Sequence record: NC_054913.1
Length of the DNA stretch: 64,000 nt
Source of the DNA: Escherichia phage F2
Strand: one strand, 5' to 3'
In this document: piece after piece, positions 1-64,000 of the stretch
Layout of the letters: every line of letters begins with the position of its first letter
Numbering within the stretch: position 1 is the stretch's first letter
The notes under the pieces: generated by a model
What the model was told of the DNA's origin: nothing
Databases searched by the model: none
Seen by the model: the letters and a program-made list of their open reading frames with translations, nothing else
Made by a program: the position numbers and the translations under genes

Positions 1-337
1 ATCATCTGCCGGTATTAATCTTAAAGATAAGAAAGGTCACCATGCGTATGGAATGTTCCAAAATTATCTACCAACAATGAGGGCAAGAATTAACCGGCTT
101 GGTTATAATATGTCTGATGCCCAAATTAAGAAAATGCTATCTAAGCGGTCTAATTCAGCCAGATGGGCTTATATCGAATTTTCTTATTGGTTAAATATAC
201 ATAACGGGGATATAAGAAAAGCTATATCCTCATATAATGCGGGATGGAAGACGAGTGCTGGAAGTAAATATGCTTCTGAAGTCCTAGAAAAGGCTAATTA
301 CCTTAAATCAAACAAACTACTGGAAATAAAAGAATGA
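1..337 (+). CDS. lytic transglycosylase-like protein, 5'-truncated at window edge
   Basis: Reading frame open from base 2; SLT-like motifs (AYGMFQ, SYNAG); track ORF 53..337 is its 3' part. Confidence 0.5.
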   Translation, partial: SSAGINLKDKKGHHAYGMFQNYLPTMRARINRLGYNMSDAQIKKMLSKRSNSARWAYIEFSYWLNIHNGDIRKAISSYNAGWKTSAGSKYASEVLEKANYLKSNKLLEIKE

Positions 338-681
338 CCAAAATGTTGGCTTTAATAGTTGGCTTGGTTTCATTTAACGCTCTTGCTAATACTACATATA
401 CTGATGTAACGGAGTATACAAACAGAACGGCATCTGATTATTGTGGTCAAAGTCAAGAGTGTAAAGTAGATTTTTCACAAAAATTGTTATATGCGTATAA
501 AGACGGAGAAAAAGATGGGGCGTCTAGTAGGTTCAAGGCGTCTACCTTAATTAAAAGATACTATAAAAAATGGCAAATATTAGAATGCTCGGTGGCGGAA
601 CCTAAAGATAAGGCAGCATGCAATTCTATGGTGGACCGTCTAGTTGACTCTTATACTAGAGGACTTGCAGCAAGTGATTAA
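334..681 (+). CDS. hypothetical secreted protein
   Basis: ATG overlapping upstream stop (ATGA); hydrophobic N-terminal signal-peptide-like segment MTKMLALIVGLVSFNALA. Confidence 0.55.
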   Translation: MTKMLALIVGLVSFNALANTTYTDVTEYTNRTASDYCGQSQECKVDFSQKLLYAYKDGEKDGASSRFKASTLIKRYYKKWQILECSVAEPKDKAACNSMVDRLVDSYTRGLAASD

Positions 682-1141
682 AAACTATATCAAGGGCGAT
701 ATTGTCGCCCTGTTTTCTAAAGGTAATAATATTGCTCATGGGTGTAATTGTTTTCATACAATGGGCGCTGGTGTGGCAGGACAATTAGCAAAGGCTTATC
801 CAAAAATTCTAGAAGCCGATAAACTTCAAACCGAATTCGGAGACGAGTCTAAACTCGGGACTTATTCGGTTTATGAAAAATATTTTAAGACCCATAAAGC
901 TTATTGCTTTAATCTTTATACGCAGTTTGAGCCGGGACCTAATTTTGAGTACTATGCTTTAATGAATTGTATAATAGAATTAAATGAATTCGGAAAGAAT
1001 AAGATAACAAAGCCTGTAATTTATATGCCAAGAATTGGTGCAGGTATCGGTGGTGGAAACTGGGATGTCATCGAAGAGATTTTAGATACGTATTCCACTA
1101 AACTAGAAATTGTGATTGTTGATTGGGAACCGTTATTATGA
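644..1141 (+). CDS. macro domain (ADP-ribose binding/processing) protein
   Basis: Motifs HGCNCFHTMGAGVAGQL and IGAGIGGG typical of macro domains; ORF begins at TTG 644, GTG 674 is an alternative start; no ATG in frame. Confidence 0.6.
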   Translation: MTLILEDLQQVIKNYIKGDIVALFSKGNNIAHGCNCFHTMGAGVAGQLAKAYPKILEADKLQTEFGDESKLGTYSVYEKYFKTHKAYCFNLYTQFEPGPNFEYYALMNCIIELNEFGKNKITKPVIYMPRIGAGIGGGNWDVIEEILDTYSTKLEIVIVDWEPLL

Positions 1142-1350
1142 ATATACATTATCCACATCCATATGACCCAAAGAATAAGGCAGTAATTATTCGTCAATGG
1201 GAACGCATTTGTCGTACCAAATGTCCAATTAATAGTCCACATGATGTAGATAAAGACTACATCGGAACATTCGTTGAATATACCTTTATTGATAAGAAAG
1301 GTCGTAAACAACATGTAGAAGAATATTGCTTAAAGGTGACATGGCTATGA
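1138..1350 (+). CDS. hypothetical protein
   Basis: ATG overlapping upstream stop; ORF track 1123..1350. Confidence 0.5.
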   Translation: MNIHYPHPYDPKNKAVIIRQWERICRTKCPINSPHDVDKDYIGTFVEYTFIDKKGRKQHVEEYCLKVTWL

Positions 1351-1553
1351 GTCAAACAAAAATTCTTACAGGTGCTAAATGCGAAAAATGCGAATGGCCT
1401 GTAGTTTTTGCTTTATGCAATGACGAAATGGCTTGTGATTTTGATTATTGGTGTTACTGTTCGAACAAAGGTTGTAGCAATCATAAAGGTGAAGGGTTTT
1501 ACTCAGGATTTTACCCTTACCCGGATTTCGTTAAAGAAGGTGAACCTAAATGA
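1341..1553 (+). CDS. hypothetical Cys-rich protein
   Basis: ORF track 1326..1553; first ATG at 1341; multiple Cys pairs (CEKCEW, CYCSNKGC). Confidence 0.5.
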   Translation: MAMSQTKILTGAKCEKCEWPVVFALCNDEMACDFDYWCYCSNKGCSNHKGEGFYSGFYPYPDFVKEGEPK

Positions 1554-1732
1554 AATTAACTAAAGAAGAGAAAGCTAAACTGTTCGAACTTATCCATGAC
1601 CTATTGGATGAGCAAGCAGCCACCAATGCGTACGATGAATATGCTCCTTTGACGGATGAAGAATATCAAACATTGTTGGAATCATTTGACAGGAAAGAAC
1701 AAGAACTCATTGACTACGTGAATTCACTATAA
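1550..1732 (+). CDS. hypothetical acidic protein
   Basis: ORF with ATG overlapping upstream stop. Confidence 0.5.
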   Translation: MKLTKEEKAKLFELIHDLLDEQAATNAYDEYAPLTDEEYQTLLESFDRKEQELIDYVNSL

Positions 1733-1741
1733 GGGACTCTT

Positions 1742-2323
1742 ATGGCTAGTTTAATTTTTACATATGCCGCTATGAACGCTGGTAAGTCTGCTTCATTACT
1801 TACTGCCGCACATAACTATAAAGAACGTGGCATGGGTGTATTAGTTCTTAAACCGGCTATTGATACTCGCGATTCAAAAGGTGAAATAGTCTCTCGTATT
1901 GGTATTCGTCAGGAAGCCAATATAATTACAAAAGACATGGATATCTTTGAATTCTATAAATGGGCTGCAGCACAAAAGGATATTCATTGTGTATTTGTTG
2001 ACGAAGCTCAGTTCTTAACTACTGAAAAGGTGTATCAACTTAGTCGTATTGTTGACGTATACAATGTGCCGGTAATGGCATATGGACTACGAACAGATTT
2101 TAAAGGTAATCTATTTGAAGGTTCTCAAGCATTAATGGCTATTGCCGATAAGCTTGTTGAACTTAAAGGTGTCTGTCATTGTGGTAAAAAGGCCACAATG
2201 GTAGCTAGAGTCACGGAAGACGGACTTCCAATTACAGATGGCAGTCAAATTGAAATTGGTGATACCGATAGATATGTGTCATTATGCCGGAAGCATTGGA
2301 ATGATTTGACAGGGTTGTTATAA
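1742..2323 (+). CDS. tk: thymidine kinase
   Basis: P-loop NAGKSASLL, C-terminal CxCG zinc motif, 193 aa; strong resemblance to T4 Tk. Confidence 0.95.
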   Translation: MASLIFTYAAMNAGKSASLLTAAHNYKERGMGVLVLKPAIDTRDSKGEIVSRIGIRQEANIITKDMDIFEFYKWAAAQKDIHCVFVDEAQFLTTEKVYQLSRIVDVYNVPVMAYGLRTDFKGNLFEGSQALMAIADKLVELKGVCHCGKKATMVARVTEDGLPITDGSQIEIGDTDRYVSLCRKHWNDLTGLL

Positions 2324-2350
2324 ATACTAATATCTAACCAAGAGGTATAT

Positions 2351-2563
2351 ATGCAGCAATTAAACGAAAGACAACTTCGTAATCTTACTGTAACCCAATT
2401 GGATGAAATCCGAAGAGAATTAGGACATTCTATTTCTCATTTAAACGAGGATATCCGTCAAACTGGTTCTAAAGCTGATTATACACGCAAGCGCAAGCTG
2501 GAAAAATACCTCACAGATGTTAAGGCCGTCCAAAGGCGAAAAATAAATACTGGCCAAAATTAA
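2351..2563 (+). CDS. hypothetical protein
   Basis: ORF with RBS (GAGG) upstream. Confidence 0.5.
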
Positions 2564-2575
2564 CAGGAGGCCTAT

Positions 2576-2878
2576 ATGGCCTTAAGAGCGATAGCTGTCA
2601 TGGCGATGCTGGGGTTTTTTGCAGCAACAACTCCTATCGTTGGTACTGCGTATACCGACCCATATTTTGATAACTTTATGGAATCAGGGATTAAAAACGT
2701 ATATACTTTGTTTGAAATTCAAAATGTCGAGAATTCTGAAAAATTCTATAAGTATATGGCAAAGCATTACAAAAATAGCCCCTGTGATGATGCATTTGAA
2801 TGTCATGAACAAGGCATAAAAACTGCCAGACAATTTGCCGAGTTCATGAAAATAAAATTAGAGCCTACATCTATCTAA
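2576..2878 (+). CDS. hypothetical secreted/membrane-anchored protein
   Basis: N-terminal hydrophobic segment; RBS AGGAGG upstream. Confidence 0.55.
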   Translation: MALRAIAVMAMLGFFAATTPIVGTAYTDPYFDNFMESGIKNVYTLFEIQNVENSEKFYKYMAKHYKNSPCDDAFECHEQGIKTARQFAEFMKIKLEPTSI

Positions 2879-2884
2879 TTTACT

Positions 2885-2913
2885 AGCCCCTTCCTTACGG
2901 TTGGGGCTTTTTG
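2885..2913 (+). terminator. rho-independent terminator hairpin
   Basis: agcccc...ggggct stem followed by T-run. Confidence 0.6.
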
Positions 2914-2923
2914 GCATCTATCA

Positions 2924-2952
2924 GTTTACTTCTCCTCAGGTTGTGTTATAGT
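2924..2952 (+). promoter_or_regulatory. T4-type early promoter (GTTTAC-N17-TATAGT)
   Basis: -35 gtttac 2924-2929, -10 tatagt 2947-2952. Confidence 0.55.
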
Positions 2953-2979
2953 AGTCCTTACTTACTAGAGGAGAACGTT

Positions 2980-3159
2980 ATGTCACGTAAAGAAAAAATT
3001 TCTAAGTTAATGTTTTTGATTGAAGAGTACGCTAATGCGGTATCTGATTGGGAAAATGCTCATGGTTGCGAAGATGGAGACATCGACATTAACAGAGCTA
3101 TGAAAAAGATGGCTGATACGCACACCGAATTGCAAATGTACGTTAACGAGATTATGTGA
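2980..3159 (+). CDS. hypothetical protein
   Basis: ATG preceded by GAGGAG RBS; ORF track 2911..3159. Confidence 0.5.
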   Translation: MSRKEKISKLMFLIEEYANAVSDWENAHGCEDGDIDINRAMKKMADTHTELQMYVNEIM

Positions 3160-3166
3160 GGACATT

Positions 3167-3373
3167 ATGCTTTACGATTATACTGGAAAATCTGAAGACG
3201 GTGTACTTGAACTTTTACCTGAAAGCGCTGAAGATGATGATATGGTGATGATGTTTTGTAAAAATGGTCCTGGGGATAAGGGATGGATTTATCTTCGCCA
3301 AGAAAATGACTTAATTGTTTTAGACCCTAAACAAGTTGAAGAACTTTATCAACATTTAAAACACAATCGGTAG
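3167..3373 (+). CDS. hypothetical protein
   Basis: ORF, RBS GAGGA upstream. Confidence 0.5.
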   Translation: MLYDYTGKSEDGVLELLPESAEDDDMVMMFCKNGPGDKGWIYLRQENDLIVLDPKQVEELYQHLKHNR

Positions 3374-3402
3374 TTTACGTCTTGGTAGGACTATGTTATA
3401 GT
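3373..3402 (+). promoter_or_regulatory. T4-type early promoter
   Basis: gtttac 3373-3378, tatagt 3397-3402; embedded in perfect 12-bp inverted repeat 3382-3413. Confidence 0.55.
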
Positions 3403-3430
3403 AGTCCTACCAAAACAAATGGAGAACAAA

Positions 3431-3541
3431 ATGAAACTTTTGCTTATCGCTTATGTTGTAGTACAATACAATTATCCGATGTTTACTTATAACATGGTAA
3501 ACGGCATAGTGAATCTTATTGAAACGAGTATGGTAAAATGA
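3431..3541 (+). CDS. small hypothetical protein (36 aa)
   Basis: ATG with GGAGAA RBS; below ORF-track size cutoff. Confidence 0.3.
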   Translation: MKLLLIAYVVVQYNYPMFTYNMVNGIVNLIETSMVK

Positions 3542-3717
3542 CCCGTGAACAAGCTAATAAATTGATGGACCTTATCCGTGACTTACGTGAAGCCGATTCA
3601 GATTTGAATGATGTAGCTTATCATGCTGTAAATGATAACGGAGACTTTTATGAAAATCAGGTTGATGCTTGCCAGAATGCTTTGGTGAATTTTGTCGAAA
3701 CTTTAATTGGTGAATAA
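3538..3717 (+). CDS. small hypothetical protein (59 aa)
   Basis: ATG overlapping upstream stop (ATGA); tightly packed between neighbours. Confidence 0.4.
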   Translation: MTREQANKLMDLIRDLREADSDLNDVAYHAVNDNGDFYENQVDACQNALVNFVETLIGE

Positions 3718-3718
3718 T

Positions 3719-4249
3719 ATGAAAACTGTAATTGAAACAACCGAGTTGTTTGGTGATTTATGTATCGAAAAACGTGGTTATGTGTATGTTCTGACACAAG
3801 AAGATGATGCTGCTACTATTCTTCCTATGGAACTAGACAAGATTTTGAAACTCAATCCACCAGGTCATGCATCTGTAATTAACATTAACGAAGACCTTCA
3901 AGTTCGTTTTTATCATGGACTTTATAGTGGGGTTAATATCGAAACCGAAGACGAATGTTTTTCTATTAATAATTGGAAAACATTCGTCACTAAGGTGAAA
4001 GAATTAATGGAATCTGAAACAGCCAAAAAGGCCAAACTTCAATGGGCTAAATGCCGTAATGCTTTTATTACAAATCAGGACCGCCCTGACTATACAACAG
4101 TCCTAGGCGTTAATCCTTCTTATGAAGATGGTGATGTCGTAGTTATTCGTCAAATTGATGACCTTCGTCAACATATCATTACATTGGACAAAGATGAAGC
4201 AGTTGCTCTTAAAGCTTATCTTGATTCTATTATCCCGACTTTGAAATAA
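3719..4249 (+). CDS. hypothetical protein
   Basis: ORF track 3707..4249; ATG at 3719. Confidence 0.55.
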   Translation: MKTVIETTELFGDLCIEKRGYVYVLTQEDDAATILPMELDKILKLNPPGHASVININEDLQVRFYHGLYSGVNIETEDECFSINNWKTFVTKVKELMESETAKKAKLQWAKCRNAFITNQDRPDYTTVLGVNPSYEDGDVVVIRQIDDLRQHIITLDKDEAVALKAYLDSIIPTLK

Positions 4250-4258
4250 GGAATTATT

Positions 4259-4732
4259 ATGATTATCAATGAAAACTCTTGGCACTTTAAAATTTATGCC
4301 GCGTTCAATAATACATGGAATCGCCCTAAAACGTTGTGTGCTTATTTTTGGAAAACGTTAATCCCGGTATTATCTGTTTCAATTATTGGATTTGCGATTT
4401 TAGCAGCAGTAACAATCATTGGCCAGGAAATTTTAACTAGATTCTTTGTTTTTAGCAGTCTATGGACATTAGTTCCAGCCTCAATTGGCGTAGGCATTTT
4501 AATGGTATCAGTCATGGCTTTTATTTCTGCCGGGTTGATAATTGGTCCGTCTTGGTTGTTAGACAAATATAACGACAGAAAATATTATAAAGAAATTGAG
4601 CTCATTGCGCAAAACCAAGAACGAATTAAAAATGGACTTGAACCTATTGAACGTAAGAAATCATTAATAGGTGAATACCTTAAAGCTCGTAAAGAAAAAA
4701 TCTGTCCTACTCTTGAATATAAGGCTAAATGA
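4259..4732 (+). CDS. hypothetical membrane protein
   Basis: Two long hydrophobic segments. Confidence 0.55.
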   Translation: MIINENSWHFKIYAAFNNTWNRPKTLCAYFWKTLIPVLSVSIIGFAILAAVTIIGQEILTRFFVFSSLWTLVPASIGVGILMVSVMAFISAGLIIGPSWLLDKYNDRKYYKEIELIAQNQERIKNGLEPIERKKSLIGEYLKARKEKICPTLEYKAK

Positions 4733-5742
4733 TGAAAACAATTATGAAAGGCTACTTTGGTAGCCACCTTTATGGAACTTCTACTCCAGAATCTGATGTA
4801 GATTTTAAAGAAATCTTTGTTCCTCCTGCTCGCGATATTCTTATCGGAAATGTTAAAGAGCATATGAGTAAAAACACTAACAACACATCATCTAAAAACA
4901 CCAAAGATGATATTGACCATGAACTGTACAGTCTTAAGTATTTCTTTAAATTAGCAGCAGATGGTGAAACTGTAGCATTGGATATGCTTCACACTCCGCC
5001 TGAACTAGTGGTTAAATCTGATTTGCCTGATGTATGGAAATTTATCCAAGACAATCGTTCACGGTTTTATACAACTAACATGAAATCCTATTTAGGATAT
5101 GTCCGCAAGCAAGCTTCTAAATACGGTGTCAAGGGTTCTCGTTTGGCCGCATTACGTGATGTATTGAAAGTAGTTAATCAAATCCCTGACCAGTGGGTCG
5201 ACTATCAAGAAGGAATCCCTGATAGACTTCGTCGTACTAAGGTAGAAGATATCAAACACAGACTCCCTGAAAACGAGTTCTGTGAATGGGTATTCCATAA
5301 CCATGAGAAAACAGGCCCGCAAACGTTCTATACCGTGTTGGGTCGTAAATATCAGACAACACTTTCTCTTATTGAGCTTAAGCAGTCTTTGAATAAACTT
5401 GATGCTGAATATGGCGAACGTGCTCGTAAGGCTGAAGCGAATGAGGGCATTGACTGGAAAGCTCTAAGTCATGCTTGTCGTGGTGGACTCCAACTATTGG
5501 AAATTTACAAAACTGGTGACTTGGTTTATCCACTTCAAGACGCTCCATTTATTCTCGACGTGAAGCTGGGTAAACACCCATTTAAAACTGTTCAAGAGTT
5601 TTTGGAAGGTGTGGTCGATCAAGTAGAAGCAGCATCCATTGAAGCTTCTAAGAACGGTATGCAGCAAAAAGTAGACATGGGTTTTTGGGATGACTTCCTT
5701 GAACAAGTCTATCTCGAAAATCATAATTCTTACTATAAATAA
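4729..5742 (+). CDS. nucleotidyltransferase (Pol-beta superfamily fold)
   Basis: GS-x9-DVDF motif (GSHLYGTSTPESDVDF) at N-terminus; 337 aa. Confidence 0.65.
   Translation: MMKTIMKGYFGSHLYGTSTPESDVDFKEIFVPPARDILIGNVKEHMSKNTNNTSSKNTKDDIDHELYSLKYFFKLAADGETVALDMLHTPPELVVKSDLPDVWKFIQDNRSRFYTTNMKSYLGYVRKQASKYGVKGSRLAALRDVLKVVNQIPDQWVDYQEGIPDRLRRTKVEDIKHRLPENEFCEWVFHNHEKTGPQTFYTVLGRKYQTTLSLIELKQSLNKLDAEYGERARKAEANEGIDWKALSHACRGGLQLLEIYKTGDLVYPLQDAPFILDVKLGKHPFKTVQEFLEGVVDQVEAASIEASKNGMQQKVDMGFWDDFLEQVYLENHNSYYK
5734..5741 (+). promoter_or_regulatory. T4-type late promoter TATAAATA
   Basis: Exact TATAAATA upstream of 5774 ORF. Confidence 0.4.
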
Positions 5743-5773
5743 GTAGATAAATAACCATTAACTTGAGGTAAAT

Positions 5774-6055
5774 ATGAAAAAATTAGTAATTGGTTTATTC
5801 ACAGTAATGATGGCATTCTCTGTTGGTGCTACCACGGGTGCTGCTGGCGGTAGTGCAGGAGCTGGTGGTAACCAGTCTTCTGGGCCTTCTAATGGTTCGG
5901 TAAATGCATCACATTCTCAGGGTATTGAGAACATTAAATCAAGCTATATTAATAGCACGGCCGGACAAGCAACTGAAGCATGGTCAAAGGGACGAGTAGT
6001 TACTCGCTCCGTATTCTGTGATATGCCTAATTATGTTGCTAAGTGCGATAAGTAA
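5774..6055 (+). CDS. hypothetical secreted Gly/Ser-rich protein
   Basis: Signal peptide MKKLVIGLFTVMMAFSVGA followed by Gly-rich low-complexity region. Confidence 0.55.
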   Translation: MKKLVIGLFTVMMAFSVGATTGAAGGSAGAGGNQSSGPSNGSVNASHSQGIENIKSSYINSTAGQATEAWSKGRVVTRSVFCDMPNYVAKCDK

Positions 6056-6058
6056 ATG

Positions 6059-6080
6059 TGGGGACCTTCGGGTCCCTTTA
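6059..6080 (+). terminator. terminator hairpin (UUCG tetraloop)
   Basis: gggaccttcgggtccc followed by T-rich tract. Confidence 0.5.
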
Positions 6081-6107
6081 GGGGGTTAAAATATTTTTAA
6101 AAAAGTA

Positions 6108-6136
6108 GTGTACATGCTTTTAGGATATGTTATTAT
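6108..6136 (+). promoter_or_regulatory. T4-type early promoter
   Basis: gtgtac 6108-6113, tattat 6131-6136. Confidence 0.5.
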
Positions 6137-6174
6137 AGACCTATCGAAACGAAATGAGTAAATTGGAGAATAAA

Positions 6175-7155
6175 ATGTTCAACGTTCAAATCAAAAAAGG
6201 TATCTATCGTAATAACGAAATCTCTGGTTCTTATGTTGCCACAAAGACCTGGTTCCCGGCAAAGCTTAATCCTGAATGTTCCCACTTAGGTGATGGTAAA
6301 ATCTTCGTTATGATTGACGGTTCTGAACGTGGAGTATGGGTCTTCAAATCAGACATCGTAATGGAAGGAGTTGAGACATCACCAGTTGCAGTCGTTGAAA
6401 GCACTGAAGATATGAAAACTCGTATCAACAAACGCTTTAAAGTAATGAACATGATGACGAATGGCATTATCGATGGTAAAATTCGTTCACTCATTATTTC
6501 AGGTGCAGCTGGTATTGGTAAGACGTATTCTCTGGATAAAGCACTTAATAACGCTAATGATAATGGTTTCATCAAATACAAAAGCATTAATGGTAAAATC
6601 TCTGGTATCGGCCTTTACGAACAACTTTGGCTCAACCGTGATGCAGACAGCGTTCTCTTAATCGACGACGTTGACGTATTCTCAGATATGGACATCTTGA
6701 ACCTTCTTAAAGCAGCATTAGATACTGGAGATAAACGCAAAGTTTGTTGGAGCACTGCGTCATCTTATCTCGATGATAAGGGTATTGATAAAGAATTTGA
6801 GTTTGAAGGTACTATCGTTTTCATTACAAACGTTGATATCGATAAAGAGTTAGAACGCGGTTCGAAACTTGCCCCACACCTTCAAGCTTTAGTATCTCGT
6901 TCAGTGTATCTCGACCTTGGAGTACACTCTAATGAAGAGATTATGGTTCGAGTTGAAGATGTAATATTATCTACTGACATGATGCAGAAACGTGGTCTGA
7001 CGGATGCAGAAACGTATAAAGCATTGTCCTGGATGAAGGCTAACGTATCTCGTCTTCGCAATGTATCATTACGTACGGCTCTTTACGTAGCAGATTTTAT
7101 TTCAACTGATAAAGATGGTTGGGAAGAAATCTCGGAAGTTACTTTATTGAAATAA
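6175..7155 (+). CDS. P-loop NTPase (AAA-like ATPase)
   Basis: Walker A GAAGIGKT, Walker B LLIDDVD; ORF track 6154..7155, ATG 6175 has GGAG RBS. Confidence 0.65.
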   Translation: MFNVQIKKGIYRNNEISGSYVATKTWFPAKLNPECSHLGDGKIFVMIDGSERGVWVFKSDIVMEGVETSPVAVVESTEDMKTRINKRFKVMNMMTNGIIDGKIRSLIISGAAGIGKTYSLDKALNNANDNGFIKYKSINGKISGIGLYEQLWLNRDADSVLLIDDVDVFSDMDILNLLKAALDTGDKRKVCWSTASSYLDDKGIDKEFEFEGTIVFITNVDIDKELERGSKLAPHLQALVSRSVYLDLGVHSNEEIMVRVEDVILSTDMMQKRGLTDAETYKALSWMKANVSRLRNVSLRTALYVADFISTDKDGWEEISEVTLLK

Positions 7156-7293
7156 GCTTATAGGAAGTTCTGAGGTAACAAAAGCCATAAAGATGAATAA
7201 TCATATGGCTTACCTCAAAGAAGGACACCAGGAACCTACTGAGGGCATAGAAATATTTAAAAATAATGATGTACAAATCAAAGAGGATATGTT

Positions 7294-7581
7294 ATGGATT
7301 TTATGCAAAAAATTAAAGCCGCAGTAGAACTCTATGCTCATCGTATGGTTAGTTCTACAATGCAATATAGCGAGGAGGTTCGCCAGGACTCTTCCTTGAA
7401 AGGAAAAACTAAAGCCTTAATTACCTTAGATCGTTTGCAAAAGAATGCCATAGAGATGCTCCAGTACGACAAGGCTGTATATAAGAAAGAACAGGAAGAG
7501 AAACTTAAATCTGAAAAATTACAGAAAGTCCCGAAGTCTGTTTGGTTCAGTGGAAAAAATACCGAAAAAAGTTTCTTTTAG
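7294..7581 (+). CDS. hypothetical protein
   Basis: ORF with AGAGGA RBS. Confidence 0.5.
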   Translation: MDFMQKIKAAVELYAHRMVSSTMQYSEEVRQDSSLKGKTKALITLDRLQKNAIEMLQYDKAVYKKEQEEKLKSEKLQKVPKSVWFSGKNTEKSFF

Positions 7582-7583
7582 TT

Positions 7584-7612
7584 GTTTACAAGGTCTATGG
7601 TTATGTTATTAT
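7584..7612 (+). promoter_or_regulatory. T4-type early promoter
   Basis: gtttac 7584-7589, tattat 7607-7612. Confidence 0.6.
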
Positions 7613-7639
7613 AGACCTATCAACTACTGGAGGTAAAAC

Positions 7640-8188
7640 ATGAACGCTAAAGATATTTTCAACCTGGTAAATTATAACGACGGTAAATTTAAATCTGAAG
7701 CACAAAGCAAGTTCTTTAATGACATTGCTTATGGTAACGAGATTACCGTGGACGGAGGTCAGATTTTCAAATCTCGCTGGAATTGGATTGCTATCATCGA
7801 TTCAGTTGGAATTGTGGAAGTCTACAAAAACACTAACAAAAAACGTACATTATTCTGGTCTCGTGAAACTAACGAGCAGTACAAAAAGGATAAAGCATCT
7901 CGTTTATCCAAAGTAACCCAGGAAGATATCGAGTTTATCAAGAAAGATATCGAGTTTATCAAGAAAGATATCGAGATGTACGAAAATTTAATCGCTGAAG
8001 ACCAGGCAGTACTCGATAAGTTTGATGAAATTAAAGCTTCTCGTGAAATCCCTGACTTCATGAAAGAAACAGTAAACGAACGATACGCTCTCACTTCAGA
8101 ACGTATTGCAAACTATACAAAACAGAAAGCAGAACGTATTAGTACTCTTCGGAAATTTGAAGAACGTTTAAAGACGGTTCACGCATAA
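7640..8188 (+). CDS. hypothetical protein with internal tandem repeat
   Basis: ORF with GGAGG RBS; contains in-frame 21-bp tandem repeat. Confidence 0.55.
   Translation: MNAKDIFNLVNYNDGKFKSEAQSKFFNDIAYGNEITVDGGQIFKSRWNWIAIIDSVGIVEVYKNTNKKRTLFWSRETNEQYKKDKASRLSKVTQEDIEFIKKDIEFIKKDIEMYENLIAEDQAVLDKFDEIKASREIPDFMKETVNERYALTSERIANYTKQKAERISTLRKFEERLKTVHA
7925..7975 (+). repeat. 21-bp direct tandem repeat (about 2.4 copies) inside CDS
   Basis: gatatcgagtttatcaagaaa repeated, encoding DIEFIKK. Confidence 0.9.
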
Positions 8189-8190
8189 AC

Positions 8191-8215
8191 GCTTTACCCA
8201 AGGACGGGTTATAAT
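8191..8215 (+). promoter_or_regulatory. T4-type middle promoter (MotA box + -10)
   Basis: cGCTTTA 12-13 bp upstream of TATAAT 8210-8215. Confidence 0.45.
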
Positions 8216-8250
8216 GGTTTTGAGTTCCAATTCAATCTGAGGAAATAGTT

Positions 8251-9246
8251 ATGAGCATTACATCTGATGCGGTAAAACATGAAATTAACGGTTTATGTGC
8301 TTCACAGATTAAAGTGTGGTTTAAAGACCATAATGATCGCAGAGCACTTAATTATGAGCAAATTGCTATCCAAGTTCATCAATTACTGACTAGTAAATTT
8401 GATTTTCATATGCCGTCTGAAATCTATACTAACCTACCACGAGCGCTTATTAAAGCGTGTAAAGGTTACGGAAAATCAATGGCCGATGGAATCTTCAGCG
8501 CGCTGAATAAACTTAACGTTCTGTCGATGATTAACTCTAACAACATCCTGCGTAATCTAGGACGTACTGATTTGTTCGGCCGTGAACAGTGTAAAATGCC
8601 TTTGAAATGGATTGTTGCTCATCTTAACGAGAATCAAACACGTTTTATGGCCGTATCAGCACGCTTACAAATGGGCCTAGATCGTCAGATGAACTTTAAA
8701 ACTCATCCACGTTATTCAGGTTCAACAGACTTTTATAAATGTGAGCTTCAAAAGGTCGCAGGTAAAACTGTCTTAGTAGTTCGTGTAACGTTTGAAGGAC
8801 GACGTCAAGGATATTTTGACGTAATCGGCTCTGGACTTAAACATTGTGGATTTATCGACGAAGTTGATATCAAGCGAGACAGCATTGGATACCGTATTGG
8901 ATATGTTTGTACTCTTAAAGAAGAGATTTCAGGACCAGCACCAGGACTAAAAGACGTTAGATATAAAGACGAGCTCGTTGAAGAAATAAAAGAAGTTGAA
9001 TATGATATCAACCAAGAAGATGCTCTTAAAGACCTTATTGATGAACTAAACCAAGACGTTATTCCAGTTCAGAAATTTGAATCAAAACATGCTGAGCAAA
9101 TCAAATACTTTGAAGCTTTGATTAACGAACTTAATGTAACTATTCAACAGACTGACGATGAAATCTCACGATTAGCAGGCTTAAACGGTAAAAATAAAAC
9201 AGAACGAGCTAATCTTATTCAGGTAGTAAAACTTCTTAAGGAATGA
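8251..9246 (+). CDS. hypothetical protein with C-terminal coiled coil
   Basis: 331-aa ORF, GAGGAA RBS. Confidence 0.55.
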   Translation: MSITSDAVKHEINGLCASQIKVWFKDHNDRRALNYEQIAIQVHQLLTSKFDFHMPSEIYTNLPRALIKACKGYGKSMADGIFSALNKLNVLSMINSNNILRNLGRTDLFGREQCKMPLKWIVAHLNENQTRFMAVSARLQMGLDRQMNFKTHPRYSGSTDFYKCELQKVAGKTVLVVRVTFEGRRQGYFDVIGSGLKHCGFIDEVDIKRDSIGYRIGYVCTLKEEISGPAPGLKDVRYKDELVEEIKEVEYDINQEDALKDLIDELNQDVIPVQKFESKHAEQIKYFEALINELNVTIQQTDDEISRLAGLNGKNKTERANLIQVVKLLKE

Positions 9247-9275
9247 TGTACAACCAAGGATGGTTGGAGTATAAT
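9247..9275 (+). promoter_or_regulatory. T4-type early promoter (repeated cassette)
   Basis: -35-like atgtac, TATAAT 9270-9275; near-identical copy at 53471-53512. Confidence 0.5.
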
Positions 9276-9303
9276 CTTTCTATCTTAACGAGAGGAAAAT
9301 ATT

Positions 9304-10254
9304 ATGACACGTTCACATTATGTTGATTATTTTGCAGGTCTTATCGCTAACGTTCATGCCCAACGTGCTTCTGGTTCATTAGGATTTGATGTTCCACACC
9401 GAGTTGTAGTAAGTGGTATTCTTCGCGATTTTGGTACATACACAGGCCAAGAAAATCATATCTGTAAAGATACTCAGAATGCGTATTCTCATTCATTAGG
9501 GACACTGCTTCAATGGTTCAAACGTTCTCGTTTATTATCTTCTACTGTAGCTCGCGATAACATTAAAAACTTTATGAAGCCGAGCTTTATTAAATCTGTG
9601 ACATCTAAAACTGATTTAGTTGAATTTACTATTATTAACGATGTTAAAAAGACTCATTTGGCTGATTGGTTATCTACCATTCCTGAAACTAAATTTGCTG
9701 ATAAATTTGCTTGTGAATTCAATAACCAAGTGAATATGCTTTTTAAACATTCTCGTAAATTATTCACGGGCGGTGACGCCCGTACAAATAAAGTTCATGT
9801 TAAAGATTGGGTTACTGCAGTATTCAAACCAACTGGTAATGGTAACGCATCATTATCAATTGATATCCAGGTTCCTTATTACTACTCACGTAATCTCGGT
9901 ACCATGAAAGCCGAAGAAATTAAGAAGCACAATAAAACCGTTCGTTCGCTGTCTTATAAACTTCGTATGATGTTACAGACTATGGATGTTGTTGAAATGT
10001 TCAGCGAAACCGAAGATAATGGTTCAATGTTATACAGTTCTCGCATTCAAATTAAGTTGAAGAACCCTAACGAGTATAAGCCTAAGCCTATTAAAGAGCC
10101 TAAAGCAGAAAAAGTTGATAACTTAAGAGAAGAACGCGAATATCTCAAATCTCGTCTGAAAGAAGTCGAAGCCCAGATTGCAGAACAAACTAAATCGTTA
10201 AAAGCTCTGAATGCGAAAGCGGATGGTTTACGAAATGCCATTGAGGTGTTATAA
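9304..10254 (+). CDS. hypothetical protein with C-terminal coiled coil
   Basis: 316-aa ORF, GAGAGGA RBS. Confidence 0.55.
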   Translation: MTRSHYVDYFAGLIANVHAQRASGSLGFDVPHRVVVSGILRDFGTYTGQENHICKDTQNAYSHSLGTLLQWFKRSRLLSSTVARDNIKNFMKPSFIKSVTSKTDLVEFTIINDVKKTHLADWLSTIPETKFADKFACEFNNQVNMLFKHSRKLFTGGDARTNKVHVKDWVTAVFKPTGNGNASLSIDIQVPYYYSRNLGTMKAEEIKKHNKTVRSLSYKLRMMLQTMDVVEMFSETEDNGSMLYSSRIQIKLKNPNEYKPKPIKEPKAEKVDNLREEREYLKSRLKEVEAQIAEQTKSLKALNAKADGLRNAIEVL

Positions 10255-10559
10255 TGAAACTACGTCTTTTAGAGGATATTGATATGAGCACTAATCATGG
10301 CTTGGTTAAGTTTATTGACGATAGTTCAAAGATTGAATTTGTTCAGCGAGATAAAATCCACGGTGAAGAAGAGTTCGTTCCTCCGGCATGGAACGAAATA
10401 ATGAAAATGGTTGAACGACGTGAAAATGCTGCCAAATCGGCAGCAAAACATCCATGCCCGGAATGTGGAACTATCCAAGTCCAACTGGTTAACTGGACCA
10501 GTGATAACTTGAAATTGAAATGCCGTAAATGCTTCCACAAATTTGAGAGAACATTATAA
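10254..10559 (+). CDS. hypothetical zinc-ribbon protein
   Basis: CPECG...CRKC motif pair. Confidence 0.5.
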   Translation: MKLRLLEDIDMSTNHGLVKFIDDSSKIEFVQRDKIHGEEEFVPPAWNEIMKMVERRENAAKSAAKHPCPECGTIQVQLVNWTSDNLKLKCRKCFHKFERTL

Positions 10560-10972
10560 TGAGATATAGCCTTCGTTGTTTTATCGCAGCTTTAGTTTTT
10601 GCTATTATTCCATTCATTTGGAACAGCCAGAATACTTACATGGAAACTAAAGTAATTCCTGTGGAGGTAGTGGAATTAATCTCAGGCCAATCTACAGGAA
10701 AATATTCTAATTTAGAATTTATTGCAGTTTATAAAGATGAACAAGGCCGTGTTTTTGACAGGCATGTATCACCGTCGTTTTATACGCTTCTGAATAAAGG
10801 TGATACGATAGCTATAGAAATTCGTGAGATGGATATCAAACAAACTACTAAAGATAACTTGATTTGGTTCTTTGGTACAGTGTTGTTGGTTTCTATCTGT
10901 ATCACAGGTTTTATTACATGTATTGTATTTGGCGTTGCATATTTAATCGATGAAAGGAAAAATAATGTTTAA
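10559..10972 (+). CDS. hypothetical membrane protein
   Basis: N- and C-terminal hydrophobic segments. Confidence 0.5.
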   Translation: MRYSLRCFIAALVFAIIPFIWNSQNTYMETKVIPVEVVELISGQSTGKYSNLEFIAVYKDEQGRVFDRHVSPSFYTLLNKGDTIAIEIREMDIKQTTKDNLIWFFGTVLLVSICITGFITCIVFGVAYLIDERKNNV

Positions 10973-11228
10973 AGTGTACGGGTATGACTCTACTATTCAT
11001 AAATGCATTTATTGTGATAATGCGAAACGATTGCTGACTGTTAAGAAACAGCCATTCGAATTCATTAATGTTATGCCAGAAAAAGGTGTGTTCGATGATG
11101 AGAAAATTGCTGAGCTTCTGGTTAAGCTTGGACGTGAATCACAAGTCGGATTGACTATGCCTCAAGTGTTTGCTCCTGATGGAACTTCGATCGGTGGCTT
11201 TGACCAACTACGAGAATATTTTAAATGA
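10965..11228 (+). CDS. nrdC: thioredoxin/glutaredoxin NrdC
   Basis: MFKVYGYDSTIHKCIYCDNAK closely matches T4 NrdC; CxxC active site. Confidence 0.9.
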   Translation: MFKVYGYDSTIHKCIYCDNAKRLLTVKKQPFEFINVMPEKGVFDDEKIAELLVKLGRESQVGLTMPQVFAPDGTSIGGFDQLREYFK

Positions 11229-11581
11229 CATATTCATTAAATCTTAAAGATTTCCAAGATGTATACGAAGTTTGTGCCAATGAACTTGGTCCTGATGCTC
11301 CAACTATTATTGAAGTTTTAAATGTGCTCCCTTCATCATTAACTTACGAAGCCAAATCATGGGGTTGGAACGACACTGTCGTTCGTGATGACCTTTACGT
11401 CCTGATGAATGACATGATGATTAAAAAGGCAGAACCGGTTGCACCAATGGTTACCATTACCGTTGAAGAATATAATCGCCTGCAAGCCATTGAAGAGCTT
11501 CTGTGGAACATTGAATGTGACCTGCCGTCAGGGCTAGAATCCTGGATTGATTATGAAGAGCTCAATAAACTCCGGGGTTAA
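11225..11581 (+). CDS. hypothetical protein
   Basis: ORF overlapping nrdC stop. Confidence 0.5.
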   Translation: MTYSLNLKDFQDVYEVCANELGPDAPTIIEVLNVLPSSLTYEAKSWGWNDTVVRDDLYVLMNDMMIKKAEPVAPMVTITVEEYNRLQAIEELLWNIECDLPSGLESWIDYEELNKLRG

Positions 11582-11709
11582 GCCATGGTATTCTGCTCGT
11601 TGGGAGACTGTCGAGCCAGACGTTGAAACAGTTTATAACGACGAAGAAACGTGTTATGATGAACCTACAGTAAACGATATGATTGATTTGGAAATGGGAA
11701 GAGATTATT

Positions 11710-11880
11710 ATGCAAGTTAAATTATTGTACCGTTTATTAAAAAATGGCAAGCATGATTGGTATTTGCTTATTAAAACAGATCCGAATTTTTTCTCTGGAC
11801 AACCATTTACAGTTCGTCCTACTAAACGTCAGCTTCGCAAAGCTAAACGTTCTCATCGTAACTTTTATAGAGAATATTGA
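11710..11880 (+). CDS. small basic hypothetical protein
   Basis: ATG 11710 in ORF track 11683..11880; C-terminal VRPTKRQLRK tail shared with 43143..43355. Confidence 0.4.
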   Translation: MQVKLLYRLLKNGKHDWYLLIKTDPNFFSGQPFTVRPTKRQLRKAKRSHRNFYREY

Positions 11881-11881
11881 T

Positions 11882-12307
11882 ATGAATATTTCTGAAACTC
11901 GCGGTAAATGGTTCAAGATTGTTAAAGAAGATGAAGAACTACAAGTCAAGTTTCCTGAATTAAAGAAAGGAACAATCATCAAGGTAATTGGTACTACTAC
12001 CGAAGATGGTTATGGTGCCCATGGCATTATCGAAGTGATGTTGAACACAGGTGAGAAACTTTGCATCTATGACCGTGATACTTCTCTTTGGTGCTTCTGG
12101 GAATCACATTCAATAGATGAACTCGAAGAAATTGATTCGGCTGATATTGCGGATGTGCTAGGTAGTAAACTTGGCGAATTCGAAGGTGAACGAATTTCTT
12201 ATGCATTAGCTAAATTAGCCGGACAAGAAAATAACGACGGCTATGAAGGTAACCTGATGCAAGCAGCCGCAGAATACATTGAATATTTAGAAAGACGTTT
12301 AAGTTAA
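11882..12307 (+). CDS. hypothetical protein
   Basis: ATG 11882 right after upstream stop; ORF track 11744..12307. Confidence 0.5.
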   Translation: MNISETRGKWFKIVKEDEELQVKFPELKKGTIIKVIGTTTEDGYGAHGIIEVMLNTGEKLCIYDRDTSLWCFWESHSIDELEEIDSADIADVLGSKLGEFEGERISYALAKLAGQENNDGYEGNLMQAAAEYIEYLERRLS

Positions 12308-12342
12308 TAAATACCCTTATCTATTTAAGGTAAGGGTTTATC

Positions 12343-12816
12343 ATGTTATTATCAGGCGCAAAATATAAAGAAGAAAAACAAAAATTTTATGATGCACAGA
12401 ACGGTAAGTGTCCTATTTGCCACCGTGAATTAGACCCTGATGTTCAAGGTAACCATCTTGACCACGACCACGAATTAAACGGGCCAAAAGCAGGTAGAGT
12501 TCGTGGGTTACTCTGTAATCTGTGCAACGCAGCAGAAGGCCAAATGAAGCATAAGTTCAACCGTTCTGGTCTTAAAGGCCGTGATGTCGACTACCTAGAA
12601 TGGCTTGAAGCTCTTCTCGCTTATTTGAAACAAGATTATTCTGATAATAATATCCATCCTAATTTTGTTCCAGACAAAACTAAAGAGTTCTCAAGACTAG
12701 GTAAAGAGGAAATGATGACCGAGATGCTTCAAAGAGGATTTGAATATAATGAATCAGATACTAAAACACAATTAATAGCTTCATTCAAAAAGCAGCTTAG
12801 AAAGAGTTTAAAATGA
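12343..12816 (+). CDS. 49: recombination endonuclease VII (Holliday junction resolvase)
   Basis: 157 aa, near-identical to remembered T4 gp49 (CPICHRELD...HLDHDHELNGPKAG). Confidence 0.95.
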   Translation: MLLSGAKYKEEKQKFYDAQNGKCPICHRELDPDVQGNHLDHDHELNGPKAGRVRGLLCNLCNAAEGQMKHKFNRSGLKGRDVDYLEWLEALLAYLKQDYSDNNIHPNFVPDKTKEFSRLGKEEMMTEMLQRGFEYNESDTKTQLIASFKKQLRKSLK

Positions 12817-13350
12817 AAATTGAAAAAGAAATTGAAGGATTAATTCATAAAACTAATAAAGATCTTTTGAACGAGAATGCTAATAAAGATTCTCGTGTTT
12901 TTCCAACTCAACGGGACCTTATGGCTGGTATTGTGTCTAAGCACATTGCCAAAAATATGGTCCCGTCTTTTATTATGAAAGCACACGAAAGTGGAATTAT
13001 CCACATGCATGATATTGATTATTCTCCTGCTCTTCCATTTACTAATTGCTGTTTAGTCGATTTAAAGGGGATGCTTGAGAATGGATTTAAATTAGGCAAT
13101 GCTCAAATTGAAACGCCTAAATCGATTGGTGTTGCTACTGCAATTATGGCACAAATTACTGCGCAGGTTGCTTCCCATCAATACGGTGGAACTACATTTG
13201 CGAATGTAGATAAAGTCCTTTCTCCTTATGTTAAACGCACCTACGCAAAACATATTGAAGATGCAGAAAAATGGCAAATCGCTGATGCGCTGAATTATGC
13301 CCAATCTAAAACAGAAAAAGACGTATATGATGCATTCCAGGCGTATGAGT
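12813..13350 (+). CDS. nrdD: anaerobic ribonucleoside-triphosphate reductase NrdD, exon 1
   Basis: Matches T4 NrdD N-terminal part; frame enters intron and terminates at 13358. Confidence 0.85.
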
Positions 13351-13561
13351 TAATTTAATTCAGGCTCATGTAAAACCGGTCTAAACGGGGAACCTCTCTA
13401 GTAGACAATCCCGTGCTAAATGTTCTTTTGAACTAAATGCCTAACGACTAACCGTGATGAATGTAGCGGTGTAGAATAGAAGCTAATGCTATTCGAAACG
13501 GCCGGCATCGAAAGATGAAGATATAGTCTAATCTGCATGGCGACATGCAGCAGTCATCTTG

Positions 13562-13569
13562 TATAAATA
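13562..13569 (+). promoter_or_regulatory. T4-type late promoter TATAAATA inside intron
   Basis: Exact TATAAATA about 30 nt upstream of intron ORF. Confidence 0.45.
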
Positions 13570-13598
13570 AGATTATCTTATGAATACGAGGTGAAACA

Positions 13599-14369
13599 AT
13601 GAAATGGATAAAAAGACGTTGTACTAAAATAAAAGATAAAGACGCATTTACATACTTAGTTAAGTTTTCTAATGGTGACATTTATATCGGTTATAAAAAA
13701 TTTAGAACAATTAAAAACAAGCCCACAAACTGGAAAACTTACACAACGTCATCTAAGTATATAAATGAACGCTTAAAAACTGATACACCTACTAAATGGA
13801 TAATTTTAAAAACATTTGATAGTTATAAAGATGCATTAAAACACGAAGAAGAGGTCATACGTAAATATTTTTATAGCAAAAAATGTTTAAATAAATCCAT
13901 AGGCGGTAAAAAGTTTTATAAGCATCCGGATACTGAAGAACATATTCAAAAATTAAGAGATGCTCATAAGGGTAAAGTGTTATCCGAATCTCATAAAAAC
14001 AATATAAAATCTTCTGTAGCTGAATATTATGCTAAAAACGGAAGATCTAAGGAACATGTGCAAAATAATATCAATAGTCGAAAAAGTAAAAAACAAGTAT
14101 CGATAAAGCTTAAAAATAAAACTTTTAGAAGTTTTAAAAAAGCAGCGGAATATTTAAATTGCACTGAAAGTGAAGTCGAAACTCATCCTCTTGTTTTGAG
14201 TATTAAGACTACTATTCATAAAGTTCCTGAATATGTGGTTGTTGACGGTATTAAGTATACGTCTTATATAGAAGCAGCTAAAGCGCTAAATTTTCATCCT
14301 AGCACTATAAAAGAACGTTGCATATCTATGGACTATCCAAATTTTGTTGTTTCATATAAACGGGCATGA
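13599..14369 (+). CDS. GIY-YIG homing endonuclease (I-TevII-like, intron-encoded)
   Basis: GIY-YIG-like motif DIYIGY near N-terminus; Lys-rich DNA-binding C-terminal half; located within nrdD intron as I-TevII is in T4. Confidence 0.75.
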   Translation: MKWIKRRCTKIKDKDAFTYLVKFSNGDIYIGYKKFRTIKNKPTNWKTYTTSSKYINERLKTDTPTKWIILKTFDSYKDALKHEEEVIRKYFYSKKCLNKSIGGKKFYKHPDTEEHIQKLRDAHKGKVLSESHKNNIKSSVAEYYAKNGRSKEHVQNNINSRKSKKQVSIKLKNKTFRSFKKAAEYLNCTESEVETHPLVLSIKTTIHKVPEYVVVDGIKYTSYIEAAKALNFHPSTIKERCISMDYPNFVVSYKRA

Positions 14370-14383
14370 ATTTGCGACTCATG

Positions 14384-15675
14384 CTGAATATAATGATGAA
14401 GTAAATACACTTTTCAGCTCTAATGGACAGACGCCTTTTGTAACAATTACATTTGGTACTGGAACTGACTGGACTGAACGAATGATTCAGAAGGCAATTC
14501 TTAAAAACCGCATTAAAGGTCTTGGTCGCGACGGAATAACTCCTATTTTCCCTAAACTTGTTATGTTCGTTGAAGAAGGTGTTAATCTTTATAAAGACGA
14601 TCCGAATTATGATATTAAGCAGCTTGCTCTAGAGTGTGCAAGCAAAAGAATGTATCCTGATATTATTTCAGTTAAGAATAATAAAGCTATCACTGGTTCA
14701 TCTGTTCCTGTTTCTCCAATGGGCTGTCGTAGTTTCTTGAGCGTATGGAAAGATTCGACTGGTAATGAAATTCTTGATGGACGTAATAATCTTGGTGTTG
14801 TAACACTGAATCTTCCTCGTATTGCGTTAGATTCTTATATTGGAACACAGTTCAATGAACAGAAATTTGTTGAATTATTCAATGAACGAATGGATTTATG
14901 TTTTGAAGCATTGATGTGCAGAATTAGTTCCTTAAAAGGAGTTAAAGCTACTGTTGCTCCTATTCTTTACCAAGAAGGTGCATTCGGGGTTCGTCTTAAA
15001 CCTGATGACGATATAATTGAGTTATTTAAAAACGGCAGAAGTTCAGTGTCCCTAGGATACATTGGTATTCACGAATTGAATATTCTTGTCGGACGTGATA
15101 TTGGACAGGAAATTTTAACTAAAATGAATGCTCGTCTTAAGCAGTGGACTGAAAGAACCGGTTTTGCTTTTAGCCTGTATTCTACTCCTGCTGAAAACCT
15201 GTGCTATCGCTTCTGTAAACTTGATACTGAGAAATATGGAAGTGTAAAAGATGTTACTGATAAAGGCTGGTACACTAATAGTTTCCATGTTTCAGTAGAA
15301 GAAAATATCACTCCGTTTGAAAAGATTTCTCGCGAAGCCACATATCATTTCATTGCGACTGGCGGACATATTTCTTATGTTGAACTTCCTGATATGAAAA
15401 ATAACCTAAAAGGTCTTGAGGCTGTATGGGATTATGCTGCACAACATTTAGATTATTTTGGTGTTAATATGCCAGTAGATAAATGTTTTACATGCGGAAG
15501 TACTCATGAAATGACTCCTACTGAAAACGGATTTGTTTGTTCTATTTGTGGAGAAACTGATCCTAAAAAGATGAACACAATAAGAAGAACATGCGGATAT
15601 CTTGGAACTCCTAGCGTTGTTCCATGGAATTTAGGTAAAATGAAAGAAATGGTAAAACGAGTAAAACATGCATAG
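14384..15675 (+). CDS. nrdD: anaerobic ribonucleoside-triphosphate reductase NrdD, exon 2
   Basis: Glycyl-radical C-terminal region with C-terminal Zn ribbon CFTCG...CSICG. Confidence 0.85.
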
Positions 15676-16498
15676 GTATTATATAATTTATAAAATAACA
15701 AATATAATTAATTCAAAGGAATATATCGGTGCGCATAGCACCGATAACATAAATGACGGTTATATGGGGTCAGGAACATTGATTCGTGCCGCTTTATTAA
15801 AATATGGTAGAAAAAATTTTAATAAAGAAATTTTACATGTTTTTGATAATGAAAAACAAATGTATGATAAAGAAGCTGAACTTGTAACCGAAGAGTATTG
15901 TCTAAAAGAAAATACATATAATATTAAACCTGGTGGAAAAGGTGGAACTGCCTATGAACAGACACTTGAACATCGCCGCAAAAATAGTTTAGCAAATAAA
16001 GGTAAAAAGAGAACAGAAGAAACTAAAATAGCTATTTCACGTGCTTTAAAGAAATATAAACGTACGCCAGAGCATCAAGCAAATTTAAATAAAGCCGTAA
16101 GCATAGCTATGAAGCGAAAAGATGTTAGAAGTAAATTAGCTGGAGAGCGGTCTGAGAAAGATAAATTATCTATATCAAACGGTGTTAAAAAATATTACAA
16201 TTCTTTGAGTGAAGAAGAACGCGAACTTCATCGCAAGCGAATTATTGAAGGTAAAAAGAATTCTCCCATGTCATTGGAATCTAGACAAAAGCTTTCAAAA
16301 GCTTTAAAAGGACTTCAAGTTGGTTCAAAAAATCCAATGTATGGAAAAATTTCTCCAACTAGCAAAACCGTTTCAGTTGACGGTATTAAATATGATTCAA
16401 TTAAAAAGTGCTCAAATGCCATAAAAGTTTCTAGACATCTTATACTAAAACGCTGTAATTCTACTGATGAAGCTTGGAAAAATTGGATATTATTATGA
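15668..16498 (+). CDS. free-standing GIY-YIG homing endonuclease (Seg-like)
   Basis: N-terminal GIY-YIG motif (YYIIYKITN...EYIGAH); basic C-terminal repeats; inserted between nrdD and nrdG. Confidence 0.75.
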   Translation: MHRYYIIYKITNIINSKEYIGAHSTDNINDGYMGSGTLIRAALLKYGRKNFNKEILHVFDNEKQMYDKEAELVTEEYCLKENTYNIKPGGKGGTAYEQTLEHRRKNSLANKGKKRTEETKIAISRALKKYKRTPEHQANLNKAVSIAMKRKDVRSKLAGERSEKDKLSISNGVKKYYNSLSEEERELHRKRIIEGKKNSPMSLESRQKLSKALKGLQVGSKNPMYGKISPTSKTVSVDGIKYDSIKKCSNAIKVSRHLILKRCNSTDEAWKNWILL

Positions 16499-16965
16499 AT
16501 TATGACAGAATATACCCGTGCTGCTTTGTTAATGGCCCTGGTTGCAGGGTCGTTCTTTTCGTTACGGGTTGTTTGCATAAATGCGAAGGGTGTTATAATA
16601 AATCAACATGGAATGCTAGAAATGGTATTCCATTCACTGGTGAAACACTAGAACAATTGATTGAATGTTTGAATAATGATTATATAGAAGGATTAACTAT
16701 AACCGGAGGAGACCCTCTCTATCCTGATAACCGAGATGTTATTCATCGCATTGCTCAAACAGTAAAAAATCTTTATCCCAATAAAAGCATTTGGTTGTGG
16801 ACAGGATATAAGTTTGAAGATATTAAACAACTAGAAATGCTTAAATATGTTGATGTTATTATTGATGGTAAGTATGAGAAAAATCTTCCGACCAAAAAGT
16901 TGTGGCGAGGATCAGATAATCAGCGACTTTGGTCAAATACCAATGGGGTGTGGAAACATGATTAA
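16495..16965 (+). CDS. nrdG: anaerobic ribonucleotide reductase activating protein (radical SAM)
   Basis: Cys cluster CLHKCEGC, TITGGDPL; position after nrdD. Confidence 0.9.
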   Translation: MNYDRIYPCCFVNGPGCRVVLFVTGCLHKCEGCYNKSTWNARNGIPFTGETLEQLIECLNNDYIEGLTITGGDPLYPDNRDVIHRIAQTVKNLYPNKSIWLWTGYKFEDIKQLEMLKYVDVIIDGKYEKNLPTKKLWRGSDNQRLWSNTNGVWKHD

Positions 16966-17079
16966 ATTGAATTATATTATGGATACTATAAATGATATGA
17001 TTTTTCATTTTGGTCCAGAATTTTATTCACAGTGTAGTTTAGTGCTTATCAATGCTTGGTTAACCAATTAAGGGTAAAT

Positions 17080-17295
17080 ATGTATAAATTTCGTAAAGGT
17101 TTAGCTGATTTTCTTACAACTGTAACGTTCTTTTTGTTTATGGCAGTTGGAGCTATTTTTCTTATTCCTTTTACTGGTGTATTTTTCGTGATTGGTTTAA
17201 TTTCTCCAGAAAAGGGTTTATCCTCCAGCGAATTCAATGAACGTTTGGACAAAATTACTAATAAACTGAATTCTGTTCTTGATAAAAAGGCTTAA
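17080..17295 (+). CDS. small hypothetical membrane protein
   Basis: ATG 17080 within track ORF 17056..17295; hydrophobic core. Confidence 0.45.
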   Translation: MYKFRKGLADFLTTVTFFLFMAVGAIFLIPFTGVFFVIGLISPEKGLSSSEFNERLDKITNKLNSVLDKKA

Positions 17296-17297
17296 TT

Positions 17298-17615
17298 ATG
17301 ATTAGTTTTGAGCGGTATGTAGTAGAGAGTTGGAATGGTTTTGATATGTTCGGTAATGACTATTATTTCTATGAATGTAGTCTGAACCCAAGCTTCTGGG
17401 CTGGACGTGAACAAGACCTCGAAGAAATCAACGCTCGTGCCGATTTGTTAGGTGAACTGCCTACGGTTTATTTTACCTTTGATGAATCCGGCTTCGTTAT
17501 CCAGGTTTATTTTCCTGAAGAAAACTCTGGTGAGGATCCTGTTAATCCTCCTTATTGGGCTTACCAAGGAATTATTTCTCGTGGAACAAAACTCGAACTT
17601 AAAGAACAAGATTGA
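17298..17615 (+). CDS. hypothetical protein
   Basis: 105-aa ORF. Confidence 0.5.
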   Translation: MISFERYVVESWNGFDMFGNDYYFYECSLNPSFWAGREQDLEEINARADLLGELPTVYFTFDESGFVIQVYFPEENSGEDPVNPPYWAYQGIISRGTKLELKEQD

Positions 17616-17904
17616 AATCTATGGCATCCCTGAAGAAGTAGGACGTTGTCCAGGATGTTATACTGTTACAAAACTTTTAAAGGAGCTCAATGCTCCTTAT
17701 ACATTTTATAAAGTCCTCACTAATAATGGTAAGATTGAATACGACCGTCCTTTAATCGTATCTCTTGCTAAACGTGCAGGATTCACTTCACTTAATATTC
17801 GTTATCCTGTCATATTTTTAAATGATAAGAAACAAAAGAATATTGCAGAGTTTAAAAAGTCCTTGATTTCATTAGGATACGACTCTGATATCATAGAAGA
17901 TTGA
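17581..17904 (+). CDS. NrdH-like glutaredoxin/thioredoxin-fold protein (start codon uncertain)
   Basis: IEIYGIPEEVGRCPGC redox motif; no in-frame ATG, candidate starts GTG 17581 or ATT 17611. Confidence 0.55.
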   Translation: MEQNSNLKNKIEIYGIPEEVGRCPGCYTVTKLLKELNAPYTFYKVLTNNGKIEYDRPLIVSLAKRAGFTSLNIRYPVIFLNDKKQKNIAEFKKSLISLGYDSDIIED

Positions 17905-17921
17905 CCAGGTGCCGCCTGGTC
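17903..17921 (+). terminator. terminator-like hairpin
   Basis: gaccaggtgccgcctggtc followed by T-rich tract. Confidence 0.45.
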
Positions 17922-18070
17922 TTCTTTATCTCATTTCTAATATAATCCATTGGAATCTTCACTTCACTATCTCCTTGTGCCCCTCTCAAATCAAAAATAT
18001 TTTTCATAAAACAGTTTACATCCTCGATAGATATGTTAAGATTAAACCATCTGCTATAGAGGAAAACAAA

Positions 18071-18253
18071 ATGACAATTGAAGATAAAGAAATTAAGGTT
18101 GACCAGTATTATTCTGTCAATGGTAATGCAGTACGGATAACCAGAATTTCAAGCCTGGATGTTTGGTACCGTTCAATCAAATATCCAGAAATTGGTGAAA
18201 TGCTTTGTGACCGTAGTATCTTCTGTTCAATTGCGAAGGAAATTAAGCCATGA
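18071..18253 (+). CDS. small hypothetical protein
   Basis: ATG 18071 with GAGGAAAA RBS; track ORF 17909..18253. Confidence 0.4.
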   Translation: MTIEDKEIKVDQYYSVNGNAVRITRISSLDVWYRSIKYPEIGEMLCDRSIFCSIAKEIKP

Positions 18254-18498
18254 TTAGTTTAGATTCAAAGAAGGTTGTTCTAACCCTTAAAGTTAATGAC
18301 GAGCATCCGGTATTCATTACCATTTCCGATTTGCATGTTGAAATTGCTAATGGCGTTCGTACTTATCAAGCAAATAAAACTCAATGGGATTATATCCCGA
18401 TGTTGACGCTTACTCAGCGTTTAGAATCAATCGGTCTTAAAGACCTTTCAGTAAGTGAAGTGAATTTTATCAAACGCGTTGTATCGATCAACCTCTGA
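18250..18498 (+). CDS. hypothetical protein
   Basis: ORF overlapping upstream stop. Confidence 0.5.
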   Translation: MISLDSKKVVLTLKVNDEHPVFITISDLHVEIANGVRTYQANKTQWDYIPMLTLTQRLESIGLKDLSVSEVNFIKRVVSINL

Positions 18499-18505
18499 GG
18501 TACTT

Positions 18506-18799
18506 ATGGGTAAAACATATCGTCGTAAAGATTTGAAAGTTCGTGATTATGACTATTTTGGTAAGCGTAAAGCTCCTGATGGTGTTAGCCACAAAGACAT
18601 GGTTGAAAACATCTTCCGCTCAGATAAATGGAAACGTATGAAAGGCGTTGATTCTGAAGTCAAGAATGAAATGAATCGACAACTCCGCAAAGAAGTTCGT
18701 AAGTTGAAAAAAGATGTTTACAGTAAAGAAGATTATGATTATAATACTTCTCATACTGAAGCCAAACGTAAAGCTAACGAATGTTATCGTTACAGTTGA
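18506..18799 (+). CDS. hypothetical basic protein
   Basis: ATG 18506 with GAGG RBS; track ORF 18479..18799. Confidence 0.5.
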   Translation: MGKTYRRKDLKVRDYDYFGKRKAPDGVSHKDMVENIFRSDKWKRMKGVDSEVKNEMNRQLRKEVRKLKKDVYSKEDYDYNTSHTEAKRKANECYRYS

Positions 18800-18806
18800 G
18801 GAAATT

Positions 18807-18941
18807 ATGAATATCAAACGAATGCTTTTTAAGCAGGGATTATATACTTTAAATGTTAATCCAAAGGGTGATACAACTAAATGGTCTGTAAATGACTGGA
18901 TTAAGTTCATCGATGAAAATGGGACGTGGAACACAAAATGA
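18807..18941 (+). CDS. small hypothetical protein (44 aa)
   Basis: ATG 18807 with GAGGAAA RBS. Confidence 0.35.
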   Translation: MNIKRMLFKQGLYTLNVNPKGDTTKWSVNDWIKFIDENGTWNTK

Positions 18942-19138
18942 ATCCTGAAAATATTGTGTCATGGCAACTTCGTGAAGAACGTGCCGAATTCTTTGCCAAT
19001 ATGAAACTCAACGGCGTTGAGGATGAAGACTTTTTACGTTGGTTCTGGATTTACAAATACAAAGAATGTCAACATGCTGTGCTATTGACTTGCGCAACTA
19101 TGTACGAAGGCTGGAAAGGCGCTAAAAAGTTCGGTTAA
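18938..19138 (+). CDS. hypothetical protein
   Basis: ATG 18938 overlapping upstream stop. Confidence 0.5.
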   Translation: MNPENIVSWQLREERAEFFANMKLNGVEDEDFLRWFWIYKYKECQHAVLLTCATMYEGWKGAKKFG

Positions 19139-19150
19139 TAATATACAACG

Positions 19151-19182
19151 ATAGGAAGATAATAACATTCGTCTTCCTATCG
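19151..19182 (+). terminator. terminator-like hairpin
   Basis: gataggaagat...tcttcctatc inverted repeat. Confidence 0.4.
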
Positions 19183-19203
19183 TCTTAAAATGAGGAAAAT
19201 ATC

Positions 19204-19443
19204 ATGGCCCAAGAATTAGATTTTATCAAATTCAAAAAACACCTCGACGTTAAAATTTGGGATTCAATTGTTAGGATTGAGTATGACATTTTAACAGATG
19301 CTATTACTGTTAGTTGTGATGGAAATAGTTTCAGCTTCGATACAACCGAAAACAAATACCCAATCTATAAAGGCATCTTTGATATGGGTGTTGATATTAC
19401 TCCACGTGATACAAATTACTTACTTTTCATGCTTAAAAAATAG
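19204..19443 (+). CDS. hypothetical protein
   Basis: ORF with GAGGAAAA RBS. Confidence 0.5.
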   Translation: MAQELDFIKFKKHLDVKIWDSIVRIEYDILTDAITVSCDGNSFSFDTTENKYPIYKGIFDMGVDITPRDTNYLLFMLKK

Positions 19444-19509
19444 TATACAAACTCTTGAGAGCAGAGTATAATGCTCTCGTTGGATAATAAAATAACCGAG
19501 GAAAATAAT

Positions 19510-19842
19510 ATGTCTACTAAAATCAAAAACGTAGTTAATTCTTTCGCTTTCGATAAAGTTGTTGCTCTTCTGGAATCCGGCAATATTGTTACTCCTCAAG
19601 TTCTTGACGCATGGGAATTCCGTCTTTATGAAATCATGCAAAAACACGACCAGAAAATTGGACGTAATTCTATTCGTGAAATTCTAGTACAATATATTCT
19701 TTCTGAATTTGACGTTGCTGCATTTGGTGTTGAATCTAAAGCTTATCAGAAACATGAAATCTCTGAAAAGACCATCCGTCGTATGAAAAATCAACGTAAG
19801 AAAAAATTCGTTGACCTGAAAATTGTTAAGGCGGTAAAATGA
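19510..19842 (+). CDS. hypothetical protein
   Basis: ATG 19510 with GAGGAAAA RBS; track ORF 19471..19842. Confidence 0.5.
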   Translation: MSTKIKNVVNSFAFDKVVALLESGNIVTPQVLDAWEFRLYEIMQKHDQKIGRNSIREILVQYILSEFDVAAFGVESKAYQKHEISEKTIRRMKNQRKKKFVDLKIVKAVK

Positions 19843-20066
19843 GCGTATTAACAGAAACTTTGATTAATGACCTGCGTCTAGCTGGTTACGAAGTTGGTAC
19901 AAATAGCCTAGGTCTTCCTCAGATTGAAGGTCCTGGATTTATTCTTGAATACGAATTCAAACAATGGTGGTTATATGCTACGGTTGACGATGCGTTGAAT
20001 ATTGATTTCGTTGACCAATTTGATTCGTTGGATGCTGCCTTATTTGCAGCAAAGGAAATAGAATGA
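19839..20066 (+). CDS. hypothetical protein
   Basis: ORF overlapping upstream stop. Confidence 0.5.
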   Translation: MSVLTETLINDLRLAGYEVGTNSLGLPQIEGPGFILEYEFKQWWLYATVDDALNIDFVDQFDSLDAALFAAKEIE

Positions 20067-20156
20067 AACTATCTTGAATCGCTATAACCGAAGAAAAGTT
20101 TGGTGAATTTTAAGTCGACAACTTTATGAAAGTTACGTATCTTTGATAGTATCTCG

Positions 20157-20192
20157 TGCTTTAAGATAGGTCTCTAAATATTATGATATAAT
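20157..20192 (+). promoter_or_regulatory. promoter region upstream of gene 55 (MotA-box-like TGCTTTA and TATAAT elements)
   Basis: tgcttta 20157-20163, tataat 20187-20192; spacing not canonical. Confidence 0.3.
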
Positions 20193-20221
20193 AGACCTAT
20201 GAATTGAGCTAAGAGGTACTT

Positions 20222-20779
20222 ATGACTGAACAAAAACCTAAAAATAACTATGTGAATAATAAAGAGCTTCTCGCCGCTATAATCGAGTGGAAAAAGGAGC
20301 TCTTAAATAATAAAGACCCAAACAAAATTATTCGTCAGAATGATACCATCGGTTTAGCAATTATGCTTATCGCCGAAGGCCTGTCCAAACGTTTCAACTT
20401 TTCAGGATATACCCAGTCTTGGAAGCAGGAGATGATTGCAGATGGGATTGAAGCCTCTATTAAGGGACTTCATAATTTCGACGAAACTAAGTACAATAAC
20501 CCACATGCATACATAACTCGAGCTTGTTTTAATGCTTTTGTCCAACGTATCAAAAAAGAACGTAAGGAAGTTGCAAAGAAATATAGTTACTTCGTTCATA
20601 ATGTCTACGACAGTCATGACGATGATATGGTAGCGTTGGTAGATGAAACGTTTATTCAAGACATCTACGATAAAATGACGCATTATGAAGAATCCGCTTA
20701 TAAAGCTCCTGGGGCTGAAAAGAAGGAAGTTGTTAGCGATTCGCCTAGTTTGGATTTTTTATATGAGGATGACAATTGA
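20222..20779 (+). CDS. 55: late-transcription sigma factor gp55
   Basis: 185 aa, near-identical to remembered T4 gp55 ([10 protein letters not shown]...[28 protein letters not shown]). Confidence 0.95.
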
Positions 20780-20978
20780 CATCTCTAACTACTTAGAAGA
20801 ACCTTTTGACGAAGCAATCCCTTATTTGGTAAAACTGTTGGGTCGTGAATTTAAAATTAATTTTGACATCGACCCTTTGAACCCACATGACGTGTCATTT
20901 TCGATAAATGGGACTCCGGTTGAGTATGAGTTCTGTATTGAAGAGGATGGACGTTTTTATTTTAATTTAATGAGATAA
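20763..20978 (+). CDS. hypothetical protein
   Basis: ATG 20763 overlapping gene 55 end; track ORF 20685..20978. Confidence 0.45.
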
Positions 20979-20979
20979 T

Positions 20980-21303
20980 ATGACTACCGAGATTATTGAA
21001 AATAAAGAAGCAGAAGATGCAGTAGCTAAAATGCTACAAGAAATCCAAAAGAAAAATGAAGCTGAAGCACGTAAAAAATCCGAAAAGATTCTTAAAAAGA
21101 ATCGTTTTGAACTAAACCGTCTTTATGCTCATGCTCAAGAAGCAGCAATTCAAAACAACTTCGAAGCTTACGAATATGCTATTAAGAAATCTCGGGATAT
21201 TCTACGACAACCATACAATGACAAGTTAATTAAAATCCAGTGGGTTACTACTCGTCAGGCTATTGAGGACATCATTAATGGCGCTAGTTCAAACAAAGTT
21301 TAA
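20980..21303 (+). CDS. hypothetical protein
   Basis: 107-aa ORF. Confidence 0.5.
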   Translation: MTTEIIENKEAEDAVAKMLQEIQKKNEAEARKKSEKILKKNRFELNRLYAHAQEAAIQNNFEAYEYAIKKSRDILRQPYNDKLIKIQWVTTRQAIEDIINGASSNKV

Positions 21304-21484
21304 ACGTCTGAAGCTGAACGCAGGGTTCACCCTTAAATTGGGAGGTCCTCTTTGTGTTAAAATCTCTGAAAAGGAATATCACGACGGTTCTATTACAGAA
21401 ATTTGTCCACCTATTGTAAAGGCAGACCCAAAACAACTCGTATGGGTTGATTCATTTCAAGTTAAGAAATGGTGGAAACGATGA
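21278..21484 (+). CDS. hypothetical protein
   Basis: ATG 21278; track ORF 21263..21484. Confidence 0.45.
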   Translation: MALVQTKFKRLKLNAGFTLKLGGPLCVKISEKEYHDGSITEICPPIVKADPKQLVWVDSFQVKKWWKR

Positions 21485-21523
21485 GAGAAATCGATTTAGG
21501 TATTTTCTGAGAGGTGATTATGC

Positions 21524-21697
21524 ATGACGAACATCCCGACTTCTGAAAATTTCGATAAAATCCGTAAAGGCAAAGCAGAAAGAATGAGACGTTTTAAAGA
21601 GTCTTATGATAAAGCTAAAGCCGAAGGAACTATTACGTACAAGCCCATTCGATTTAAAAGTTCAAATGAGCCTCTGTACGGTGTACTATGTGGATAG
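21524..21697 (+). CDS. small hypothetical protein (57 aa)
   Basis: ATG with GAGGTGA RBS; followed by terminator. Confidence 0.4.
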   Translation: MTNIPTSENFDKIRKGKAERMRRFKESYDKAKAEGTITYKPIRFKSSNEPLYGVLCG

Positions 21698-21720
21698 GAA
21701 CTCTTCGGAGTTCCTTTTTT
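21697..21720 (+). terminator. rho-independent terminator (UUCG tetraloop)
   Basis: ggaactcttcggagttcc + tttttt. Confidence 0.7.
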
Positions 21721-21743
21721 GCTTTATAAACGGATGATAGAAT
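21720..21743 (+). promoter_or_regulatory. T4-type middle promoter
   Basis: TGCTTTA 21720-21726, 11-bp spacer, tagaat 21738-21743. Confidence 0.55.
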
Positions 21744-21766
21744 GAATTAACTAATGAGGAAATAAT

Positions 21767-22786
21767 ATGAAAATTTTGCACTTAGGCGACTTCCATATCG
21801 GAGTCAAACAGGACGACCCATGGGTTCAAGATATTCAACGTGATGGTATTCGTCAAGCAATTGAATACTCTAAGAAACACGGTATTAAAACTTGGATTCA
21901 GTACGGTGATTGGTTTGACGTCCGTAAAGCAATAACACATCGTACAATGGAATTCAATCGTGAAATCGTTGATATGATTTCTAAAGCAGGCATTCACGTT
22001 CATGTCACGATAGGAAACCATGACATGGCGTTTAAGAATACAATAACACCTAACACTGTTTCTGAATTGTTAACTCAATTTGAAAACTTTACTATTTACG
22101 AGCATCCAACTACTGTAGATTTTGACGGATGTCTGATTGATATCGTTCCATGGATGTGTGAAGAAAATACAGGTGAAATCTTAGAGCACATCAAGACTTC
22201 TTCTGCTGCGTATTGTGTTGGTCACTGGGAACTGAACGGCTTTTATTTCTATAAAGGAATGAAGTCTCATGGGCTTGAACCTGATTTCTTAAAGACCTAT
22301 AAACAAGTCTGGTCTGGCCACTTCCACACAATCTCTGAAGCTGCTAACGTCAAATATATTGGGACACCGTGGACCCTTACTGCAGGCGATGAGAACGACC
22401 CTCGCGGATTCTGGGTATTTGACACTGATGTTGAACGTATGGAATTTATTCCTAATGAAACAACATGGCATCGACGAATCACTTATCCATTTAAAGGCAA
22501 AATCAATTATTCTGATTATACTAATCTAGCCGTACGTGTTATAGTATCAGAAATTGATTCAGAGTTGACTAAGTTTGAATCTGAACTTGAAAAAGTAGTT
22601 CACTCTCTTCGTATGGTTTCTAAAGTTGATAACAGTGTTGAATCTGATGACGACCAGGAAATCGAGATTAAATCACTTCAAGATATCATTAAAGAATATA
22701 TTGACGCGATTCCAGATATCTCAGACGAAGACAGAGAAGCGCTGGTCAAATATTCCAACGAACTTTATATTGAGGCAACACAATGA
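21767..22786 (+). CDS. 47: recombination nuclease subunit gp47 (Mre11/SbcD-like)
   Basis: Phosphoesterase motifs LGDFHIG, GNHD; 339 aa. Confidence 0.95.
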   Translation: MKILHLGDFHIGVKQDDPWVQDIQRDGIRQAIEYSKKHGIKTWIQYGDWFDVRKAITHRTMEFNREIVDMISKAGIHVHVTIGNHDMAFKNTITPNTVSELLTQFENFTIYEHPTTVDFDGCLIDIVPWMCEENTGEILEHIKTSSAAYCVGHWELNGFYFYKGMKSHGLEPDFLKTYKQVWSGHFHTISEAANVKYIGTPWTLTAGDENDPRGFWVFDTDVERMEFIPNETTWHRRITYPFKGKINYSDYTNLAVRVIVSEIDSELTKFESELEKVVHSLRMVSKVDNSVESDDDQEIEIKSLQDIIKEYIDAIPDISDEDREALVKYSNELYIEATQ

Positions 22787-23040
22787 CTTTAGATGAATTT
22801 AACAATGCTGGGCTTGGGCTTGAAGTTGAAATGGACGTTAAAGATGACGATGGATTCGAGAACACTATCAAGTATTGGATTGAGCCATTATGCGTTGAAG
22901 GTAATGAAGTTAAAGCAGTTCATGTCTGCACCGACTGGGCTATTGAATTTAGCTTTAATATAATGGACAACGATACTCCTGGCTCTATTCTTAAAATGGC
23001 TGAAGCGTGTATTGAGGACGCGTATAATGACGAAGACTGA
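22783..23040 (+). CDS. hypothetical acidic protein
   Basis: ORF overlapping upstream stop. Confidence 0.5.
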   Translation: MTLDEFNNAGLGLEVEMDVKDDDGFENTIKYWIEPLCVEGNEVKAVHVCTDWAIEFSFNIMDNDTPGSILKMAEACIEDAYNDED

Positions 23041-23887
23041 TTATGAAACTCAAATTTATAAAATTCTTAAAACCTCCTTCCCTTCGTGGGAAGGACTTGA
23101 TGAGTATTTAAACTTTATAAAAACTAATTCCACTAATAAAGTAAAAGGACTGACTCAGGTTCACCATATACTACCAAAATCTATTTTTCCAGATTTTAAA
23201 ACATGTAAATGGAACTTGTGTCATTTAAGTCATTATAACCATTTTATTGCACATAGCATTTTGGCAAAAACTGGCAACCACAAGATGATTAACGCGCTTC
23301 AAAGAATGTATACCGGGCGATTTAATTTAAATTGTACAACGCATGAACTAAATAATATAGCCGAGGCGTATTCTTTAGAATTCGAAAATGTTTGTAAAGT
23401 TAATTCTATAAAAATGACATTATACTATTCCAATCAGGATAATAGAATTAAGATTAGTCAAGCTTTAAAAGCATGGTTTAAAAATCCGGAAAATTTAAAG
23501 AAACACAGAATTATGACAAGTTCAAAGGAATTTAAAGAAACCGTCTCTATTATGACCCAAAAGTGGTTTAGTGACCCTATTAATAAACAAAAACATTTGG
23601 ATGCTTGTCGTAAAATATCTAAAACAGCCGAATATAGAGAATCATTATCGGCTGGAGTTTCACGCAGTTGGAAAAATCCTAAAGTTAGAGACACTCAATT
23701 GAAATCTAGAAGAAAAGGATATCATTGGGAAAATTTTGATATGCTTTACGTTGAATGGGTTAAAATGAACAAACCTAAATATGTGACTTTTTCTAAAAAT
23801 TTAGTCAATTTAGGATATCCTATACAAAGTTCTTTACAGGCTTTAGTTTCTGAATTCATGAGGAAAAATTTAAGTGAAAACATTTAA
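23027..23887 (+). CDS. free-standing HNH homing endonuclease (Mob-like)
   Basis: HNH-like motif VHHILPKS...WNLCHLSHYNHFIAH; inserted between genes 47 and 46. Confidence 0.7.
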   Translation: MTKTDYETQIYKILKTSFPSWEGLDEYLNFIKTNSTNKVKGLTQVHHILPKSIFPDFKTCKWNLCHLSHYNHFIAHSILAKTGNHKMINALQRMYTGRFNLNCTTHELNNIAEAYSLEFENVCKVNSIKMTLYYSNQDNRIKISQALKAWFKNPENLKKHRIMTSSKEFKETVSIMTQKWFSDPINKQKHLDACRKISKTAEYRESLSAGVSRSWKNPKVRDTQLKSRRKGYHWENFDMLYVEWVKMNKPKYVTFSKNLVNLGYPIQSSLQALVSEFMRKNLSENI

Positions 23888-25562
23888 ATTAAATCGTGTT
23901 CGTTATAAAAATATAATGTCTGTTGGGCAAAATTTTATCGATATCCAATTAGATAAAGTCCAAAAGACCTTAATCACAGGTAAAAATGGTGGTGGTAAAT
24001 CTACGATGTTAGAAGCCATTACTTTCGGACTTTTCGGTAAACCATTTCGTGATGTTAAGAAAGGGCAAATCATTAATAGCACGAACAAGAAAGAGCTCTT
24101 AGTTGAGCTTTGGATGGAATTCGATGGTAAAAAATACTTCATTAAACGTGGCCAAAAACCCAATATTTTCGAAATCTCCGTTGACGGTGTTCGTCTTGAT
24201 GAATCTGCCAGCAGTCGTGACTTCCAAGAAGAATTTGAACGTAGCATCGGAATGTCATACGCGTCTTTTAAACAGATCGTTGTGCTTGGGACGGCAGGGT
24301 ATACCCCTTTCATGGCTCTTAGCACCCCTGCTCGCAGAAAGCTTGTTGAAGACCTTTTAGAAGTCGGCACACTCGCTGAAATGGATAAAATCAATAAGTC
24401 TCAAGTTCGAGAACTTAATTCCCAGGGACAAGTTCTCGATGCCAAGAAAGATGGTGTTATCCAACAAATTAAGATTTATAACGAGAATATCGAACGTCAA
24501 AAGAAATTATCTGGTGATAATGTAGCGCGTCTACAGAATATGTATGACGACCTAGCCAAAGAAGCTCGTTCATTAAAAGCAGAAATCGAAGAAGCTAATG
24601 AGAGACTACTTAATATAGTTCTTGACGAAGACCCTACTGAGGCATTCAACAAGATCGGACAAGAAGCATTCTTGATTAAATCTAAAATCGACTCATATAA
24701 CAAAGTTATTAAGATGTATCATGACGGTGGTACATGTCCTACTTGTGCATCACAGTTGCACCAGGGTGATCCTATTGTCTCTAAGATTACCGATAAGCTT
24801 CATGAATGTAATCACTCATTCGAGCAACTTACATGTCACAGAGATAATCTGAGTGTCCTAGTGGACGAATATAGAGCTAATGTTAAGACTAAACAGGACC
24901 TTGCATCTGATATTCGTACCAAGAAACAAGCAATGATTGCCACTATTGATAAAGCTAAGAAAGTTAAAGCTGCAATAGAACAAGCCTCGGCGGAATTTAT
25001 CGACCATGCTGATGAGATAGCTTTGCTTCAAAAAGAACTTGATAAAATCATTAAAACAAAATCAGATATCGTTCTTGAAAAATACCATCGTGGTATTATC
25101 ACAGATATGTTAAAAGATTCTGGTATTAAAGGTGCTATCATTAAAAAATATGTGCCTCTGTTCAACAAGCAGATTAACTATTATCTTAAAATCATGGAAG
25201 CTGATTACGTGTTTTCTATTGACGAAGAATTCAATGAATCTATAAAATCACGTGGTCGTGAAGATTTTAGCTATGCTTCATTTAGTCAAGGTGAAAAGGC
25301 ACGTATCGATATCGCATTGTTGTTTACATGGCGAGATATTGCTGAAAAGGTTTCTGGTGTTAGAATCAATACATTAATTATGGACGAAGTCATGGATTCC
25401 GCGACTGATTCTGAAGGTATTAAAGCTATTTCAACAATTCTTAACTCTCTAACCGATGCAAACGTGTTTATAATTAGCCACAGAGACCATGACCCACAAG
25501 CTTATGGACAACATTTGCAAATGAGCAAAGTTGGACGATTTACTGTAATGAAAGCCTCTTAA
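23874..25562 (+). CDS. 46: recombination ATPase subunit gp46 (Rad50/SbcC-like)
   Basis: Walker A GKNGGGKST, coiled coil, signature/Walker B at C-terminus; GTG start as in T4. Confidence 0.95.
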   Translation: MKTFKLNRVRYKNIMSVGQNFIDIQLDKVQKTLITGKNGGGKSTMLEAITFGLFGKPFRDVKKGQIINSTNKKELLVELWMEFDGKKYFIKRGQKPNIFEISVDGVRLDESASSRDFQEEFERSIGMSYASFKQIVVLGTAGYTPFMALSTPARRKLVEDLLEVGTLAEMDKINKSQVRELNSQGQVLDAKKDGVIQQIKIYNENIERQKKLSGDNVARLQNMYDDLAKEARSLKAEIEEANERLLNIVLDEDPTEAFNKIGQEAFLIKSKIDSYNKVIKMYHDGGTCPTCASQLHQGDPIVSKITDKLHECNHSFEQLTCHRDNLSVLVDEYRANVKTKQDLASDIRTKKQAMIATIDKAKKVKAAIEQASAEFIDHADEIALLQKELDKIIKTKSDIVLEKYHRGIITDMLKDSGIKGAIIKKYVPLFNKQINYYLKIMEADYVFSIDEEFNESIKSRGREDFSYASFSQGEKARIDIALLFTWRDIAEKVSGVRINTLIMDEVMDSATDSEGIKAISTILNSLTDANVFIISHRDHDPQAYGQHLQMSKVGRFTVMKAS

Positions 25563-26275
25563 TGAGGCTTATGTTTACAGTTATCAAAATGCCAACGATG
25601 CATATTAGCAGGGATCCCTATTTTATCGCAATGAGGACATTTAATTTTCTTGTCCTCTTTTTTCTTTCTGTTAGGATTTGATTTACAGAATTTTATATGC
25701 GGCTTTAACGCCGATAACTTAGTAGTTAAGCCACAAAACGGGCAAGAATCTTCTTTCCAAATTTTCGTGGCCATGGTTTTAATTATTTTATCCTTTGTTT
25801 CTTGATCAAGTTTTACTATTTTAGGTGTTGGACCTTGTTTACAATTATCGAAATGCCAACGTCGCATGTTTCCTTCAGTTCCAGTTAAACCACAATGTGG
25901 ACAGGTAATCTTTGGTTTATTTTTTGCCGACTCGGACATTTTCTTACGAGTTTCAGCAGTGAATTCTTTGTTCTTTTGAACTTCTTGATTCTTACGTCGA
26001 AGCCATCCAAATAATTTGTTTTTGCTTCTATCTGCTTTAGGAGATGAGATAGTCATCATACGAGCAGCATATATTAAAGAGGCATTATCTGGATGGATTT
26101 TTACCAACAGTTGATGTGCCAAATAATGTTCTTCTGGTGTTAAGTCTACTAAGTTTAAAGCATCATCACTTCCACCTAAACATTGTGGTATAATGTGATG
26201 ACGTTCTGTATAACCATCTAAACTTCTTGATTTAGCATTGGCGATAAGCTTTTCGTATATTGAGTTATAATTCAT
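25559..26275 (-). CDS. HNH homing endonuclease with three C-terminal zinc-finger repeats
   Basis: ERHHIIPQCLGG...LVDLTPEEHYLAH HNH motif; three CPHCG...RRWHFDNCK repeats; only large minus-strand gene in the block. Confidence 0.75.
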   Translation of the reverse strand: MNYNSIYEKLIANAKSRSLDGYTERHHIIPQCLGGSDDALNLVDLTPEEHYLAHQLLVKIHPDNASLIYAARMMTISSPKADRSKNKLFGWLRRKNQEVQKNKEFTAETRKKMSESAKNKPKITCPHCGLTGTEGNMRRWHFDNCKQGPTPKIVKLDQETKDKIIKTMATKIWKEDSCPFCGLTTKLSALKPHIKFCKSNPNRKKKEDKKIKCPHCDKIGIPANMHRWHFDNCKHKPH

Positions 26276-26320
26276 TTACTAAATCCTTATTTGATACAGC
26301 AACAGATAAATTGATAAACC

Positions 26321-26328
26321 TATTTATA
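26321..26328 (-). promoter_or_regulatory. T4-type late promoter TATAAATA (minus strand)
   Basis: TATAAATA on minus strand about 45 nt upstream of HNH gene ATG. Confidence 0.35.
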
Positions 26329-26352
26329 TTGCTTTAAACACGGAGATTTATA

Positions 26353-26544
26353 ATGGCGGAGTATTCAACTGGCCAACATCTTCTCGTTGTCCCTGAAATT
26401 AAAAAATATGTTTTGACCAATACGTTTTCAGGTGAAGAACATATTGTTACTGAACAAATGCTCAAATCTGCTTTTAAAGACGAGTATAATAAAATAATGT
26501 CTAATCGCAATTCCGCATGGACAGTTACCGACTTCTACGAATAA
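26353..26544 (+). CDS. hypothetical protein
   Basis: ORF with GGAG RBS. Confidence 0.5.
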   Translation: MAEYSTGQHLLVVPEIKKYVLTNTFSGEEHIVTEQMLKSAFKDEYNKIMSNRNSAWTVTDFYE

Positions 26545-26556
26545 GAGAGAAATAAT

Positions 26557-26973
26557 ATGTTTACTACTGCTAAAGGTTTCACTGCTGCTGATCTGAAAGT
26601 TACTTCTATCCGTACTGACGCTAACCCACATAACCATAATCGTGTTCGTAAAGCATGGGTCCTGCATTGTGATGACGCAAGTGCTAAAAAACTCCAATCT
26701 TTGCCACAAGAAACTCGTTTTATGATTTATGGTTTTATTGATAACGATGTATCTGATATGTGGATTCATCTGATGCGTAAGCACTATAAAGATTCTATTG
26801 AAGCCGGCGGAAAGATCGTTCTTGATAAAGATGGTTCTGAGCGTCTGGAAGATCTCTACTGTGTTGATGCCGACGAACAACTAATTGCAGCTGGCGAAAT
26901 TGTTGCTTCTAAAATTCCAGAATATATTGAATCACTGCCTGAAGCTATTAAAAAGCAAATGGTTGCTGCATAA
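26557..26973 (+). CDS. hypothetical protein (RpbA position between 46 and 45)
   Basis: Gene order only. Confidence 0.45.
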   Translation: MFTTAKGFTAADLKVTSIRTDANPHNHNRVRKAWVLHCDDASAKKLQSLPQETRFMIYGFIDNDVSDMWIHLMRKHYKDSIEAGGKIVLDKDGSERLEDLYCVDADEQLIAAGEIVASKIPEYIESLPEAIKKQMVAA

Positions 26974-27015
26974 TAAATTTGTTATAAACTTTGAATTGTC
27001 TTGAAAGGAAATAAA

Positions 27016-27702
27016 ATGAAACTGTCTAAAGATACTATCGCTATTCTGAAAAACTTTGCCTCTATTAACTCCGGTATTCTGCTGAGTCAAGGTAAATTTA
27101 TTATGACTCGTGCAGTTAATGGCACCACTTATGCGGAAGCAAATATCTCTGATGAAATTGATTTTGACGTAGCACTTTATGATTTGAATAGCTTCTTAAG
27201 CATTTTGAGTCTAGTGTCTGATGATGCTGAAATTTCAATGCACACCGATGGCAATATTAAAATTGCAGATACACGTTCCACGGTTTATTGGCCTGCCGCT
27301 GACAAGAGCACCATTGTTTTTCCTAATAAGCCAATTCAATTCCCAGTGGCTTCTGTGATTACTGAAATTAAAGCTGAAGACCTTCAACAATTGCTTCGAG
27401 TTTCACGTGGTCTTCAGATTGATACAATTGCTATTACAAATAAAGATGGTAAAATTGTTATCAATGGTTATAATAAAGTTGAAGATTCTGGTCTAACTCG
27501 TCCTAAGTATTCTTTGACTCTTACCGATTATGATGGTTCTAACAACTTTAACTTCGTAATCAATATGGCTAATATGAAAATCCAGCCAGGTAACTATAAA
27601 GTAATGTTGTGGGGAGCTGGTGATAAAGTTGCAGCCAAGTTTGAAAGCTCTCAAGTAAGTTATGTTATTGCGATGGAAGCCGATTCTACTCACGACTTCT
27701 AA
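27016..27702 (+). CDS. 45: sliding clamp gp45
   Basis: 228 aa, matches T4 gp45; ATG 27016 with AAGGAAA RBS. Confidence 0.9.
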   Translation: MKLSKDTIAILKNFASINSGILLSQGKFIMTRAVNGTTYAEANISDEIDFDVALYDLNSFLSILSLVSDDAEISMHTDGNIKIADTRSTVYWPAADKSTIVFPNKPIQFPVASVITEIKAEDLQQLLRVSRGLQIDTIAITNKDGKIVINGYNKVEDSGLTRPKYSLTLTDYDGSNNFNFVINMANMKIQPGNYKVMLWGAGDKVAAKFESSQVSYVIAMEADSTHDF

Positions 27703-27777
27703 GTCAAAGCTTTACGTTTATTGTGATACGATTATGGAGGAGAAATCCTCCAGTTTAATGATAATGAGGAAAATTAC

Positions 27778-28740
27778 ATGATTACTATCAATTCTAAAGA
27801 ACACATTCTAGAACAGAAATATCGTCCTTCTTCCATTGACGAATGTATTCTGCCTGCGTATGACCATGAAACATTCAAGTCTTTAGTATCTAAAGGAAAA
27901 CTTCCTCATATTATTTTGCACTCTCCTTCTCCTGGTACAGGTAAAACAACCGTAGCAAAAGCATTATGTAATGATATCAATGCCGAAATGATGTTCGTCA
28001 ACGGTTCTGATTGTAAGATTGATTTTGTGCGGGGTCCGTTAACCGCATTCGCTCGTTCAGTCTCAATGGAAGGAAAGCCTAAAGTTATTGTTATTGATGA
28101 ATTTGACCGTAGTGGCCTCGCCGAATCACAACGACACCTTCGTACGTTTATGGAAGAATTCTCTAGTAACTGCTCTATTGTTATTACTGCTAACAACATC
28201 GATGGAATTATTGAACCGTTACGTAGTCGTTGTCGAGTTATCGAATTCGGACGTCCAACCGAAGAAGATAAAATCTCTATGATGAAGAAAATGATTCATC
28301 GTATGGTTGAAATCTGTAAGAACGAAAATATCGAAATCGCTGATATGAAAGTTGTTGCAGCTCTGGTTAAAAAGAACTTCCCGGACTTTCGTCGCACAAT
28401 TGGTCAATTAGACCAGTACTCGTCTAAAGGTGTTCTTGATGCGGGTATTTTGTCTATCGTAACTAATGACCGTGGCACAGTCTCTGATGTTATCGAAGCA
28501 ATGAAGAACAAAGATATTAAACAGCTTCGTGCATTAGCTCCAAAATATGCCGCAGATTATTCATGGTTCATCGATAAATTAGTTTCAGAATGTTATGACC
28601 AAGTTGCACCTGGTAAAAGTATTATTTCGCTTTATGAAATTGCAGGCGAAAATAATAAGTTTCATGGATTAGCAAGTAATATTGAATTACATGTTATGTA
28701 TATGCTTCTTCAACTGACCTGCGAACTGACTTGGAAATAA
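27778..28740 (+). CDS. 44: clamp loader large subunit gp44
   Basis: Walker [13 protein letters not shown] box, SRC motif. Confidence 0.95.
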
Positions 28741-28741
28741 T

Positions 28742-29305
28742 ATGAACTTATTCGATGATGACGTCCAGCTTAACGAGCACCAAATTGCATGGAAGTCTAA
28801 TGACGCTGATGCGATTCAAAAATGTGCTGATATGTTTAAAGAAAAACCTGAGAATGAATTCTTTAAAATCATTAATGCTATTAATGAAAAGAAATCTATG
28901 TCAATTGCTCAGGTCGACTACTCAAAATTTATGGTTGAGAACTCATTATCCCAGTTCCCGGAATGTATGCCAGCTGTTTACATGATGAACTTAGTCGGTT
29001 CTGAATTAAGTGATGAAGCGCACTTCAACTATATGATGGCGGCAATTCCGCGTGGTCGTCGATTCTCTAAATGGGCTAAACTAGTCGAAGACACTTCAGA
29101 GTTACTAGTTATCAAACTGTTGATGAAACATTACACAATCAACATGAATGACGCTACCGAGTATAAGCGGCTCCTTGAAAAAAATAACAAGTTGCCAATA
29201 GTCCTTAAAGAACTGAAGGCCATGGTCACTGATGAATTTCTCAAAGAAGTTACCAAAAACGTGAAAGAACAAAAACAATTTAAAAAATTAGCATTGGAAT
29301 GGTAA
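28742..29305 (+). CDS. 62: clamp loader small subunit gp62
   Basis: 187 aa, position after gene 44. Confidence 0.8.
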
Positions 29306-29307
29306 AA

Positions 29308-29676
29308 ATGATTGAAATTAAATTGAAGAACCCTGAAGATTTTCTGAAAGTCAAAGAGACTTTGACCCGTATGGGCATCGCTAATAACAAGGATAAAGTC
29401 CTTTACCAGTCTTGTCATATCCTCCAAAAGCAAGGTAAGTACTATATTGTCCACTTTAAAGAAATGTTGCGTATGGATGGACGTCAGGTTGATATTGATG
29501 GTGAAGACTATCAGCGTCGTGATTCGATTGCTCAGTTGCTTGAAGACTGGGGCTTGATTGTTATTGAAGACTCTGCTCGTGAAGATCTGTTTGGCCTGAC
29601 TAATAACTTCCGTGTTATCTCTTTTAAACAGAAAGATGACTGGACTTTGAAAGCAAAATATACAATTGGTAATTAA
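29308..29676 (+). CDS. regA: translational repressor RegA
   Basis: 122 aa, matches T4 RegA; position before gene 43. Confidence 0.9.
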   Translation: MIEIKLKNPEDFLKVKETLTRMGIANNKDKVLYQSCHILQKQGKYYIVHFKEMLRMDGRQVDIDGEDYQRRDSIAQLLEDWGLIVIEDSAREDLFGLTNNFRVISFKQKDDWTLKAKYTIGN

Positions 29677-29679
29677 AGC

Positions 29680-29703
29680 AATGGGACTTCGGTCCCATTT
29701 GGA
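29680..29703 (+). terminator. terminator hairpin (UUCG tetraloop)
   Basis: atgggacttcggtcccat. Confidence 0.55.
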
Positions 29704-29758
29704 GTATAATAAGTTCCATCAACAAACAAAAGACAATAACTCGTCTAAAGGAAATTAA

Positions 29759-32470
29759 ATGAAAGAATTTTACTTAACGGTTGAACAGATTGGTGATTCA
29801 ATTTTTGAACGTTACATCGATTCTAACGGCCGTGAACGTACTCGTGAAGTAGAATATAAACCATCACTGTTTGCTCATTGTCCGGAAAGTCAGGCTACGA
29901 AATATTTCGATATCTACGGTAAGCCGTGTACTCGTAAGTTGTTCGCTAATATGCGTGATGCCTCACAATGGATTAAACGCATGGAAGATATCGGTCTTGA
30001 AGCACTTGGCATGGACGATTTCAAATTGGCGTATTTGTCTGACACTTATAACTATGAAATCAAATACGACCATACAAAAATTCGTGTGGCTAACTTCGAC
30101 ATCGAAGTAACATCTCCGGATGGGTTCCCTGAGCCATCACAAGCAAAACATCCGATTGATGCTATCACCCATTATGACTCAATTGACGACAGGTTCTACG
30201 TATTTGATCTATTGAATTCTCCATATGGTAATGTAGAAGAATGGTCTATCGAAATTGCGGCTAAGCTTCAAGAACAAGGTGGAGATGAAGTTCCATCTGA
30301 AATTATCGATAAAATCATTTATATGCCGTTCGATAACGAAAAAGAATTGTTGATGGAATATCTCAACTTCTGGCAACAGAAAACTCCTGTCATTTTGACT
30401 GGATGGAACGTTGAGTCATTTGATATTCCATATGTGTATAACCGAATCAAGAATATTTTTGGTGAATCTACTGCGAAACGTTTATCACCACATCGTAAAA
30501 CTCGTGTTAAAGTTATCGAAAACATGTATGGTTCTCGTGAAATCATTACATTGTTCGGTATCTCTGTTCTTGATTACATTGACCTTTACAAAAAATTCTC
30601 TTTTACCAATCAACCGTCATATTCTCTTGATTACATTTCAGAATTTGAATTGAACGTTGGTAAACTGAAATATGACGGCCCTATTTCTAAGCTTCGTGAA
30701 AGCAATCACCAACGATATATTTCTTATAACATTATCGACGTGTATCGTGTATTGCAAATTGATGCTAAGCGTCAGTTCATCAACTTGAGTTTGGACATGG
30801 GTTATTATGCTAAGATACAGATTCAATCTGTTTTTAGCCCAATTAAAACATGGGATGCTATTATTTTTAATAGCCTTAAAGAGCAGAACAAGGTGATTCC
30901 ACAAGGTCGTTCTCACCCGGTTCAACCTTATCCTGGCGCTTTTGTTAAGGAACCTATTCCAAATCGATACAAATATGTAATGAGTTTCGACCTTACATCT
31001 CTGTATCCAAGTATTATTCGCCAAGTGAATATTAGCCCAGAAACAATAGCAGGAACGTTTAAAGTAGCTCCATTGCATGATTATATTAACGCTGTTGCTG
31101 AACGTCCTTCTGATGTGTACAGTTGTTCTCCTAACGGCATGATGTATTATAAAGACCGTGATGGTGTTGTTCCAACTGAAATCACTAAGGTCTTTAATCA
31201 ACGTAAAGAACATAAAGGTTACATGCTTGCAGCTCAACGTAATGGTGAAATAATTAAAGAGGCATTGCATAATCCTAATCTTTCTGTTGACGAACCATTA
31301 GATGTTGATTATCGTTTCGACTTCAGTGATGAGATTAAAGAAAAGATTAAAAAGTTGTCTGCTAAATCTCTTAATGAAATGTTGTTTAGAGCTCAACGTA
31401 CTGAAGTTGCAGGTATGACTGCCCAAATTAACCGTAAATTGCTTATCAACTCACTTTATGGTGCACTTGGCAACGTTTGGTTCCGTTATTATGATTTGCG
31501 TAATGCTACTGCAATCACAACATTTGGTCAAATGGCTTTACAGTGGATTGAACGTAAAGTTAATGAATATCTGAATGAAGTTTGTGGCACAGAAGGTGAA
31601 GCTTTCGTTCTTTATGGTGATACAGACTCTATTTACGTATCTGCTGATAAAATTATCGATAAGGTTGGTGAATCTAAATTCCGTGATACCAACCATTGGG
31701 TAGACTTCTTAGATAAGTTTGCACGTGAACGTATGGAACCAGCTATTGATAGAGGTTTCCGTGAAATGTGTGAATACATGAACAATAAACAACACTTAAT
31801 GTTCATGGACCGAGAAGCTATCGCTGGGCCTCCACTCGGTTCTAAAGGTATTGGTGGATTCTGGACTGGTAAGAAACGTTATGCATTAAACGTGTGGGAT
31901 ATGGAAGGTACTCGTTACGCTGAGCCTAAACTCAAAATCATGGGTCTAGAGACTCAGAAATCTTCGACTCCTAAAGCAGTACAGAAAGCTCTTAAAGAAT
32001 GTATTCGTCGTATGCTTCAAGAAGGTGAAGAATCATTACAAGAATATTTTAAAGAGTTTGAAAAAGAATTCCGTCAATTGAATTATATTAGCATCGCGTC
32101 GGTATCTTCTGCGAATAACATTGCTAAATATGATGTAGGTGGATTCCCTGGTCCCAAATGTCCATTCCATATTCGTGGAATTCTGACGTATAACCGGGCT
32201 ATCAAAGGTAATATCGATGCACCGCAAGTTGTAGAAGGTGAAAAAGTATATGTTCTGCCTTTACGTGAAGGAAACCCATTCGGTGATAAATGTATCGCAT
32301 GGCCTTCTGGTACTGAAATCACAGATTTAATTAAAGACGACGTACTTCATTGGATGGACTACACTGTTCTCCTTGAGAAGACATTTATTAAACCACTTGA
32401 AGGATTCACATCAGCAGCGAAACTCGATTATGAGAAGAAAGCATCTCTGTTCGATATGTTCGATTTTTGA
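29759..32470 (+). CDS. 43: DNA polymerase gp43 (family B)
   Basis: 903 aa; N-terminus MKEFYLTVEQIGDSIFERY and exo/pol motifs (DIE, YGDTDS) match the RB69 polymerase as remembered. Confidence 0.98.
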   Translation: MKEFYLTVEQIGDSIFERYIDSNGRERTREVEYKPSLFAHCPESQATKYFDIYGKPCTRKLFANMRDASQWIKRMEDIGLEALGMDDFKLAYLSDTYNYEIKYDHTKIRVANFDIEVTSPDGFPEPSQAKHPIDAITHYDSIDDRFYVFDLLNSPYGNVEEWSIEIAAKLQEQGGDEVPSEIIDKIIYMPFDNEKELLMEYLNFWQQKTPVILTGWNVESFDIPYVYNRIKNIFGESTAKRLSPHRKTRVKVIENMYGSREIITLFGISVLDYIDLYKKFSFTNQPSYSLDYISEFELNVGKLKYDGPISKLRESNHQRYISYNIIDVYRVLQIDAKRQFINLSLDMGYYAKIQIQSVFSPIKTWDAIIFNSLKEQNKVIPQGRSHPVQPYPGAFVKEPIPNRYKYVMSFDLTSLYPSIIRQVNISPETIAGTFKVAPLHDYINAVAERPSDVYSCSPNGMMYYKDRDGVVPTEITKVFNQRKEHKGYMLAAQRNGEIIKEALHNPNLSVDEPLDVDYRFDFSDEIKEKIKKLSAKSLNEMLFRAQRTEVAGMTAQINRKLLINSLYGALGNVWFRYYDLRNATAITTFGQMALQWIERKVNEYLNEVCGTEGEAFVLYGDTDSIYVSADKIIDKVGESKFRDTNHWVDFLDKFARERMEPAIDRGFREMCEYMNNKQHLMFMDREAIAGPPLGSKGIGGFWTGKKRYALNVWDMEGTRYAEPKLKIMGLETQKSSTPKAVQKALKECIRRMLQEGEESLQEYFKEFEKEFRQLNYISIASVSSANNIAKYDVGGFPGPKCPFHIRGILTYNRAIKGNIDAPQVVEGEKVYVLPLREGNPFGDKCIAWPSGTEITDLIKDDVLHWMDYTVLLEKTFIKPLEGFTSAAKLDYEKKASLFDMFDF

Positions 32471-32510
32471 TATAATGTCATGGACGGTAAACTAATTAAA
32501 TGAGAGAAAT

Positions 32511-33146
32511 ATGAAAACTACTCCTATTACTATCGCTATTGACGCAATCATAAAACAAGCTTCTTCTTTGGCCGCTATGGCCAAAGTAATTAGTCAAAAC
32601 CCTGCTCGTTATAATGCTATTCTAGAAACTCTTCGACGCCCAGGACTTAGTAATTATGAAAGCCGAGTAATTATTACAGGTGTTGGTAAGAATGCTAATA
32701 TTGCAACTAAAGCTTCTGAGACATTTGCTTCACTCGGTATCCCGAGTATGTACTTGAACACTGGACATTATTCTCACGGTGATGCAGGATTCATTGCGCC
32801 TAATGATGTGTTGATTCATATTAGTCGTTCTGGTAAAACTGAAGAAATGATAGGCGTGGCTAAGCATCTTAAAATGATTCGTCCGAACGTCAAACAGATT
32901 CTGTTGCATTGTAACCCGGACATTCCACAAGAATACGAAGCTCTTTTTGATTATACGTTCTGTACAGGCATCGCAGTAGAGGTTGATGAGAATTCTCTGG
33001 CTCCGACCATGTCCACTACATTGTTGTTAGCGCTTATCGATACGTTTGCTATCAACCTTTCGTCTGAACGTGGATTTACCTCTAATGACTTCCTTAAGTT
33101 CCACCCTGGCGGTGCACTAGGTGCCATGTTACGAGGCGAACAATGA
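32511..33146 (+). CDS. SIS-domain sugar-phosphate isomerase (arabinose-5-phosphate isomerase-like)
   Basis: SIS motifs VIITGVGKNANIATKA and HISRSGKTEE. Confidence 0.75.
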   Translation: MKTTPITIAIDAIIKQASSLAAMAKVISQNPARYNAILETLRRPGLSNYESRVIITGVGKNANIATKASETFASLGIPSMYLNTGHYSHGDAGFIAPNDVLIHISRSGKTEEMIGVAKHLKMIRPNVKQILLHCNPDIPQEYEALFDYTFCTGIAVEVDENSLAPTMSTTLLLALIDTFAINLSSERGFTSNDFLKFHPGGALGAMLRGEQ

Positions 33147-33286
33147 AAGCAATAACAATAGGACTTTTACTATTGATGCTTGTCATGACTATCTACTGGA
33201 GCTTAACGGCTCCAGTAATGATTCCGACTCTTATAATCGGATGGATTATGATTGGACTACAAGCAAAGTATGAATGCTTTAACTAG
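33143..33286 (+). CDS. small hydrophobic protein (47 aa)
   Basis: ATG overlapping upstream stop; two predicted TM segments. Confidence 0.35.
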   Translation: MKAITIGLLLLMLVMTIYWSLTAPVMIPTLIIGWIMIGLQAKYECFN

Positions 33287-33299
33287 AATAGTGTACAAT
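33275..33299 (+). promoter_or_regulatory. T4-type middle promoter
   Basis: TGCTTTA 33275-33281, 12-bp spacer, tacaat 33294-33299. Confidence 0.55.
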
Positions 33300-33327
33300 A
33301 CTCCTACTTACCAATGAGGACCACAAC

Positions 33328-35013
33328 ATGAAAAAAGCTGTTATTCTTGGTGCTGGACTGGCAACTCGTTTGTATCCAATAACGCATCATATTCCTAAGG
33401 TGCTTGTTAACTATAAACAAGACACTATTCTGAGCAATTTGTATACAATTTATTCTGACCTTGGCGCAGATGAAATTATTGTAGTAGTTCATTCAAAATT
33501 TGCTGAAACTGTTCGAGCTTATTGTGAGCAAGAAGGGTTCAATGTGACTATTCGTACAGTTGATGAAGCGTATGGTTCTGCTTATGCTCTTGCTAAATTG
33601 CACAAAGATTTAGACGGCCATAATGTAATTGTTAACTGGTGTGATATTATTCCTGATTTTGGTTCATGGTCTTGGAATGTTAACGCAATCTATGTTAAGG
33701 GTGACGAATGTCGATATAATTTCGACGGTGAAAATATCACTAATGTAGGTTCAACAGGTGGTAATGTTGTAGGAATTTATCAGTTCAAAGACTGGGAATT
33801 CTATATGGGTTCTACTGATGAGGAAATTCATGAATACTGCAAAGGACGTGATTTCGTAGAATTCCTTTACGGCAGCGCATTCAATAAATCAGAGCTTATG
33901 AATCTAATTGATTTAGGTGATATGCCTAAACTTGAAAAAGCTCATGAAGTTCGTGAACTTAATCGTAGTTTTAATGCAGTTGAAATTGGTGAAGAAACTG
34001 TAACTAAATTCGCATTAACCGAACAGGGCCGAGCTCTTCAGAAAGATGAGATTTCATGGTATCTTAAAGTGAAATCAGATTCAGTTCCTCAGTTAGTTTC
34101 TGTTAATGAAAATAACTTTGAAATGGAACGCATTAAAGGTAAGCCGGCATTTGAATATATTAAATCCAAATCAAGTCTTGCTCGTCCACAAATTGTTGAT
34201 GCAATTTTAGATGCACTGAAATTCAGCACAGACACTTATTTTGTAAGTCCTGAAACTGTTCGTCGTGATTTCACTAAAGAATTCTATACTAAAGTTATTG
34301 ATCGTTGTGAAAGTATTCAACCATTGATTGATTCATTTGGTAAAATCACACATGTGAACTACACTAAGATCGGACGTCTGAAGCCAATGTTGAAACAAGC
34401 TTTAGAACACCTTATTCGTTATCATAACCGTTCTCAGGGACAGTACTCTGTTATTCATGGTGACCCGAACTTCAGTAATACTATGATTACTGATAACGGC
34501 GAAGTCAAGTTTATCGACCCTCGTGGATATTTTGGTGAAACCAAGATTTACGGGCCAAAATTGTATGATGAAGCTAAAGTGCTTTACGCTGTTTCAGGTT
34601 ATGATGAATTCAACGCTAATCCGACTTGGGGACAGTTTACTATTGATGAAACAACTTGTAATGTGACTATTAACATCAATCCATTAGTTTACAAATATGG
34701 AAAGATGAGTTCGTTTAACGAGTATCATCATTTGGCAGTGGCAATTATCTGGATTGCATTAGGTGGTTATTTCAAGAATAATCCACTTAAAGCGGTAGCC
34801 GCATATTATAAAGGTATGGAACTTCTGACTAAGCAATTACGTAATATGGGCCGTGTACTTCAAGACGGCTCTATTAGTTATGACGTAGCAGAACCTGTAA
34901 CGGCTACTCTGATTACAAAAAATCCTGGTAAATGGGTACTAACTGATAAAGAAACTGGTGTTTCCTATCGTCCAATCGGTGGCGATATCACTCATCAATG
35001 GGAACGAATCTAA
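33328..35013 (+). CDS. bifunctional sugar-1-phosphate nucleotidyltransferase / sugar kinase
   Basis: N-terminal GAGLATRLYPIT (RmlA-type NTP-transferase signature); C-terminal kinase-like HGDPNFSNTMI...KFIDPRG (APH/choline-kinase-like). Confidence 0.8.
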   Translation: MKKAVILGAGLATRLYPITHHIPKVLVNYKQDTILSNLYTIYSDLGADEIIVVVHSKFAETVRAYCEQEGFNVTIRTVDEAYGSAYALAKLHKDLDGHNVIVNWCDIIPDFGSWSWNVNAIYVKGDECRYNFDGENITNVGSTGGNVVGIYQFKDWEFYMGSTDEEIHEYCKGRDFVEFLYGSAFNKSELMNLIDLGDMPKLEKAHEVRELNRSFNAVEIGEETVTKFALTEQGRALQKDEISWYLKVKSDSVPQLVSVNENNFEMERIKGKPAFEYIKSKSSLARPQIVDAILDALKFSTDTYFVSPETVRRDFTKEFYTKVIDRCESIQPLIDSFGKITHVNYTKIGRLKPMLKQALEHLIRYHNRSQGQYSVIHGDPNFSNTMITDNGEVKFIDPRGYFGETKIYGPKLYDEAKVLYAVSGYDEFNANPTWGQFTIDETTCNVTININPLVYKYGKMSSFNEYHHLAVAIIWIALGGYFKNNPLKAVAAYYKGMELLTKQLRNMGRVLQDGSISYDVAEPVTATLITKNPGKWVLTDKETGVSYRPIGGDITHQWERI

Positions 35014-35399
35014 TGCACCGTGTAGAAAACATGCTTAATCTTTGTTTTGATGTCGACGATTGTATAACAGAGTGGAATAACAATCGTGATTACGTGAACT
35101 TCAAGCCAGACGTCGAAATGGTGACTGCCATTAATGCCCTGTATGATGCAGGGCATACCATAACGCTTTACACTGCTCGCGGTATGAAGTCAGTCGGTCC
35201 TGGTCGTATAGCAATTGACATTCTCCCAAGTCTGATTCAGAACTTGGCAAACATTGGATTGAAGTACCATAATTTGCTAACACATAAACCAGTATATGAT
35301 TGGATTATCGACGACAAAGCTATGCGTCCTGACGAATTCAAAGCTCTTATGAATAAAGGCGAATTCGAAACATTTAAATCATATAAACCGAATCTATAA
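35013..35399 (+). CDS. HAD-superfamily phosphatase
   Basis: Motif I FDVDDCIT; motif II TLYTARG; ATG 35013 overlaps upstream stop. Confidence 0.65.
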   Translation: MHRVENMLNLCFDVDDCITEWNNNRDYVNFKPDVEMVTAINALYDAGHTITLYTARGMKSVGPGRIAIDILPSLIQNLANIGLKYHNLLTHKPVYDWIIDDKAMRPDEFKALMNKGEFETFKSYKPNL

Positions 35400-35446
35400 T
35401 AATTTAAGTAAGACCTGCAAAAACCATCGCATCAATTAACGGCGAG

Positions 35447-36616
35447 ATGCAAAAAATGAATACCTTTAAAATCGGAACGAATTTTGATTTAGCTCTTCTT
35501 GATAAAATCGTAGAGCTCAATAAAACTTATCCTAATAGCTTGATAAACGAAGTATACGGCTCTACAAGAGAAATGGCTTTTGTAGCAGCCAGACCTGATT
35601 TTAGGCTTCCTGACGTTGACAAAAAGATGTTAGAAGATTACGTTAAACGTTGTAACGAATTAGGTATTTGCTTTAACTATACACTCAACACGATAAATCC
35701 TGGTTCAAAAAGAGAACTAGTTGAGTGGAAGAAGAAAGCTATTCAGGACTATGTTCAGTATCTTTGGTCAATAGGCGTATGGCGTATTACTATCGCTAAC
35801 CCTGTTGTTATGGAAATTGTTCGTGAAGTCAATAAAGACATTGAGATTGAAGTTTCAACAATTCTACATGTCGATGCTGTAACTCAAATCAAATACTTGC
35901 ATGACCAATATAATATCAAAAAGGTCTGCTGTGGAATTCATAAGAACCGTTCAGTTTCTTTCCTGAAGCGTGCAGCAGAGTTTTGTAATAAGAACAATAT
36001 AATATTTGAAGTTCTTGTAAATGAGTTCTGTTCTAATGCTGGTAAAGGGTATACAACACATTGTAGCTATCGTGACTCTTGCTATATTTTCCATAGCACC
36101 GATGTTACAGTAGATGATGCCAAATCCTTAAATGGATATCCAATGCAGCACTGTATTAAAGCTCGTGATACAGACCCATTTAACTGGTTGAGAACTCGTT
36201 TTGTTCGTCCTCAAGATTTGAAACTTTATAATGATATTGGTATCACTCAATTCAAAGTTTCAGGACGTACAGGTAGCACCGACTACATTTTGAAAGTTCT
36301 TGAAGCTTACGCTTCTGAAAAGTTTGAAGGTAATTTGTTGGAATTGTGGAAGCCTTTAGAGACCATTTTCACTCTTGAAAATGAGACTGAGTTTTCACAT
36401 ACGGTAAATATTGAAACCTCTTTGTTAGATGGCTTTTTAGAAAAAAGGTGGTTCAAACATCCAGATTTCGATTGTGCTAATGAAATCTGCGGGACGACGT
36501 GTACATATTGTGAAAGATATTATAAACGTCAGTTATCTAAAAATGGGTTATCAGAAAACTCTATATCTATTATTGATATAACTAACTCTGATGACGCTTT
36601 GAGGTACCCAGAATGA
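35447..36616 (+). CDS. hypothetical enzyme, Cys-rich (function unassigned)
   Basis: 389-aa ORF with GGCGAG RBS; C-terminal Cys cluster CANEICGTTCTYCERYY. Confidence 0.55.
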   Translation: MQKMNTFKIGTNFDLALLDKIVELNKTYPNSLINEVYGSTREMAFVAARPDFRLPDVDKKMLEDYVKRCNELGICFNYTLNTINPGSKRELVEWKKKAIQDYVQYLWSIGVWRITIANPVVMEIVREVNKDIEIEVSTILHVDAVTQIKYLHDQYNIKKVCCGIHKNRSVSFLKRAAEFCNKNNIIFEVLVNEFCSNAGKGYTTHCSYRDSCYIFHSTDVTVDDAKSLNGYPMQHCIKARDTDPFNWLRTRFVRPQDLKLYNDIGITQFKVSGRTGSTDYILKVLEAYASEKFEGNLLELWKPLETIFTLENETEFSHTVNIETSLLDGFLEKRWFKHPDFDCANEICGTTCTYCERYYKRQLSKNGLSENSISIIDITNSDDALRYPE

Positions 36617-36762
36617 TTTCTAGAAAAACTTTTAACCACCAACTTAACGAAGAGATTTTGACTATTAAAATTAACAGCAACGAACAAATTCTTAAAAAGG
36701 CCCTTATGGGCCTGTTTGAAACTAAAGCGGCTAAAGTGATTAAAGAACCTGTTCAATTGTAA
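36613..36762 (+). CDS. small hypothetical protein (49 aa)
   Basis: ATG overlapping upstream stop. Confidence 0.3.
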   Translation: MISRKTFNHQLNEEILTIKINSNEQILKKALMGLFETKAAKVIKEPVQL

Positions 36763-36850
36763 TACTACGCTGATGCATTTCTTCATAGTGTTCTTGGAAG
36801 TATCGATGCTGAAGCTTTACGTTATATCAACATCGCTAAGAAATTCAAAT

Positions 36851-36875
36851 AAGCTTTATGAATTGAGTATATAAT
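36851..36875 (+). promoter_or_regulatory. T4-type middle promoter
   Basis: aGCTTTA 36851-36857, 12-bp spacer, tataat 36870-36875. Confidence 0.5.
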
Positions 36876-36894
36876 AAATTGTATTGAGGTAAAC

Positions 36895-37611
36895 ATGGGA
36901 AAACATAACACAATGAAATATATTAAAGCCGCAGATTTTCAATCCGCATTTAAAGCTGTCAATCGTGAAATTTTAGAAAACCCGGAATTCGTTACTGATT
37001 CTCGTATTGGACGTTGTAATGAAATTGGGTCTATGACAGTAGTTGTTGATACCCCTTCATCATTCAAAATGACAGACCCACGTATTAATCGCATCTCTTA
37101 TGAATATGCTGAAGATTTCTGGAAATTTATGATTTCTGGTGGTACTGATGCAGAAGAAGCATTTAAGGCATATCCTAACGTTGCTAAATTTATTTCTAAA
37201 CCTAAATCAGATGCTTTGCCTGCAAACTTCAACACTTTCTACGGTCCACGAATTGCGGCCCAGTTACCAACTCTTCTAAAAGAACTTAAAGAAAAACCTA
37301 ACTCTCGAAGAGTTGTGTTCCAAATTCTAGAAAGTTCTGATCAGGCTTTGCTTGATTCAGACGAAACACTTGAATATCCATGTACTGACTCAGTGACTTA
37401 TTATATTCGTGATGGTAAGCTTTATACCCACTGTCATATGCGTTCTCAGAACTGTGCTGTTGTTATGCAGTTGGATTTTTATCTCCAAGGAAAATTACTT
37501 CATTATATCGCTAACGAATGTGGTGTAGAAGTTGGTGATTATACTCATACCATGGTAAGTGCCCATGTGTTTGAACGTGATTTTGATTATGTTAAAGGAT
37601 TCCTTGTCTAA
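36895..37611 (+). CDS. 42: dCMP hydroxymethylase (thymidylate-synthase fold)
   Basis: Position and conserved pattern NSRR...CTDSVTYYIRD...MRSQN...SAHVFERDF resembling T4 gp42. Confidence 0.7.
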   Translation: MGKHNTMKYIKAADFQSAFKAVNREILENPEFVTDSRIGRCNEIGSMTVVVDTPSSFKMTDPRINRISYEYAEDFWKFMISGGTDAEEAFKAYPNVAKFISKPKSDALPANFNTFYGPRIAAQLPTLLKELKEKPNSRRVVFQILESSDQALLDSDETLEYPCTDSVTYYIRDGKLYTHCHMRSQNCAVVMQLDFYLQGKLLHYIANECGVEVGDYTHTMVSAHVFERDFDYVKGFLV

Positions 37612-38510
37612 TGGCTATTTTCCGCGTACCTATCTTGAGTATGCGGTCTTATGAAACTGGACAGTATGCTATCCTTAAGGATGGCAACTTCCAACTTCAT
37701 TTGCACCGTGCTAATCCGGGTGATGTGATTACATATCCACGTAATGCATCTGATATTAAAGAATGCGAACGTCTTTTCCCAGAATTTAAGTTTGTTCCAT
37801 TATGGTATAAAGATAACGCATATAACACTCGTAAATATTTCTGGTCTGAAAATGAATTTGTGGTTGATTCATTAATTGATTATTATGATTGTGATTTTCT
37901 AATCACAGATATCACTGGATATGACGGCAATTTTGACGTAGAATTCAATTTCAATATCACTGCAGACCCTAATAAACCACGTTTTTATATTGACGAATTC
38001 TTAAAAACCGACATGTTGTCTGTTAATCGTTCACTTCAAACTACTGTGTTGAATGAACGTCAAAAAGAAGTGCTGGTTAACGCAGGTGCAGATGGTAATA
38101 AGATTATCGTAACGCAGAAAGTTATACGTCCTTCCATCATGCAGCGTCTTGTAGGTGATTTGGCTCCTATTCATCTAGATGGTATTTTTCATCCATTTCG
38201 AATTAGTGACCCGTGCTATCGTTTTGAACAAGTGGTTGAATGTGCAATTCAATTAGGTCAACCGCTTTATATAACCGATCCAAATAATAGCTTCGACAGA
38301 AATAAGTATCCTGAAGAAGCGCTGATTCGAATTTTTAAACCAACTAAAACTGAGTACTATCAAATTCTTAAAGGACGTCCGAAGATTCAATACTTCGAAA
38401 ATCCTGAAGAAGTATTCCATCCAGGTCTTGGCGAGTTCATCTACTTTAATGCTTTAATTTCTTCGCCGTATAATATACCTAAATATGAAGATGTCGTAAT
38501 CGAGGAATAA
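37611..38510 (+). CDS. hypothetical protein in beta-gt position (candidate DNA sugar transferase)
   Basis: 299-aa ORF replacing T4 beta-gt between 42 and uvsX; no recognisable beta-gt similarity. Confidence 0.5.
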   Translation: MAIFRVPILSMRSYETGQYAILKDGNFQLHLHRANPGDVITYPRNASDIKECERLFPEFKFVPLWYKDNAYNTRKYFWSENEFVVDSLIDYYDCDFLITDITGYDGNFDVEFNFNITADPNKPRFYIDEFLKTDMLSVNRSLQTTVLNERQKEVLVNAGADGNKIIVTQKVIRPSIMQRLVGDLAPIHLDGIFHPFRISDPCYRFEQVVECAIQLGQPLYITDPNNSFDRNKYPEEALIRIFKPTKTEYYQILKGRPKIQYFENPEEVFHPGLGEFIYFNALISSPYNIPKYEDVVIEE

Positions 38511-38511
38511 A

Positions 38512-39060
38512 ATGGCTAAAATTATTTTAGTAGATGGCCCGGATAATGCTGGTAAAACAACTTTCATTAATGACATAATGGAAATTAGTGAAAGATATGT
38601 AAAGATTGATTTCCCTAAACGAACAGTTGATGGACGTTTCGATGTTAAGTCTCGAAATGAAGTTGGCTGTTTCGAAACGATGTTGAATTATTTAGACCCT
38701 ACTAAGATTTATCTGTTAGACCGTGGATATATTAGTAACTGGGTTTATGGACGTATTCGACAAGATGCGGACTCGGTTCTTGACGTTTATGAACAGGATT
38801 ATGTTCGTCTTTGCCAAAACCATGATGTGTTCACAATTATTTTAACACGTAACGAAATGACTGAAAGTTTTGAAGACGACCTTATTACTTTGTCTTCATT
38901 CAGGTTTAATACAGTCATTTCGTATTTTGAAGAGTTTGCAATTCATAACGAAATCCAAACGTATCAATTACTTAATCATGATGGTGCTAACAAAGTTATA
39001 GGATTTAATGCAAGCGAACGTAATAATTTGATTACAGAAATTATCAAATGGGCTCGTTAA
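38512..39060 (+). CDS. P-loop nucleoside/nucleotide kinase-like protein
   Basis: Walker A VDGPDNAGKTT at N-terminus; 182 aa. Confidence 0.6.
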   Translation: MAKIILVDGPDNAGKTTFINDIMEISERYVKIDFPKRTVDGRFDVKSRNEVGCFETMLNYLDPTKIYLLDRGYISNWVYGRIRQDADSVLDVYEQDYVRLCQNHDVFTIILTRNEMTESFEDDLITLSSFRFNTVISYFEEFAIHNEIQTYQLLNHDGANKVIGFNASERNNLITEIIKWAR

Positions 39061-39159
39061 GAGCCTGTTTAAAGTTTTAAATGCTGTATAACCCTTAGTA
39101 TATAATCGTCTTATCTTTTAAACATGAGTAAAATATAATGATGCCTATGGAAAAATACA

Positions 39160-40332
39160 ATGTCTGATTTAAAATCTCGTCTGATTAAAGCTTCTACTTC
39201 TAAAATGACTGCAGACTTGACTAAGTCTAAGCTGTTTAATAATCGTGATGAAGTCCCTACTCGTATTCCGATGTTGAATATTGCATTAGGTGGTGCACTG
39301 AATGCTGGGTTGCAATCAGGCTTAACTATTTTTGCTGCTCCTTCTAAACACTTTAAAACGTTGTTTGGACTGACCATGGTTGCAGCATATATGAAGAAAT
39401 ATAAAGATGCAATTTGTTTGTTCTATGATTCGGAATTTGGTGCTTCAGAATCTTATTTTCGTTCAATGGGTGTTGATTTAGACCGTGTAGTTCATACTCC
39501 GATTCAATCTGTCGAACAACTTAAAGTTGATATGACTAATCAGCTTGACGCGATTGAACGCGGTGATAAAGTTATTATCTTTATCGATTCAATCGGTAAT
39601 ACTGCATCTAAGAAAGAAACTGAAGATGCATTGAACGAGAAAGTTGTAGGTGATATGTCTCGTGCTAAGGCACTTAAATCTCTGTTCCGCATTGTGACTC
39701 CTTATCTGACTATTAAAGATATTCCATGTGTTGCAATCAACCATACAGCAATGGAAATCGGTGGATTGTATCCTAAAGAGATTATGGGTGGTGGTACAGG
39801 TATTCTTTACTCTGCTAACACTGTATTCTTTATCTCTAAACGTCAGGTTAAAGAAGGTACAGAATTGACCGGTTATGACTTCACGTTGAAAGCAGAAAAA
39901 TCTCGCACCGTTAAAGAAAAATCTACTTTCCCAATCACGGTTAATTTCGATGGTGGTATTGACCCATTCAGTGGCTTGTTAGAAATGGCAACTGAAATCG
40001 GTTTTGTAGTTAAGCCTAAAGCCGGGTGGTATGCTCGAGAATTCCTTGACGAAGAAACAGGCGAAATGATTCGTGAAGAGAAATCATGGCGTGCTAAAGC
40101 TACTGATTGTGTAGAATTCTGGGGACCGTTGTTTAAACACAAACCTTTCCGAGATGCAATTGAAACTAAATATAAACTAGGTGCTATCTCTTCTATTAAA
40201 GAAGTTGATGATGCTGTTAACGACCTTATTAATTGCAAAGCAACAACTAAAGTTCCGGTTAAAACTTCTGATGCTCCTTCTGCAGCAGATATAGAAAACG
40301 ACCTTGACGAAATGGAAGATTTCGATGAATAA
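39160..40332 (+). CDS. uvsX: recombinase UvsX (RecA-like)
   Basis: 390 aa; Walker A GAPSKHFKT; matches T4 UvsX. Confidence 0.95.
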   Translation: MSDLKSRLIKASTSKMTADLTKSKLFNNRDEVPTRIPMLNIALGGALNAGLQSGLTIFAAPSKHFKTLFGLTMVAAYMKKYKDAICLFYDSEFGASESYFRSMGVDLDRVVHTPIQSVEQLKVDMTNQLDAIERGDKVIIFIDSIGNTASKKETEDALNEKVVGDMSRAKALKSLFRIVTPYLTIKDIPCVAINHTAMEIGGLYPKEIMGGGTGILYSANTVFFISKRQVKEGTELTGYDFTLKAEKSRTVKEKSTFPITVNFDGGIDPFSGLLEMATEIGFVVKPKAGWYAREFLDEETGEMIREEKSWRAKATDCVEFWGPLFKHKPFRDAIETKYKLGAISSIKEVDDAVNDLINCKATTKVPVKTSDAPSAADIENDLDEMEDFDE

Positions 40333-40666
40333 TCTCGATGATTTAAATCTAGAAATCGTTGATGAATCCCCTTCTTCGGAAGGGGAAGACATTCGCAAAG
40401 AACGAGTGTTTAATGAATCTCTTAAAATTATCCGTTCAGCAATGGAAAATGTCATTCAAGAGATTCTGATTACACTTGAAGATGGTTCTCATCATATAGT
40501 CTATATTACAAAACTAGACTGGGTTGATGGTAAAATCGTAATGGACTTTGCAGTTCTTGACCAAGACAGAAAAGCAGAACTTGCACCACATGTTGAAAAA
40601 TGTGTTACAATGCAAGTACAACAAGCTTTTAATGAACGGACCAAGAAAAAATTTAAATTCTTTTAA
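40325..40666 (+). CDS. 40: gp40-like protein (positional)
   Basis: ATG 40325 overlapping uvsX end; between uvsX and 41 as in T4. Confidence 0.45.
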   Translation: MNNLDDLNLEIVDESPSSEGEDIRKERVFNESLKIIRSAMENVIQEILITLEDGSHHIVYITKLDWVDGKIVMDFAVLDQDRKAELAPHVEKCVTMQVQQAFNERTKKKFKFF

Positions 40667-40675
40667 GGAGTTATC

Positions 40676-42118
40676 GTGGTAGAAATTATTTTGTCTCATC
40701 TAGTATACGACCAGGCTTATTTTTCTAAGGTCTGGCCTTATATGGATTCTGAGTATTTTGAGCGTGGACCGGCAAAAAATGTCTTTAAAATTATAAAGAG
40801 CCACGTTAACGAATATAATGCAATGCCGTCTATCAATGCATTAAAGGTGGCTTTAGATAACAGTTCTTTAACTGAAGCCGAATATAAAGGAACTTCAGAC
40901 CTAATTGAAAAATTGGCTGATACTCCTGAAGACCACGAATGGTTGGTTAAAGAAACTGAGAAATATGTCCAGCAAAAAGCGATGTATAATGCTACATCCA
41001 AAATCATTGAGATTCAGTCTAATGCTGAACTACCTCCAGAACAACGTAACAAGAAAATGCCTGACGTAGGAGCTATTCCTGATATTATGCGTCAAGCACT
41101 TTCAATTTCGTTTGATAGTTATGTTGGACATGACTGGATGGAAGACTATGAAACCCGCTGGCTTTCTTATCTGAACAAAGCACGTAAGGTCCCGTTCAAA
41201 TTAAACATTTTGAATAAAATCACTAAAGGTGGTGCAGAAACAGGTACACTGAATGTTTTAATGGCCGGTGTTAACGTTGGTAAATCTTTAGGCCTTTGTT
41301 CACTTGCTGCAGATTATCTTCAAACAGGTCATAATGTTCTTTATATTTCTATGGAAATGGCTGAAGAAGTTTGTGCTAAGCGTATAGATGCAAACATGCT
41401 TGACGTATCGCTCGATGATATCGATGATGGTAACGTATCTTATGCTGAATATAAAGCCAAGATGGAAAAATGGCGTTCAAAAACAACATTAGGACGTTTA
41501 GTAGTTAAACAGTATCCTACTGGTGGAGCTAATGCTAATACATTCCGTGCATTGCTTAATGAATTGAAACTCAAGAAGAACTTTGTGCCATCTGTAATCA
41601 TGGTTGATTACTTAGGTATTTGTGGGTCTTGTCGTATCAGAGTTTACACTGAAAATAGTTACACATTAGTTAAAGCTATCGCAGAAGAACTTCGTGCATT
41701 AGCAGTAGAATCTGAAACAGTTCTATGGACTGCAGCTCAAGTAGGACGTGCAGCATGGGATGCGTCGGATATGAACATGAGTGATATTGCAGAATCAGCA
41801 GGTTTACCAGCAACGGCAGATTTCATGTTGGCTGTAATTGAAACCGAAGAACTTGCACAAGCTGAACAACAACTTATCAAACAAATCAAATCACGATATG
41901 GTGATAAGAATAAGTGGAATAAATTCCTGATGGGTGTACGTAAAGGCAACCAGAAATGGATTGAGATTGAGCAAGAAGGCATGAACACACCTAACACAGT
42001 AAATGAAAACGCAGGTGCTCAGATGCGTCAGGCAGAGGTGAATCGTACGGAACGCGTAGGTAAAGCCAAAGCAACACGTGCTGACCTAGATAGCTTAGCC
42101 AATGAGTTAAAATTTTAA
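40676..42118 (+). CDS. 41: replicative DNA helicase gp41 (DnaB-like)
   Basis: Walker A GVNVGKS; GTG start with MVEIILSHL N-terminus as in T4. Confidence 0.95.
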   Translation: MVEIILSHLVYDQAYFSKVWPYMDSEYFERGPAKNVFKIIKSHVNEYNAMPSINALKVALDNSSLTEAEYKGTSDLIEKLADTPEDHEWLVKETEKYVQQKAMYNATSKIIEIQSNAELPPEQRNKKMPDVGAIPDIMRQALSISFDSYVGHDWMEDYETRWLSYLNKARKVPFKLNILNKITKGGAETGTLNVLMAGVNVGKSLGLCSLAADYLQTGHNVLYISMEMAEEVCAKRIDANMLDVSLDDIDDGNVSYAEYKAKMEKWRSKTTLGRLVVKQYPTGGANANTFRALLNELKLKKNFVPSVIMVDYLGICGSCRIRVYTENSYTLVKAIAEELRALAVESETVLWTAAQVGRAAWDASDMNMSDIAESAGLPATADFMLAVIETEELAQAEQQLIKQIKSRYGDKNKWNKFLMGVRKGNQKWIEIEQEGMNTPNTVNENAGAQMRQAEVNRTERVGKAKATRADLDSLANELKF

Positions 42119-42123
42119 TAAAA

Positions 42124-42150
42124 GGAGACTTCGGTCTCCTTTCGGGGTTT
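42124..42150 (+). terminator. terminator hairpin (UUCG tetraloop)
   Basis: ggagacttcggtctcc + T-rich. Confidence 0.6.
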
Positions 42151-42205
42151 ACATCTTCCTCTAGGCATGATATGATGTACTTACACAAACCAAGAGGAAA
42201 ACACT

Positions 42206-42580
42206 ATGAATATGTCTCAAGCAATTTTTACTGCAATCACCGAAAACACAACTGTTGAAGTAGCTTCTCCGCTGGCAACCTACGTTATTCTTGCTCCTAA
42301 AACCATTGTATCTCGTATGGAAAACATGGGCAAACGTATCGTACAAATTGTTGGAGCCGGAAATCAAAAACTTGATTATCTGCGAACCATCAAAGCTTAT
42401 GAACATTTCCAACTCGAAAAAGGTTCTCCTATCCAGGTAGAACTCGTAAATGGTGATATCGTTCGAGCAATGTTCCATCATTTCTATGCATTGAATGACC
42501 CATCTAAAGCGGTTCGTTTAATTGCATACGACGCAAACCAAAACGAAATCAACGCAGATGTATCTAAATTACGTTTTTAA
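42206..42580 (+). CDS. hypothetical protein
   Basis: ORF with AGAGGAAAA RBS. Confidence 0.5.
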   Translation: MNMSQAIFTAITENTTVEVASPLATYVILAPKTIVSRMENMGKRIVQIVGAGNQKLDYLRTIKAYEHFQLEKGSPIQVELVNGDIVRAMFHHFYALNDPSKAVRLIAYDANQNEINADVSKLRF

Positions 42581-42609
42581 GTTTACTTCTCCAGCAGTTG
42601 TGTTATTAT
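42581..42609 (+). promoter_or_regulatory. T4-type early promoter
   Basis: gtttac 42581-42586, tattat 42604-42609. Confidence 0.6.
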
Positions 42610-42635
42610 AGACCTATCAACTACTGGAGAACAAA

Positions 42636-42953
42636 ATGAAAACCATTGATTGTAAAGCAGAATTTAAGATTTTTTATCACGGTTCAAGCAGTTCAGCTAA
42701 CATTGAAAACATGCTTTGTCCTCCTGAGGAAACAGGAGTTCTGTCTGAAACTGGACGTAAGAAAAACTTGGACCGTGTATTCTTTACCGAAGATATCGGT
42801 TTAGCAAAGATTTATGCAGGACGAGCAGCACGCTCTTATGGAGGTGAACCACGTCTCTATCGAGTAATTTCTCCGGTAGACGTAGTTCAAATGAATAATA
42901 CTAAAGGTGCTACAGTTTATCACGCTGAATGGGCATTTTGCGAGGAAATATGA
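42636..42953 (+). CDS. hypothetical protein
   Basis: ORF with GGAGAA RBS. Confidence 0.5.
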   Translation: MKTIDCKAEFKIFYHGSSSSANIENMLCPPEETGVLSETGRKKNLDRVFFTEDIGLAKIYAGRAARSYGGEPRLYRVISPVDVVQMNNTKGATVYHAEWAFCEEI

Positions 42954-43141
42954 GCAAATTAACTAAAGTTACTTTTATTGGTTGGTTTAAAAGCGGTGAG
43001 ATGTTCACTAAAGATATCATGTTATCAGGTGATCGCGAAGAAATCGAGTGGGTTGCTGTACAACTTGCTGAAGTGAACAACGCATTAGTTAAAGCATTTG
43101 TTAATGACGAGAAAGTTTTTGAAGCTGATTTCAGAGGATAA
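42950..43141 (+). CDS. hypothetical protein
   Basis: ATG 42950 overlapping upstream stop. Confidence 0.45.
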   Translation: MSKLTKVTFIGWFKSGEMFTKDIMLSGDREEIEWVAVQLAEVNNALVKAFVNDEKVFEADFRG

Positions 43142-43142
43142 T

Positions 43143-43355
43143 ATGTATTCAACTGTGTTTAAACCATCAACATACGAATTTGCATCAACTACACAATGGA
43201 AAGCTCTTATTCTGGAAGGATGGGAACTAATGATGGACTGTGAAGCATCTGAAAAGTTTCCACACGGCAAAGTGGACTTCGTTAAATTTGCTGTACGTCC
43301 GACTAAACGACAGATTCGTCAAGAAAAACGCAAATTTCGCAAAAGTTTAAAATAA
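43143..43355 (+). CDS. small basic hypothetical protein
   Basis: ATG 43143; C-terminal VRPTKRQIRQ tail shared with 11710..11880. Confidence 0.45.
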   Translation: MYSTVFKPSTYEFASTTQWKALILEGWELMMDCEASEKFPHGKVDFVKFAVRPTKRQIRQEKRKFRKSLK

Positions 43356-43415
43356 CTGTTTACAAGCACCACATACTGTGTTACTATCTTTTTATCAACT
43401 ACAGAGGAAATTGAA

Positions 43416-43784
43416 ATGAAAAAATTAATCGCTTTAGCAATGGTATTTGGATTAACCGGATGTGGTGCCCATGGCTTTATCCCTAATAACGTTGGCCAAC
43501 TGATTTACAATCCTAATGTTAAACAGTATGACCAACCTAAAGTTGAAGTGGAAGACCCGGTTACTGTAGGTAATCGAATGATTCAAGCTGATGCCCATGC
43601 TCAACGTTATCGTGACTCTGATACTGTAGCATTGTCAAAAGAACAACGCGTTAAAGAACATTGTCTACAGGCTACTGAAATCGCATTCATTCGCTATGTT
43701 GAAACAACTGGTAAAGAGCCTTCCAAGAAACAAATCGCGAATAACTACGTCCAGTGTATTGAACGTTTAAACAAATTTAATTAA
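43416..43784 (+). CDS. hypothetical lipoprotein
   Basis: Signal peptide with lipobox LTGC. Confidence 0.6.
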   Translation: MKKLIALAMVFGLTGCGAHGFIPNNVGQLIYNPNVKQYDQPKVEVEDPVTVGNRMIQADAHAQRYRDSDTVALSKEQRVKEHCLQATEIAFIRYVETTGKEPSKKQIANNYVQCIERLNKFN

Positions 43785-43844
43785 TTGGTTACACCAAAGT
43801 TAAAATAAGATACTATAAACATAACAAATCAAGAGGAAATTAAC

Positions 43845-44093
43845 ATGGAATTATTCGTAGCTAGTTCAGTAGCAGTTTTAATCGCAGGTATTGGTTCAAT
43901 CATCATTTACATGTTGCCTTGGGTAATCGCACTTATTCGTGGCACAAAAAGCACAACAGCAATCTTCTTTGTATCTTTACTCTTTAACTGGACGATGATT
44001 GGTTGGATTGGAACTTTAATTTGGTCTATCGTTGCCGAAAAGAAATCTGCTCAGCAGCCTCAACAAGTAATTATTATTCGCGAAAAAGAATAA
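43845..44093 (+). CDS. superinfection-immunity-like membrane protein (Imm-family motif)
   Basis: YMLPWVIALIRG...NWTMIGWIGTLIW resembles the Imm superinfection-immunity domain. Confidence 0.55.
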   Translation: MELFVASSVAVLIAGIGSIIIYMLPWVIALIRGTKSTTAIFFVSLLFNWTMIGWIGTLIWSIVAEKKSAQQPQQVIIIREKE

Positions 44094-44097
44094 AGTT

Positions 44098-44127
44098 GTT
44101 TACATTATAGATGGACTATGGTATAGT
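44098..44127 (+). promoter_or_regulatory. T4-type early promoter
   Basis: gtttac 44098-44103, tatagt 44122-44127. Confidence 0.55.
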
Positions 44128-44156
44128 AGTCCTATCAAATCAACTAAGGAGTTAAA

Positions 44157-44450
44157 ATGAAAAAGTTATCATTGGCAGCAATCTTACTTGCGGTATCATG
44201 TGCACCAGCTCCAGTTACAGCAGGTTATGATAAAGACCTCTGTGAGTGGTCAATGACTGCAAATCAAGAAGATGTTGAACAACAAATCTTCTCTGATATC
44301 ATGAACATCACTAAACGAGACCGTCCTAATATGGTTAATAAAGTTGTTGAACAACTTAAGTCTGGTGGTATTATGCAGTACAATTATGTTTTGTATTGTG
44401 ACCCTAATTTCGATAACAAAGATATCGTAACCGAAATCACAGGTGAATAA
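44157..44450 (+). CDS. sp: spackle-like periplasmic protein
   Basis: 97 aa, signal peptide, GYDKDLCEWSMTA...MQYNYVLYCD matches remembered T4 Sp. Confidence 0.7.
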   Translation: MKKLSLAAILLAVSCAPAPVTAGYDKDLCEWSMTANQEDVEQQIFSDIMNITKRDRPNMVNKVVEQLKSGGIMQYNYVLYCDPNFDNKDIVTEITGE

Positions 44451-44451
44451 T

Positions 44452-45102
44452 ATGATTTATTACATGCACAAAAACGCACCATTTAAATATGGTAAATTTC
44501 CTAATGCACAATGTTATAATATAACGCCGAATGAAAATAATAACGGATACCGTATTGGTGTAATTTTTGTAATTGTTAAAGATAACGAAATCGTTGCCTG
44601 GGCAGATTTTAAAGGTACAACATATGATGTTAATCCTGTGCCTTTCACATATTACAATATAATGGATTTGGCATATGATTATAATTGGTTTACTCATGAC
44701 ACGTTGGCTCATATTGAAGGTGTAGGATTTGACATCTCTTATTCTAGCTATTCATTATGTCCTATGAGCCGAGCTCACGGTAAAGATGTATCATATCTTT
44801 CAATTCGGAAACGTGTAAACTTCAAACGTAGTACAGAGTATGTTGGTGGACTCTTTGTTAAAGATAATAAAATAACCCGTATTAGTTATCCTTTAAGTGT
44901 AGGTCAAAAAGATGTTGATGTTGATTTAGACTTAACTGAAAGTAACATTAATCGTATTGCTTCTGTATATTTTGATATCGATGAAAAAATTGTAGTGTGT
45001 GGATACGAATTACCACCTGAAGAAAAGGCTGAAACAATTGAAGTCGAATTAGAAATTTCTGTTGATGACCAAATATTTAACGCATTTATGAATCGAGGTT
45101 AA
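44452..45102 (+). CDS. hypothetical protein
   Basis: ATG 44452; track ORF 44443..45102. Confidence 0.5.
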   Translation: MIYYMHKNAPFKYGKFPNAQCYNITPNENNNGYRIGVIFVIVKDNEIVAWADFKGTTYDVNPVPFTYYNIMDLAYDYNWFTHDTLAHIEGVGFDISYSSYSLCPMSRAHGKDVSYLSIRKRVNFKRSTEYVGGLFVKDNKITRISYPLSVGQKDVDVDLDLTESNINRIASVYFDIDEKIVVCGYELPPEEKAETIEVELEISVDDQIFNAFMNRG

Positions 45103-45103
45103 A

Positions 45104-45301
45104 ATGACTACTGCAATTTGCACTGGTTCTAAAATTAGTGTTTTTACAAGTTTTGAAGATTATGGAGTTGTTTCAAAACACCAATGCCATATTAGCGTAA
45201 AAGCTAATGGTGGTGTAATTTGGAATATTCCGCACTATGAAGACACTACATATGAAGTCACAGATGCGAACGGTGATAAAGCGATCTTTGTGATTGATTA
45301 A
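45104..45301 (+). CDS. hypothetical protein
   Basis: 65-aa ORF. Confidence 0.45.
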   Translation: MTTAICTGSKISVFTSFEDYGVVSKHQCHISVKANGGVIWNIPHYEDTTYEVTDANGDKAIFVID

Positions 45302-45320
45302 ATATACTCAGGAGGTACCT

Positions 45321-45788
45321 ATGGGTATTATTAACACTGCAATAGATTCTGTTTACGCATATAAGTTTATTCGACTAATGCAAAAACCTTTTACCGAATG
45401 GAAAGCATACGAAGCCAAAATCATCGATGAACGTGGAAGTGTTCTTAAACGTCCTTCTACTCCCGAAGAAAAAGCGGCTTATACACCTTTTCATGCTTCA
45501 GTTCGTTCAATGAAGCGAATGATGAGCACTGTTCCAGGTCTTAATGGAATGGCCTCAATGATGTCTGCCTGGAGTGCTGTAGCTTCACGCTATAACATTA
45601 CGGAAGAACAACAGAAAGAAATATTTAAAGAACTCCCTTTATTTGAGGATATGGTTGCTGGTGATTCAGGCGGTAGTCCTCAAGCTATTGCATCAGGAAC
45701 AACTACAGGTGCAGTCGTAAATAAAGGTCCAGAACAAATTCCTTCCAAGAAAAGAAAGCGAATTAAAGTAAATATTAATAAGTTGTGA
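45321..45788 (+). CDS. hypothetical protein
   Basis: ATG 45321 with AGGAGG RBS. Confidence 0.55.
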   Translation: MGIINTAIDSVYAYKFIRLMQKPFTEWKAYEAKIIDERGSVLKRPSTPEEKAAYTPFHASVRSMKRMMSTVPGLNGMASMMSAWSAVASRYNITEEQQKEIFKELPLFEDMVAGDSGGSPQAIASGTTTGAVVNKGPEQIPSKKRKRIKVNINKL

Positions 45789-45827
45789 TATGATGGCCTT
45801 ATTAATTTAAGGCCTCTGGAGAATACT

Positions 45828-46850
45828 ATGGCTGAATGGATAGATAATGAATTTGCTTATCGTGCGTTTTCTCACCTACCTCGTTTTAGACAAATCAATA
45901 ATTCAAGTACATTTAAATTAACATTTCGATGTCCAGTTTGTGGCGACTCCCAGACAGATGCAATGAAAGCTCGTGGATGGTATTATGGCGGTACTCCTGG
46001 TAATGTACATTGCTATAATTGTCAATACCACAATACAATTTCCGGATACTTAAAAGAGTATGATGAAGAGCTTTACCGCGAATATCTAATGGAAGTTCGT
46101 AAAGAAAAAGCTAGAATGGAACCAAAGATTGAAAAGGTTCCTGAACATAAACCAGAACCGGAGAAAAAGACTATAAATTCTTTGCCGTCTTGTTCTCGTC
46201 TGGACAAGCTGCCTGAAGAGCATCCTATTGTGAAATATGTTAAGTCTCGATGCATTCCTAAAGAATCATGGAACAGATTATGGTTCACATTAGAATGGCC
46301 TAAATTGGTCAACAAGATTCAACCAGGCACATATAAGAAAGAGATTCCAGAACCACGTTTAGTGATTCCTATTTTTAATAAAGACGGGAAGGCTGAGTCA
46401 TTCCAAGGACGTGCACTTCGTAAAGATGCTCCTCAGAAATATATCACTATTAAAGCGTTTGAGTCCGCAACAAAAATTTATGGTGTTGAACGTGTTAAGG
46501 AAGGGGACGTCTGGGTAATGGAAGGCCCTATTGATAGTTTATTCATACCCAATGCAATCGCTATTACAGGCGGCTCAATAGATTTAGATGTGGTACCATT
46601 TAAAGAACGTCGGGTATGGGTAATGGATAATGAACCTAGGCATCCAGATACTATAGCTCGCATGAAGCGATTAGTTGATGCAGGCGAACGTGTCATGTTC
46701 TGGGACCGAGCTCCGTGGAGATCAAAGGATGTGAATGATATGGTAATGAAAGAAAATGCAACACCACAAGAAATTTTAGAATATATGAAACAGAATATTT
46801 CAAGTGGGTTGCATGCTAAAATGAGATTATCTCGTTATTCGAAGATTTAA
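45828..46850 (+). CDS. 61: DNA primase gp61
   Basis: N-terminal zinc ribbon CPVCGDS...CYNC, TOPRIM-like C-terminal region; 340 aa. Confidence 0.9.
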   Translation: MAEWIDNEFAYRAFSHLPRFRQINNSSTFKLTFRCPVCGDSQTDAMKARGWYYGGTPGNVHCYNCQYHNTISGYLKEYDEELYREYLMEVRKEKARMEPKIEKVPEHKPEPEKKTINSLPSCSRLDKLPEEHPIVKYVKSRCIPKESWNRLWFTLEWPKLVNKIQPGTYKKEIPEPRLVIPIFNKDGKAESFQGRALRKDAPQKYITIKAFESATKIYGVERVKEGDVWVMEGPIDSLFIPNAIAITGGSIDLDVVPFKERRVWVMDNEPRHPDTIARMKRLVDAGERVMFWDRAPWRSKDVNDMVMKENATPQEILEYMKQNISSGLHAKMRLSRYSKI

Positions 46851-47044
46851 ACAAGCCCTATAATAGCAAAGGCCAAATCAACTACAGTATCCAATGGAAC
46901 AGAAGGAACTATAATACCATGGGCAACTAACAATGGTGCAATCCAGAAGTTCCATGAAATAATGCCACCTACAACTATTGCAGCGATAGCAGTTTTCTTT
47001 TTATTGCCTTTAATAGCGTTGATTAACGATGGAAGTTTAAACAT
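46847..47044 (-). CDS. small hypothetical membrane protein (minus strand)
   Basis: Strong RBS AAGGAG 5 nt upstream on minus strand; hydrophobic. Confidence 0.5.
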   Translation of the reverse strand: MFKLPSLINAIKGNKKKTAIAAIVVGGIISWNFWIAPLLVAHGIIVPSVPLDTVVDLAFAIIGLV

Positions 47045-47075
47045 AATATCTCCTTAGTTACCTTATTATTTATTA

Positions 47076-47100
47076 TGCTTTATAAAATTAATGTTAGAAT
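47076..47100 (+). promoter_or_regulatory. T4-type middle promoter
   Basis: TGCTTTA 47076-47082, 12-bp spacer, tagaat 47095-47100. Confidence 0.55.
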
Positions 47101-47133
47101 TAACTCTCTTATACTGAATTGAAAGGAAAAATA

Positions 47134-47655
47134 ATGGCACACTTTAACGAATGTTCACAACTTATTTCTGGTGTTGATAAAGCAGAAGAAGCTTATTTTA
47201 ATGCCCTGATTCACGAAGATAAAGACCCGCTGCAGGTAATGCTTGATATGCAGAAATCTTTACAGGTTCGTCTGGCAAATGACAAGCCTGAACATAACAA
47301 ACATCCTGATGAATTGGCTACTGCTGGTGATGTTGTTGATTGGCTGCGTAATCAGAAAGATTATATTGATGATGAATTCCGTGAACTGCTGACTTCACTT
47401 GGTGGTATGAGCAATGGTGAAAAGGCCGCTAGCTCTGTATGGAAGCCGTGGAAGGCCCAGCATGCTGAATATCGAAATCGTCGTATCGATGAACTGTCTC
47501 CTGAAGACCAGCTTGAAATTAAATTCGAGATGATTGATATTCTGCATTTCGTTCTAAATATGTTCCAAGGTCTAGGACTTTCTGCTGAAGAAATCTTCAA
47601 ACTGTATTACCTGAAAAACCAACACAACTTTGAACGCCAGGATAATGGTTACTAA
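47134..47655 (+). CDS. 56: dCTP pyrophosphatase gp56
   Basis: MAHFNEC...DPLQVMLDMQ...LEIKFEMIDILHFVLNMF matches T4 gp56. Confidence 0.95.
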   Translation: MAHFNECSQLISGVDKAEEAYFNALIHEDKDPLQVMLDMQKSLQVRLANDKPEHNKHPDELATAGDVVDWLRNQKDYIDDEFRELLTSLGGMSNGEKAASSVWKPWKAQHAEYRNRRIDELSPEDQLEIKFEMIDILHFVLNMFQGLGLSAEEIFKLYYLKNQHNFERQDNGY

Positions 47656-47661
47656 TTAAGT

Positions 47662-47669
47662 TATAAATA
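47662..47669 (+). promoter_or_regulatory. T4-type late promoter TATAAATA
   Basis: Exact TATAAATA upstream of 47701. Confidence 0.3.
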
Positions 47670-47700
47670 CACCTGTAATTAAACAACAAAGGAGTTAATT

Positions 47701-47937
47701 ATGGGTGGTTATGTAAACATCAAAACCTTTACGCATCCTGCAGGTGAAGGCAAAGAAGTTAAAGGTATGGAAGTTTCTGTACCGTTTGAGATTTATTCAA
47801 ACGAACATCGGATTGCAGATTCTCATTATCAGACTTTCCCGTCTGAAAAAGCTGCTTATACAACGGTAGTAACTGATGCTGCTGACTGGAAGACCAAGAA
47901 CGCAGCAATGTTCACGCCTACACCAGTAAGCGGTTAA
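47701..47937 (+). CDS. hypothetical protein
   Basis: ORF with AGGAG RBS. Confidence 0.5.
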   Translation: MGGYVNIKTFTHPAGEGKEVKGMEVSVPFEIYSNEHRIADSHYQTFPSEKAAYTTVVTDAADWKTKNAAMFTPTPVSG

Positions 47938-47946
47938 ATAATTTAA

Positions 47947-47970
47947 GGAATCCTTCGGGATTCCTTTTTT
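47947..47970 (+). terminator. rho-independent terminator (UUCG tetraloop)
   Basis: ggaatccttcgggattcc + tttttt. Confidence 0.7.
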
Positions 47971-48037
47971 GTTTCTACAGTTTACAACCACTAAAAACTG
48001 TGTTAAGATATTCTTACTTACTCAAGAGGAGAACAAT

Positions 48038-48265
48038 ATGTTAAATCGTTGGATTAAACCTAATAACACATTAGGTGCTTTGATTGCTCAAGAAGTTTCG
48101 TTGAAATACGGCCTTGGATATTATGATGATGTAGTCGTACACTCGTTCATGATGGATGGTGAAGACGTCAAATTTAATGCCGAAATCCGTTGGGATGACG
48201 GTGGTGTTCGTTTTGTTCGAGGAACAATTAATGCTTACGATGCTGAAGAAGTTGTTTGCTGTTAA
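48038..48265 (+). CDS. hypothetical protein
   Basis: ATG 48038 with AGAGGAGAA RBS. Confidence 0.5.
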   Translation: MLNRWIKPNNTLGALIAQEVSLKYGLGYYDDVVVHSFMMDGEDVKFNAEIRWDDGGVRFVRGTINAYDAEEVVCC

Positions 48266-48278
48266 ACCAGGCGAAGGT

Positions 48279-48479
48279 ATGATGCCGATTCCTGATACAC
48301 ACGAAAAAAGTTGGGAATATATCGGCGACGGAATGATGGAAGAAGTTGTTCGTCCAAAAACAAAACAGGTTAATGCTTCAAGCTCTTCCGATTATAATCA
48401 TTCATACGTATCGTCTTGGCCTGGTGATTCCGGGTCAAGTTATTCTGATTGTGGTTCAAGCTCAGGGAGCTGCGAATGA
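48279..48479 (+). CDS. hypothetical Ser-rich protein
   Basis: ATG 48279 in track ORF 48156..48479. Confidence 0.4.
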   Translation: MMPIPDTHEKSWEYIGDGMMEEVVRPKTKQVNASSSSDYNHSYVSSWPGDSGSSYSDCGSSSGSCE

Positions 48480-48655
48480 ACAAGATAGTTAAATGGTTTA
48501 AAAGCTGGGACGATGGTGTCGGTCCAGAAGATTGGCTGGATGTTCTTGAAGAGAATATGGCTAAAGAATTCCAGAAACATGAAGAGAAGCTCGTCGAAGA
48601 TGAAGGCGAACGTATTGTAAAACTTTATATGGGTGAACCATCGAGGAAATTATAA
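48476..48655 (+). CDS. hypothetical protein
   Basis: ATG overlapping upstream stop. Confidence 0.45.
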   Translation: MNKIVKWFKSWDDGVGPEDWLDVLEENMAKEFQKHEEKLVEDEGERIVKLYMGEPSRKL

Positions 48656-49119
48656 TGGATGCTATGCTATTTAAAATGTATTTGCTTGAAGCCAAGTCAT
48701 TTAAACATATACCAGTGGAAGATAAGACTCCACTAGAAATAGCTATTCTCATTAACAAAAGTCTAAATAATCCGCAATATATCGTAGAAGAATTCTGCAA
48801 ATTGCAGATTCCTAAAGGTTACAAAATTCGTGTAGAGCGAGTTGGAGCTATTACTCGTTCTAAAAATTCTCCGTTTAGTCTTGAAGAAGGCATAAAGGAC
48901 TTAGGTTATGAATCTACGGAAAATGCCGTTTATGTGAATCCTGAAAAGCGTTTAGACTTGTTTGAAAAGCGAGATCACAAGTATTTTGCCAAAAAATACT
49001 TTATTACATCATTAGCAGATTTAATCCACTTGCAACGGGCTATTTGGAAATTTTTTAAGACAAAAGGCGTAGCACTAGAAACATTCTCTGAACCTGCTAG
49101 TTTTTATCTCGGTGAATAA
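48655..49119 (+). CDS. hypothetical protein
   Basis: 154-aa ORF. Confidence 0.5.
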   Translation: MDAMLFKMYLLEAKSFKHIPVEDKTPLEIAILINKSLNNPQYIVEEFCKLQIPKGYKIRVERVGAITRSKNSPFSLEEGIKDLGYESTENAVYVNPEKRLDLFEKRDHKYFAKKYFITSLADLIHLQRAIWKFFKTKGVALETFSEPASFYLGE

Positions 49120-49120
49120 T

Positions 49121-49300
49121 ATGGACCTGATGAGTATGTTTGATGAGCCCGAAGTTGAGGCTCCTAAAGTGCATCGTAGTGAACTTGTTGATGAACTAGA
49201 TAGTATTATACAACGTCACGGCTTTAGTTTACCTGTCGAAGCCCTGAAAGACCTTGCATCTTATTATGACGACCCTCCACCATGGAGTCCTTGGAAATGA
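49121..49300 (+). CDS. hypothetical protein
   Basis: ATG 49121. Confidence 0.45.
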   Translation: MDLMSMFDEPEVEAPKVHRSELVDELDSIIQRHGFSLPVEALKDLASYYDDPPPWSPWK

Positions 49301-49461
49301 AAGAGAAATTTAAAGAGAAATTCTTACTAGAAATCAAGGAAAAAGACTTTGAGATATGGTATCGAATGGTGAAAGGGTTGACATTGCTTTTTAAAGCATC
49401 CTTATTCATGTTAGAACAACCTGGCCCTGATGGGCCTTTAGTAGGAAAGCTTAAAAAGTAG
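49297..49461 (+). CDS. small hypothetical protein (54 aa)
   Basis: ATG overlapping upstream stop; below track cutoff. Confidence 0.3.
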   Translation: MKEKFKEKFLLEIKEKDFEIWYRMVKGLTLLFKASLFMLEQPGPDGPLVGKLKK

Positions 49462-49647
49462 TTTACATTCCCTCCTCTCGTGTTATGATAGGCTTATCTT
49501 TAAATGGAGGTCTATCATGACATGTCAATCTGAACTTCAAGAACGCGAATACCTAACAAAATCATTCATTTAAAAATGTTGAATTTTTAGTGTACAAACT
49601 CTTCCGATGATGATACTATACCTTTATCAACCACAGGAGAAACCTAA

Positions 49648-50256
49648 ATGTTTATGCCGTATAACGAGTGTGAAATTGAAGAAATGGTTCGTCGTGCTCA
49701 AAACCCAGAATATCAAGATGTATTGCAGTATGAAATTGATAGTCAATTCAGCGACATTGAACAAAGTGTACTGTGGCAGTGTATGGAAAACAAGCCAGAC
49801 TGTATTCAACAGGAGTTAAGTTCAATCGTTCGTAGAAATTGGACGTCTTCTGTTCCTGAGACAATGTATCGTGGAATCTCTAAGAAAACTATGGCCACAC
49901 TCGATGATAAAGGCATTGGTAGTATTATTAAATTTGACAGAGTAATGAGCTTCAGTCCGGTGTTTGGTGTAGCACGTAACTTCGCTTCATATAATTTTTA
50001 TGGAACATTTAATATGTTCTGCATCAAAGATGCACCATTTGCTTTCAACTTCCGTGAACATATGCTTAATATGATTCTGGCTGCACCATCTTGTGAGTTC
50101 AATGGAGCTTTCCCTGAAGCGACAAGACGGTCTAATGCTAGACTTATATCTGACGAATGTGAATTTATGCTCCCTATAGGGACTACACTGCGTGTAGATT
50201 CTATTATTCAAGATGGACGTTATACAATCTGGAATCTGTCTATTGTTGGTTACTGA
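49648..50256 (+). CDS. ADP-ribosyltransferase (ModA/ModB-like)
   Basis: R-S-ExE triad candidates: MYRGIS, SFSPVFGVA, DECEF; about 200 aa as T4 Mod proteins; GGAGAA RBS. Confidence 0.65.
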   Translation: MFMPYNECEIEEMVRRAQNPEYQDVLQYEIDSQFSDIEQSVLWQCMENKPDCIQQELSSIVRRNWTSSVPETMYRGISKKTMATLDDKGIGSIIKFDRVMSFSPVFGVARNFASYNFYGTFNMFCIKDAPFAFNFREHMLNMILAAPSCEFNGAFPEATRRSNARLISDECEFMLPIGTTLRVDSIIQDGRYTIWNLSIVGY

Positions 50257-50407
50257 CTGGATTGGAATAACCGGATGGAACTCAGAACCATTATAACACA
50301 TAAAAAATTAAAGCATTTTATGAAAAAGAGTGTACACTACCTGAGGGCATGATATTATAGACCTATCAGCTAAATGACCTAACGTCCGTAAGACAGAGGA
50401 AAATATT

Positions 50408-51154
50408 ATGTTATCAAATAATAAAATTAACAAAATCAATCGTCGTCTTGACCACACCAGAGCTTCTGCGAAGAGACGCTCTAAGGATTTTAACTTAGAC
50501 TTTAATTACCTTAAAAACATTCTTGATCAAAAGGTCTGCGCTTACTCAGGTGAATCTTTCAATAACTCTGTTGAAGGTGAGAAATTATCCTTAGAACGTT
50601 TTAATAACGATATAGGCTACATTAAAGGTAATGTTATCCCAGTTAAGAAAAAATATAACACGGCTCGTTCTGATTTAACATTAGAAGAACTTATTGAAAA
50701 ACGTGATGCCATTGCAAGACGTATCGCTAATCCTTCTGCCCGTAAAGTAGAGAAACTTAATCTCGACGAGAAGAAATGGGCCCAAATTAAAAAGGTTTAT
50801 GGTACTATTTTAAAAATCCGAGCAAAACGTGAAAATCGTGTTAAGCATATGGCGAACATGATGAAAAATCAACCTTTATCTAACGAATCTAAACTTAGAA
50901 TTGTTGCTTTGAAAGCACGCATTAATGGCTCACATCAAGCAGAAGGCCATGAACTTACTAAACTCAACGTTCTTCTTAAAGGCTCTGACTGGAAAACTAA
51001 AACTAAATTAACTGACGCTGAATCGCTTTTCGATACATATGATAAAGTTATCCAAGGTCTGCAACGTTTTGAAAAGATTGGTTTCATTGGTAAATTAAAA
51101 TTGAAACGTGGCTTACCACTTAGCGCATCATTATTCCAACTGATTAAAGGTTAA
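50408..51154 (+). CDS. hypothetical basic protein (Srd position)
   Basis: Gene order (between mod and dda) only. Confidence 0.5.
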   Translation: MLSNNKINKINRRLDHTRASAKRRSKDFNLDFNYLKNILDQKVCAYSGESFNNSVEGEKLSLERFNNDIGYIKGNVIPVKKKYNTARSDLTLEELIEKRDAIARRIANPSARKVEKLNLDEKKWAQIKKVYGTILKIRAKRENRVKHMANMMKNQPLSNESKLRIVALKARINGSHQAEGHELTKLNVLLKGSDWKTKTKLTDAESLFDTYDKVIQGLQRFEKIGFIGKLKLKRGLPLSASLFQLIKG

Positions 51155-51156
51155 TT

Positions 51157-51468
51157 ATGGTTTATGTATATGCAATAGTTTATCGAGATATGGAAGGATT
51201 TACTGTCCCGGTTCCACTTGATGAGCATCGTCCTGCAGTATTTTTTAGAAAGGATATTGCAGATAAAGTTTTTGATACTTTGAAAACACAGTATAAAACA
51301 GATTTAAAAATGGGAGTTCTAAGAATGGTCGAAACTCCGCGTAAGTTCTGGTTTAATAAGCTTGAAATGAAACACGTTAAACTAGATGCGGAGACGCAAA
51401 AATTGTATCAACGAATCCTGGACACAGGCCGTATTGTTAGTATTCCAATTGCAGGGACTTTACGATGA
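51157..51468 (+). CDS. hypothetical protein (dda.1 position)
   Basis: Gene order only. Confidence 0.45.
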   Translation: MVYVYAIVYRDMEGFTVPVPLDEHRPAVFFRKDIADKVFDTLKTQYKTDLKMGVLRMVETPRKFWFNKLEMKHVKLDAETQKLYQRILDTGRIVSIPIAGTLR

Positions 51469-52778
51469 CATTTGATGATTTGACTGAAGGTCAGAAAAAC
51501 GCCTTCAACGTTGTTATGAACGCTATTAAAGAAAAGAAACATCACGTAACTATTAATGGGCCTGCCGGTACAGGTAAAACAACCCTTACTAGATTCATCG
51601 TTGAAGCCCTTATTTCTTCTGGAGAATCAGGTATTATTTTAGCAGCCCCTACACATGCTGCTAAAAAGGTTCTAAGCAAACTCGCTGGTCAAGAAGCATC
51701 GACTATTCATAGCATTCTTAAAATCAACCCAACTACATACGAAGAAAACGTATTGTTTGAACAGAAAAAGGTCCCAGACTTAGCCTTGTGTCGTGTACTG
51801 TTATTTGATGAAGCGTCAATGTGCGACCGTTCTCTGTTTAAAATAATGTTAGCTAGTATCCCTAAATGGTGTACAGTAATTGGAATCGGCGACCGTTGCC
51901 AGATTCGTCCGGTAGACCCAGGCGAATCAACTGCGTATCTAAGTCCTTTCTTCACTCACAAAGACTTCGTGCAATGCAACCTTACAGAAGTTAAACGTAG
52001 CAATGCACCAATTATTGATGTTGCGACTGATATTCGTAATGGGAAATGGATTTACGATAAAGTAGTTGATGGACATGGTGTTCACGGATATACCGACCTT
52101 AAATCGTATATGATGAACTATTTTAACGTCGTTAAAACTCCTGAAGACCTTTTCGAAAATCGAATGATGGCATTCACAAATAAGTCGGTGGACAAGTTAA
52201 ATTCAATTATTCGCCGAAAACTTCTTGAAACAGAAAAACCATTTATTAAAGACGAAGTCATTGTTCTACAAGAGCCGTTTACTAAGACATATAAGCTAGA
52301 TGGTAAAAATATGACCGAAATGCTTTTCAATAACGGCCAATTCGTTCGTATTCGAGATGCTGTAGAAACGTCTACATTCGTTAAAGCACGTGGTGTTTCA
52401 GGCGAATATATGATACGATACTGGAATCTTACAGTAGAAACATACGGGGATGATGAAGAATACATCCGCGAAGATATAAAGGTTATTTCTTCTGAAGAAG
52501 AGCTTTATAAATTCAATTTGTTTTTGGCTAAGACCGCAGAAACATACAAATTTTGGAATAAAGGTGGTAAAGCTCCATGGAGCGAATTCTGGGATGCTAA
52601 ACGTATGTTCACTAAGGTGAAGGCACTACCAGTATCGACCTTCCATAAGGCCCAGGGTATGTCTGTTGACACGGCCTTTGTTTATACACCGTGTATCCAT
52701 TATGCTGATTCAGAATTAGCTAAACAGTTATTGTATGTTGGCACAACTCGTGGTCGGTTTGACGTCCATTTTATTTGA
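51465..52778 (+). CDS. dda: SF1 DNA helicase Dda
   Basis: Walker A GPAGTGKTT, Walker B LLFDEASM; 437 aa. Confidence 0.9.
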   Translation: MTFDDLTEGQKNAFNVVMNAIKEKKHHVTINGPAGTGKTTLTRFIVEALISSGESGIILAAPTHAAKKVLSKLAGQEASTIHSILKINPTTYEENVLFEQKKVPDLALCRVLLFDEASMCDRSLFKIMLASIPKWCTVIGIGDRCQIRPVDPGESTAYLSPFFTHKDFVQCNLTEVKRSNAPIIDVATDIRNGKWIYDKVVDGHGVHGYTDLKSYMMNYFNVVKTPEDLFENRMMAFTNKSVDKLNSIIRRKLLETEKPFIKDEVIVLQEPFTKTYKLDGKNMTEMLFNNGQFVRIRDAVETSTFVKARGVSGEYMIRYWNLTVETYGDDEEYIREDIKVISSEEELYKFNLFLAKTAETYKFWNKGGKAPWSEFWDAKRMFTKVKALPVSTFHKAQGMSVDTAFVYTPCIHYADSELAKQLLYVGTTRGRFDVHFI

Positions 52779-52787
52779 GAGAAAATT

Positions 52788-53465
52788 ATGAGCACTGATG
52801 TTATTATAGATTTTGAAACATTCGGCAATACATCAAAAGCGGCTGTTATTGACCTTGCGGTTATTGCATATGATTCCGACCCTGAAGTTGTTGAATCATT
52901 TGAAGAACTTGTTCAACGAGGTAAGCGAATTAAATTTAATTTAGCTTCTCAGAAAGGGAAGCGAGTTTTCGCTAAATCCACTATGAAATGGTGGAAAGAA
53001 CAATCGGCCGAAGCACGTAAAAACTTGGCTCCGTCTGAAGACGATGTCACTACGCTTGAAGGCATTAAAATCTTTTTAGATTATTGCCGAGCTAATAAAG
53101 TTGACCAATGGAAATCACAGATGTGGTGCCGTGGTATGAGCTTTGACTTCCCGATCTTGGTCGATTTGATTCGTGACCTCTATCGTGATGAAGGTGTTCT
53201 TGAACCAGATATTGATACTGATAAATTAGAACCGGTTAAATTCTGGGCTCAACGCGATATTCGTACTGCAATCGAAGCTTACTCGTTGACACGAGGATTA
53301 AGTATGTGTCCATTACCGATGGGTACGCTAAAAGGATTCGTTGCCCATGATAGTATTCATGATTGTGCTAAAGATATTTTGATGTTAAAATATGCTCAGC
53401 GTTATGCGCTTGGTCTTGAAGATGTCCCTGAGAATCCTGACCCGTTAAGTGTAAAACAGCGATAA
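52788..53465 (+). CDS. dexA: exonuclease A (DEDD 3'-5' exonuclease)
   Basis: N-terminal IIDFETFG exo motif, 225 aa, position after dda. Confidence 0.85.
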   Translation: MSTDVIIDFETFGNTSKAAVIDLAVIAYDSDPEVVESFEELVQRGKRIKFNLASQKGKRVFAKSTMKWWKEQSAEARKNLAPSEDDVTTLEGIKIFLDYCRANKVDQWKSQMWCRGMSFDFPILVDLIRDLYRDEGVLEPDIDTDKLEPVKFWAQRDIRTAIEAYSLTRGLSMCPLPMGTLKGFVAHDSIHDCAKDILMLKYAQRYALGLEDVPENPDPLSVKQR

Positions 53466-53470
53466 AACCA

Positions 53471-53500
53471 GTTTACAACCAAGGACGGTTGGAGTATAAT
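53471..53500 (+). promoter_or_regulatory. T4-type early promoter (repeated cassette)
   Basis: gtttac 53471-53476, tataat 53495-53500. Confidence 0.55.
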
Positions 53501-53531
53501 CTTTCTATCTTAACCAAACAGGAAAAACATT

Positions 53532-54026
53532 ATGAATATCAATACTACGGCTACTTACATCCTGAAAGACGAAAAACAAATCAACTGGTACGGTGCTTCA
53601 GTGCGAGCTTACGAAAAGTTTTGTGAAATTTTAGGTGCCACTCAAGGTAATAGTTTCACTATTGTTAACTTTATCAAACAAGCTGAAGGCCCTTGGTTAT
53701 TCTTAGAAATTAAAAATTCATACGGTACAATTTCTACTACCGCCATTCCAAGCACCGACTTTGAACTGTTGATTGAAGAAGCACCTGTTAAAGATGGTCT
53801 CCACTTTGATATGGATATCGCTTGTATGTACGGTACTCTGATTAAGCCTATTGAGCCTACTGATTTGTTGTGTAAAGCTGTTTCAATTCGACGACCATTC
53901 GCTGGACCGGTAAGTGGCTGGGTAACTGACCAGTGGATTGAAGATGGGGTTGAACTTCTGAACGTTGTTCATGCCGGTGATTTTAGTGTGGTTCCACGTA
54001 GTGCTGTGGTTAATATCCTTAATTAA
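53532..54026 (+). CDS. hypothetical protein, tandem paralog A
   Basis: C-terminal GWVTDQWIEDGVELLNVVHAGDFSVV shared with two downstream ORFs. Confidence 0.55.
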   Translation: MNINTTATYILKDEKQINWYGASVRAYEKFCEILGATQGNSFTIVNFIKQAEGPWLFLEIKNSYGTISTTAIPSTDFELLIEEAPVKDGLHFDMDIACMYGTLIKPIEPTDLLCKAVSIRRPFAGPVSGWVTDQWIEDGVELLNVVHAGDFSVVPRSAVVNILN

Positions 54027-54028
54027 TG

Positions 54029-54058
54029 TTGTACATCCAAGGATGGATGGAGTATAAT
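54029..54058 (+). promoter_or_regulatory. T4-type early promoter
   Basis: ttgtac -35-like, tataat 54053-54058. Confidence 0.45.
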
Positions 54059-54088
54059 GAATTCAACTTAAACAAAGAGAGAAAAAAT

Positions 54089-54586
54089 ATGATTACTATT
54101 GGTGAAATCCTTCGTGTATCTCCTGCTTCTCGTTCTAAAGCTGCAGGTCGTCTGGTTGAAGTAGCAGGGCTTCGTACTAACGGCATGGGACGTGTTAAAG
54201 AAGTTAAAGTTCGAATCATGCCCAGTTTTGGCGGACAAGATGCCCAGTATGCTTACGTAAGTCCTAAATTCCTGGAAAAACATATACGAGTCCAATTTGC
54301 TTCAAGCGAAGAAGTTGCACCTGCACACTTTGCTTCAAGCGATATCGTTGAGCCTAATGTACAGTTCAAATGGGCCTTGTGTAAAGGCGTTGAATTTATA
54401 ACCGATAAAGAATTCGATTACATCGACGAATACGGTTATCCAAGCACAACCGATACCATGTGTGGCTTCATTAGTGACCAATGGGTAGAAGATGGCGAAA
54501 AGTTATACAATATCGTATTCTTAGGTGACTTCCGAGTTGTTAAAGAATCTGAAATCACTCGCTATGTGTCTCCTCGTAAAGCTTAA
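54089..54586 (+). CDS. hypothetical protein, tandem paralog B
   Basis: ASRSKAAGRLVEV...GFISDQWVEDGEKLYNIVFLGDF shared with paralog C. Confidence 0.55.
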   Translation: MITIGEILRVSPASRSKAAGRLVEVAGLRTNGMGRVKEVKVRIMPSFGGQDAQYAYVSPKFLEKHIRVQFASSEEVAPAHFASSDIVEPNVQFKWALCKGVEFITDKEFDYIDEYGYPSTTDTMCGFISDQWVEDGEKLYNIVFLGDFRVVKESEITRYVSPRKA

Positions 54587-54595
54587 GGAATTATT

Positions 54596-55015
54596 ATGAA
54601 TATTGTAAATCTCTCTACAGGTGATTACGTATATGTATCTGTTGCTTCTCGCTCTAAAGTTGCCGGGAAGTTGGTTGAAGTTCTTTCTGTGAGTGATCCG
54701 GTTTTTGGACGTAACGAAGTTAAAGTTCGTGACGCTGATGGTAACATTGGTTATGTTAAAAGCCAATTCATTGAGCCAGAAGAACGTGTGTTCAAATGGA
54801 AACTGTGCAGGTCTGTTTTAGTTGTAAAAGACCGTGAATTCACTATTGCTGCGGCAACCGATGGAACGCCGTGGAAAACTAAGCAAATCGCCGGATTTAT
54901 TAGCGACCGTTGGGTAGAAGATGGTGTTAAGCTTTATAACATCGTTTTCGCCGGACAGTTCATGGTAGTTCCTGAGTTCCAAATCAAAAAATATTGTCCA
55001 GCATCTTTTGCATAA
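54596..55015 (+). CDS. hypothetical protein, tandem paralog C
   Basis: ASRSKVAGKLVEV...GFISDRWVEDGVKLYNIVFAGQF. Confidence 0.55.
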   Translation: MNIVNLSTGDYVYVSVASRSKVAGKLVEVLSVSDPVFGRNEVKVRDADGNIGYVKSQFIEPEERVFKWKLCRSVLVVKDREFTIAAATDGTPWKTKQIAGFISDRWVEDGVKLYNIVFAGQFMVVPEFQIKKYCPASFA

Positions 55016-55019
55016 AGTA

Positions 55020-55048
55020 GTTTACTTCTCCTCTAGATGTGTTACTAT
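55020..55048 (+). promoter_or_regulatory. T4-type early promoter
   Basis: gtttac 55020-55025, tactat 55043-55048. Confidence 0.55.
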
Positions 55049-55076
55049 AGACCTATCAAAACAAGAGGAGAATATT

Positions 55077-55304
55077 ATGAAACGTCAAATCATTAAAAAC
55101 GTAACTACTGATTCAAACATCGATGAGTTTGAAGATGTTCTGTTTAATCCTGATTTAGTTGTTGTACAGAAAAACTGGACCGAATTTTTATGCTACACCG
55201 AAGTGGTTTACGTTTACGAAAAACTCGGTGATGAAATGCCTATCTATGGCATCTTCCGTGAAATCACTGAAAACGGTACAACTTATTGGAAGGAAACTTA
55301 CTAA
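55077..55304 (+). CDS. hypothetical protein
   Basis: ATG 55077 with AGAGGAGAA RBS. Confidence 0.5.
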
Positions 55305-55714
55305 TGGCTAATAAATTCCGCGTTAACTCATGGTACCAATTTATAGATAAACGTGCCCAAGAAGAGTTTATTAAAGACCACACTGATAATGGGATTTATG
55401 CACGACGTCTTGGCATGGAACCATTTAAAGTATTAGATGTTGACCATCTTGGTCGTCCTACTAAAATTTTAACATCTACTGGCACGGTTGGATACGCAAC
55501 AGGCGGTGATATCCTTGATGAAAACTTTATCTGGCTCTCCACGAATGAAGCAGAGTTCTTTGACGAAGTTGAAAATCCATATCAAGCGTCTGAAGAGCAA
55601 GATTCTGGTGAACTTGGTGAATTGTCTGAATTTCCTGTGATGACGATTACTATCGAAAATAATGACCAGGCATGGTCTTTGTATCAAATGTTGAAAGCAC
55701 ATTTTAAGGAATAA
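55304..55714 (+). CDS. hypothetical protein
   Basis: ATG 55304 overlapping upstream stop. Confidence 0.5.
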
Positions 55715-55716
55715 TA

Positions 55717-55896
55717 ATGCCATTATACGACTATAAATGTCAATCTGAAGATTGTGGCCATGAATATGAAAAAATTAAAAGAATTTCTGAACGAGAAAAC
55801 GATGTTTGCCCTGAATGTCATCGTCTGTCTACTCGTCGGGTTTCTGCTCCTAAACATGTGAACGGTGGTTTTTACGACTTACTTAAGAAGGGTTAA
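55717..55896 (+). CDS. small zinc-ribbon protein (59 aa)
   Basis: CQSEDCG...CPECH two CxxC pairs; below track cutoff. Confidence 0.45.
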   Translation: MPLYDYKCQSEDCGHEYEKIKRISERENDVCPECHRLSTRRVSAPKHVNGGFYDLLKKG

Positions 55897-55898
55897 TT

Positions 55899-56324
55899 AT
55901 GGCTTTTAAAGGTTTTGAAGTTGGTAAGAAATATCGTATTATCAAAGGACAGGAAGATAATTTCTTGAGAATTCTTAATACGACTGGTAAACGTCTTAAT
56001 ACTAATCTGCATACTACTTTATTGTCCAAAGATTTTATTGTAGAAGAGATGATTGGTTACGGTGTTTCGGTTATTGCCGTAGAAGCCGTAGGCGATTATG
56101 GCCGAACTATTCATAGTATGCAAGGTGATATTCTGCTTTATGGTGCAGAATTTAAATTCTTTGAAGAAGTTCCGGAACCAGATACAGCTGTCGATTTCAA
56201 AAAAGGCTCTGTAGAATTTGTTGATGGTTCGGTGATCGTATCAGGTGATGTGGTCATTACAGTTAAAAGTGAACAAGGGCGTTTGGCTGCAATTGATGCA
56301 CTTCAGAAAATTAAATTTAAATAA
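55899..56324 (+). CDS. hypothetical protein
   Basis: 141-aa ORF, followed by terminator. Confidence 0.5.
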   Translation: MAFKGFEVGKKYRIIKGQEDNFLRILNTTGKRLNTNLHTTLLSKDFIVEEMIGYGVSVIAVEAVGDYGRTIHSMQGDILLYGAEFKFFEEVPEPDTAVDFKKGSVEFVDGSVIVSGDVVITVKSEQGRLAAIDALQKIKFK

Positions 56325-56341
56325 GGGCTTCGGCCCTTTTT
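56325..56341 (+). terminator. terminator hairpin (UUCG tetraloop)
   Basis: gggcttcggccc + ttttt. Confidence 0.6.
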
Positions 56342-56365
56342 GCTTTAGATTTCGGATGATAGAAT
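56341..56365 (+). promoter_or_regulatory. T4-type middle promoter
   Basis: TGCTTTA 56341-56347, 12-bp spacer, tagaat 56360-56365. Confidence 0.55.
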
Positions 56366-56387
56366 ACCTTCATAACGAGGAGACAAC

Positions 56388-58205
56388 ATGATTAAAAATG
56401 AAATTAAGGTATTGTCAGATGTAGAACATATTAAGAAACGAAGTGGCATGTATATTGGTTCTTCGGCCAAAGAAGCCCACGAGCGTTTTTTGTTTGGTAA
56501 ATATCAACAAGTTGAATATGTTCCTGGTCTGGTTAAATTAATCGATGAGATTATTGACAACTCGGTTGATGAAGCTATTCGTACATCATTTAAGTTTGCA
56601 AATAAAATTGATGTGCAAATTAAAAATAATCAAGTCTCAGTAGAAGATAACGGACGTGGTATTCCTCAAGGTTTAGTTACCGACCAAACAGGTGAACAAA
56701 TTCCTGGGCCTGTAGCAGCCTGGACTATTCCAAAGGCCGGCGGTAACTTTGGTGATGACTCTGAACGTAAGACCGGTGGTATGAACGGCGTCGGGAGTAG
56801 TTTAACTAATATCTTCTCTACGTTGTTTACAGGCATCACGTCAGATGGCGAAAATGAAATCACTGTTAACTGTTCAAACGGAATGGAAAACAAATCATGG
56901 TCTTCTAAGAAATCTAAAGGTAAAGGCACTAAAGTAATCTTCACTCCCGATTTCTCTTCATTTGAAGAGCATAATTTATCTCAAATTTATTTAGATATTA
57001 CTTTAGACCGACTTCAAACATTGGCAGTCGTTTATCCTGATATCAAGTTCACATTTAATGGTAAAAAGGTTGATGGTAATTTTAAACGATTTGCTAAACA
57101 ATTTGGTGAAGATAACATCATTCAAGAAAATGATAAAGTCTCTATAGCATTCACAACATCACCAGACGGCTTCCGTCATTTAACTTATGTGAATAACATT
57201 CATACTAAAAATGGTGGTCATCATGTTGAATGTGTAATGGATGATATCTGCGAACATCTTTTGCCCGGCATTAAAAAGAAATATAAGGGTATTGAAGTCA
57301 CTAAAGCTCGTGTTAAAGAATGTCTCACAATGTTGATGTTTATTAGAGACATGAGCAACATGCGTTTTGATTCTCAGACTAAAGAACGTTTAACGTCAAC
57401 GTATGGTGATATTCGTAATCATATCCAATTAGATGCTAAGAAAATTGCTCAGGCACTTCTTAAAAATGAAGCTTTGATTATGCCTATTGTTGAAGCAGCA
57501 TTAGCTCGTAAATTGGCAGCAGAAAAGGCTGCAGAAACTAAAGCAGCTAAAAAGGCAACTAAAGCTAAGGTTCATAAGCATATTAAAGCTAACCAATGTG
57601 GTAAAGATGCGGATACGACATTGTTTTTAACAGAAGGTGATTCGGCAATTGGTTATCTCATTGATGTTCGTGACCGTGAACTACACGGCGGATTCCCATT
57701 ACGTGGTAAGGTGATGAATAGCTGGGGTATGTCATATGCTGATATGATGAAGAACAAAGAGCTCTTTGATATCTGTGCTATCACAGGTCTTATTCTTGGT
57801 GAAAAGGCAGAGAATACAAACTATCGTAATATTGCAATTATGACTGATGCCGATCATGATGGTCTTGGAAGTATTTATCCGGCTTTGCTTGCTTTCTTTA
57901 GTAATTGGCCTGAATTGTTTGAACAAGGACGTATTCGCTTTGTTAAAACGCCTGTAATTATTGCACAAATTGGCAAAACACAAAAATGGTTTTATACTGT
58001 AGCTGAGTATGAAGAAGCTAAAGATACACTTCCTAAGCATAGTATTCGATACATCAAGGGATTGGGCTCCCTTGAAAAGTCAGAATATCGTGAAATGATT
58101 CAGAACCCTGTGTACGACGTAGTTAAACTTCCTGAAAATTGGAAAGAACTCTTTGAAATGTTGTTGGGTGATGATTCAGAACTTCGTAAAGAATGGATGT
58201 CCTAA
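56388..58205 (+). CDS. 39: DNA topoisomerase II large subunit (GyrB-like; gp39 and gp60 equivalents in one ORF)
   Basis: GHKL ATPase motifs, TOPRIM region; 605 aa uninterrupted. Confidence 0.9.
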   Translation: MIKNEIKVLSDVEHIKKRSGMYIGSSAKEAHERFLFGKYQQVEYVPGLVKLIDEIIDNSVDEAIRTSFKFANKIDVQIKNNQVSVEDNGRGIPQGLVTDQTGEQIPGPVAAWTIPKAGGNFGDDSERKTGGMNGVGSSLTNIFSTLFTGITSDGENEITVNCSNGMENKSWSSKKSKGKGTKVIFTPDFSSFEEHNLSQIYLDITLDRLQTLAVVYPDIKFTFNGKKVDGNFKRFAKQFGEDNIIQENDKVSIAFTTSPDGFRHLTYVNNIHTKNGGHHVECVMDDICEHLLPGIKKKYKGIEVTKARVKECLTMLMFIRDMSNMRFDSQTKERLTSTYGDIRNHIQLDAKKIAQALLKNEALIMPIVEAALARKLAAEKAAETKAAKKATKAKVHKHIKANQCGKDADTTLFLTEGDSAIGYLIDVRDRELHGGFPLRGKVMNSWGMSYADMMKNKELFDICAITGLILGEKAENTNYRNIAIMTDADHDGLGSIYPALLAFFSNWPELFEQGRIRFVKTPVIIAQIGKTQKWFYTVAEYEEAKDTLPKHSIRYIKGLGSLEKSEYREMIQNPVYDVVKLPENWKELFEMLLGDDSELRKEWMS

Positions 58206-58226
58206 GCTCCTTCGGGAGCTTCATTT
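58206..58226 (+). terminator. terminator hairpin (UUCG tetraloop)
   Basis: agctccttcgggagct + T-rich. Confidence 0.55.
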
Positions 58227-58247
58227 TAATTTTAATAAGGCTTAATT

Positions 58248-59348
58248 ATGAAAGTTATGTTTATCCCATCTCGTGCAGTCCCGTTTAATCCTGACCGTGT
58301 ACAAGGTGGCCTTGAAGCAGTACATTTAAATGTGTTGAAATATCTTGTGTCCATCGGCGCTGATATTGATTATATCGGCTTTGATAATGACACGTTTGGT
58401 GATTGGAAAGTTACACACCATCCTGTTGGTCATCTGACTAAATTCAGTCTAGGTATGAGTTATACTATGGCTCGTAAGATTGTTGAACTAGCCGGCATCC
58501 ATGAATACGATTTTGTTGTTACTATGGAACCGACTAAACTAACCGTTCAGGCAATTAAAGACGCAGGTCTCTCTAAAGTTCATAAGAATTTTATGGCAAC
58601 ACCATTTGAACCGGTATCTCGTGGCATTGTTCAAATTTGGGACCAGACTATTCAAATTCATAAGAATGGTGGTAAGAGTTATGCTCCTACTAAAGCCTTC
58701 CGTGAATTTGAACGCAAATATTGTTATATGACTTCAGGTCTGACTGACAAAATTGATTATGATTATTGGCGAGCAAATCCGTTGTTTGAAGCCGAAGATT
58801 ATCCGGTTATTTGTTTGAATGAGAAACCTGAAGTTCTTCCGGCGACTGATCTGATTATTAGTGCACAACGTTATGACACTAAAATGCGTCGCACTGATGT
58901 TGCTCTTGAAGCAATTAAAGCACTAGGCGAAAATGGTGTAGGATACTGTCCAAGCAAATGGGCACCACCAGCTAAATATCCTGTTATTATTGATGCTCCA
59001 CACAGTGAAATCATGGAACGTCTTAAAACAGCTAAAGCACTTATTAATACTTGTCCTGACACAGGTACAGTAGAGAATAGTTCTATTGAAGCCATCTCTA
59101 AAGGTGTCCCTGTAATCCAGTTAGTTTTTAAGGATTATCCTCATGCGACATTTGAATACGACCCAGATACTGTGCGTGTAGAAATTGATTCCTCTACTCC
59201 TAAGAAAGAAGTAGTTGCGCTTTACACAAAAGCTGTATTAGAATTCACTGATACATACGAAGCTCGAGTTAAACGTGCTGAAGCAGTATGGAAGAAGTAT
59301 AACCGAGATGCAGTTGTTGCGATGTGGGATAAAATCTTCACAGCGTAA
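58248..59348 (+). CDS. putative GT-B-fold glycosyltransferase (candidate hmC sugar transferase)
   Basis: N-terminal GT4-like pattern PDRVQGGLEAVHLNVLKYL; 366 aa; located between 39 and rIIA. Confidence 0.55.
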   Translation: MKVMFIPSRAVPFNPDRVQGGLEAVHLNVLKYLVSIGADIDYIGFDNDTFGDWKVTHHPVGHLTKFSLGMSYTMARKIVELAGIHEYDFVVTMEPTKLTVQAIKDAGLSKVHKNFMATPFEPVSRGIVQIWDQTIQIHKNGGKSYAPTKAFREFERKYCYMTSGLTDKIDYDYWRANPLFEAEDYPVICLNEKPEVLPATDLIISAQRYDTKMRRTDVALEAIKALGENGVGYCPSKWAPPAKYPVIIDAPHSEIMERLKTAKALINTCPDTGTVENSSIEAISKGVPVIQLVFKDYPHATFEYDPDTVRVEIDSSTPKKEVVALYTKAVLEFTDTYEARVKRAEAVWKKYNRDAVVAMWDKIFTA

Positions 59349-59440
59349 ATCCTGAATAGCCTGAGGCACTATTACACATAAGATGATAGATTATATGGTC
59401 TTTAGTAATAGTGCCCTAGGAATCTACTGAAGAGAATATT

Positions 59441-59641
59441 ATGAGAACATATAACGTGGACTTGGAACTTTTTGATAAAGCTGTGCTCCGGGAATTCCGG
59501 CTTATCCAAAGATTTTTTGATATCGAATCAGCTGAAGCCTTTAAAGAACGCTTTAAGGAAATTCGATATAAAATACAAACCGATACAGCTACTAAAGAAG
59601 AACTTCTTGAAGTAGCAGAAATTTTTAAACGTAACTTGTGA
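59441..59641 (+). CDS. hypothetical protein
   Basis: 66-aa ORF with GAAGAGAA RBS. Confidence 0.45.
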   Translation: MRTYNVDLELFDKAVLREFRLIQRFFDIESAEAFKERFKEIRYKIQTDTATKEELLEVAEIFKRNL

Positions 59642-59653
59642 TGAGAGAAAAAT

Positions 59654-61867
59654 ATGATTATTGAAACGGCTAAAGAAACGATTATTGGTTCAGGTGGTAA
59701 GAGCACAGCATTTACTATTCAAGGCAATAGCAAAGTTTATAAGATTTTGTCTAATGACCTTTATACAAACAAAGAATTGGCTTGTGTACGTGAATTAATC
59801 ACAAACTGTATCGATGGTCAAATTCTTAATGGTTGCACTGATAAGTTTATTGTTCAGGCTCCAGGTCGTTTAGACCCACGTTTTGTAGTTCGAGACTTTG
59901 GTCCTGGTATGAGTGATTTCACCATTCGAGGTAATGACGAAGAGCCAGGAATCTATAACTCATATTTCGCTTCAACTAAAACATCGAGTAACGATTTCAT
60001 TGGTGGATTCGGACTCGGCTCTAAAGCTCCACTAGCGTATACCGATACGTTTAACCTTACGTCTTATCACAACGGTGAAGTTCGTGGTTATGTAATTTAT
60101 CAAGATGACAGTGGTCCACAGATTAAGCCGACCTTCGTAGATAAGATGGGCCCTGATGACCGGACCGGCGTTGAAGTAGTTGTGCCTGTTAACCCAGAAG
60201 ATTTTGAAAAGTTCGCATCCGAAATTGCTTATGTTATGCGTCCTCTCGGCGATATTGCAGAAGTTCGTGGTGTTAAAGATATCAAATACTTCCCGGAATT
60301 CGATGATGTATATTTGGCCAAGGAAGCTCCATGGGGTGAACGTGGTAATATCATGGCTGTTTATGGTGGTATTGTATATCCAATCGGAAGTGTTATTAAA
60401 GAACAAACATGGATGATGACGCGATGCACTACAGCTTATATTAAATTCCCTATGGGTGAACTAGATGTAGCCCCGTCTCGTGAAGCATTGTCATTTGATA
60501 AACGTACAGTAGCAAATATCCATAAACGTGTTGCAGAAATCGATGCAAAATTATTTGCTGAAGACTCTAAGAAATGGATTGATTGTGAATATCCACGTCA
60601 TGTATTCCGTGAAATCGATTCTCTTGGTTACTCTGCTCGTAGATACATGGAAAAAGCCGGTTCTAATATTGAATCACTGAAATATTCTAAAGAACAGCTA
60701 ACTTATTCTGAGTTGTACAAACGTTTTAAAATGGGTCCTGAATGGTGCAACCTTGGTGTTGTATACGATATCGTTTCAGATCCACGACTTCGTCGTATTC
60801 GTGAAAGCGGAAGCTCGTCTTCAACTATTTCAATTAATAGCCTGCTAGGTATTAGTCGTAAGCATATTGATATTGTTATTGACGATGTGAAAGGCCGCGT
60901 ACCAATGATGCGTGCTCTGAACGATGCTTTGACTTCCACCGATGCATCAACACTCGTTGATAAGGTTCCTTCCGGATGGGGTAGTAGCGTATTATTCGTT
61001 AATCCGGAAGATGAAGTTGCAATGAAACTTCTAGAACGATTAAAGGTTATTTTCGCTGGTGATAGCCTTAAATTTTATAAGACCTCTGAAATTCTTGCAT
61101 TAGTTAAACCGTGGATTGAAGTTAAAGAACGTTCATCACAGCCTCGTCCTAAATCACCGAGTGCTCATCGGTTCTTTAAGAATGAAAACGATGTTTGGGT
61201 ATCAGAAGATCTCTTTATTCCGGCCGGTAAAGCTGATGAGATTCAAGGTTATGTTGTAATTCGTAATCGTTCTAACGCTGAATGTCTTGACGCAGATAAA
61301 GGTTGGTTGAACTATGATTCTAGTTTCTTGACTCGTATTGCCGATTTATCAGGTATTAAAGAGTTCACTGTAGTCCGTCCACAGATTGCTAAGAAAGTTC
61401 GTAAACTTGGTGAAGTAGAATGCTTGTTCGAAAAATCAATTAATGACTATATTACGCTAATTGATAAAGTGGATTATGATGAGTATGTATCGCCAAGTCG
61501 TAGAGCACAGCCTTATTTGAATCATATTACTCGTAATGAAGAGCTTAACTTCCTTAGTAAGTATTTTAGCTCTAAGAACAAAGAAATCAGTAAAGATTTT
61601 GCAAAACTTTCAACAGTAAATAATCGTTGGGGATGGAATCGATTCGCAGGTGCTGATAATAGAGACCTGAACAGGAAGTTAGAATTGTGTGCTAAAATTT
61701 TCGATAAGCTTAAAGATAATGCTTACGATAATGATGATAAAATGGTTATTGAATTTGAAACCAATTATCATATTGTGTCAGAATACATGGGACGACGTGG
61801 TACTCTTTCTAAAGAACAGGTCGCTCAAATCGTTAAATTCATGAAGGCCGTGGAAGCGGCCAAATAA
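59654..61867 (+). CDS. rIIA: rIIA protein
   Basis: 737 aa; N-terminal region RELITNCID resembles T4 rIIA; gene order 39-rIIA-rIIB. Confidence 0.8.
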   Translation: MIIETAKETIIGSGGKSTAFTIQGNSKVYKILSNDLYTNKELACVRELITNCIDGQILNGCTDKFIVQAPGRLDPRFVVRDFGPGMSDFTIRGNDEEPGIYNSYFASTKTSSNDFIGGFGLGSKAPLAYTDTFNLTSYHNGEVRGYVIYQDDSGPQIKPTFVDKMGPDDRTGVEVVVPVNPEDFEKFASEIAYVMRPLGDIAEVRGVKDIKYFPEFDDVYLAKEAPWGERGNIMAVYGGIVYPIGSVIKEQTWMMTRCTTAYIKFPMGELDVAPSREALSFDKRTVANIHKRVAEIDAKLFAEDSKKWIDCEYPRHVFREIDSLGYSARRYMEKAGSNIESLKYSKEQLTYSELYKRFKMGPEWCNLGVVYDIVSDPRLRRIRESGSSSSTISINSLLGISRKHIDIVIDDVKGRVPMMRALNDALTSTDASTLVDKVPSGWGSSVLFVNPEDEVAMKLLERLKVIFAGDSLKFYKTSEILALVKPWIEVKERSSQPRPKSPSAHRFFKNENDVWVSEDLFIPAGKADEIQGYVVIRNRSNAECLDADKGWLNYDSSFLTRIADLSGIKEFTVVRPQIAKKVRKLGEVECLFEKSINDYITLIDKVDYDEYVSPSRRAQPYLNHITRNEELNFLSKYFSSKNKEISKDFAKLSTVNNRWGWNRFAGADNRDLNRKLELCAKIFDKLKDNAYDNDDKMVIEFETNYHIVSEYMGRRGTLSKEQVAQIVKFMKAVEAAK

Positions 61868-61876
61868 GGAAACATT

Positions 61877-62812
61877 ATGTACAATATCAAATGCTTGTCC
61901 CAAGAAGAACAGTTAGAAGCTTACGACCTGGTCAAATCAGGCAAATGGACCCGTAAAGAAATTGCCGATTACTTTGACATTTCAACAGATACTCTTCGTA
62001 AGATTGTTAAGAATTTTAAAGCTGAAGAGAAAGCAGCTGAATTTGAAGACGAAGAACAGGTCCCAGAAAATAATGAACCTATTATTACAGGTCATCGTCC
62101 AGAAATCGTATGGAACGCGTCATCTAAATTTATTTCAATCATTGAAGGACGCGTAGCATACAATGCGACCCCATCAAGTCATGCAAATTTTGAAGAAATT
62201 AAAGCCAATTTGGTCGCAGGAAACCTTAGTAAAGCTGTCGAACTTATTAACATCAAGAAAGCTATTACTAAGTTTGTTGACGGTAATGTTACTATTGAAG
62301 GTGGTAGTTTATTTTATCAAGGTATAGAGATTCGTTCAGGGCTGGTTAACCGTATTATTGATTCCATGGAAAAAGGCGAAGACTTTAAATTCTATCTGCC
62401 GTTCCTTGAAAACCTGTTAGAAAACCCAAGCGAAAAAGCTGTACAACGTTTATTCGACTTCTTGGTTGCAAACGATATTGAAATCACTGAAGACGGACAT
62501 TTCTATGCGTGGAAAGTAGTTCGTAAAGACTATTTAGATTGCTATAGCGGCACATTTGATAACTCGCCTGGTAAAGTTGTTTCAATGCCTCGTACTCGTG
62601 TTAACGATGATGATACTCAAACCTGCTCTCGTGGTCTACATGTTTGTGCTAAATCATATATTCGTTACTTTGGTTCTAGCTCAGATAAAGTTGTTAAGGT
62701 TAAAGTTCATCCACGTGATGTTGTGTCCATCCCAGTTGACTATGGCGATGCTAAGATGCGTACTTGTCGTTATGAAGTAATTTCAGACGTTACTGAATTA
62801 TTTGCAGAATAA
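61877..62812 (+). CDS. rIIB: rIIB protein
   Basis: 311 aa, MYNIKCL N-terminus, follows rIIA. Confidence 0.8.
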   Translation: MYNIKCLSQEEQLEAYDLVKSGKWTRKEIADYFDISTDTLRKIVKNFKAEEKAAEFEDEEQVPENNEPIITGHRPEIVWNASSKFISIIEGRVAYNATPSSHANFEEIKANLVAGNLSKAVELINIKKAITKFVDGNVTIEGGSLFYQGIEIRSGLVNRIIDSMEKGEDFKFYLPFLENLLENPSEKAVQRLFDFLVANDIEITEDGHFYAWKVVRKDYLDCYSGTFDNSPGKVVSMPRTRVNDDDTQTCSRGLHVCAKSYIRYFGSSSDKVVKVKVHPRDVVSIPVDYGDAKMRTCRYEVISDVTELFAE

Positions 62813-62816
62813 TAAT

Positions 62817-62838
62817 TGGGGACTTCGGTCCCCTTTTT
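62817..62838 (+). terminator. rho-independent terminator (UUCG tetraloop)
   Basis: ggggacttcggtcccc + tttttt. Confidence 0.7.
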
Positions 62839-62853
62839 TCTTTAGGGGTAATT

Positions 62854-63141
62854 ATGATTCATCCATTTGACGTATCAGAATCCAAAATTGCTAATCTTCG
62901 TGGTCATCATAAGTGTAAATCAGTTTATTGTGCTAAATTGGTAAAACATCCTGGCGATGCACACTATGGTTGGTTAGAATGCGACGAAGTTGTTATTGAA
63001 ATCCCACCGGTAGATGCAGAATATCTTGAAGAAGGTGACCGCATTTATTTTGGCGAACTACACATCAGAGGTATCTATGGTAAAGACGAACTTGGGACTG
63101 TTGAGACTGAAGAATCTTCCGACATTTATCCTGTCGAATGA
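62854..63141 (+). CDS. hypothetical protein
   Basis: 95-aa ORF. Confidence 0.5.
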   Translation: MIHPFDVSESKIANLRGHHKCKSVYCAKLVKHPGDAHYGWLECDEVVIEIPPVDAEYLEEGDRIYFGELHIRGIYGKDELGTVETEESSDIYPVE

Positions 63142-63157
63142 GTTTTTGACTAGTGAA

Positions 63158-63634
63158 ATGAAGGTGAAGATTGCTGACACTGCTCGGTACTCGTTGAAAC
63201 AAGATCCAGGCCAAAACAAAGAAGATGTAGTTCGACGTTGTAAGGTTGCGGTCTTTGCAGAGTATGTAGTAGCAAATTGGTTAGACGGATATGTTAATAA
63301 AGGTATTGAAGACGTAGAAGACCCGTACACGTATGCATGGGACGTGTTAGCCCATCCCAAGTATTGTGGAATTCGTGTAGAAGTCAAGACACACCAGATA
63401 GATTCTAAATGGATTTCGGTTACCACAGGATACAGTGGTGATTATCCGGGTGGTAATGGAATCAATATAGGGCCCTTCTTGAACCATCGAGTCGCAGATT
63501 GCATTATTATATTAGATGTCAAAGAAACCTCACCTGACGTCTTCTCCTATTCTATAAAGTTCGTGGGAGACCATGAAGACCTAAAGAAAATCGTCCGCAA
63601 GAGCAACTACAACGGGTGGTATCTTCATCTTTAA
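63158..63634 (+). CDS. hypothetical protein (possible PD-(D/E)xK-like nuclease; start uncertain)
   Basis: D...VEVK pattern; track ORF 63014..63634 begins at an alternative codon and overlaps the upstream gene. Confidence 0.4.
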   Translation: MKVKIADTARYSLKQDPGQNKEDVVRRCKVAVFAEYVVANWLDGYVNKGIEDVEDPYTYAWDVLAHPKYCGIRVEVKTHQIDSKWISVTTGYSGDYPGGNGINIGPFLNHRVADCIIILDVKETSPDVFSYSIKFVGDHEDLKKIVRKSNYNGWYLHL

Positions 63635-63646
63635 TTTCATAAAAGT

Positions 63647-63676
63647 GTTTACAACTAAGTAGGACTATGATATAGT
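63647..63676 (+). promoter_or_regulatory. T4-type early promoter
   Basis: gtttac 63647-63652, tatagt 63671-63676. Confidence 0.55.
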
Positions 63677-63702
63677 AGTCTTATCTAAAAGAGGATAACA
63701 TC

Positions 63703-63966
63703 ATGAAATTTAAATTTTTCTACGCAAAACATAAAGTAACAGGCGAATTTGTTTCAATGTACAACACTGCAGATGACGAAGGGATGATTTATACCCATTT
63801 AGGACTATCTCATTGGGACTCAGACGTGCCTTATATGTCATCTGAAGCAGAAATAACTCGTTTAGTTAATGGACATATGAATGACCATTTTAGTGTTATT
63901 CTTTCTAAAGACCTTAAAGATGTTATCAACAAAGGATATATGGAACTCGCGGAAGTTGAGATATGA
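63703..63966 (+). CDS. hypothetical protein
   Basis: ORF with AGAGGA RBS. Confidence 0.5.
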   Translation: MKFKFFYAKHKVTGEFVSMYNTADDEGMIYTHLGLSHWDSDVPYMSSEAEITRLVNGHMNDHFSVILSKDLKDVINKGYMELAEVEI

Positions 63967-64000
63967 GCTCTAAAATGTGGATCGGAATATGGTTGCTTAG

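What the first reader, a model, noticed from the sequence alone, without database searches (positions are those of the whole stretch)
35447..36616. Cys-rich 389-aa enzyme of unknown function inside the sugar cassette
It is co-located and co-oriented with the isomerase/kinase/NTase/phosphatase genes and has a C-terminal CxxxC...CxxC cluster suggesting metal or Fe-S binding. I considered a U32-family assignment but the canonical U32 signature is not present, so function is open; it could modify the sugar or the base.
Basis: inference. Interest (0 to 1): 0.55.

Follow-up and report, generated by a model that had tools for sequence, protein, structure and literature searches.

The report
Phage U32 iron-sulfur hydroxylase candidate
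This RB69-type phage gene encodes a virus-specific member of the U32 iron-sulfur family, and it most likely makes the 5-hydroxycytosine needed for the phage's sugar-coated DNA without oxygen, using the metabolite prephenate, which would explain how a gut phage modifies its DNA when its known oxygen-requiring enzyme cannot work.

Summary
The ORF is real: 35447-36616, + strand, 389 aa. It is the orthologue of RB69 gp50 (RB69p050, "peptidase").

Three of the four canonical U32 Fe-S cysteines align (C206, C212, C236). A relocated Cys (C195) and a C-terminal CX4CX3CX2C cluster are conserved across a large, almost purely viral clade (427 clusters at E<=1e-30).

Published work shows that RB69 DNA carries arabosylated 5-hydroxycytosine, made by the neighbouring gene gp48. 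That enzyme needs flavin and O2. gp50 has no assigned role. Characterised U32 proteins (UbiU/V, TrhP, RlhA) act in O2-independent, prephenate-dependent hydroxylation, two of them at pyrimidine C5.

New findings here:
- In 13 of 15 related Straboviridae loci a chorismate mutase gene, which makes prephenate, lies directly after the U32 gene.
- Distant phage relatives carry DAHP synthase-chorismate mutase fusions beside it.
- Those distant relatives have the sugar-activation, glycosyltransferase, dNMP-kinase and MazG genes, but no thymidylate-synthase-type hydroxylase nearby.
- The cassettes of Acinetobacter (strict aerobe) phages examined lack the U32 gene.

Best reading (confidence about 0.55): gp50 is an O2-independent cytosine-C5 hydroxylase. 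This is not experimentally tested.

The parts
35447..36616 (+). gp50 orthologue: a U32-family Fe-S protein of 389 aa. The likely true start is 35456, giving 386 aa.
   Evidence: ORF. Pfam PF01136 at 42.4 bits vs cut-off 22.4. phrog_5757. 99.2% identical to RB69 NP_861740.1. Model pLDDT 86.9, pTM 0.88. Top PDB hit 5d88. dN/dS 0.04.
35735..36313 (+). Peptidase_U32 (PF01136) domain, aa 97-289, within a beta/alpha barrel.
36029..36154 (+). Central Cys motif C195-x10-C206-x5-C212-x23-C236. C206, C212 and C236 align with Fe-S ligands 1-3 of UbiU, TrhP and RlhA. C195 lies in a clade-specific insertion.
   Evidence: MAFFT alignment with the E. coli paralogues. Invariant in the family alignment. C195 and C236 are present in 129/129 clade representatives.
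36254..36268 (+). K270-V-S-G-R274, the 'KxxGR' motif shared with UbiU, TrhP and RlhA (KIEGR).
   Evidence: K270 and R274 are present in 129/129 representatives.
36473..36511 (+). C-terminal cluster C343-x4-C348-x3-C352-x2-C355, a candidate site for a second Fe-S cluster or metal.
   Evidence: Invariant in A1. Present in 96-113 of 129 clade representatives. Absent from UbiU, UbiV and TrhP. RlhA also needs C-terminal Cys residues.
36613..36762 (+). Truncated equivalent of RB69 ORF049c (49 aa instead of 79), cut short by GAA>TAA at 36760. This is the slot where other genera carry a chorismate mutase gene.
36895..37611 (+). gp48 orthologue: a thymidylate-synthase-family 5-hydroxy-dCMP synthase that depends on flavin and O2.
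   Evidence: Pfam Thymidylat_synt. 99.2% identical to RB69 gp48. Activity and 18O2 labelling are reported in PMC13326640.
32511..33146 (+). Arabinose-5-phosphate isomerase (gp55 orthologue).
33328..35013 (+). Bifunctional kinase / UDP-arabinose pyrophosphorylase (gp52:53, AfhE-like). It is intact here, whereas the RB69 record splits it.
34998..35399 (+). HAD phosphatase (gp51, AfhF-like).
37611..38510 (+). Arabinosyltransferase 1 (gp46:47 orthologue), intact here.
38512..39060 (+). Nucleotide kinase (gp45 orthologue).

Best explanation
gp50 is a virus-specific U32-family iron-sulfur enzyme. I propose that it catalyses O2-independent hydroxylation of cytosine C5 and takes the oxygen atom from prephenate. 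The substrate is most likely dCMP or another deoxycytidine nucleotide, and less likely cytosine already in DNA.

On this reading gp50 supplies the 5-hydroxycytosine that the phage arabinosyltransferases glycosylate. It works in parallel with the adjacent flavin- and O2-dependent 5-hydroxy-dCMP synthase gp48, so the phage can hypermodify its DNA in the anoxic gut. This matches the host's own paired systems: UbiI/H/F with UbiU/V, and TrhO with TrhP.

Proposed mechanism:
1. The barrel [4Fe-4S] cluster (C206, C212, C236 plus C195) and the C-terminal 4-Cys site carry away the two electrons from oxidation of the pyrimidine.
2. Decarboxylation of prephenate releases the hydroxyl group that is added at C5.

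In RB69-type phages the prephenate comes from host PheA/TyrA. In most other genera a phage chorismate mutase encoded next to the U32 gene supplies it.

What is shown: family membership, the fold, Cys conservation, the genomic coupling and the phyletic pattern. What is inferred: metal binding, prephenate use, the substrate and the anaerobic role.
For: 1. Family membership. Pfam U32 is above threshold. The top PDB fold hit is 5d88. The best profile match among E. coli paralogues is RlhA, the cytidine-C5 hydroxylation factor (E 4.4e-5). Fe-S ligands 1-3 and the KxxGR motif align.

2. Family chemistry. UbiU/V, TrhP and RlhA all act in O2-independent, prephenate- and Fe-S-dependent hydroxylation. 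TrhP and RlhA act at pyrimidine C5 (PMC10990095, PMC6599085, PMC5727448).

3. The need. gp48 requires O2 (18O2 labelling and a flavin cofactor, PMC13326640). The hosts are facultative anaerobes.

4. Prephenate coupling, found here. A Pfam-confirmed CM_2 chorismate mutase gene lies directly downstream of the U32 gene in 13/15 Straboviridae loci and in 51 phage records. It is absent from the U32-less clusters of Bp7 and DLP3. Distant relatives carry DAHPS-CM fusions, stand-alone DAHPS or stand-alone CM beside the U32 gene. These are DAHPS-type, not Kdo8P-synthase-type. The key CM active-site residues are retained.

5. Non-orthologous displacement pattern. All 15 Straboviridae loci have gp48 within 2 kb. 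In contrast, 25/26 distant loci have no TS-like gene within 10 kb, yet they carry homologues of arabinosyltransferase 1, the NTase/kinase, SIS, a dNMP kinase and MazG. One recurring arrangement is MazG - dNMP kinase - GT - U32.

6. Phyletic pattern. The U32 gene is in 220 phage records, and every host genus listed is Enterobacterales or Shewanella. The gp48 type is in 344 records, including 57 Acinetobacter phages. The DLP3 cassette lacks the U32 gene.

7. Habitat of the distant relatives. The only 3 cellular-genome hits among about 185,000 species are MAG contigs binned to obligate-anaerobe lineages.

8. Conservation. dN/dS is 0.04, and gp50 is the most or second most conserved protein of the cassette between genera.

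9. No step left for the sugar pathway. UDP-arabinose synthesis and the final nucleoside structure are explained without gp50.
Against: - There is no experiment on gp50 or any member of its clade.
- Even for UbiU/V, TrhP and RlhA, direct hydroxylase activity has not been reconstituted in vitro (PMC10990095).
- The literal U32 Cys signature is not matched. The fourth canonical Cys is missing, and C206 and C212 are kept in only about 60% of the wider clade.
- About 50 enterobacterial phages, such as the Dhakavirus Bp7, have gp48 but no U32 gene, so it is not required on facultative anaerobes.
- This window's own lineage has lost the chorismate mutase gene.
- In distant phages the conserved order SIS - NTase/kinase - HAD - U32 would also fit a sugar-related role.
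- The absence of TS genes was tested only within +/-10 kb of the U32 gene.
- No FNR-type anaerobic control site was found.
- The papers by He et al. 2026 and Mahler et al. 2025 could not be read. They may already assign a role to this gene.
Confidence: 0.55

Rival explanations
1. gp50 acts on the sugar branch. It would modify arabinose-5-P, UDP-arabinose or the attached arabinose, for example as a 'sugar or heterocycle reductase' or an unspecified UDP-arabinose biosynthesis enzyme.
For: It lies between the phosphatase and the rest of the cassette. The order SIS - NTase/kinase - HAD - U32 recurs in distant phages. PMC13326640 Table 1 labels it 'Sugar or heterocycle reductase'. BASEL phage records call it 'putative enzyme involved in UDP-arabinose biosynthesis'. 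Foldseek also gives weaker hits to TIM-barrel reductases and aldolases.
Against: UDP-arabinofuranose synthesis from arabinose-5-P is reported as reconstituted with AfhE and AfhF alone. The NMR structures of RB69 and DLP3 nucleosides contain only arabinose on 5hoC, and DLP3 lacks the gene. Several distant loci have the U32 gene beside dCMP deaminase, a dNMP kinase, MazG and a GT, with no sugar-activation genes nearby. No U32 protein is known to act on sugars. This reading does not explain the chorismate mutase and DAHPS partners.
Confidence: 0.12
2. gp50 hydroxylates RNA, as TrhP and RlhA do. It would modify host or phage tRNA or rRNA to tune translation during infection, and its place in the DNA-modification cassette would be incidental.
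For: Its closest characterised relatives by profile are RlhA and TrhP. The chorismate mutase coupling would fit any prephenate-dependent U32 reaction.
Against: It lacks the C-terminal domains of RlhA (653 aa, with DUF3656) and TrhP (453 aa); only the U32 domain is found in 389 aa. Its position next to the dCMP hydroxylase, glycosyltransferase and dNMP-kinase genes is conserved across very divergent phages. E. coli already has trhP and rlhA.
Confidence: 0.1
3. gp50 is a true protease, as the database names 'peptidase U32' and 'collagenase' say. It would process a phage or host protein.
For: The annotation in RefSeq and PHROGs. Some U32 proteins, such as PrtC, were historically reported as collagenases.
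Against: No catalytic mechanism for U32 proteolysis is known. All genetically characterised members are hydroxylation factors. Ten invariant Cys, the Fe-S ligand alignment, and the partnerships with chorismate mutase/DAHPS and nucleotide-metabolism genes have no rationale for a protease.
Confidence: 0.03
4. gp50 supports gp48 rather than replacing it. It would be an Fe-S redox partner, for example one that reduces the flavin of the 5-hydroxy-dCMP synthase or protects or repairs it.
For: The gene is adjacent to gp48 in all 15 Straboviridae loci. gp48 needs a reduced flavin, and no dedicated reductase is known. Two putative metal sites would suit electron transfer.
Against: Most distant clade members have no TS homologue nearby. 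DLP3 and Bp7 run gp48-type enzymes without it. This reading does not explain the chorismate mutase and DAHPS coupling.
Confidence: 0.08

Closest known systems
RlhA (YdcP), the E. coli 23S rRNA 5-hydroxycytidine-2501 formation factor (U32 family)
   Same: It has a U32 barrel domain and is the best profile match. The motif YSGQCYISH aligns with YRDSCYIFH, and Fe-S Cys 1-3 and KxxGR are shared. It needs a separate C-terminal Cys cluster, depends on Fe-S clusters and prephenate, and hydroxylates C5 of cytosine.
   Different: RlhA has 653 aa, carries DUF3656 and acts on ribosomal RNA. gp50 has 389 aa with no extra domain. Its Cys spacing is Cx5C...x23...C with a relocated fourth Cys, and its C-terminal CX4CX3CX2C cluster is different. 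Its proposed substrate is a deoxynucleotide or DNA.
TrhP (YegQ) paired with TrhO: dual prephenate-dependent and O2-dependent routes to ho5U34 in tRNA
   Same: TrhP is a U32 protein acting at pyrimidine C5 and is paired with an unrelated O2-dependent enzyme that makes the same product. The gp50/gp48 pair has the same logic.
   Different: TrhP acts on tRNA uridine, has a C-terminal extension, and carries the canonical CX6CX15CX3C motif. The O2-dependent partner here is a flavin-dependent thymidylate-synthase homologue, not a rhodanese.
UbiU-UbiV, the O2-independent ubiquinone hydroxylases
   Same: They belong to the U32 family and bind [4Fe-4S] through the aligned Cys residues. Prephenate has been proven to be their O-donor by 18O labelling. 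They back up flavin- and O2-dependent hydroxylases.
   Different: They form a heterodimer of two U32 proteins, use the lipid-binding partner UbiT, and act on a quinone substrate. gp50 is a single polypeptide with two putative metal sites. Its NCBIfam UbiU score is 19 bits against a cut-off of 440.
RB69 gp48 / DLP3 gp80 5-hydroxy-dCMP synthase (thymidylate synthase superfamily)
   Same: Under the best explanation both make the same product, and the two genes are adjacent.
   Different: The fold and chemistry are unrelated (flavin plus O2). gp48 activity is shown experimentally; gp50 activity is not.
Mk0906 (PDB 5d88), the U32 protein of Methanopyrus kandleri
   Same: It is the best structural match (Foldseek E 4e-7, TM 0.70 normalised to the target).
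   Different: It shares 11% identity, has no known function, and covers only the barrel core. It lacks the C-terminal Cys cluster.

Membership tests
Peptidase_U32 superfamily (Pfam PF01136) | Profile HMM match above the curated gathering score | tested here: met
   42.4 bits against a cut-off of 22.4, over aa 97-289. All close homologues carry PF01136.
Peptidase_U32 superfamily (Pfam PF01136) | TIM-barrel-like fold of the solved U32 structure | tested here: met
   AF2 model with pLDDT 86.9. The top Foldseek PDB hit is 5d88, with E 4e-7 and TMt 0.70.
Canonical U32 hydroxylation factors (UbiU/UbiV/TrhP/RlhA type) | Four-Cys motif CX6CX15CX3-4C (the literal U32 signature) that ligates a [4Fe-4S] cluster | tested here: not met
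   Cys 1-3 align (C206, C212, C236), but the spacing is Cx5C-x23-C, the +4 Cys is absent, and an 11-aa insertion breaks the signature. C195, present in 129/129 clade members, may replace the fourth ligand. This places gp50 in a distinct subfamily rather than in one of the E. coli types.
Canonical U32 hydroxylation factors (UbiU/UbiV/TrhP/RlhA type) | Binds a [4Fe-4S] cluster that is required for activity | not testable with these tools
   Only inferred, from 10 invariant Cys residues.
Canonical U32 hydroxylation factors (UbiU/UbiV/TrhP/RlhA type) | Dependence on prephenate or the shikimate pathway | tested here: inconclusive
   There is no biochemical test. The indirect genomic evidence is strong: CM_2 and/or DAHPS genes lie beside the U32 gene in 13/15 Straboviridae loci and in at least 8 distant loci. 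This window's own phage lacks them.
Canonical U32 hydroxylation factors (UbiU/UbiV/TrhP/RlhA type) | O2-independent hydroxylation of an aromatic or heteroaromatic carbon | not testable with these tools
   This needs anaerobic in vivo or in vitro assays.
RlhA subfamily | U32 domain plus DUF3656 and the C-terminal Cys region, about 650 aa | tested here: not met
   Pfam finds only PF01136 in 389 aa. The RlhA alignment stops at residue 256 of RlhA.
UbiU / UbiV equivalogs (NCBIfam) | Score above the equivalog cut-off | tested here: not met
   NF047963 UbiU scores 19.3 bits against a cut-off of 440.
Radical SAM enzymes (considered because of the CX3CX2C stretch C348-C352-C355) | Radical_SAM domain with an N-terminal CX3CX2C in a partial TIM barrel | tested here: not met
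   There is no Radical_SAM Pfam hit at E<=0.1. The motif sits in the C-terminal tail, outside the barrel.
Thymidylate-synthase-family 5-hydroxy-dCMP synthases | Thymidylat_synt fold with a catalytic Cys | tested here: not met
   gp50 has no TS domain. It would be a functional analogue only.

The most novel reading that the evidence does not exclude
gp50 would represent a large, essentially virus-only clade of U32 enzymes: at least 427 clusters at 50% identity. These would be prephenate-dependent pyrimidine-nucleotide C5 hydroxylases. This would be the first U32 enzymes working on DNA precursors and the first O2-independent route to a hypermodified DNA base.

In many uncultured large phages of anaerobes the U32 enzyme, not a thymidylate-synthase homologue, would be the only enzyme making the hydroxyl handle. 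That handle would be 5-hydroxy-C and, where a dCMP deaminase is adjacent, perhaps 5-hydroxy-U. These phages would also boost host prephenate supply with their own DAHP synthase and chorismate mutase. If so, there is a broad, unexplored set of glycosylated 5-hydroxypyrimidine DNAs in anoxic habitats.
Probability: 0.4. Interest if true: 0.85.

Novelty: new variant of a known kind. Interest (0 to 1): 0.72.

Why it matters
- **An open gap in the pathway.** The known pathway to arabinosyl-5-hydroxycytosine DNA starts with an enzyme that consumes O2, yet these phages prey on gut bacteria that usually live without oxygen. A prephenate-dependent U32 hydroxylase would close that gap.
- **A new substrate class for U32 chemistry.** It would extend the recently recognised 'organic O-donor' hydroxylation from quinones and RNA to DNA building blocks.
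- **A tractable model enzyme.** gp50 is small and soluble, and its product is easy to assay. The U32 reaction has never been reconstituted in vitro, so such a model would be useful.
- **An explanation for odd phage genes.** It would explain why phages carry chorismate mutase and DAHP synthase genes.
- **Relevance to phage therapy.** Mosigviruses are used therapeutically, and DNA modification decides whether they are sensitive to restriction, CRISPR and type IV systems. The modification state under anoxia may differ from what aerobic laboratory cultures show.

Tried and rejected
- **PDB sequence search.** A phmmer search with gp50 gave no hit at E<=1.
- **Weak single-sequence comparisons.** hhalign to UbiU and UbiV was near noise. 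Only a joint MAFFT alignment revealed the Cys correspondence.
- **FNR-box search.** TTGAT-N4-ATCAA with up to 2 mismatches gave 94 hits against 84 +/- 10 expected, and none lies upstream of the gene. There is therefore no evidence of anaerobic transcriptional control.
- **Promoter and terminator scans.** Both were at chance level.
- **AlphaFold-database fold search.** The afdb50 library was unavailable.
- **Unreadable papers.** He et al. 2026 (Nat Chem Biol) and Mahler et al. 2025 (Cell Host Microbe) could not be read. Full-text searches combining U32 with phage DNA modification found nothing relevant. Thomas 2018 and the Thanatos paper do not discuss the gene.
- **Kdo8P synthase reading.** I considered that the PF00793 neighbours were Kdo8P synthases, which would have supported a sugar role. 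I rejected this because they score 199-281 bits on DAHPS models and about 60 bits on KDO8PS models.
- **Radical-SAM reading of CX3CX2C.** Rejected because there is no Radical_SAM domain and the motif is in the C-terminal tail.
- **A corrected error.** A first Cys-conservation table was wrong by a 3-residue offset caused by hmmalign --trim. It was redone.
- **RB69 ORF049c.** It has no Pfam family and is truncated in this window, so I did not pursue it as a partner protein.
Full report
**What the window is.** The region lies in the replication module of a T4-like phage: clamp loader, RegA, gp43 polymerase, UvsX and gp41. The stretch 32400-39100 is 97.8-98.8% identical to RB69-type Mosigviruses such as PNJ-6, HX01, HY126 and RB69. 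The flagged ORF (35447-36616, + strand, 389 aa) is the orthologue of RB69p050, annotated 'peptidase'.

**Checking the observation.** The ORF, its coordinates and its co-orientation with the neighbouring genes are as described.
- The C-terminal cluster reads C343-x4-C348-x3-C352-x2-C355.
- Cys content is 3.3% against 1.37% for the window (P = 0.003).
- Ten of the 13 Cys are invariant in 21 homologues down to 47% identity.
- dN/dS against RB69 and phiE142 is 0.04. Between genera the synonymous sites are saturated while the protein stays 83-89% identical, which makes gp50 the most or second most conserved protein of the cassette.
- A start at 35456 is more likely than 35447, because the Shine-Dalgarno spacing is better and several orthologues start there.

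**Family assignment.**
- The protein passes Pfam PF01136 (42.4 bits against a cut-off of 22.4).
- An AlphaFold model built on the family alignment is confident (pLDDT 86.9, pTM 0.88). Its best solved-structure match is the only U32 structure, 5d88; all other hits are generic TIM barrels.
- I fetched UbiU, UbiV, TrhP and RlhA from E. coli K-12. Profile comparison ranks RlhA first (E 4.4e-5).
- A joint alignment places gp50 C206, C212 and C236 on the first three [4Fe-4S] ligands (UbiU C169/C176/C193, TrhP C170/C177/C193, RlhA C169/C176/C192). It also places K270-x-x-G-R274 on their KIEGR motif.
- The literal signature is not matched: there is an 11-residue insertion, the spacing is Cx5C, and the +4 Cys is missing.
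- C195, inside the insertion, is present in 129/129 representatives of the wider clade, as are C236, K270 and R274. The C-terminal four Cys are present in 96-113 of 129.
- RlhA likewise needs Cys residues in its U32 motif plus a separate C-terminal Cys pair.

**What is already published.** Lee et al. (NAR 2026, PMC13326640) show the following.
- RB69 DNA carries mono- and di-arabinosylated 5-hydroxycytosine, not arabinosyl-hmC.
- The base is made as 5-hydroxy-dCMP by the thymidylate-synthase homologue gp48 (window 36895-37611).
- That enzyme binds a flavin and takes its oxygen from O2, shown by 18O2 labelling and confirmed in vitro by He et al. 2026 as cited there.
- UDP-arabinose comes from the isomerase, the AfhE-like kinase/pyrophosphorylase and the AfhF-like phosphatase.
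- gp50 appears only in a table, labelled 'Sugar or heterocycle reductase' with 5d88 as the structural hit. It is never discussed and was not tested.
- The paper mentions the RNA hydroxylation pathways but does not connect them with gp50.
- All cultures were aerobic.

I could not read He et al. 2026 or Mahler et al. 2025. Searches of the held library found no paper that links a U32 protein to phage DNA modification.

**What the U32 family does.** UbiU/V, TrhP and RlhA are Fe-S proteins needed for O2-independent hydroxylations. Prephenate is the proven O-donor for UbiU/V and is genetically required for TrhP and RlhA. Two of these systems hydroxylate C5 of a pyrimidine. Each backs up, or is backed up by, an O2-dependent enzyme. 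gp50 next to the O2-dependent gp48 has the same layout.

**New evidence 1: distribution.**
- The U32 gene occurs in 220 phage records, all at >=80% identity and full length. Every host genus listed is Enterobacterales or Shewanella, which are facultative anaerobes.
- The gp48 type occurs in 344 records, including 57 Acinetobacter phages.
- In DLP3 the phosphatase gene abuts the TS homologue with no U32 gene between them.
- The Dhakavirus Bp7 on E. coli also lacks it, so the gene is accessory.
- These patterns rest on only a handful of independent lineages.

**New evidence 2: a much larger viral clade.**
- Homologues at 48-58% identity sit on large phage-like contigs of up to 466 kb, with a DnaE-type polymerase, SSB and SLT.
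- An exhaustive profile search finds 427 clusters at E<=1e-30 and 1,098 at E<=1e-10.
- Among about 185,000 species genomes only three MAG contigs carry it. They are binned to Erysipelotrichales, Oscillospiraceae and Woesearchaeota, and they carry the same cassette.

**New evidence 3: gene neighbourhoods**. Around the distant U32 genes four arrangements recur:
- GT - SIS - NTase/kinase - HAD - U32, the same order as RB69 gp55, gp52:53, gp51 and gp50.
- The same order with a DAHP synthase-chorismate mutase fusion inserted.
- MazG - dNMP kinase - GT - U32 - DnaE. This is the T4-style hypermodification set, with the U32 gene where a TS-family enzyme would be expected.
- DnaE - dCMP deaminase - U32.

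The GT is a homologue of arabinosyltransferase 1, the enzyme that glycosylates the 5-OH of the base. All 15 Straboviridae loci have gp48 within 2 kb of the U32 gene. In contrast, 25 of 26 distant loci have no TS-like gene within 10 kb, and Pfam finds no TS or ThyX domain among the unannotated neighbours.

**New evidence 4: coupling to prephenate supply.**
- The fusion protein scores 88.7 bits on DAHP_synth_1 and 71.8 bits on CM_2.
- Stand-alone CM_2 genes lie beside the U32 gene in L042 and L051. DAHPS alone lies beside it in L003, L025 and the remote L055.
- NCBIfam identifies these as DAHP synthases (199-281 bits), not Kdo8P synthases (about 60 bits).
- The small ORF directly downstream of the U32 gene in 13 of 15 Straboviridae loci is also a CM_2 chorismate mutase (35.9-50.0 bits against a cut-off of 27).
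- It is found in 51 phage records, always between the U32 gene and the TS gene, and never in the U32-less clusters.
- The CM proteins keep R11, R28, K39, S84, Q88 and E52 of E. coli chorismate mutase. The compact Straboviridae versions lack R51.
- In the RlhA and TrhP studies, expressing a chorismate-mutase-only PheA was what rescued hydroxylation.
- In this window's lineage the CM gene is absent, and the ORF049c equivalent is cut short by a nonsense change at 36760. The phage would therefore depend on host PheA/TyrA.

**Interpretation.** The best-supported reading is that gp50 is a prephenate-dependent, O2-independent hydroxylase acting on cytosine C5. It probably acts at the nucleotide level, because the protein is small and has no nucleic-acid-binding extension, and because it keeps company with MazG and dNMP kinase genes. 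It would supply 5-hydroxycytosine in parallel with gp48.

The demand for prephenate would be large. By my own estimate a 170-kb genome at 37% G+C holds about 6 x 10^4 cytosines, multiplied by the burst size. That gives a reason for phage-encoded DAHPS and CM.

Family membership, the fold, Cys conservation, the gene coupling and the distribution are shown. Metal binding, prephenate use, the substrate and the anaerobic role are inferred. The rival readings (a sugar enzyme, an RNA hydroxylase, a protease, a redox helper of gp48) each fail to explain the CM/DAHPS coupling, the U32-without-TS loci, or both.

**Caveats.**
- No member of this clade has been studied experimentally, and no U32 hydroxylation has been reconstituted in vitro.
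- The canonical Cys signature is not met.
- Some enterobacterial phages do without the gene.
- The absence of TS genes was tested only within 10 kb.
- No FNR site was found.

**Verdict.** The gene is a new variant of a known kind, with a specific mechanism that can be tested directly.

Noticed in passing
window 36613-36762 (compare L001:7215-7454): The equivalent of RB69 ORF049c (79 aa, no Pfam family) is truncated to 49 aa in this phage by a single GAA>TAA change at 36760. The ORF is intact in RB69 and phiE142, and a related small ORF sits between the U32 gene and the CM gene in the PM2, Yersinia and L026 phages. Its function is unknown.
   Followed up: partly
L013-L026, about 11,160-11,900 (for example L015:11170-11409); absent from the window: A compact type II chorismate mutase gene (78-132 aa) lies directly downstream of the U32 gene in most non-Mosigvirus Straboviridae that carry the arabinosyl-5hoC cassette. 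A few GenBank records annotate it, but I found no paper discussing it. These compact versions lack the R51 equivalent and the H2-H3 loop of E. coli chorismate mutase.
   Followed up: yes
L002:7447-9086; L004:7504-9083: In very large phage-like contigs (up to 466 kb, with a DnaE polymerase) a dCMP deaminase gene directly precedes the U32 gene, with thymidylate-kinase-like and several UDG-family genes nearby. This hints that some clade members may hydroxylate dUMP rather than dCMP.
   Followed up: no
window 33328-35013 and 37611-38510: The NTase/kinase (561 aa) and arabinosyltransferase 1 (299 aa) are single intact ORFs here. The RB69 reference record splits each into two genes (p052/p053 and p046/p047). 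This agrees with the published view that those splits are sequencing errors.
   Followed up: partly
L033 (+1 and +4 genes after the U32 gene); L028 and L041 (cluster c38): Extra glycosyltransferase-like genes flank the distant U32 genes. One has a weak match to the TET-associated glycosyltransferase family (PF20691, 22.6 bits, below the cut-off). Another has a weak Exostosin/GT1-like match.
   Followed up: no
L051:7122-13105: On the Erysipelotrichales-binned contig the U32 gene is surrounded by a RimK-like ATP-grasp gene, an IF-1-like small ORF, a dTDP-4-dehydrorhamnose 3,5-epimerase (179.6 bits) and a metallophosphoesterase. This suggests a different sugar, perhaps rhamnose-type, on the modified base.
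   Followed up: no
window 36529-36786, minus strand: An 85-aa antisense ORF overlaps the 3' end of gp50 and the ORF049c remnant. It is most likely spurious, since the region is densely coding on the + strand.
   Followed up: no
L009 (Bp7) 5878-6378: The Dhakavirus cassette lacks both the U32 gene and a recognisable arabinose-5-P isomerase (no tblastn hit to gp55). It has a 166-aa hypothetical gene in that position and places the nucleotide kinase before the TS homologue.
   Followed up: no

Follow-up and report, generated by a model that had tools for sequence, protein, structure and literature searches.

In phage T4 the annotated gene order runs 43, imm.1, imm, 42, beta-gt, segA, uvsX, 40, 41, with the beta-glucosyltransferase gene (beta-gt) directly downstream of gene 42. 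In the window analysed here, a stretch of 64,000 nucleotides from Escherichia phage F2 (NC_054913.1), the same slot holds a 299-aa open reading frame (ORF) that has no sequence homology to beta-gt, which raises the question of what its product does. A sequence-only reading of the window had described the order 42-X-uvsX as shared with T4 and had suggested that X may be a structurally different DNA sugar transferase, for example one that adds a second sugar, or an unrelated replacement. The evidence assembled here indicates that the protein (hereafter the target) replaces beta-gt non-orthologously and that its most probable role is to put the first arabinose onto 5-hydroxycytosine (5hoC), not a second sugar onto hydroxymethylcytosine (hmC). 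The genes involved are the following.

32511..33146, plus strand: SIS-domain arabinose-5-phosphate isomerase, RB69 gp55 (Pfam SIS; PHROG 5670 'arabinose 5-phosphate isomerase', E=2e-116)
33328..35013, plus strand: 561-aa bifunctional sugar kinase and NDP-sugar pyrophosphorylase, equivalent of RB69 gp52:53 and HY126 AfhE (Pfam NTP_transferase, kinase-like C-terminal matches, PHROG 4098)
34998..35399, plus strand: HAD-type phosphatase, equivalent of RB69 gp51 and AfhF (PHROG 1238)
35447..36616, plus strand: U32-family protein, RB69 gp50, a member of the cluster (Pfam Peptidase_U32; weak NCBIfam UbiU match)
36895..37611, plus strand: ThyA-family dCMP 5-hydroxylase (5hodCMP synthase), the 'gene 42' homolog (Pfam Thymidylat_synt; function from PMC13326640)
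37611..38510, plus strand: the target, a predicted GT-B glycosyltransferase and proposed first (base-proximal, alpha) arabinosyltransferase on 5hoC, ortholog of RB69 gp46:47, DLP3 gp79 and Thanatos TH1_063
38512..39060, plus strand: 182-aa thymidylate-kinase-like (TMK-like) P-loop kinase, RB69 gp45 ortholog (PHROG 761 'thymidylate kinase', E=4e-45)
58248..59348, plus strand: 366-aa second glycosyltransferase (GT) of the RB69 gp3 type, for the second, beta-linked arabinose (E=4.7e-251 to PDB 9iqz/9ir0)

The target ORF starts with ATG, and its boundaries are exactly those first described. Its start codon overlaps the stop codon of the upstream ThyA homolog (TAATG), the kinase gene begins 1 nt past its own stop, and a GAGGA ribosome-binding site for the kinase lies within its 3' end; this overlap, spacing and internal site indicate that the hydroxylase gene, the target and the kinase gene form one translationally coupled unit. 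Scans for promoters and terminators found no more candidates than in shuffled sequence.

The ORF is a real, conserved gene. Its DNA is 100% identical in Escherichia phage PNJ-6 and 95–99% identical in about 150 other phage records, and the source phage is a Mosigvirus (RB69 group). The protein matches PHROG 3891 ('unknown function') with E=4e-156, and its homologs fall into at least 138 protein clusters at 36–99% identity. An exhaustive profile search of 1.84 billion representative proteins recovered 229 representatives of the target's own family, and no other family. Homologs are carried by 347 phage records, with hosts that include Escherichia, Acinetobacter, Klebsiella, Shigella, Serratia, Enterobacter, Proteus, Yersinia, Shewanella and Pseudomonas. 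In GenBank they are mostly labelled 'hypothetical protein' or, wrongly, 'RNA polymerase binding protein', so that a functional assignment mends an annotation gap in about 350 phage genomes.

The gene order ThyA homolog, target, 182-aa kinase, uvsX places the target in the slot of beta-gt, as the sequence-only reading had claimed and the annotated T4 genome bears out, but the kinase gene that separates the target from uvsX had been missed. Across cultured phages and metagenomes, synteny around the target is kept in 57 loci. In almost every one of these that has upstream sequence, a ThyA homolog lies directly upstream on the same strand; where none is detectable, the U32 protein directly adjoins the target homolog. 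In two such loci (L053 and L057) the ORF upstream of the module was considered as a cryptic ThyA homolog and rejected, as it encodes SSB.

The target is also the intact form of a gene that is broken in the reference genome of RB69. At the equivalent place that genome has two short ORFs, RB69p047 and RB69p046, and the record carries one extra T at gene position 545, without which a 299-aa protein about 99% identical to the target is restored. There is no substantive difference between the target and RB69 gp46:47 or Acinetobacter phage DLP3 gp79, save that the RB69 gene is split. Thomas et al. assigned no function to RB69 gp46:47 in 2018 (PMC6024577), while Lee et al. (NAR 2026, PMC13326640) concatenated and modelled the two ORFs and proposed them to be 'arabinosyltransferase 1', which adds the first arabinose onto the base; that assignment is computational. 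The description of the ORF as unassigned thus holds for most GenBank records, but not for the literature: the likely function was already published in 2026, and the assignment made here is a rediscovery. The literature (PMC13326640) is the source for the modification chemistry, the hydroxylase activity, the route to UDP-arabinofuranose (UDP-Araf) and the finding that later sugars are added on DNA, and the predicted fold, the orthology, the synteny, the phyletic pattern and the association with hydroxylase-type ThyA homologs come from the present analysis. New in this analysis are the comparison of record counts (347 versus 210), the hydroxylase signature of the neighbouring genes (44/45), the kinase fusions in both orders and the acidic isoelectric points.

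At the sequence level the target could be tied to no established enzyme family. Pfam and NCBIfam gave no match to the protein, none of 58 diverse family members (0/58) had any Pfam match at E<=1, and the family profile found nothing among all PDB sequences. Comparison of profiles with hhalign gave a probability of 0.2% against T4 beta-gt and of 0.06% against the second-glycosyltransferase family, for which a UDP-bound structure exists. The lack of recognisable beta-gt features in the sequence, noted in the sequence-only reading, is therefore upheld, and an ortholog of beta-gt was rejected in view of the missing homology and the different acceptor.

The three-dimensional shape is informative where the sequence is not. 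Structure prediction, which had been proposed as a check, was carried out and gave a model with two Rossmann-like β/α/β domains and an inter-domain cleft; on this model the target is a GT-B fold glycosyltransferase, identifiable solely by its shape. The non-transferase UDP-GlcNAc 2-epimerase family is not the best structural match to the model, and the target has no match to the Epimerase_2 profile. Nor is there a match to the NTP_transferase Pfam profile, and the modelled fold is GT-B rather than that of a GT-A-like nucleotidyltransferase. The proposal of a structurally different DNA sugar transferase is thus supported by the predicted fold, although its suggested role in adding a second sugar is not: the target most likely adds the first, and the second-sugar transferase is assigned to 58248-59348.

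Twenty-six columns are invariant across the target family. In the N-terminal (acceptor) domain the conserved residues are SMRS (10–13), KDGN (23–26), R33, Y66, R74, DITGY (100–104), NFN (113–115) and N148, and in the C-terminal (donor) domain they are F-x-PFR-x-SD (193–200), TDPN (222–225), K246, H270-P-G and an acidic residue at 275. R197, K246 and H270-P-G are invariant and position 275 is acidic (E/D) in 58/58 members, and their positions would be plausible for donor binding. Compared with T4 alpha-glucosyltransferase and retaining GT4-type enzymes (sucrose-phosphate synthase 6kih, BshA, MshA 3c4q and PimA), the target is about 60–100 residues shorter, and its family matches neither Glyco_transf_4 nor the CAZy GT4 / Pfam Glycos_transf_1 profile (0/58 at E<=1). 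The canonical GT4 E-x7-E motif is likewise not conserved: the target itself has E267-x7-E275, but position 267 varies in the family (E, K, T, R, F), so that the first Glu is lost and the second acidic residue alone is kept, preceded by the invariant H270-P-G. The variable motif and the lack of a sequence-level tie to any GT family weigh against the assignment as arabinosyltransferase.

The acceptor is indicated by the gene upstream. The ThyA homolog at 36895-37611, which had been read as gene 42, does belong to the ThyA family but is only 25% identical to T4 gp42 and all but identical to an enzyme of phage HY126 that has been crystallised (9iqc/9ir2, E=2.9e-161). Enzymes of the HY126/RB69 class are flavin-dependent and hydroxylate dCMP at C5 rather than hydroxymethylating it, and their diagnostic residue is an Asn at the position equivalent to D169 of E. 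coli ThyA (Lee et al., NAR 2026, PMC13326640). The window's ThyA homolog has this Asn whereas T4 gp42 has Asp, and the same signature is found in 44/45 non-identical ThyA homologs that adjoin target homologs. Because the 'gene 42' homolog is a dCMP 5-hydroxylase, the acceptor is expected to be 5hoC, not hmC. This agrees with the reported structure of RB69-group DNA, in which arabinose is linked directly to O5 of 5-hydroxycytosine (PMC13326640, PMC13390438); a 2018 report had placed it on hydroxymethylcytosine (PMC6024577). This assigns the window to the group with arabinosyl-5-hydroxycytosine, a matter of relevance both to phage-therapy candidates and to resistance against restriction, CRISPR and DNA-glycosylase defences.

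A coherent pathway can be proposed from these genes. The ThyA-like flavoenzyme would hydroxylate dCMP at C5 and so make the hydroxyl acceptor. UDP-D-arabinofuranose would be produced by three enzymes encoded in the same cluster as the target: the SIS isomerase, the 561-aa protein with its kinase and pyrophosphorylase activities, and the HAD phosphatase. In the published summary of these roles, the 561-aa protein makes UDP-arabinofuranose, the presumed donor, and the HAD phosphatase converts Araf-1,5-P2 to Araf-1-P (PMC13326640). In the target, the C-terminal Rossmann domain would hold the UDP-sugar and the highly conserved N-terminal domain 5hoC, and the enzyme would form an alpha ether-type glycosidic bond to O5, after which the separate GT at 58248-59348 would add the second, beta-linked arabinose. 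By NMR the base-proximal sugar is alpha-D-Araf and the second sugar is beta (PMC13326640), and an alpha base-proximal sugar would fit the target's resemblance to retaining enzymes. We infer that the target transfers arabinose, acts first and retains the anomeric configuration. The first-sugar role and the 5hoC acceptor are suggested by the genomic context, and we regard a first-sugar transferase on 5hoC as the highly probable function.

The phyletic pattern supports the order of action. Homologs of the second GT occur in 210 phage records versus 347 for the target. Mosigvirus records carry the second GT once and Acinetobacter phage records at two places each, and it was not found in the other genera that bear target homologs. 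These record counts and copy numbers mark the target as the one transferase common to all these phages. The distribution of the second GT also matches the reported numbers of sugars, RB69 DNA being di-arabinosylated, DLP3 DNA tri-arabinosylated and Thanatos DNA mono-pentosylated (PMC13326640).

Seen against known systems, the target shares with T4 beta-gt the place in the genome right after the gene-42 homolog and ahead of uvsX, the GT-B superfold and, presumptively, UDP-sugar-dependent modification of a C5-substituted cytosine; it differs in lacking sequence homology and in an acceptor other than hmC from a gp42-type hydroxymethylase. The HY126 glycosyltransferase (PDB 9iqz/9ir0, RB69 gp3 type) belongs to another family, resembles the target neither in sequence nor in profile and is less widely distributed, and gp3-type enzymes add the later, beta-linked arabinoses on DNA (PMC13326640). 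A further ortholog is TH1_063 of the Shewanella phage Thanatos, a 300-aa protein that is 47.8% identical to the target; its gene lies between those for the ThyA homolog TH1_062 and for the kinase-like TH1_064.

Thanatos also provides the experimental basis for a different function, namely that the target is a UDP-pentose pyrophosphorylase that supplies the activated sugar and does not transfer it. His-tagged TH1_063, a syntenic ortholog, yielded UDP-xylose from UTP and xylose-1-P by LC-MS/MS, and glycosylated neither DNA nor nucleotides (PMC12838424). That assay had a no-enzyme control only, a non-physiological sugar and no 5-hydroxylated acceptor (PMC12838424), and the same product could have come from a co-purifying host GalU-type enzyme or from reverse or phosphorolytic GT chemistry. 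The published nucleotidyltransferase reaction is also at odds with the modelled GT-B fold of the target, which is not the fold of sugar-1-P pyrophosphorylases, and the 561-aa protein of the cluster already has an NTP_transferase domain that the literature assigns to UDP-arabinose synthesis. Given the predicted fold, this existing enzyme and the limits of control and acceptor, the UDP-xylose activity of TH1_063 is probably a side activity or an artefact. If the target were a pyrophosphorylase, the base-proximal sugar would moreover have no transferase in Thanatos and in over 130 other phage records, and we consider this function very unlikely. A non-transferase GT-B enzyme that remodels the nucleotide sugar, such as one like UDP-sugar 2-epimerases, would share the fold and is scarcely probable. 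Both pyrophosphorylase and epimerase were rejected as the primary function.

It is also very unlikely that the target is a transferase for the second or a later sugar, or for a non-DNA acceptor. The order of action is deduced from context, and cooperative schemes do exist, since addition of the third sugar in DLP3 needed two GTs together (PMC13326640). Set against this, the target is the only GT-type gene common to all cluster-bearing phages and the only one where a gp3-type GT is missing, its gene stays close to that of the hydroxylase, which makes the site of attachment, and the number of extra arabinoses follows the copy number of the gp3-type GT, not the target (PMC13326640).

If the target is the first-sugar transferase, the level at which it acts has to be considered. 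The published working model, drawn by analogy with T4, has 5hoC in replicated DNA as the acceptor, and on our analysis this would be the favoured substrate; a mononucleotide acceptor is possible and less probable. In an explicit pre-replicative version, the enzyme arabinosylates free 5hodCMP or 5hodCDP in complex with the adjacent TMK-like kinase, which would phosphorylate the bulky glycosylated nucleotide, and the polymerase incorporates arabinosyl-5-hydroxy-dCTP. This kinase-coupled route is unlikely, its probability forming part of that given to the first-sugar function and not adding to it, and it is nonetheless a serious possibility because of the ubiquity of the kinase, the fusions in both orders and the acidic character of the family.

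The GT is fused to a TMK-like kinase in at least eight independent representatives, in the order GT::kinase in P0214, P0227, P0228, P0231, P0245, P0254 and P0257 and kinase::GT in P0236. By hhalign, the kinase domains in these fusions share homology with the family of the window's kinase (96.8%, E=2.7e-10). The kinase is part of the module at nearly all loci, including four without a detectable nearby ThyA homolog, and is absent from the 42/beta-gt region of T4. A T4 gp1-type dNMP kinase (RB69 gp159) already converts 5hodCMP to 5hodCDP (PMC13326640), so that no substrate is assigned to the TMK-like kinase; in Lee et al. the latter is a table entry without further discussion (PMC13326640). Purified single DLP3 GTs, including the target ortholog gp79, had no activity on 5hoC DNA with UDP-Araf or UDP-Arap, which favours a nucleotide acceptor but, like the negative glycosylation result for TH1_063, also counts against the first-sugar assignment itself; the authors note that their own experiments do not distinguish addition of the first arabinose to the mononucleotide from post-replicative addition (PMC13326640). 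Members of the target family are acidic throughout, with a median pI of 5.25 and a net charge of about −10, versus pI 9.05 and net charge +6 for the DNA-acting T4 beta-gt, a weak indication given that the second GT, of the DNA-acting type, has a pI of 6.3. 5-Hydroxycytosine in DNA causes mutations and is acted on by the E. coli enzymes Nth, Nei and Fpg, so that masking it ahead of incorporation would be advantageous.

Several points weigh against the precursor route. All phage DNA glycosylation characterised so far is, to our knowledge, post-replicative. Expression of the hydroxylase with the gp1-type kinase leads to 5hodC in DNA, so 5hodCTP is formed and is a polymerase substrate, and the later arabinoses are added on DNA (PMC13326640). 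Full arabinosylation of virion DNA would be hard to attain if a competing kinase route supplies unglycosylated 5hodCTP, unless there is also activity at the DNA level. Fusion partners need not catalyse adjacent steps, as eight other representatives of the target family are fusions with an N-terminal KdsC-like HAD phosphatase, and the kinase may simply render a horizontally mobile hydroxylase–kinase–GT cassette self-sufficient.

We know of no glycosylated deoxynucleotide that is made at the precursor level, and a pre-replicative first arabinose would, if true, be the first, changing the model in which phage DNA sugars are always post-replicative. It would also explain the universal extra kinase, and bare 5-hydroxycytosine need never appear in phage DNA. 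The GT–kinase fusions and the acidic character of the family are a concrete reason to test nucleotide acceptors together with the TMK-like kinase.

One of the HAD::GT fusions lies on a contig of 1.7 kb with uninformative gene context. A search with a distant member of the target family as query, seeking gp215 of Rhizobium phage RL38J1, re-found only the same Straboviridae; for that gene the literature reports the same synthase–GT–kinase triad.

The gene cluster for UDP-arabinose and 5-hydroxycytosine synthesis around the GT (the 299-aa GT-B protein proposed as the first arabinosyltransferase on 5-hydroxycytosine) includes these genes in the window:

35447-36616, + strand, U32-family protein (RB69 gp50), a member of the cluster
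36613-36762, + strand, small ORF (RB69 ORF049c equivalent) flanked by the U32 gene and the ThyA homolog
38512-39060, + strand, thymidylate-kinase-like kinase adjoining the GT

U32 proteins such as RlhA, TrhP and UbiU/V mediate O2-independent C5 or ring hydroxylation, and UbiU is a weak match of the cluster's U32-family protein. In four kinase-bearing loci, a U32 gene directly adjoins the GT homolog:

L053, 6954-8051, U32 gene
L057, 6885-7973, U32 gene
L055, U32 gene
L060, 10053-11153, U32 gene

No ThyA homolog was detectable in the fetched flanks (about 6-7 kb) of these loci. The ThyA-like hydroxylase requires O2; given this gene neighbourhood and the hydroxylating role of U32 proteins elsewhere, the U32-family protein could provide an alternative, anaerobic route to 5-hydroxycytosine. 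RB69 gp50 has been named a 'sugar or heterocycle reductase' (PMC13326640). The small ORF downstream of the U32 gene is truncated to 49 aa in the window, versus 79 aa for RB69 ORF049c.

Two further loci carry a gene of the Flavodoxin_2 type (resembling FMN-dependent NAD(P)H reductases), whose product is a plausible flavin-reducing partner of the flavin-dependent hydroxylase:

L004, 5739-6293, directly upstream of the ThyA homolog
L002, 1-123, at the cluster's upstream margin, beside the SIS (isomerase) gene

The GT-kinase-U32 module is also present beyond T4-like phages, in L053 and L057 (contigs of 49 kb and 44 kb with a DnaE-type polymerase), where it is preceded by a MazG/dUTPase_2-like gene and adjoined by DnaG primase, SSB and DnaE genes; this setting suggests a horizontally mobile cytosine-modification cassette. 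In several metagenomic phages the GT and the thymidylate-kinase-like kinase are fused, in either order (P0214, P0227, P0228, P0231, P0236, P0245, P0254, P0257); 5hodCMP is already handled by the T4 gp1-type kinase (PMC13326640). A second fusion type, with a KdsC-like HAD phosphatase domain (motif DFDGIF...GDDxYD) N-terminal to the GT domain (P0138, P0147, P0149, P0152, P0166, P0179, P0198, P0220), links the transferase to sugar-phosphate processing.

An extra T at gene position 545 in the RB69 reference genome splits the GT gene into ORF047c and ORF046c, an error of the same kind as previously reported for RB69 ORF053c/052c:

NC_004928, 24597-25497 (L059, 1298-2198), split RB69 GT gene

The GT is labelled 'RNA polymerase binding protein' in NC_018855 (HX01), PQ572755, MH051917, MK295203, MW679410 and PP660556, which looks like a propagated mis-annotation, as neither fold nor context backs it. 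The window also encodes a second glycosyltransferase:

58248-59348, + strand, 366-aa ORF (RB69 gp3 type) between the topoisomerase gene and rIIA

This ORF is near-identical to PDB 9iqz/9ir0 (phage HY126), and most records label the RB69 gp3-type GT 'hypothetical'.

What the first reader, a model, noticed from the sequence alone, without database searches (positions are those of the whole stretch)
38512..39060. P-loop kinase immediately downstream of the beta-gt-position ORF
A Walker A motif (GPDNAGKTT) at the extreme N-terminus and the size (182 aa) suggest a small nucleoside/nucleotide kinase. Its position between the modification genes and uvsX suggests a role in supplying modified dNTPs, but the substrate is unknown.
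Basis: inference. Interest (0 to 1): 0.4.

Follow-up and report, generated by a model that had tools for sequence, protein, structure and literature searches.

The report
Thymidylate-kinase-like kinase in 5-hydroxycytosine cluster
This is a real, conserved phage gene for a small thymidylate-kinase-like enzyme that always travels with the genes that replace cytosine by sugar-coated 5-hydroxycytosine; it was already predicted in print to be a nucleotide kinase, but its substrate has never been tested.

Summary
Window 38512-39060 (+) is a 182-aa ORF with a Walker A loop (GPDNAGKTT, residues 9-17), translationally coupled to the upstream glycosyltransferase and followed by uvsX. The window is a Mosigvirus (RB69-like T-even phage). 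The ORF is RB69ORF045c/RB69p045 (98.5% nt identity) and is under purifying selection (dN/dS 0.13-0.19).

It belongs to a small phage family. That family co-occurs almost one-to-one with the ThyA-like 5-hydroxy-dCMP synthase (D169N signature) in Straboviridae and metagenomic phages, with a remote relative in Pootjesviridae.

Best guess: ATP-dependent phosphorylation of 5-hydroxy-dCMP. Caveat: the T4 gp1-type kinase (RB69 gp159) already performs that step in vitro, so the true substrate is open.

The prediction "nucleotide kinase of the arabinosylation cluster" was published in 2021 and 2026. The finding is already known, and only the open substrate question is of moderate interest.

The parts
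38512..39060 (+). CDS of the 182-aa thymidylate-kinase-like P-loop kinase (homologue of RB69ORF045c / RB69p045, DLP3 gp78, Thanatos TH1_064)
38536..38562 (+). Walker A / P-loop G9-PDNAG-K15-T16-T17. D11 sits where the P-loop acidic residue of TMPKs sits (E. coli EGLEGAGKTT, human EGVDRAGKST).
38611..38622 (+). F34-P35-K36-R37 motif after strand 2. F34, P35 and K36 are invariant in the family.
38719..38730 (+). D70-R71-G72-Y73, the counterpart of the TMPK DR(Y/F/H) motif. R71 is invariant and D70 >=90% conserved across 94 family members.
38848..38886 (+). Lid region: invariant R113 followed by the family-specific F120-x-D122-D123-L124-I125 motif. The model has lower confidence here.
38502..38506 (+). 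GAGGA ribosome-binding site inside the end of the upstream GT gene, 5 nt before the ATG (translational coupling)
   Evidence: read from the sequence
37611..38510 (+). 299-aa GT-B glycosyltransferase, the proposed first (alpha) arabinosyltransferase. It corresponds to RB69 gp46:47 and is a single ORF here.
36895..37611 (+). ThyA homologue, the 5-hydroxy-dCMP synthase (RB69 gp48). It carries the MRSQN motif, i.e. the D169N signature.
35447..36616 (+). Peptidase-U32-family protein (RB69 gp50), part of the cluster, role unknown
34998..35399 (+). HAD-type phosphatase (RB69 gp51 / AfhF-like)
33328..35013 (+). 561-aa bifunctional nucleotidyltransferase plus APH-like kinase (RB69 gp52:53 / AfhE-like). 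It makes UDP-arabinofuranose.
32511..33146 (+). 211-aa ORF in the position of RB69ORF055c (arabinose-5-phosphate isomerase, the gene annotated at the same position in HY126 and AV112)
47134..47655 (+). gp56 dCTPase homologue (97% identical to RB69 gp56). It supplies dCMP and removes dCTP.
58248..59348 (+). Homologue of RB69ORF003c (99% identity), the proposed second (beta) arabinosyltransferase

Best explanation
The gene encodes a catalytically competent, highly divergent member of the thymidylate-kinase (NMP-kinase) fold. It is a dedicated component of the phage's 5-hydroxycytosine DNA-modification module.

Most likely mechanism: it binds ATP-Mg through the N-terminal P-loop (K15, T16) and D70. 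It binds a deoxypyrimidine 5'-monophosphate through the FPKR, R42, R48-N49-E50, F54 and D70-R71 elements. It then transfers the gamma-phosphate to the nucleotide's 5'-phosphate.

The preferred acceptor is inferred to be 5-hydroxy-dCMP, the product of the neighbouring ThyA-like synthase. The product, 5-hydroxy-dCDP, would be converted by host NDK to the triphosphate, polymerised, and arabinosylated.

Shown here: the ORF, its conservation, the fold, the intact catalytic motifs, and cluster co-occurrence. Inferred: kinase activity, the nucleotide as substrate, and the identity of that nucleotide.

I put about 0.75 on 'active nucleotide kinase belonging to this pathway' and 0.4 on the specific substrate 5-hydroxy-dCMP.
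For: Fold and family:
- AF2 model with pLDDT 87.8 and pTM 0.85.
- A 94-sequence profile hits YorR at 7e-21 and TMPKs at 1e-13 to 1e-9 over the full length.
- PHROG phrog_761 'thymidylate kinase' scores 4e-45.
- BFVD hits are viral TMPKs.

Catalytic kit: G9, D11, G14, K15, T16, F34, P35, K36, R42, R48, D70, R71 and R113 are invariant in 19 homologues. K15 and R71 are invariant, and G9, D11, G14, D70 and Y79 are >=90% conserved, in 94 members.

Selection: dN/dS 0.13-0.19.

Pathway link:
- The gene is always inside the ThyA-homologue/GT cluster although its position shifts. Examples: RB69 and the window ThyA-GT-kinase; JS98 HAD-kinase-ThyA-GT; DLP3 ThyA-GT-kinase-GT-GT; F48 HAD-kinase-U32-x-ThyA-GT; Thanatos ThyA-GT-kinase-U32.
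- Distant metagenomic members sit next to a ThyA homologue in all 4 informative contexts.
- All 8 neighbouring ThyA homologues that I aligned carry the D169N signature of 5hodCMP synthases (signature from PMC13326640).
- In the phage collection, 342 records have the kinase and 374 have the 5hoC-type ThyA, with identical counts per host genus for 8 of the 9 genera listed (Klebsiella 25 vs 26). 907 records share the flanking pol/uvsX/gp41 DNA.
- Pootjesviridae attach hexoses, not arabinose, to 5hoC. They keep ThyA-GT plus a remotely related TMPK-like kinase. This ties the kinase to the base or nucleotide rather than to arabinose synthesis.
- More distant relatives are fused to, or adjacent to, dCMP deaminase. 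That fits deoxypyrimidine mononucleotide metabolism.
Against: - No biochemical test of this protein exists in the papers I could read. Its assignment in PMC13326640 Table 1 ('Nucleotide kinase') and in PMC8056088 is computational only.
- RB69 gp159, the T4 gp1-type dNMP kinase, converts 5hodCMP to 5hodCDP in vitro. Together with gp48 it suffices to put 5hodC into E. coli DNA. This kinase is therefore not needed for that step in a heterologous system.
- Pootjesviridae also carry both kinases in one cluster, which argues for distinct jobs.
- Sequence similarity to bona fide TMPKs is marginal: no Pfam or NCBIfam model reaches its cut-off.
- The base-binding segment is much shorter and carries a different conserved motif (SRNEV...FET), so substrate cannot be read off by homology.
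- The lid carries an invariant acidic FxDD motif rather than the basic residues typical of TMPK lids.
- Some relatives are fused to DNA-glycosylase domains, which hints at a link to DNA.
Confidence: 0.4

Rival explanations
1. The kinase acts on the glycosylated mononucleotide. The first arabinosyltransferase (gp46:47) would add alpha-arabinofuranose to 5-hydroxy-dCMP before replication. This kinase, with an opened base pocket, would then phosphorylate arabinosyl-5-hydroxy-dCMP, which the gp1-type kinase cannot accept. A glycosylated dNTP would be what the polymerase incorporates.
For: - It explains why a second NMP kinase is universally retained next to the gp1-type enzyme.
- It explains why the kinase so often directly follows the first GT: the window, DLP3, Thanatos, L014, L015 and Pootjesviridae.
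- The published in vitro work found no activity of the individual GTs on 5hoC-containing DNA. [quoted passage not shown]
- The NMP-binding segment is about 26 residues shorter than in E. coli Tmk (read).
- The invariant lid carboxylates D122 and D123 could bind sugar hydroxyls (inference).
Against: - All characterised phage DNA glycosylations are post-replicative.
- The later arabinoses are added on DNA.
- In JS98 and F48 the kinase is not adjacent to the GT.
- In L013 and L009 the kinase follows the ThyA homologue with no GT in between.
- No evidence exists that the polymerase accepts an arabinosylated dCTP.
Confidence: 0.12
2. It is a general or different deoxynucleotide kinase (dTMP, dUMP, dGMP or dCMP, or a deoxynucleoside kinase). 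It would boost dNTP supply and merely be linked to the cluster by descent.
For: - Many databases name it thymidylate kinase.
- Phages often carry their own TMPK.
Against: - The near one-to-one co-occurrence with 5hoC-type ThyA, and absence from more than 500 T-even relatives that make dTTP equally well, is not expected for a housekeeping dTMP kinase.
- The gp1-type kinase already covers dTMP and dGMP in T-even phages (established knowledge of T4 gp1).
- The protein fails the curated TMPK thresholds.
Confidence: 0.12
3. It works at the DNA level. Either it is a base kinase acting on the 5-hydroxyl of 5hoC in DNA (analogous to the 5-hmU DNA kinases), or it is an ATP-dependent accessory subunit that the first arabinosyltransferase needs in order to act on DNA.
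For: - Close family members (HMM E 1e-37 and 1e-34) are fused to an MBD4-like HhH-GPD DNA-glycosylase domain that keeps the catalytic Asp.
- More distant relatives are fused to a UDG-superfamily domain.
- In DLP3 the gene is embedded among three GT genes.
- The isolated GTs were inactive on 5hoC DNA, and gp76 and gp77 need each other.
- There is precedent for P-loop kinases that phosphorylate a base in DNA (PMC8989533).
Against: - The protein is not related to known 5-HMUDKs beyond the P-loop region: hhalign against M6 gp54 gives 82% probability over the N-terminal half only, ViI gp67 gives 12%, and the HMM score is 12 bits against 204 for the window protein.
- A phosphate on an aromatic C5-oxygen has no obvious role, because the sugar is attached through that same oxygen.
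- There is no aGPT-Pplase/AADT partner in the cluster.
- The protein has the FPKR and DR motifs of mononucleotide kinases.
Confidence: 0.08
4. It supports the sugar donor. It would act as a UMP/UDP (or other NMP) kinase that regenerates UTP for the very large demand of UDP-arabinofuranose synthesis.
For: - It is a cluster member together with the UDP-Araf pathway genes.
- In JS98 and F48 it lies next to the HAD phosphatase and the AfhE-like gene.
Against: - The GT reaction releases UDP, which host NDK recycles, so no UMP is produced in the pathway described.
- Pootjesviridae use host UDP-hexoses yet keep a related kinase next to ThyA-GT.
- At 182 aa the protein lacks the extra lid elements of PPK2.
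- A P-loop Asp at D11 is typical of deoxyribose-specific TMPKs (established knowledge, not tested here).
Confidence: 0.07

Closest known systems
RB69 gp45 (RB69ORF045c, NP_861735.1) and its orthologues DLP3 gp78 and Thanatos TH1_064
   Same: It is the same gene: 98.5% nt identity to RB69, 46% aa identity to DLP3 gp78, 43% to TH1_064. It has the same cluster context. It is listed as 'Nucleotide kinase' in Table 1 of PMC13326640 and as a thymidylate-kinase homologue presumably involved in the arabinosyl modification in PMC8056088.
   Different: Nothing material. The window copy differs from RB69 by 8 nt and 3-4 aa. [quoted passage not shown]
Thymidylate kinase (dTMP kinase, EC 2.7.4.9; Pfam PF02223; e.g. 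PDB 5x7j, 2v54, 4dwj, 2pbr/4s35)
   Different: - Only 14-19% identity.
- Below every curated family threshold.
- About 20-30 residues shorter, mostly in the NMP-binding segment.
- The base-recognition helix carries SRNEV..FET instead of the TMPK F-x3-R pattern.
- The lid has an invariant FxDDLI motif.
- It occurs only in 5-hydroxycytosine clusters.
YorR of Bacillus subtilis prophage SPbeta (PDB 2axp / 3kb2)
   Different: YorR is itself uncharacterised. It is not in a 5hoC cluster, and it lacks the FxDD lid motif (alignment).
T4 gp1-type deoxynucleoside monophosphate kinase (PDB 1dek/1del; RB69 gp159)
   Same: The same proposed reaction class. gp159 is the enzyme shown to phosphorylate 5hodCMP.
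5-hydroxymethyluracil DNA kinases (5-HMUDK: M6 gp54, ViI gp67)
   Same: These are also small phage P-loop kinases encoded in base-hypermodification clusters next to ThyA homologues. Relatives of both occur fused to HhH glycosylase-like domains.
   Different: There is no significant similarity beyond the P-loop half. They phosphorylate a hydroxymethyl group on DNA to create a leaving group, a chemistry that has no place in an O-glycosylated 5-hydroxycytosine.

Membership tests
Thymidylate kinase family (Pfam PF02223 / TIGR00041) | N-terminal P-loop GxxxxGK[ST] with an acidic residue at the third position | tested here: met
   G9-P-D11-N-A-G14-K15-T16. It aligns with E. coli EGLEGAGKTT and human EGVDRAGKST.
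Thymidylate kinase family (Pfam PF02223 / TIGR00041) | TMPK three-dimensional fold | tested here: met
Thymidylate kinase family (Pfam PF02223 / TIGR00041) | DR(Y/F/H) motif following strand 3 | tested here: met
   D70-R71-G72-Y73. It aligns with DRF of Aquifex TMPK and of YorR.
Thymidylate kinase family (Pfam PF02223 / TIGR00041) | Score above the curated family cut-off | tested here: not met
   PF02223 is not reported even at E<=1. TIGR00041 scores 15.6 bits against a cut-off of 83.25.
Thymidylate kinase family (Pfam PF02223 / TIGR00041) | Thymine-recognition elements (stacking Phe plus Arg to O4) and dTMP kinase activity | tested here: inconclusive
   The profile alignment places V45 and N49 (or R48 with a one-residue shift) at these positions. 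No coordinates were available for a pocket check. Activity is not testable here.
5hoC-cluster kinase family (RB69 gp45 / DLP3 gp78 type; phrog_761) | Sequence membership | tested here: met
   phrog_761 at 4e-45. 98.5% nt identity to RB69ORF045c. 204 bits to the family HMM.
5hoC-cluster kinase family (RB69 gp45 / DLP3 gp78 type; phrog_761) | Encoded in a cluster with a D169N ThyA homologue (5hodCMP synthase) | tested here: met
   The ThyA homologue at 36895-37611 carries MRSQN and lies two genes upstream. The same holds in 7 other aligned loci.
T4 gp1-type dNMP kinase | Fold and sequence similarity to 1dek | tested here: not met
[quoted passage not shown] | Sequence similarity to M6 gp54 or ViI gp67 | tested here: not met
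   hhalign gives 82% probability over the N-terminal 84 columns only (M6) and 12% (ViI). The HMM score is 12 bits.
[quoted passage not shown] | Co-occurrence with an aGPT-Pplase/AADT transferase gene | tested here: not met
   No such gene was found among the six cluster ORFs between 33328 and 39060 that were scanned.
Polyphosphate kinase 2 | PPK2 core of about 230 aa with extra lid helices, and polyP-dependent activity | not tested

The most novel reading that the evidence does not exclude
The first sugar is added before replication. The GT encoded immediately upstream would arabinosylate 5-hydroxy-dCMP, and this kinase would be the dedicated enzyme that phosphorylates the bulky arabinosyl-5-hydroxy-dCMP. 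The phage polymerase would then incorporate an already glycosylated dCTP. That would be the first case of a pre-replicative, nucleotide-level DNA glycosylation pathway. It would also explain why these phages keep two dNMP kinases.
Probability: 0.1. Interest if true: 0.8.

Novelty: already known. Interest (0 to 1): 0.3.

Why it matters
The gene itself and its predicted class are already in the literature, so the finding adds no new kind of system.

What remains open is why every 5-hydroxycytosine phage keeps this second nucleotide kinase beside the gp1-type enzyme that can already phosphorylate 5-hydroxy-dCMP. This holds from E. coli Mosigviruses to Acinetobacter, Shewanella and metagenomic phages, with a remote relative in Rhizobium phages. 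The question can be tested directly.

The answer bears on where the first sugar is attached, on the nucleotide or on DNA. The published reconstitutions explicitly left that point unresolved.

A kinase with defined specificity for 5-hydroxy- or glycosyl-dCMP would also be a useful tool for making modified dNTPs enzymatically.

Tried and rejected
- Curated family libraries. Pfam and NCBIfam give only sub-threshold P-loop matches: AAA_14 0.037, MMR_HSR1, TIGR00041 15.6 bits, and a spurious IS4 transposase hit. None is usable for classification.
- The shallow 19-sequence profile against PDB. RecA concatemers came top, an artefact of summed weak P-loop matches. This was rejected. A 94-sequence profile gave clean YorR and TMPK hits.
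- hhalign of the family against single TMPK sequences. No residue-by-residue mapping of the base pocket was possible.
- Model coordinates are not exposed to scripts, so no pocket or electrostatics analysis was done.
- The 5-HMUDK hypothesis was tested against M6 gp54 and ViI gp67 and rejected as a family assignment.
- The ViI 'dnk' next to thyA is unrelated. ORF-170, two genes downstream of the ThyA homologue in Tenacibaculum phage PTm1, is also unrelated.
- Literature. He et al. 2026 (Nat Chem Biol, the Afh genes of phage HY126) and Mahler et al. 2025 (Cell Host Microbe) are not held. Searches for Afh gene names and for the locus tags found no assay of this protein. The HY126 GenBank record calls it hypothetical.
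- The promoter/terminator scan of the cluster found no more sites than shuffled sequence gives.

Full report
**What is there**

Window 38512-39060 (+) is a 182-aa ORF (ATG to TAA) with G9-PDNAG-K15-T16-T17 at 38536-38562. It starts one base after the stop codon of the 299-aa ORF 37611-38510, with GAGGA 5 nt upstream of the ATG. It is followed after 99 nt by uvsX (39160-40332), gp40 and gp41.

Megablast shows the window is a Mosigvirus, that is, an RB69-like T-even coliphage. The ORF is 100% identical to phage PNJ-6 and 98.5% identical to RB69ORF045c, and it is present in 154 records at >=90% identity.

It is a genuine gene. Homologues at 36-72% identity occur in Winklervirus, Dhakavirus, Marfavirus, Lazarusvirus and others, 342 phage records in all. 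An alignment of 19 homologues has 37 invariant positions. dN/dS is 0.15-0.19 against RB69 and HY126 and 0.13 against LC53.

**The surroundings**

The neighbouring genes are not the hmC/glucosyl system of T4. Going upstream:
- 37611-38510: a GT-B glycosyltransferase (RB69 gp46:47).
- 36895-37611: a ThyA homologue (RB69 gp48).
- 36613-36762: a small ORF.
- 35447-36616: a peptidase-U32-family protein (gp50).
- 34998-35399: a HAD phosphatase (gp51).
- 33328-35013: a 561-aa nucleotidyltransferase plus APH-like kinase (gp52:53).
- 32511-33146: an ORF in the position of the arabinose-5-phosphate isomerase (gp55).
- 29759-32470: DNA polymerase.

These assignments rest. The dCTPase (47134-47655) and the second GT (RB69 gp3 homologue, 58248-59348) are also in the window.

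Lee et al., NAR 2026 (PMC13326640) showed three things:
- RB69 DNA carries mono- and di-arabinofuranosylated 5-hydroxycytosine, not arabinosyl-hmC.
- gp48 is a flavin-dependent 5-hydroxy-dCMP synthase.
- The gp1-type dNMP kinase gp159 converts 5hodCMP to 5hodCDP.

They cite He et al. 2026 for the AfhE/AfhF route to UDP-arabinofuranose.

**What the protein is**

Curated libraries do not classify it. Pfam gives only AAA_14 and MMR_HSR1 below threshold, and NCBIfam gives TIGR00041 dTMP kinase at 15.6 bits against a cut-off of 83. PHROGs places it in phrog_761 'thymidylate kinase' at 4e-45.

An exhaustive profile search of 1.84 billion representatives finds only 319 relatives at E<=1e-3 and 44 at E<=1e-10, so this is a small family. 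A 94-member profile of these hits SPbeta YorR (2axp) at 7e-21 and TMPKs at 1e-13 to 1e-9 over the full length.

Motifs that define catalysis in this fold are invariant: the P-loop, F34-P35-K36(-R37), D70-R71, and R113 in the lid. The FPKR motif aligns with FPER of human TMPK. Family-specific invariants are R42, R48-N49-E50, F54-E55-T56, S75-N76 and F120-x-D122-D123-L124-I125.

The protein is thus a divergent member of the TMPK-like NMP-kinase superfamily and very probably active. It fails the curated TMPK thresholds, and its base-binding segment differs, so I do not file it as a thymidylate kinase proper.

**Link to the 5-hydroxycytosine pathway**

The gene's position inside the cluster varies, which argues for functional rather than accidental linkage:
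- RB69 and the window: ThyA-GT-kinase-uvsX.
- JS98: HAD-kinase-ThyA-GT.
- DLP3: ThyA-GT-kinase-GT-GT.
- F48: HAD-kinase-U32-x-ThyA-GT.
- Thanatos: ThyA-GT-kinase-U32-chorismate mutase.

Distant metagenomic members sit beside a ThyA homologue in every informative contig:
- L014: SIS-594aa-HAD-ThyA-273aa-kinase-dCMP deaminase.
- L015: ThyA-300aa-kinase-dCMP deaminase.
- L013 and L009: the ThyA gene followed by a kinase fused to another domain.

All eight neighbouring ThyA homologues that I aligned have MRS[QN]N, the D169N signature that Lee et al. use to diagnose 5hodCMP synthases.

In the phage collection the kinase is found in 342 records and the 5hoC-type ThyA in 374, with near-identical genus counts:

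| Genus | Kinase | 5hoC-type ThyA |
|---|---|---|
| Escherichia | 175 | 175 |
| Acinetobacter | 57 | 57 |
| Shigella | 15 | 15 |
| Enterobacter | 9 | 9 |
| Serratia | 9 | 9 |
| Proteus | 7 | 7 |
| Yersinia | 6 | 6 |
| Klebsiella | 25 | 26 |

The surplus is mainly 22 Rhizobium phages. Those Pootjesviridae decorate 5hoC with hexoses. They have ThyA-GT followed by a remote TMPK-like protein (HMM E 5e-12, better than human or E. coli TMPK at 1e-8 and 3e-7).

By contrast, 907 records share the flanking pol/uvsX/gp41 DNA. Well over 500 T-even relatives therefore lack the kinase. The kinase follows the modified base, not the particular sugar and not T-even phages in general.

**Most likely mechanism**

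The parsimonious reading is an ATP-dependent deoxypyrimidine-monophosphate kinase whose acceptor is the product of the adjacent synthase, 5-hydroxy-dCMP. It would form a portable three-gene module (synthase, kinase, transferase) able to install the modification in any phage background.

The following are shown: the gene, its conservation, the fold, the intact catalytic residues and the co-occurrence. The following are inferred: activity, the nucleotide as substrate, and the identity of the nucleotide.

The main weakness is redundancy. gp159 already performs this step in vitro, and gp48 plus gp159 suffice in E. coli. Pootjesviridae carry a gp1-type dNMP kinase and the TMPK-like protein in the same cluster. 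I therefore give 0.4 to the specific substrate and about 0.75 to 'active nucleotide kinase of this pathway'.

**Rivals**

(a) A kinase for arabinosyl-5-hydroxy-dCMP, with the first sugar added at the nucleotide level. This would explain the second kinase and its frequent position right after the first GT. It is not excluded by the published work. That work found the individual GTs inactive on 5hoC DNA and states that the site of the first arabinosylation is unresolved. There is no positive evidence, and all known phage DNA glycosylations are post-replicative.

(b) A housekeeping dTMP or other dNMP kinase. This is disfavoured by the co-occurrence pattern.

(c) A DNA-level role, either as a base kinase or as a GT accessory. 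This is hinted at by fusions of close relatives to an MBD4-like glycosylase domain (E 1e-9 to PDB 4ew4, catalytic Asp retained) and of distant relatives to a UDG domain. However, the protein is not related to the known 5-hmU DNA kinases beyond the P-loop, and phosphorylating the very oxygen that carries the sugar makes no chemical sense.

(d) UMP/UDP phosphorylation for the sugar donor. The pathway as described releases UDP, which host NDK recycles, and Pootjesviridae keep a related kinase without an arabinose pathway.

**Comparison with what is known, and novelty**

Several GenBank records already call it thymidylate kinase. I found no assay of it in any paper I could read.

What remains is the unanswered question of its substrate.

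**Verdict**

Novelty: already known. Interest: 0.3, for the open two-kinase question and the small chance that it marks nucleotide-level glycosylation.

Noticed in passing
window 35447-36616 and 36613-36762; L006 3897-5407; L021 31927-33317: The cluster's peptidase-U32-family gene (RB69 gp50) has a weak UbiU hit. In Serratia phage LC53 and Shewanella phage Thanatos it is followed by a chorismate mutase type II gene (Pfam CM_2, 2e-11 and 2e-8). Chorismate mutase is also annotated next to the ThyA homologue in Klebsiella KLB31 and Erwinia Virsaitis27.

From general knowledge, U32 proteins (UbiU/V, TrhP, RlhA) are prephenate-dependent, O2-independent hydroxylases, and RlhA makes 5-hydroxycytidine in rRNA. 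The pair could be an anaerobic route to 5-hydroxycytosine alongside the O2/flavin-dependent ThyA homologue. The NAR 2026 table labels gp50 only as 'sugar or heterocycle reductase'.
   Followed up: partly
window 36613-36894: The small ORF after the U32 gene is cut to 49 aa by a TAA where RB69 ORF049c (79 aa) has GAA (..PVQL*YYADAF.. against ..PVQLEYYADAF..). HY126 annotates only 40 aa here. The gene in the chorismate-mutase position appears to be decaying in Mosigviruses, and neither version hits CM_2.
   Followed up: partly
L009 8001-9074; L013 1446-2390; L010 127-1092 (proteins P0058, P0060, P0065, P0067, P0069, P0075, P0076, P0122): In metagenomic phages the same kinase family (HMM E 1e-37 and 1e-34) is fused at its C-terminus to an MBD4-like HhH-GPD DNA-glycosylase domain (PDB 4ew4, 1e-9). 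The GxGKYAxDS motif with the catalytic Asp is retained. In L013 and L009 the fusion sits directly after a D169N ThyA homologue. More distant relatives are fused to a UDG-superfamily domain (P0155) or to dCMP deaminase (P0172). The purpose of a kinase-glycosylase fusion in a 5-hydroxycytosine phage is unexplained.
   Followed up: partly
L009 5129-12512: A metagenomic contig carries what looks like a complete alternative 5hoC/arabinose cluster. It comprises dCMP deaminase, dUTPase, a 394-aa ThyA homologue with an N-terminal extension and the D169N signature, the kinase-MBD4 fusion, an FMN reductase (a possible supplier of reduced flavin for the synthase), a SIS isomerase and a 624-aa AfhE-like protein. 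No GT-B gene lies within the 12.8 kb seen.
   Followed up: no
window 37611-38510 and 33328-35013 versus L001 6099-6999 and 1816-3502: The GT and the nucleotidyltransferase/kinase are single ORFs (299 aa and 561 aa) in the window. In the RB69 reference record each is split in two (ORF047c/046c and ORF053c/052c). This agrees with the published statement that the RB69 splits are sequencing errors.
   Followed up: yes
window 39082-39106: Between the kinase stop and uvsX there is a TGCTGTA element (one mismatch from the T4 MotA-box core TGCTTTA, recalled from memory) 12 nt upstream of TATAAT (39101-39106). This spacing is expected of a T4-type middle promoter for uvsX. It would make the kinase the last gene of the modification transcription unit. 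The generic sigma-70 scan did not list it.
   Followed up: no
L018 3910-7433 (Rhizobium phage RHph_N34): Pootjesviridae place a gp1-type dNMP kinase, a dCTP pyrophosphatase, the ThyA homologue, a GT and a TMPK-like protein in one run. The TMPK-like protein has GKDT in the P-loop and A-R where the family has D-R, so its catalytic competence is uncertain.
   Followed up: partly
L019 3716-8468 (Tenacibaculum phage PTm1): A ThyA homologue 38% identical to the window's synthase lies beside a 'guanylyltransferase' and a histidine phosphatase. ORF-170, two genes downstream of the ThyA homologue, has no P-loop and no similarity to the kinase family, and the other neighbouring ORFs were not checked. 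No kinase homologue was found there.
   Followed up: partly
literature: PMC12838424 (Thanatos TH1_063, orthologue of window 37611-38510): The orthologue of the upstream GT was reported to form UDP-xylose from UTP and xylose-1-phosphate in vitro. It did not glycosylate plasmid DNA, dCMP, dCTP or cytosine. Together with the negative DNA assays in PMC13326640, this leaves the true acceptor of the first transferase unestablished in the papers available here.
   Followed up: no
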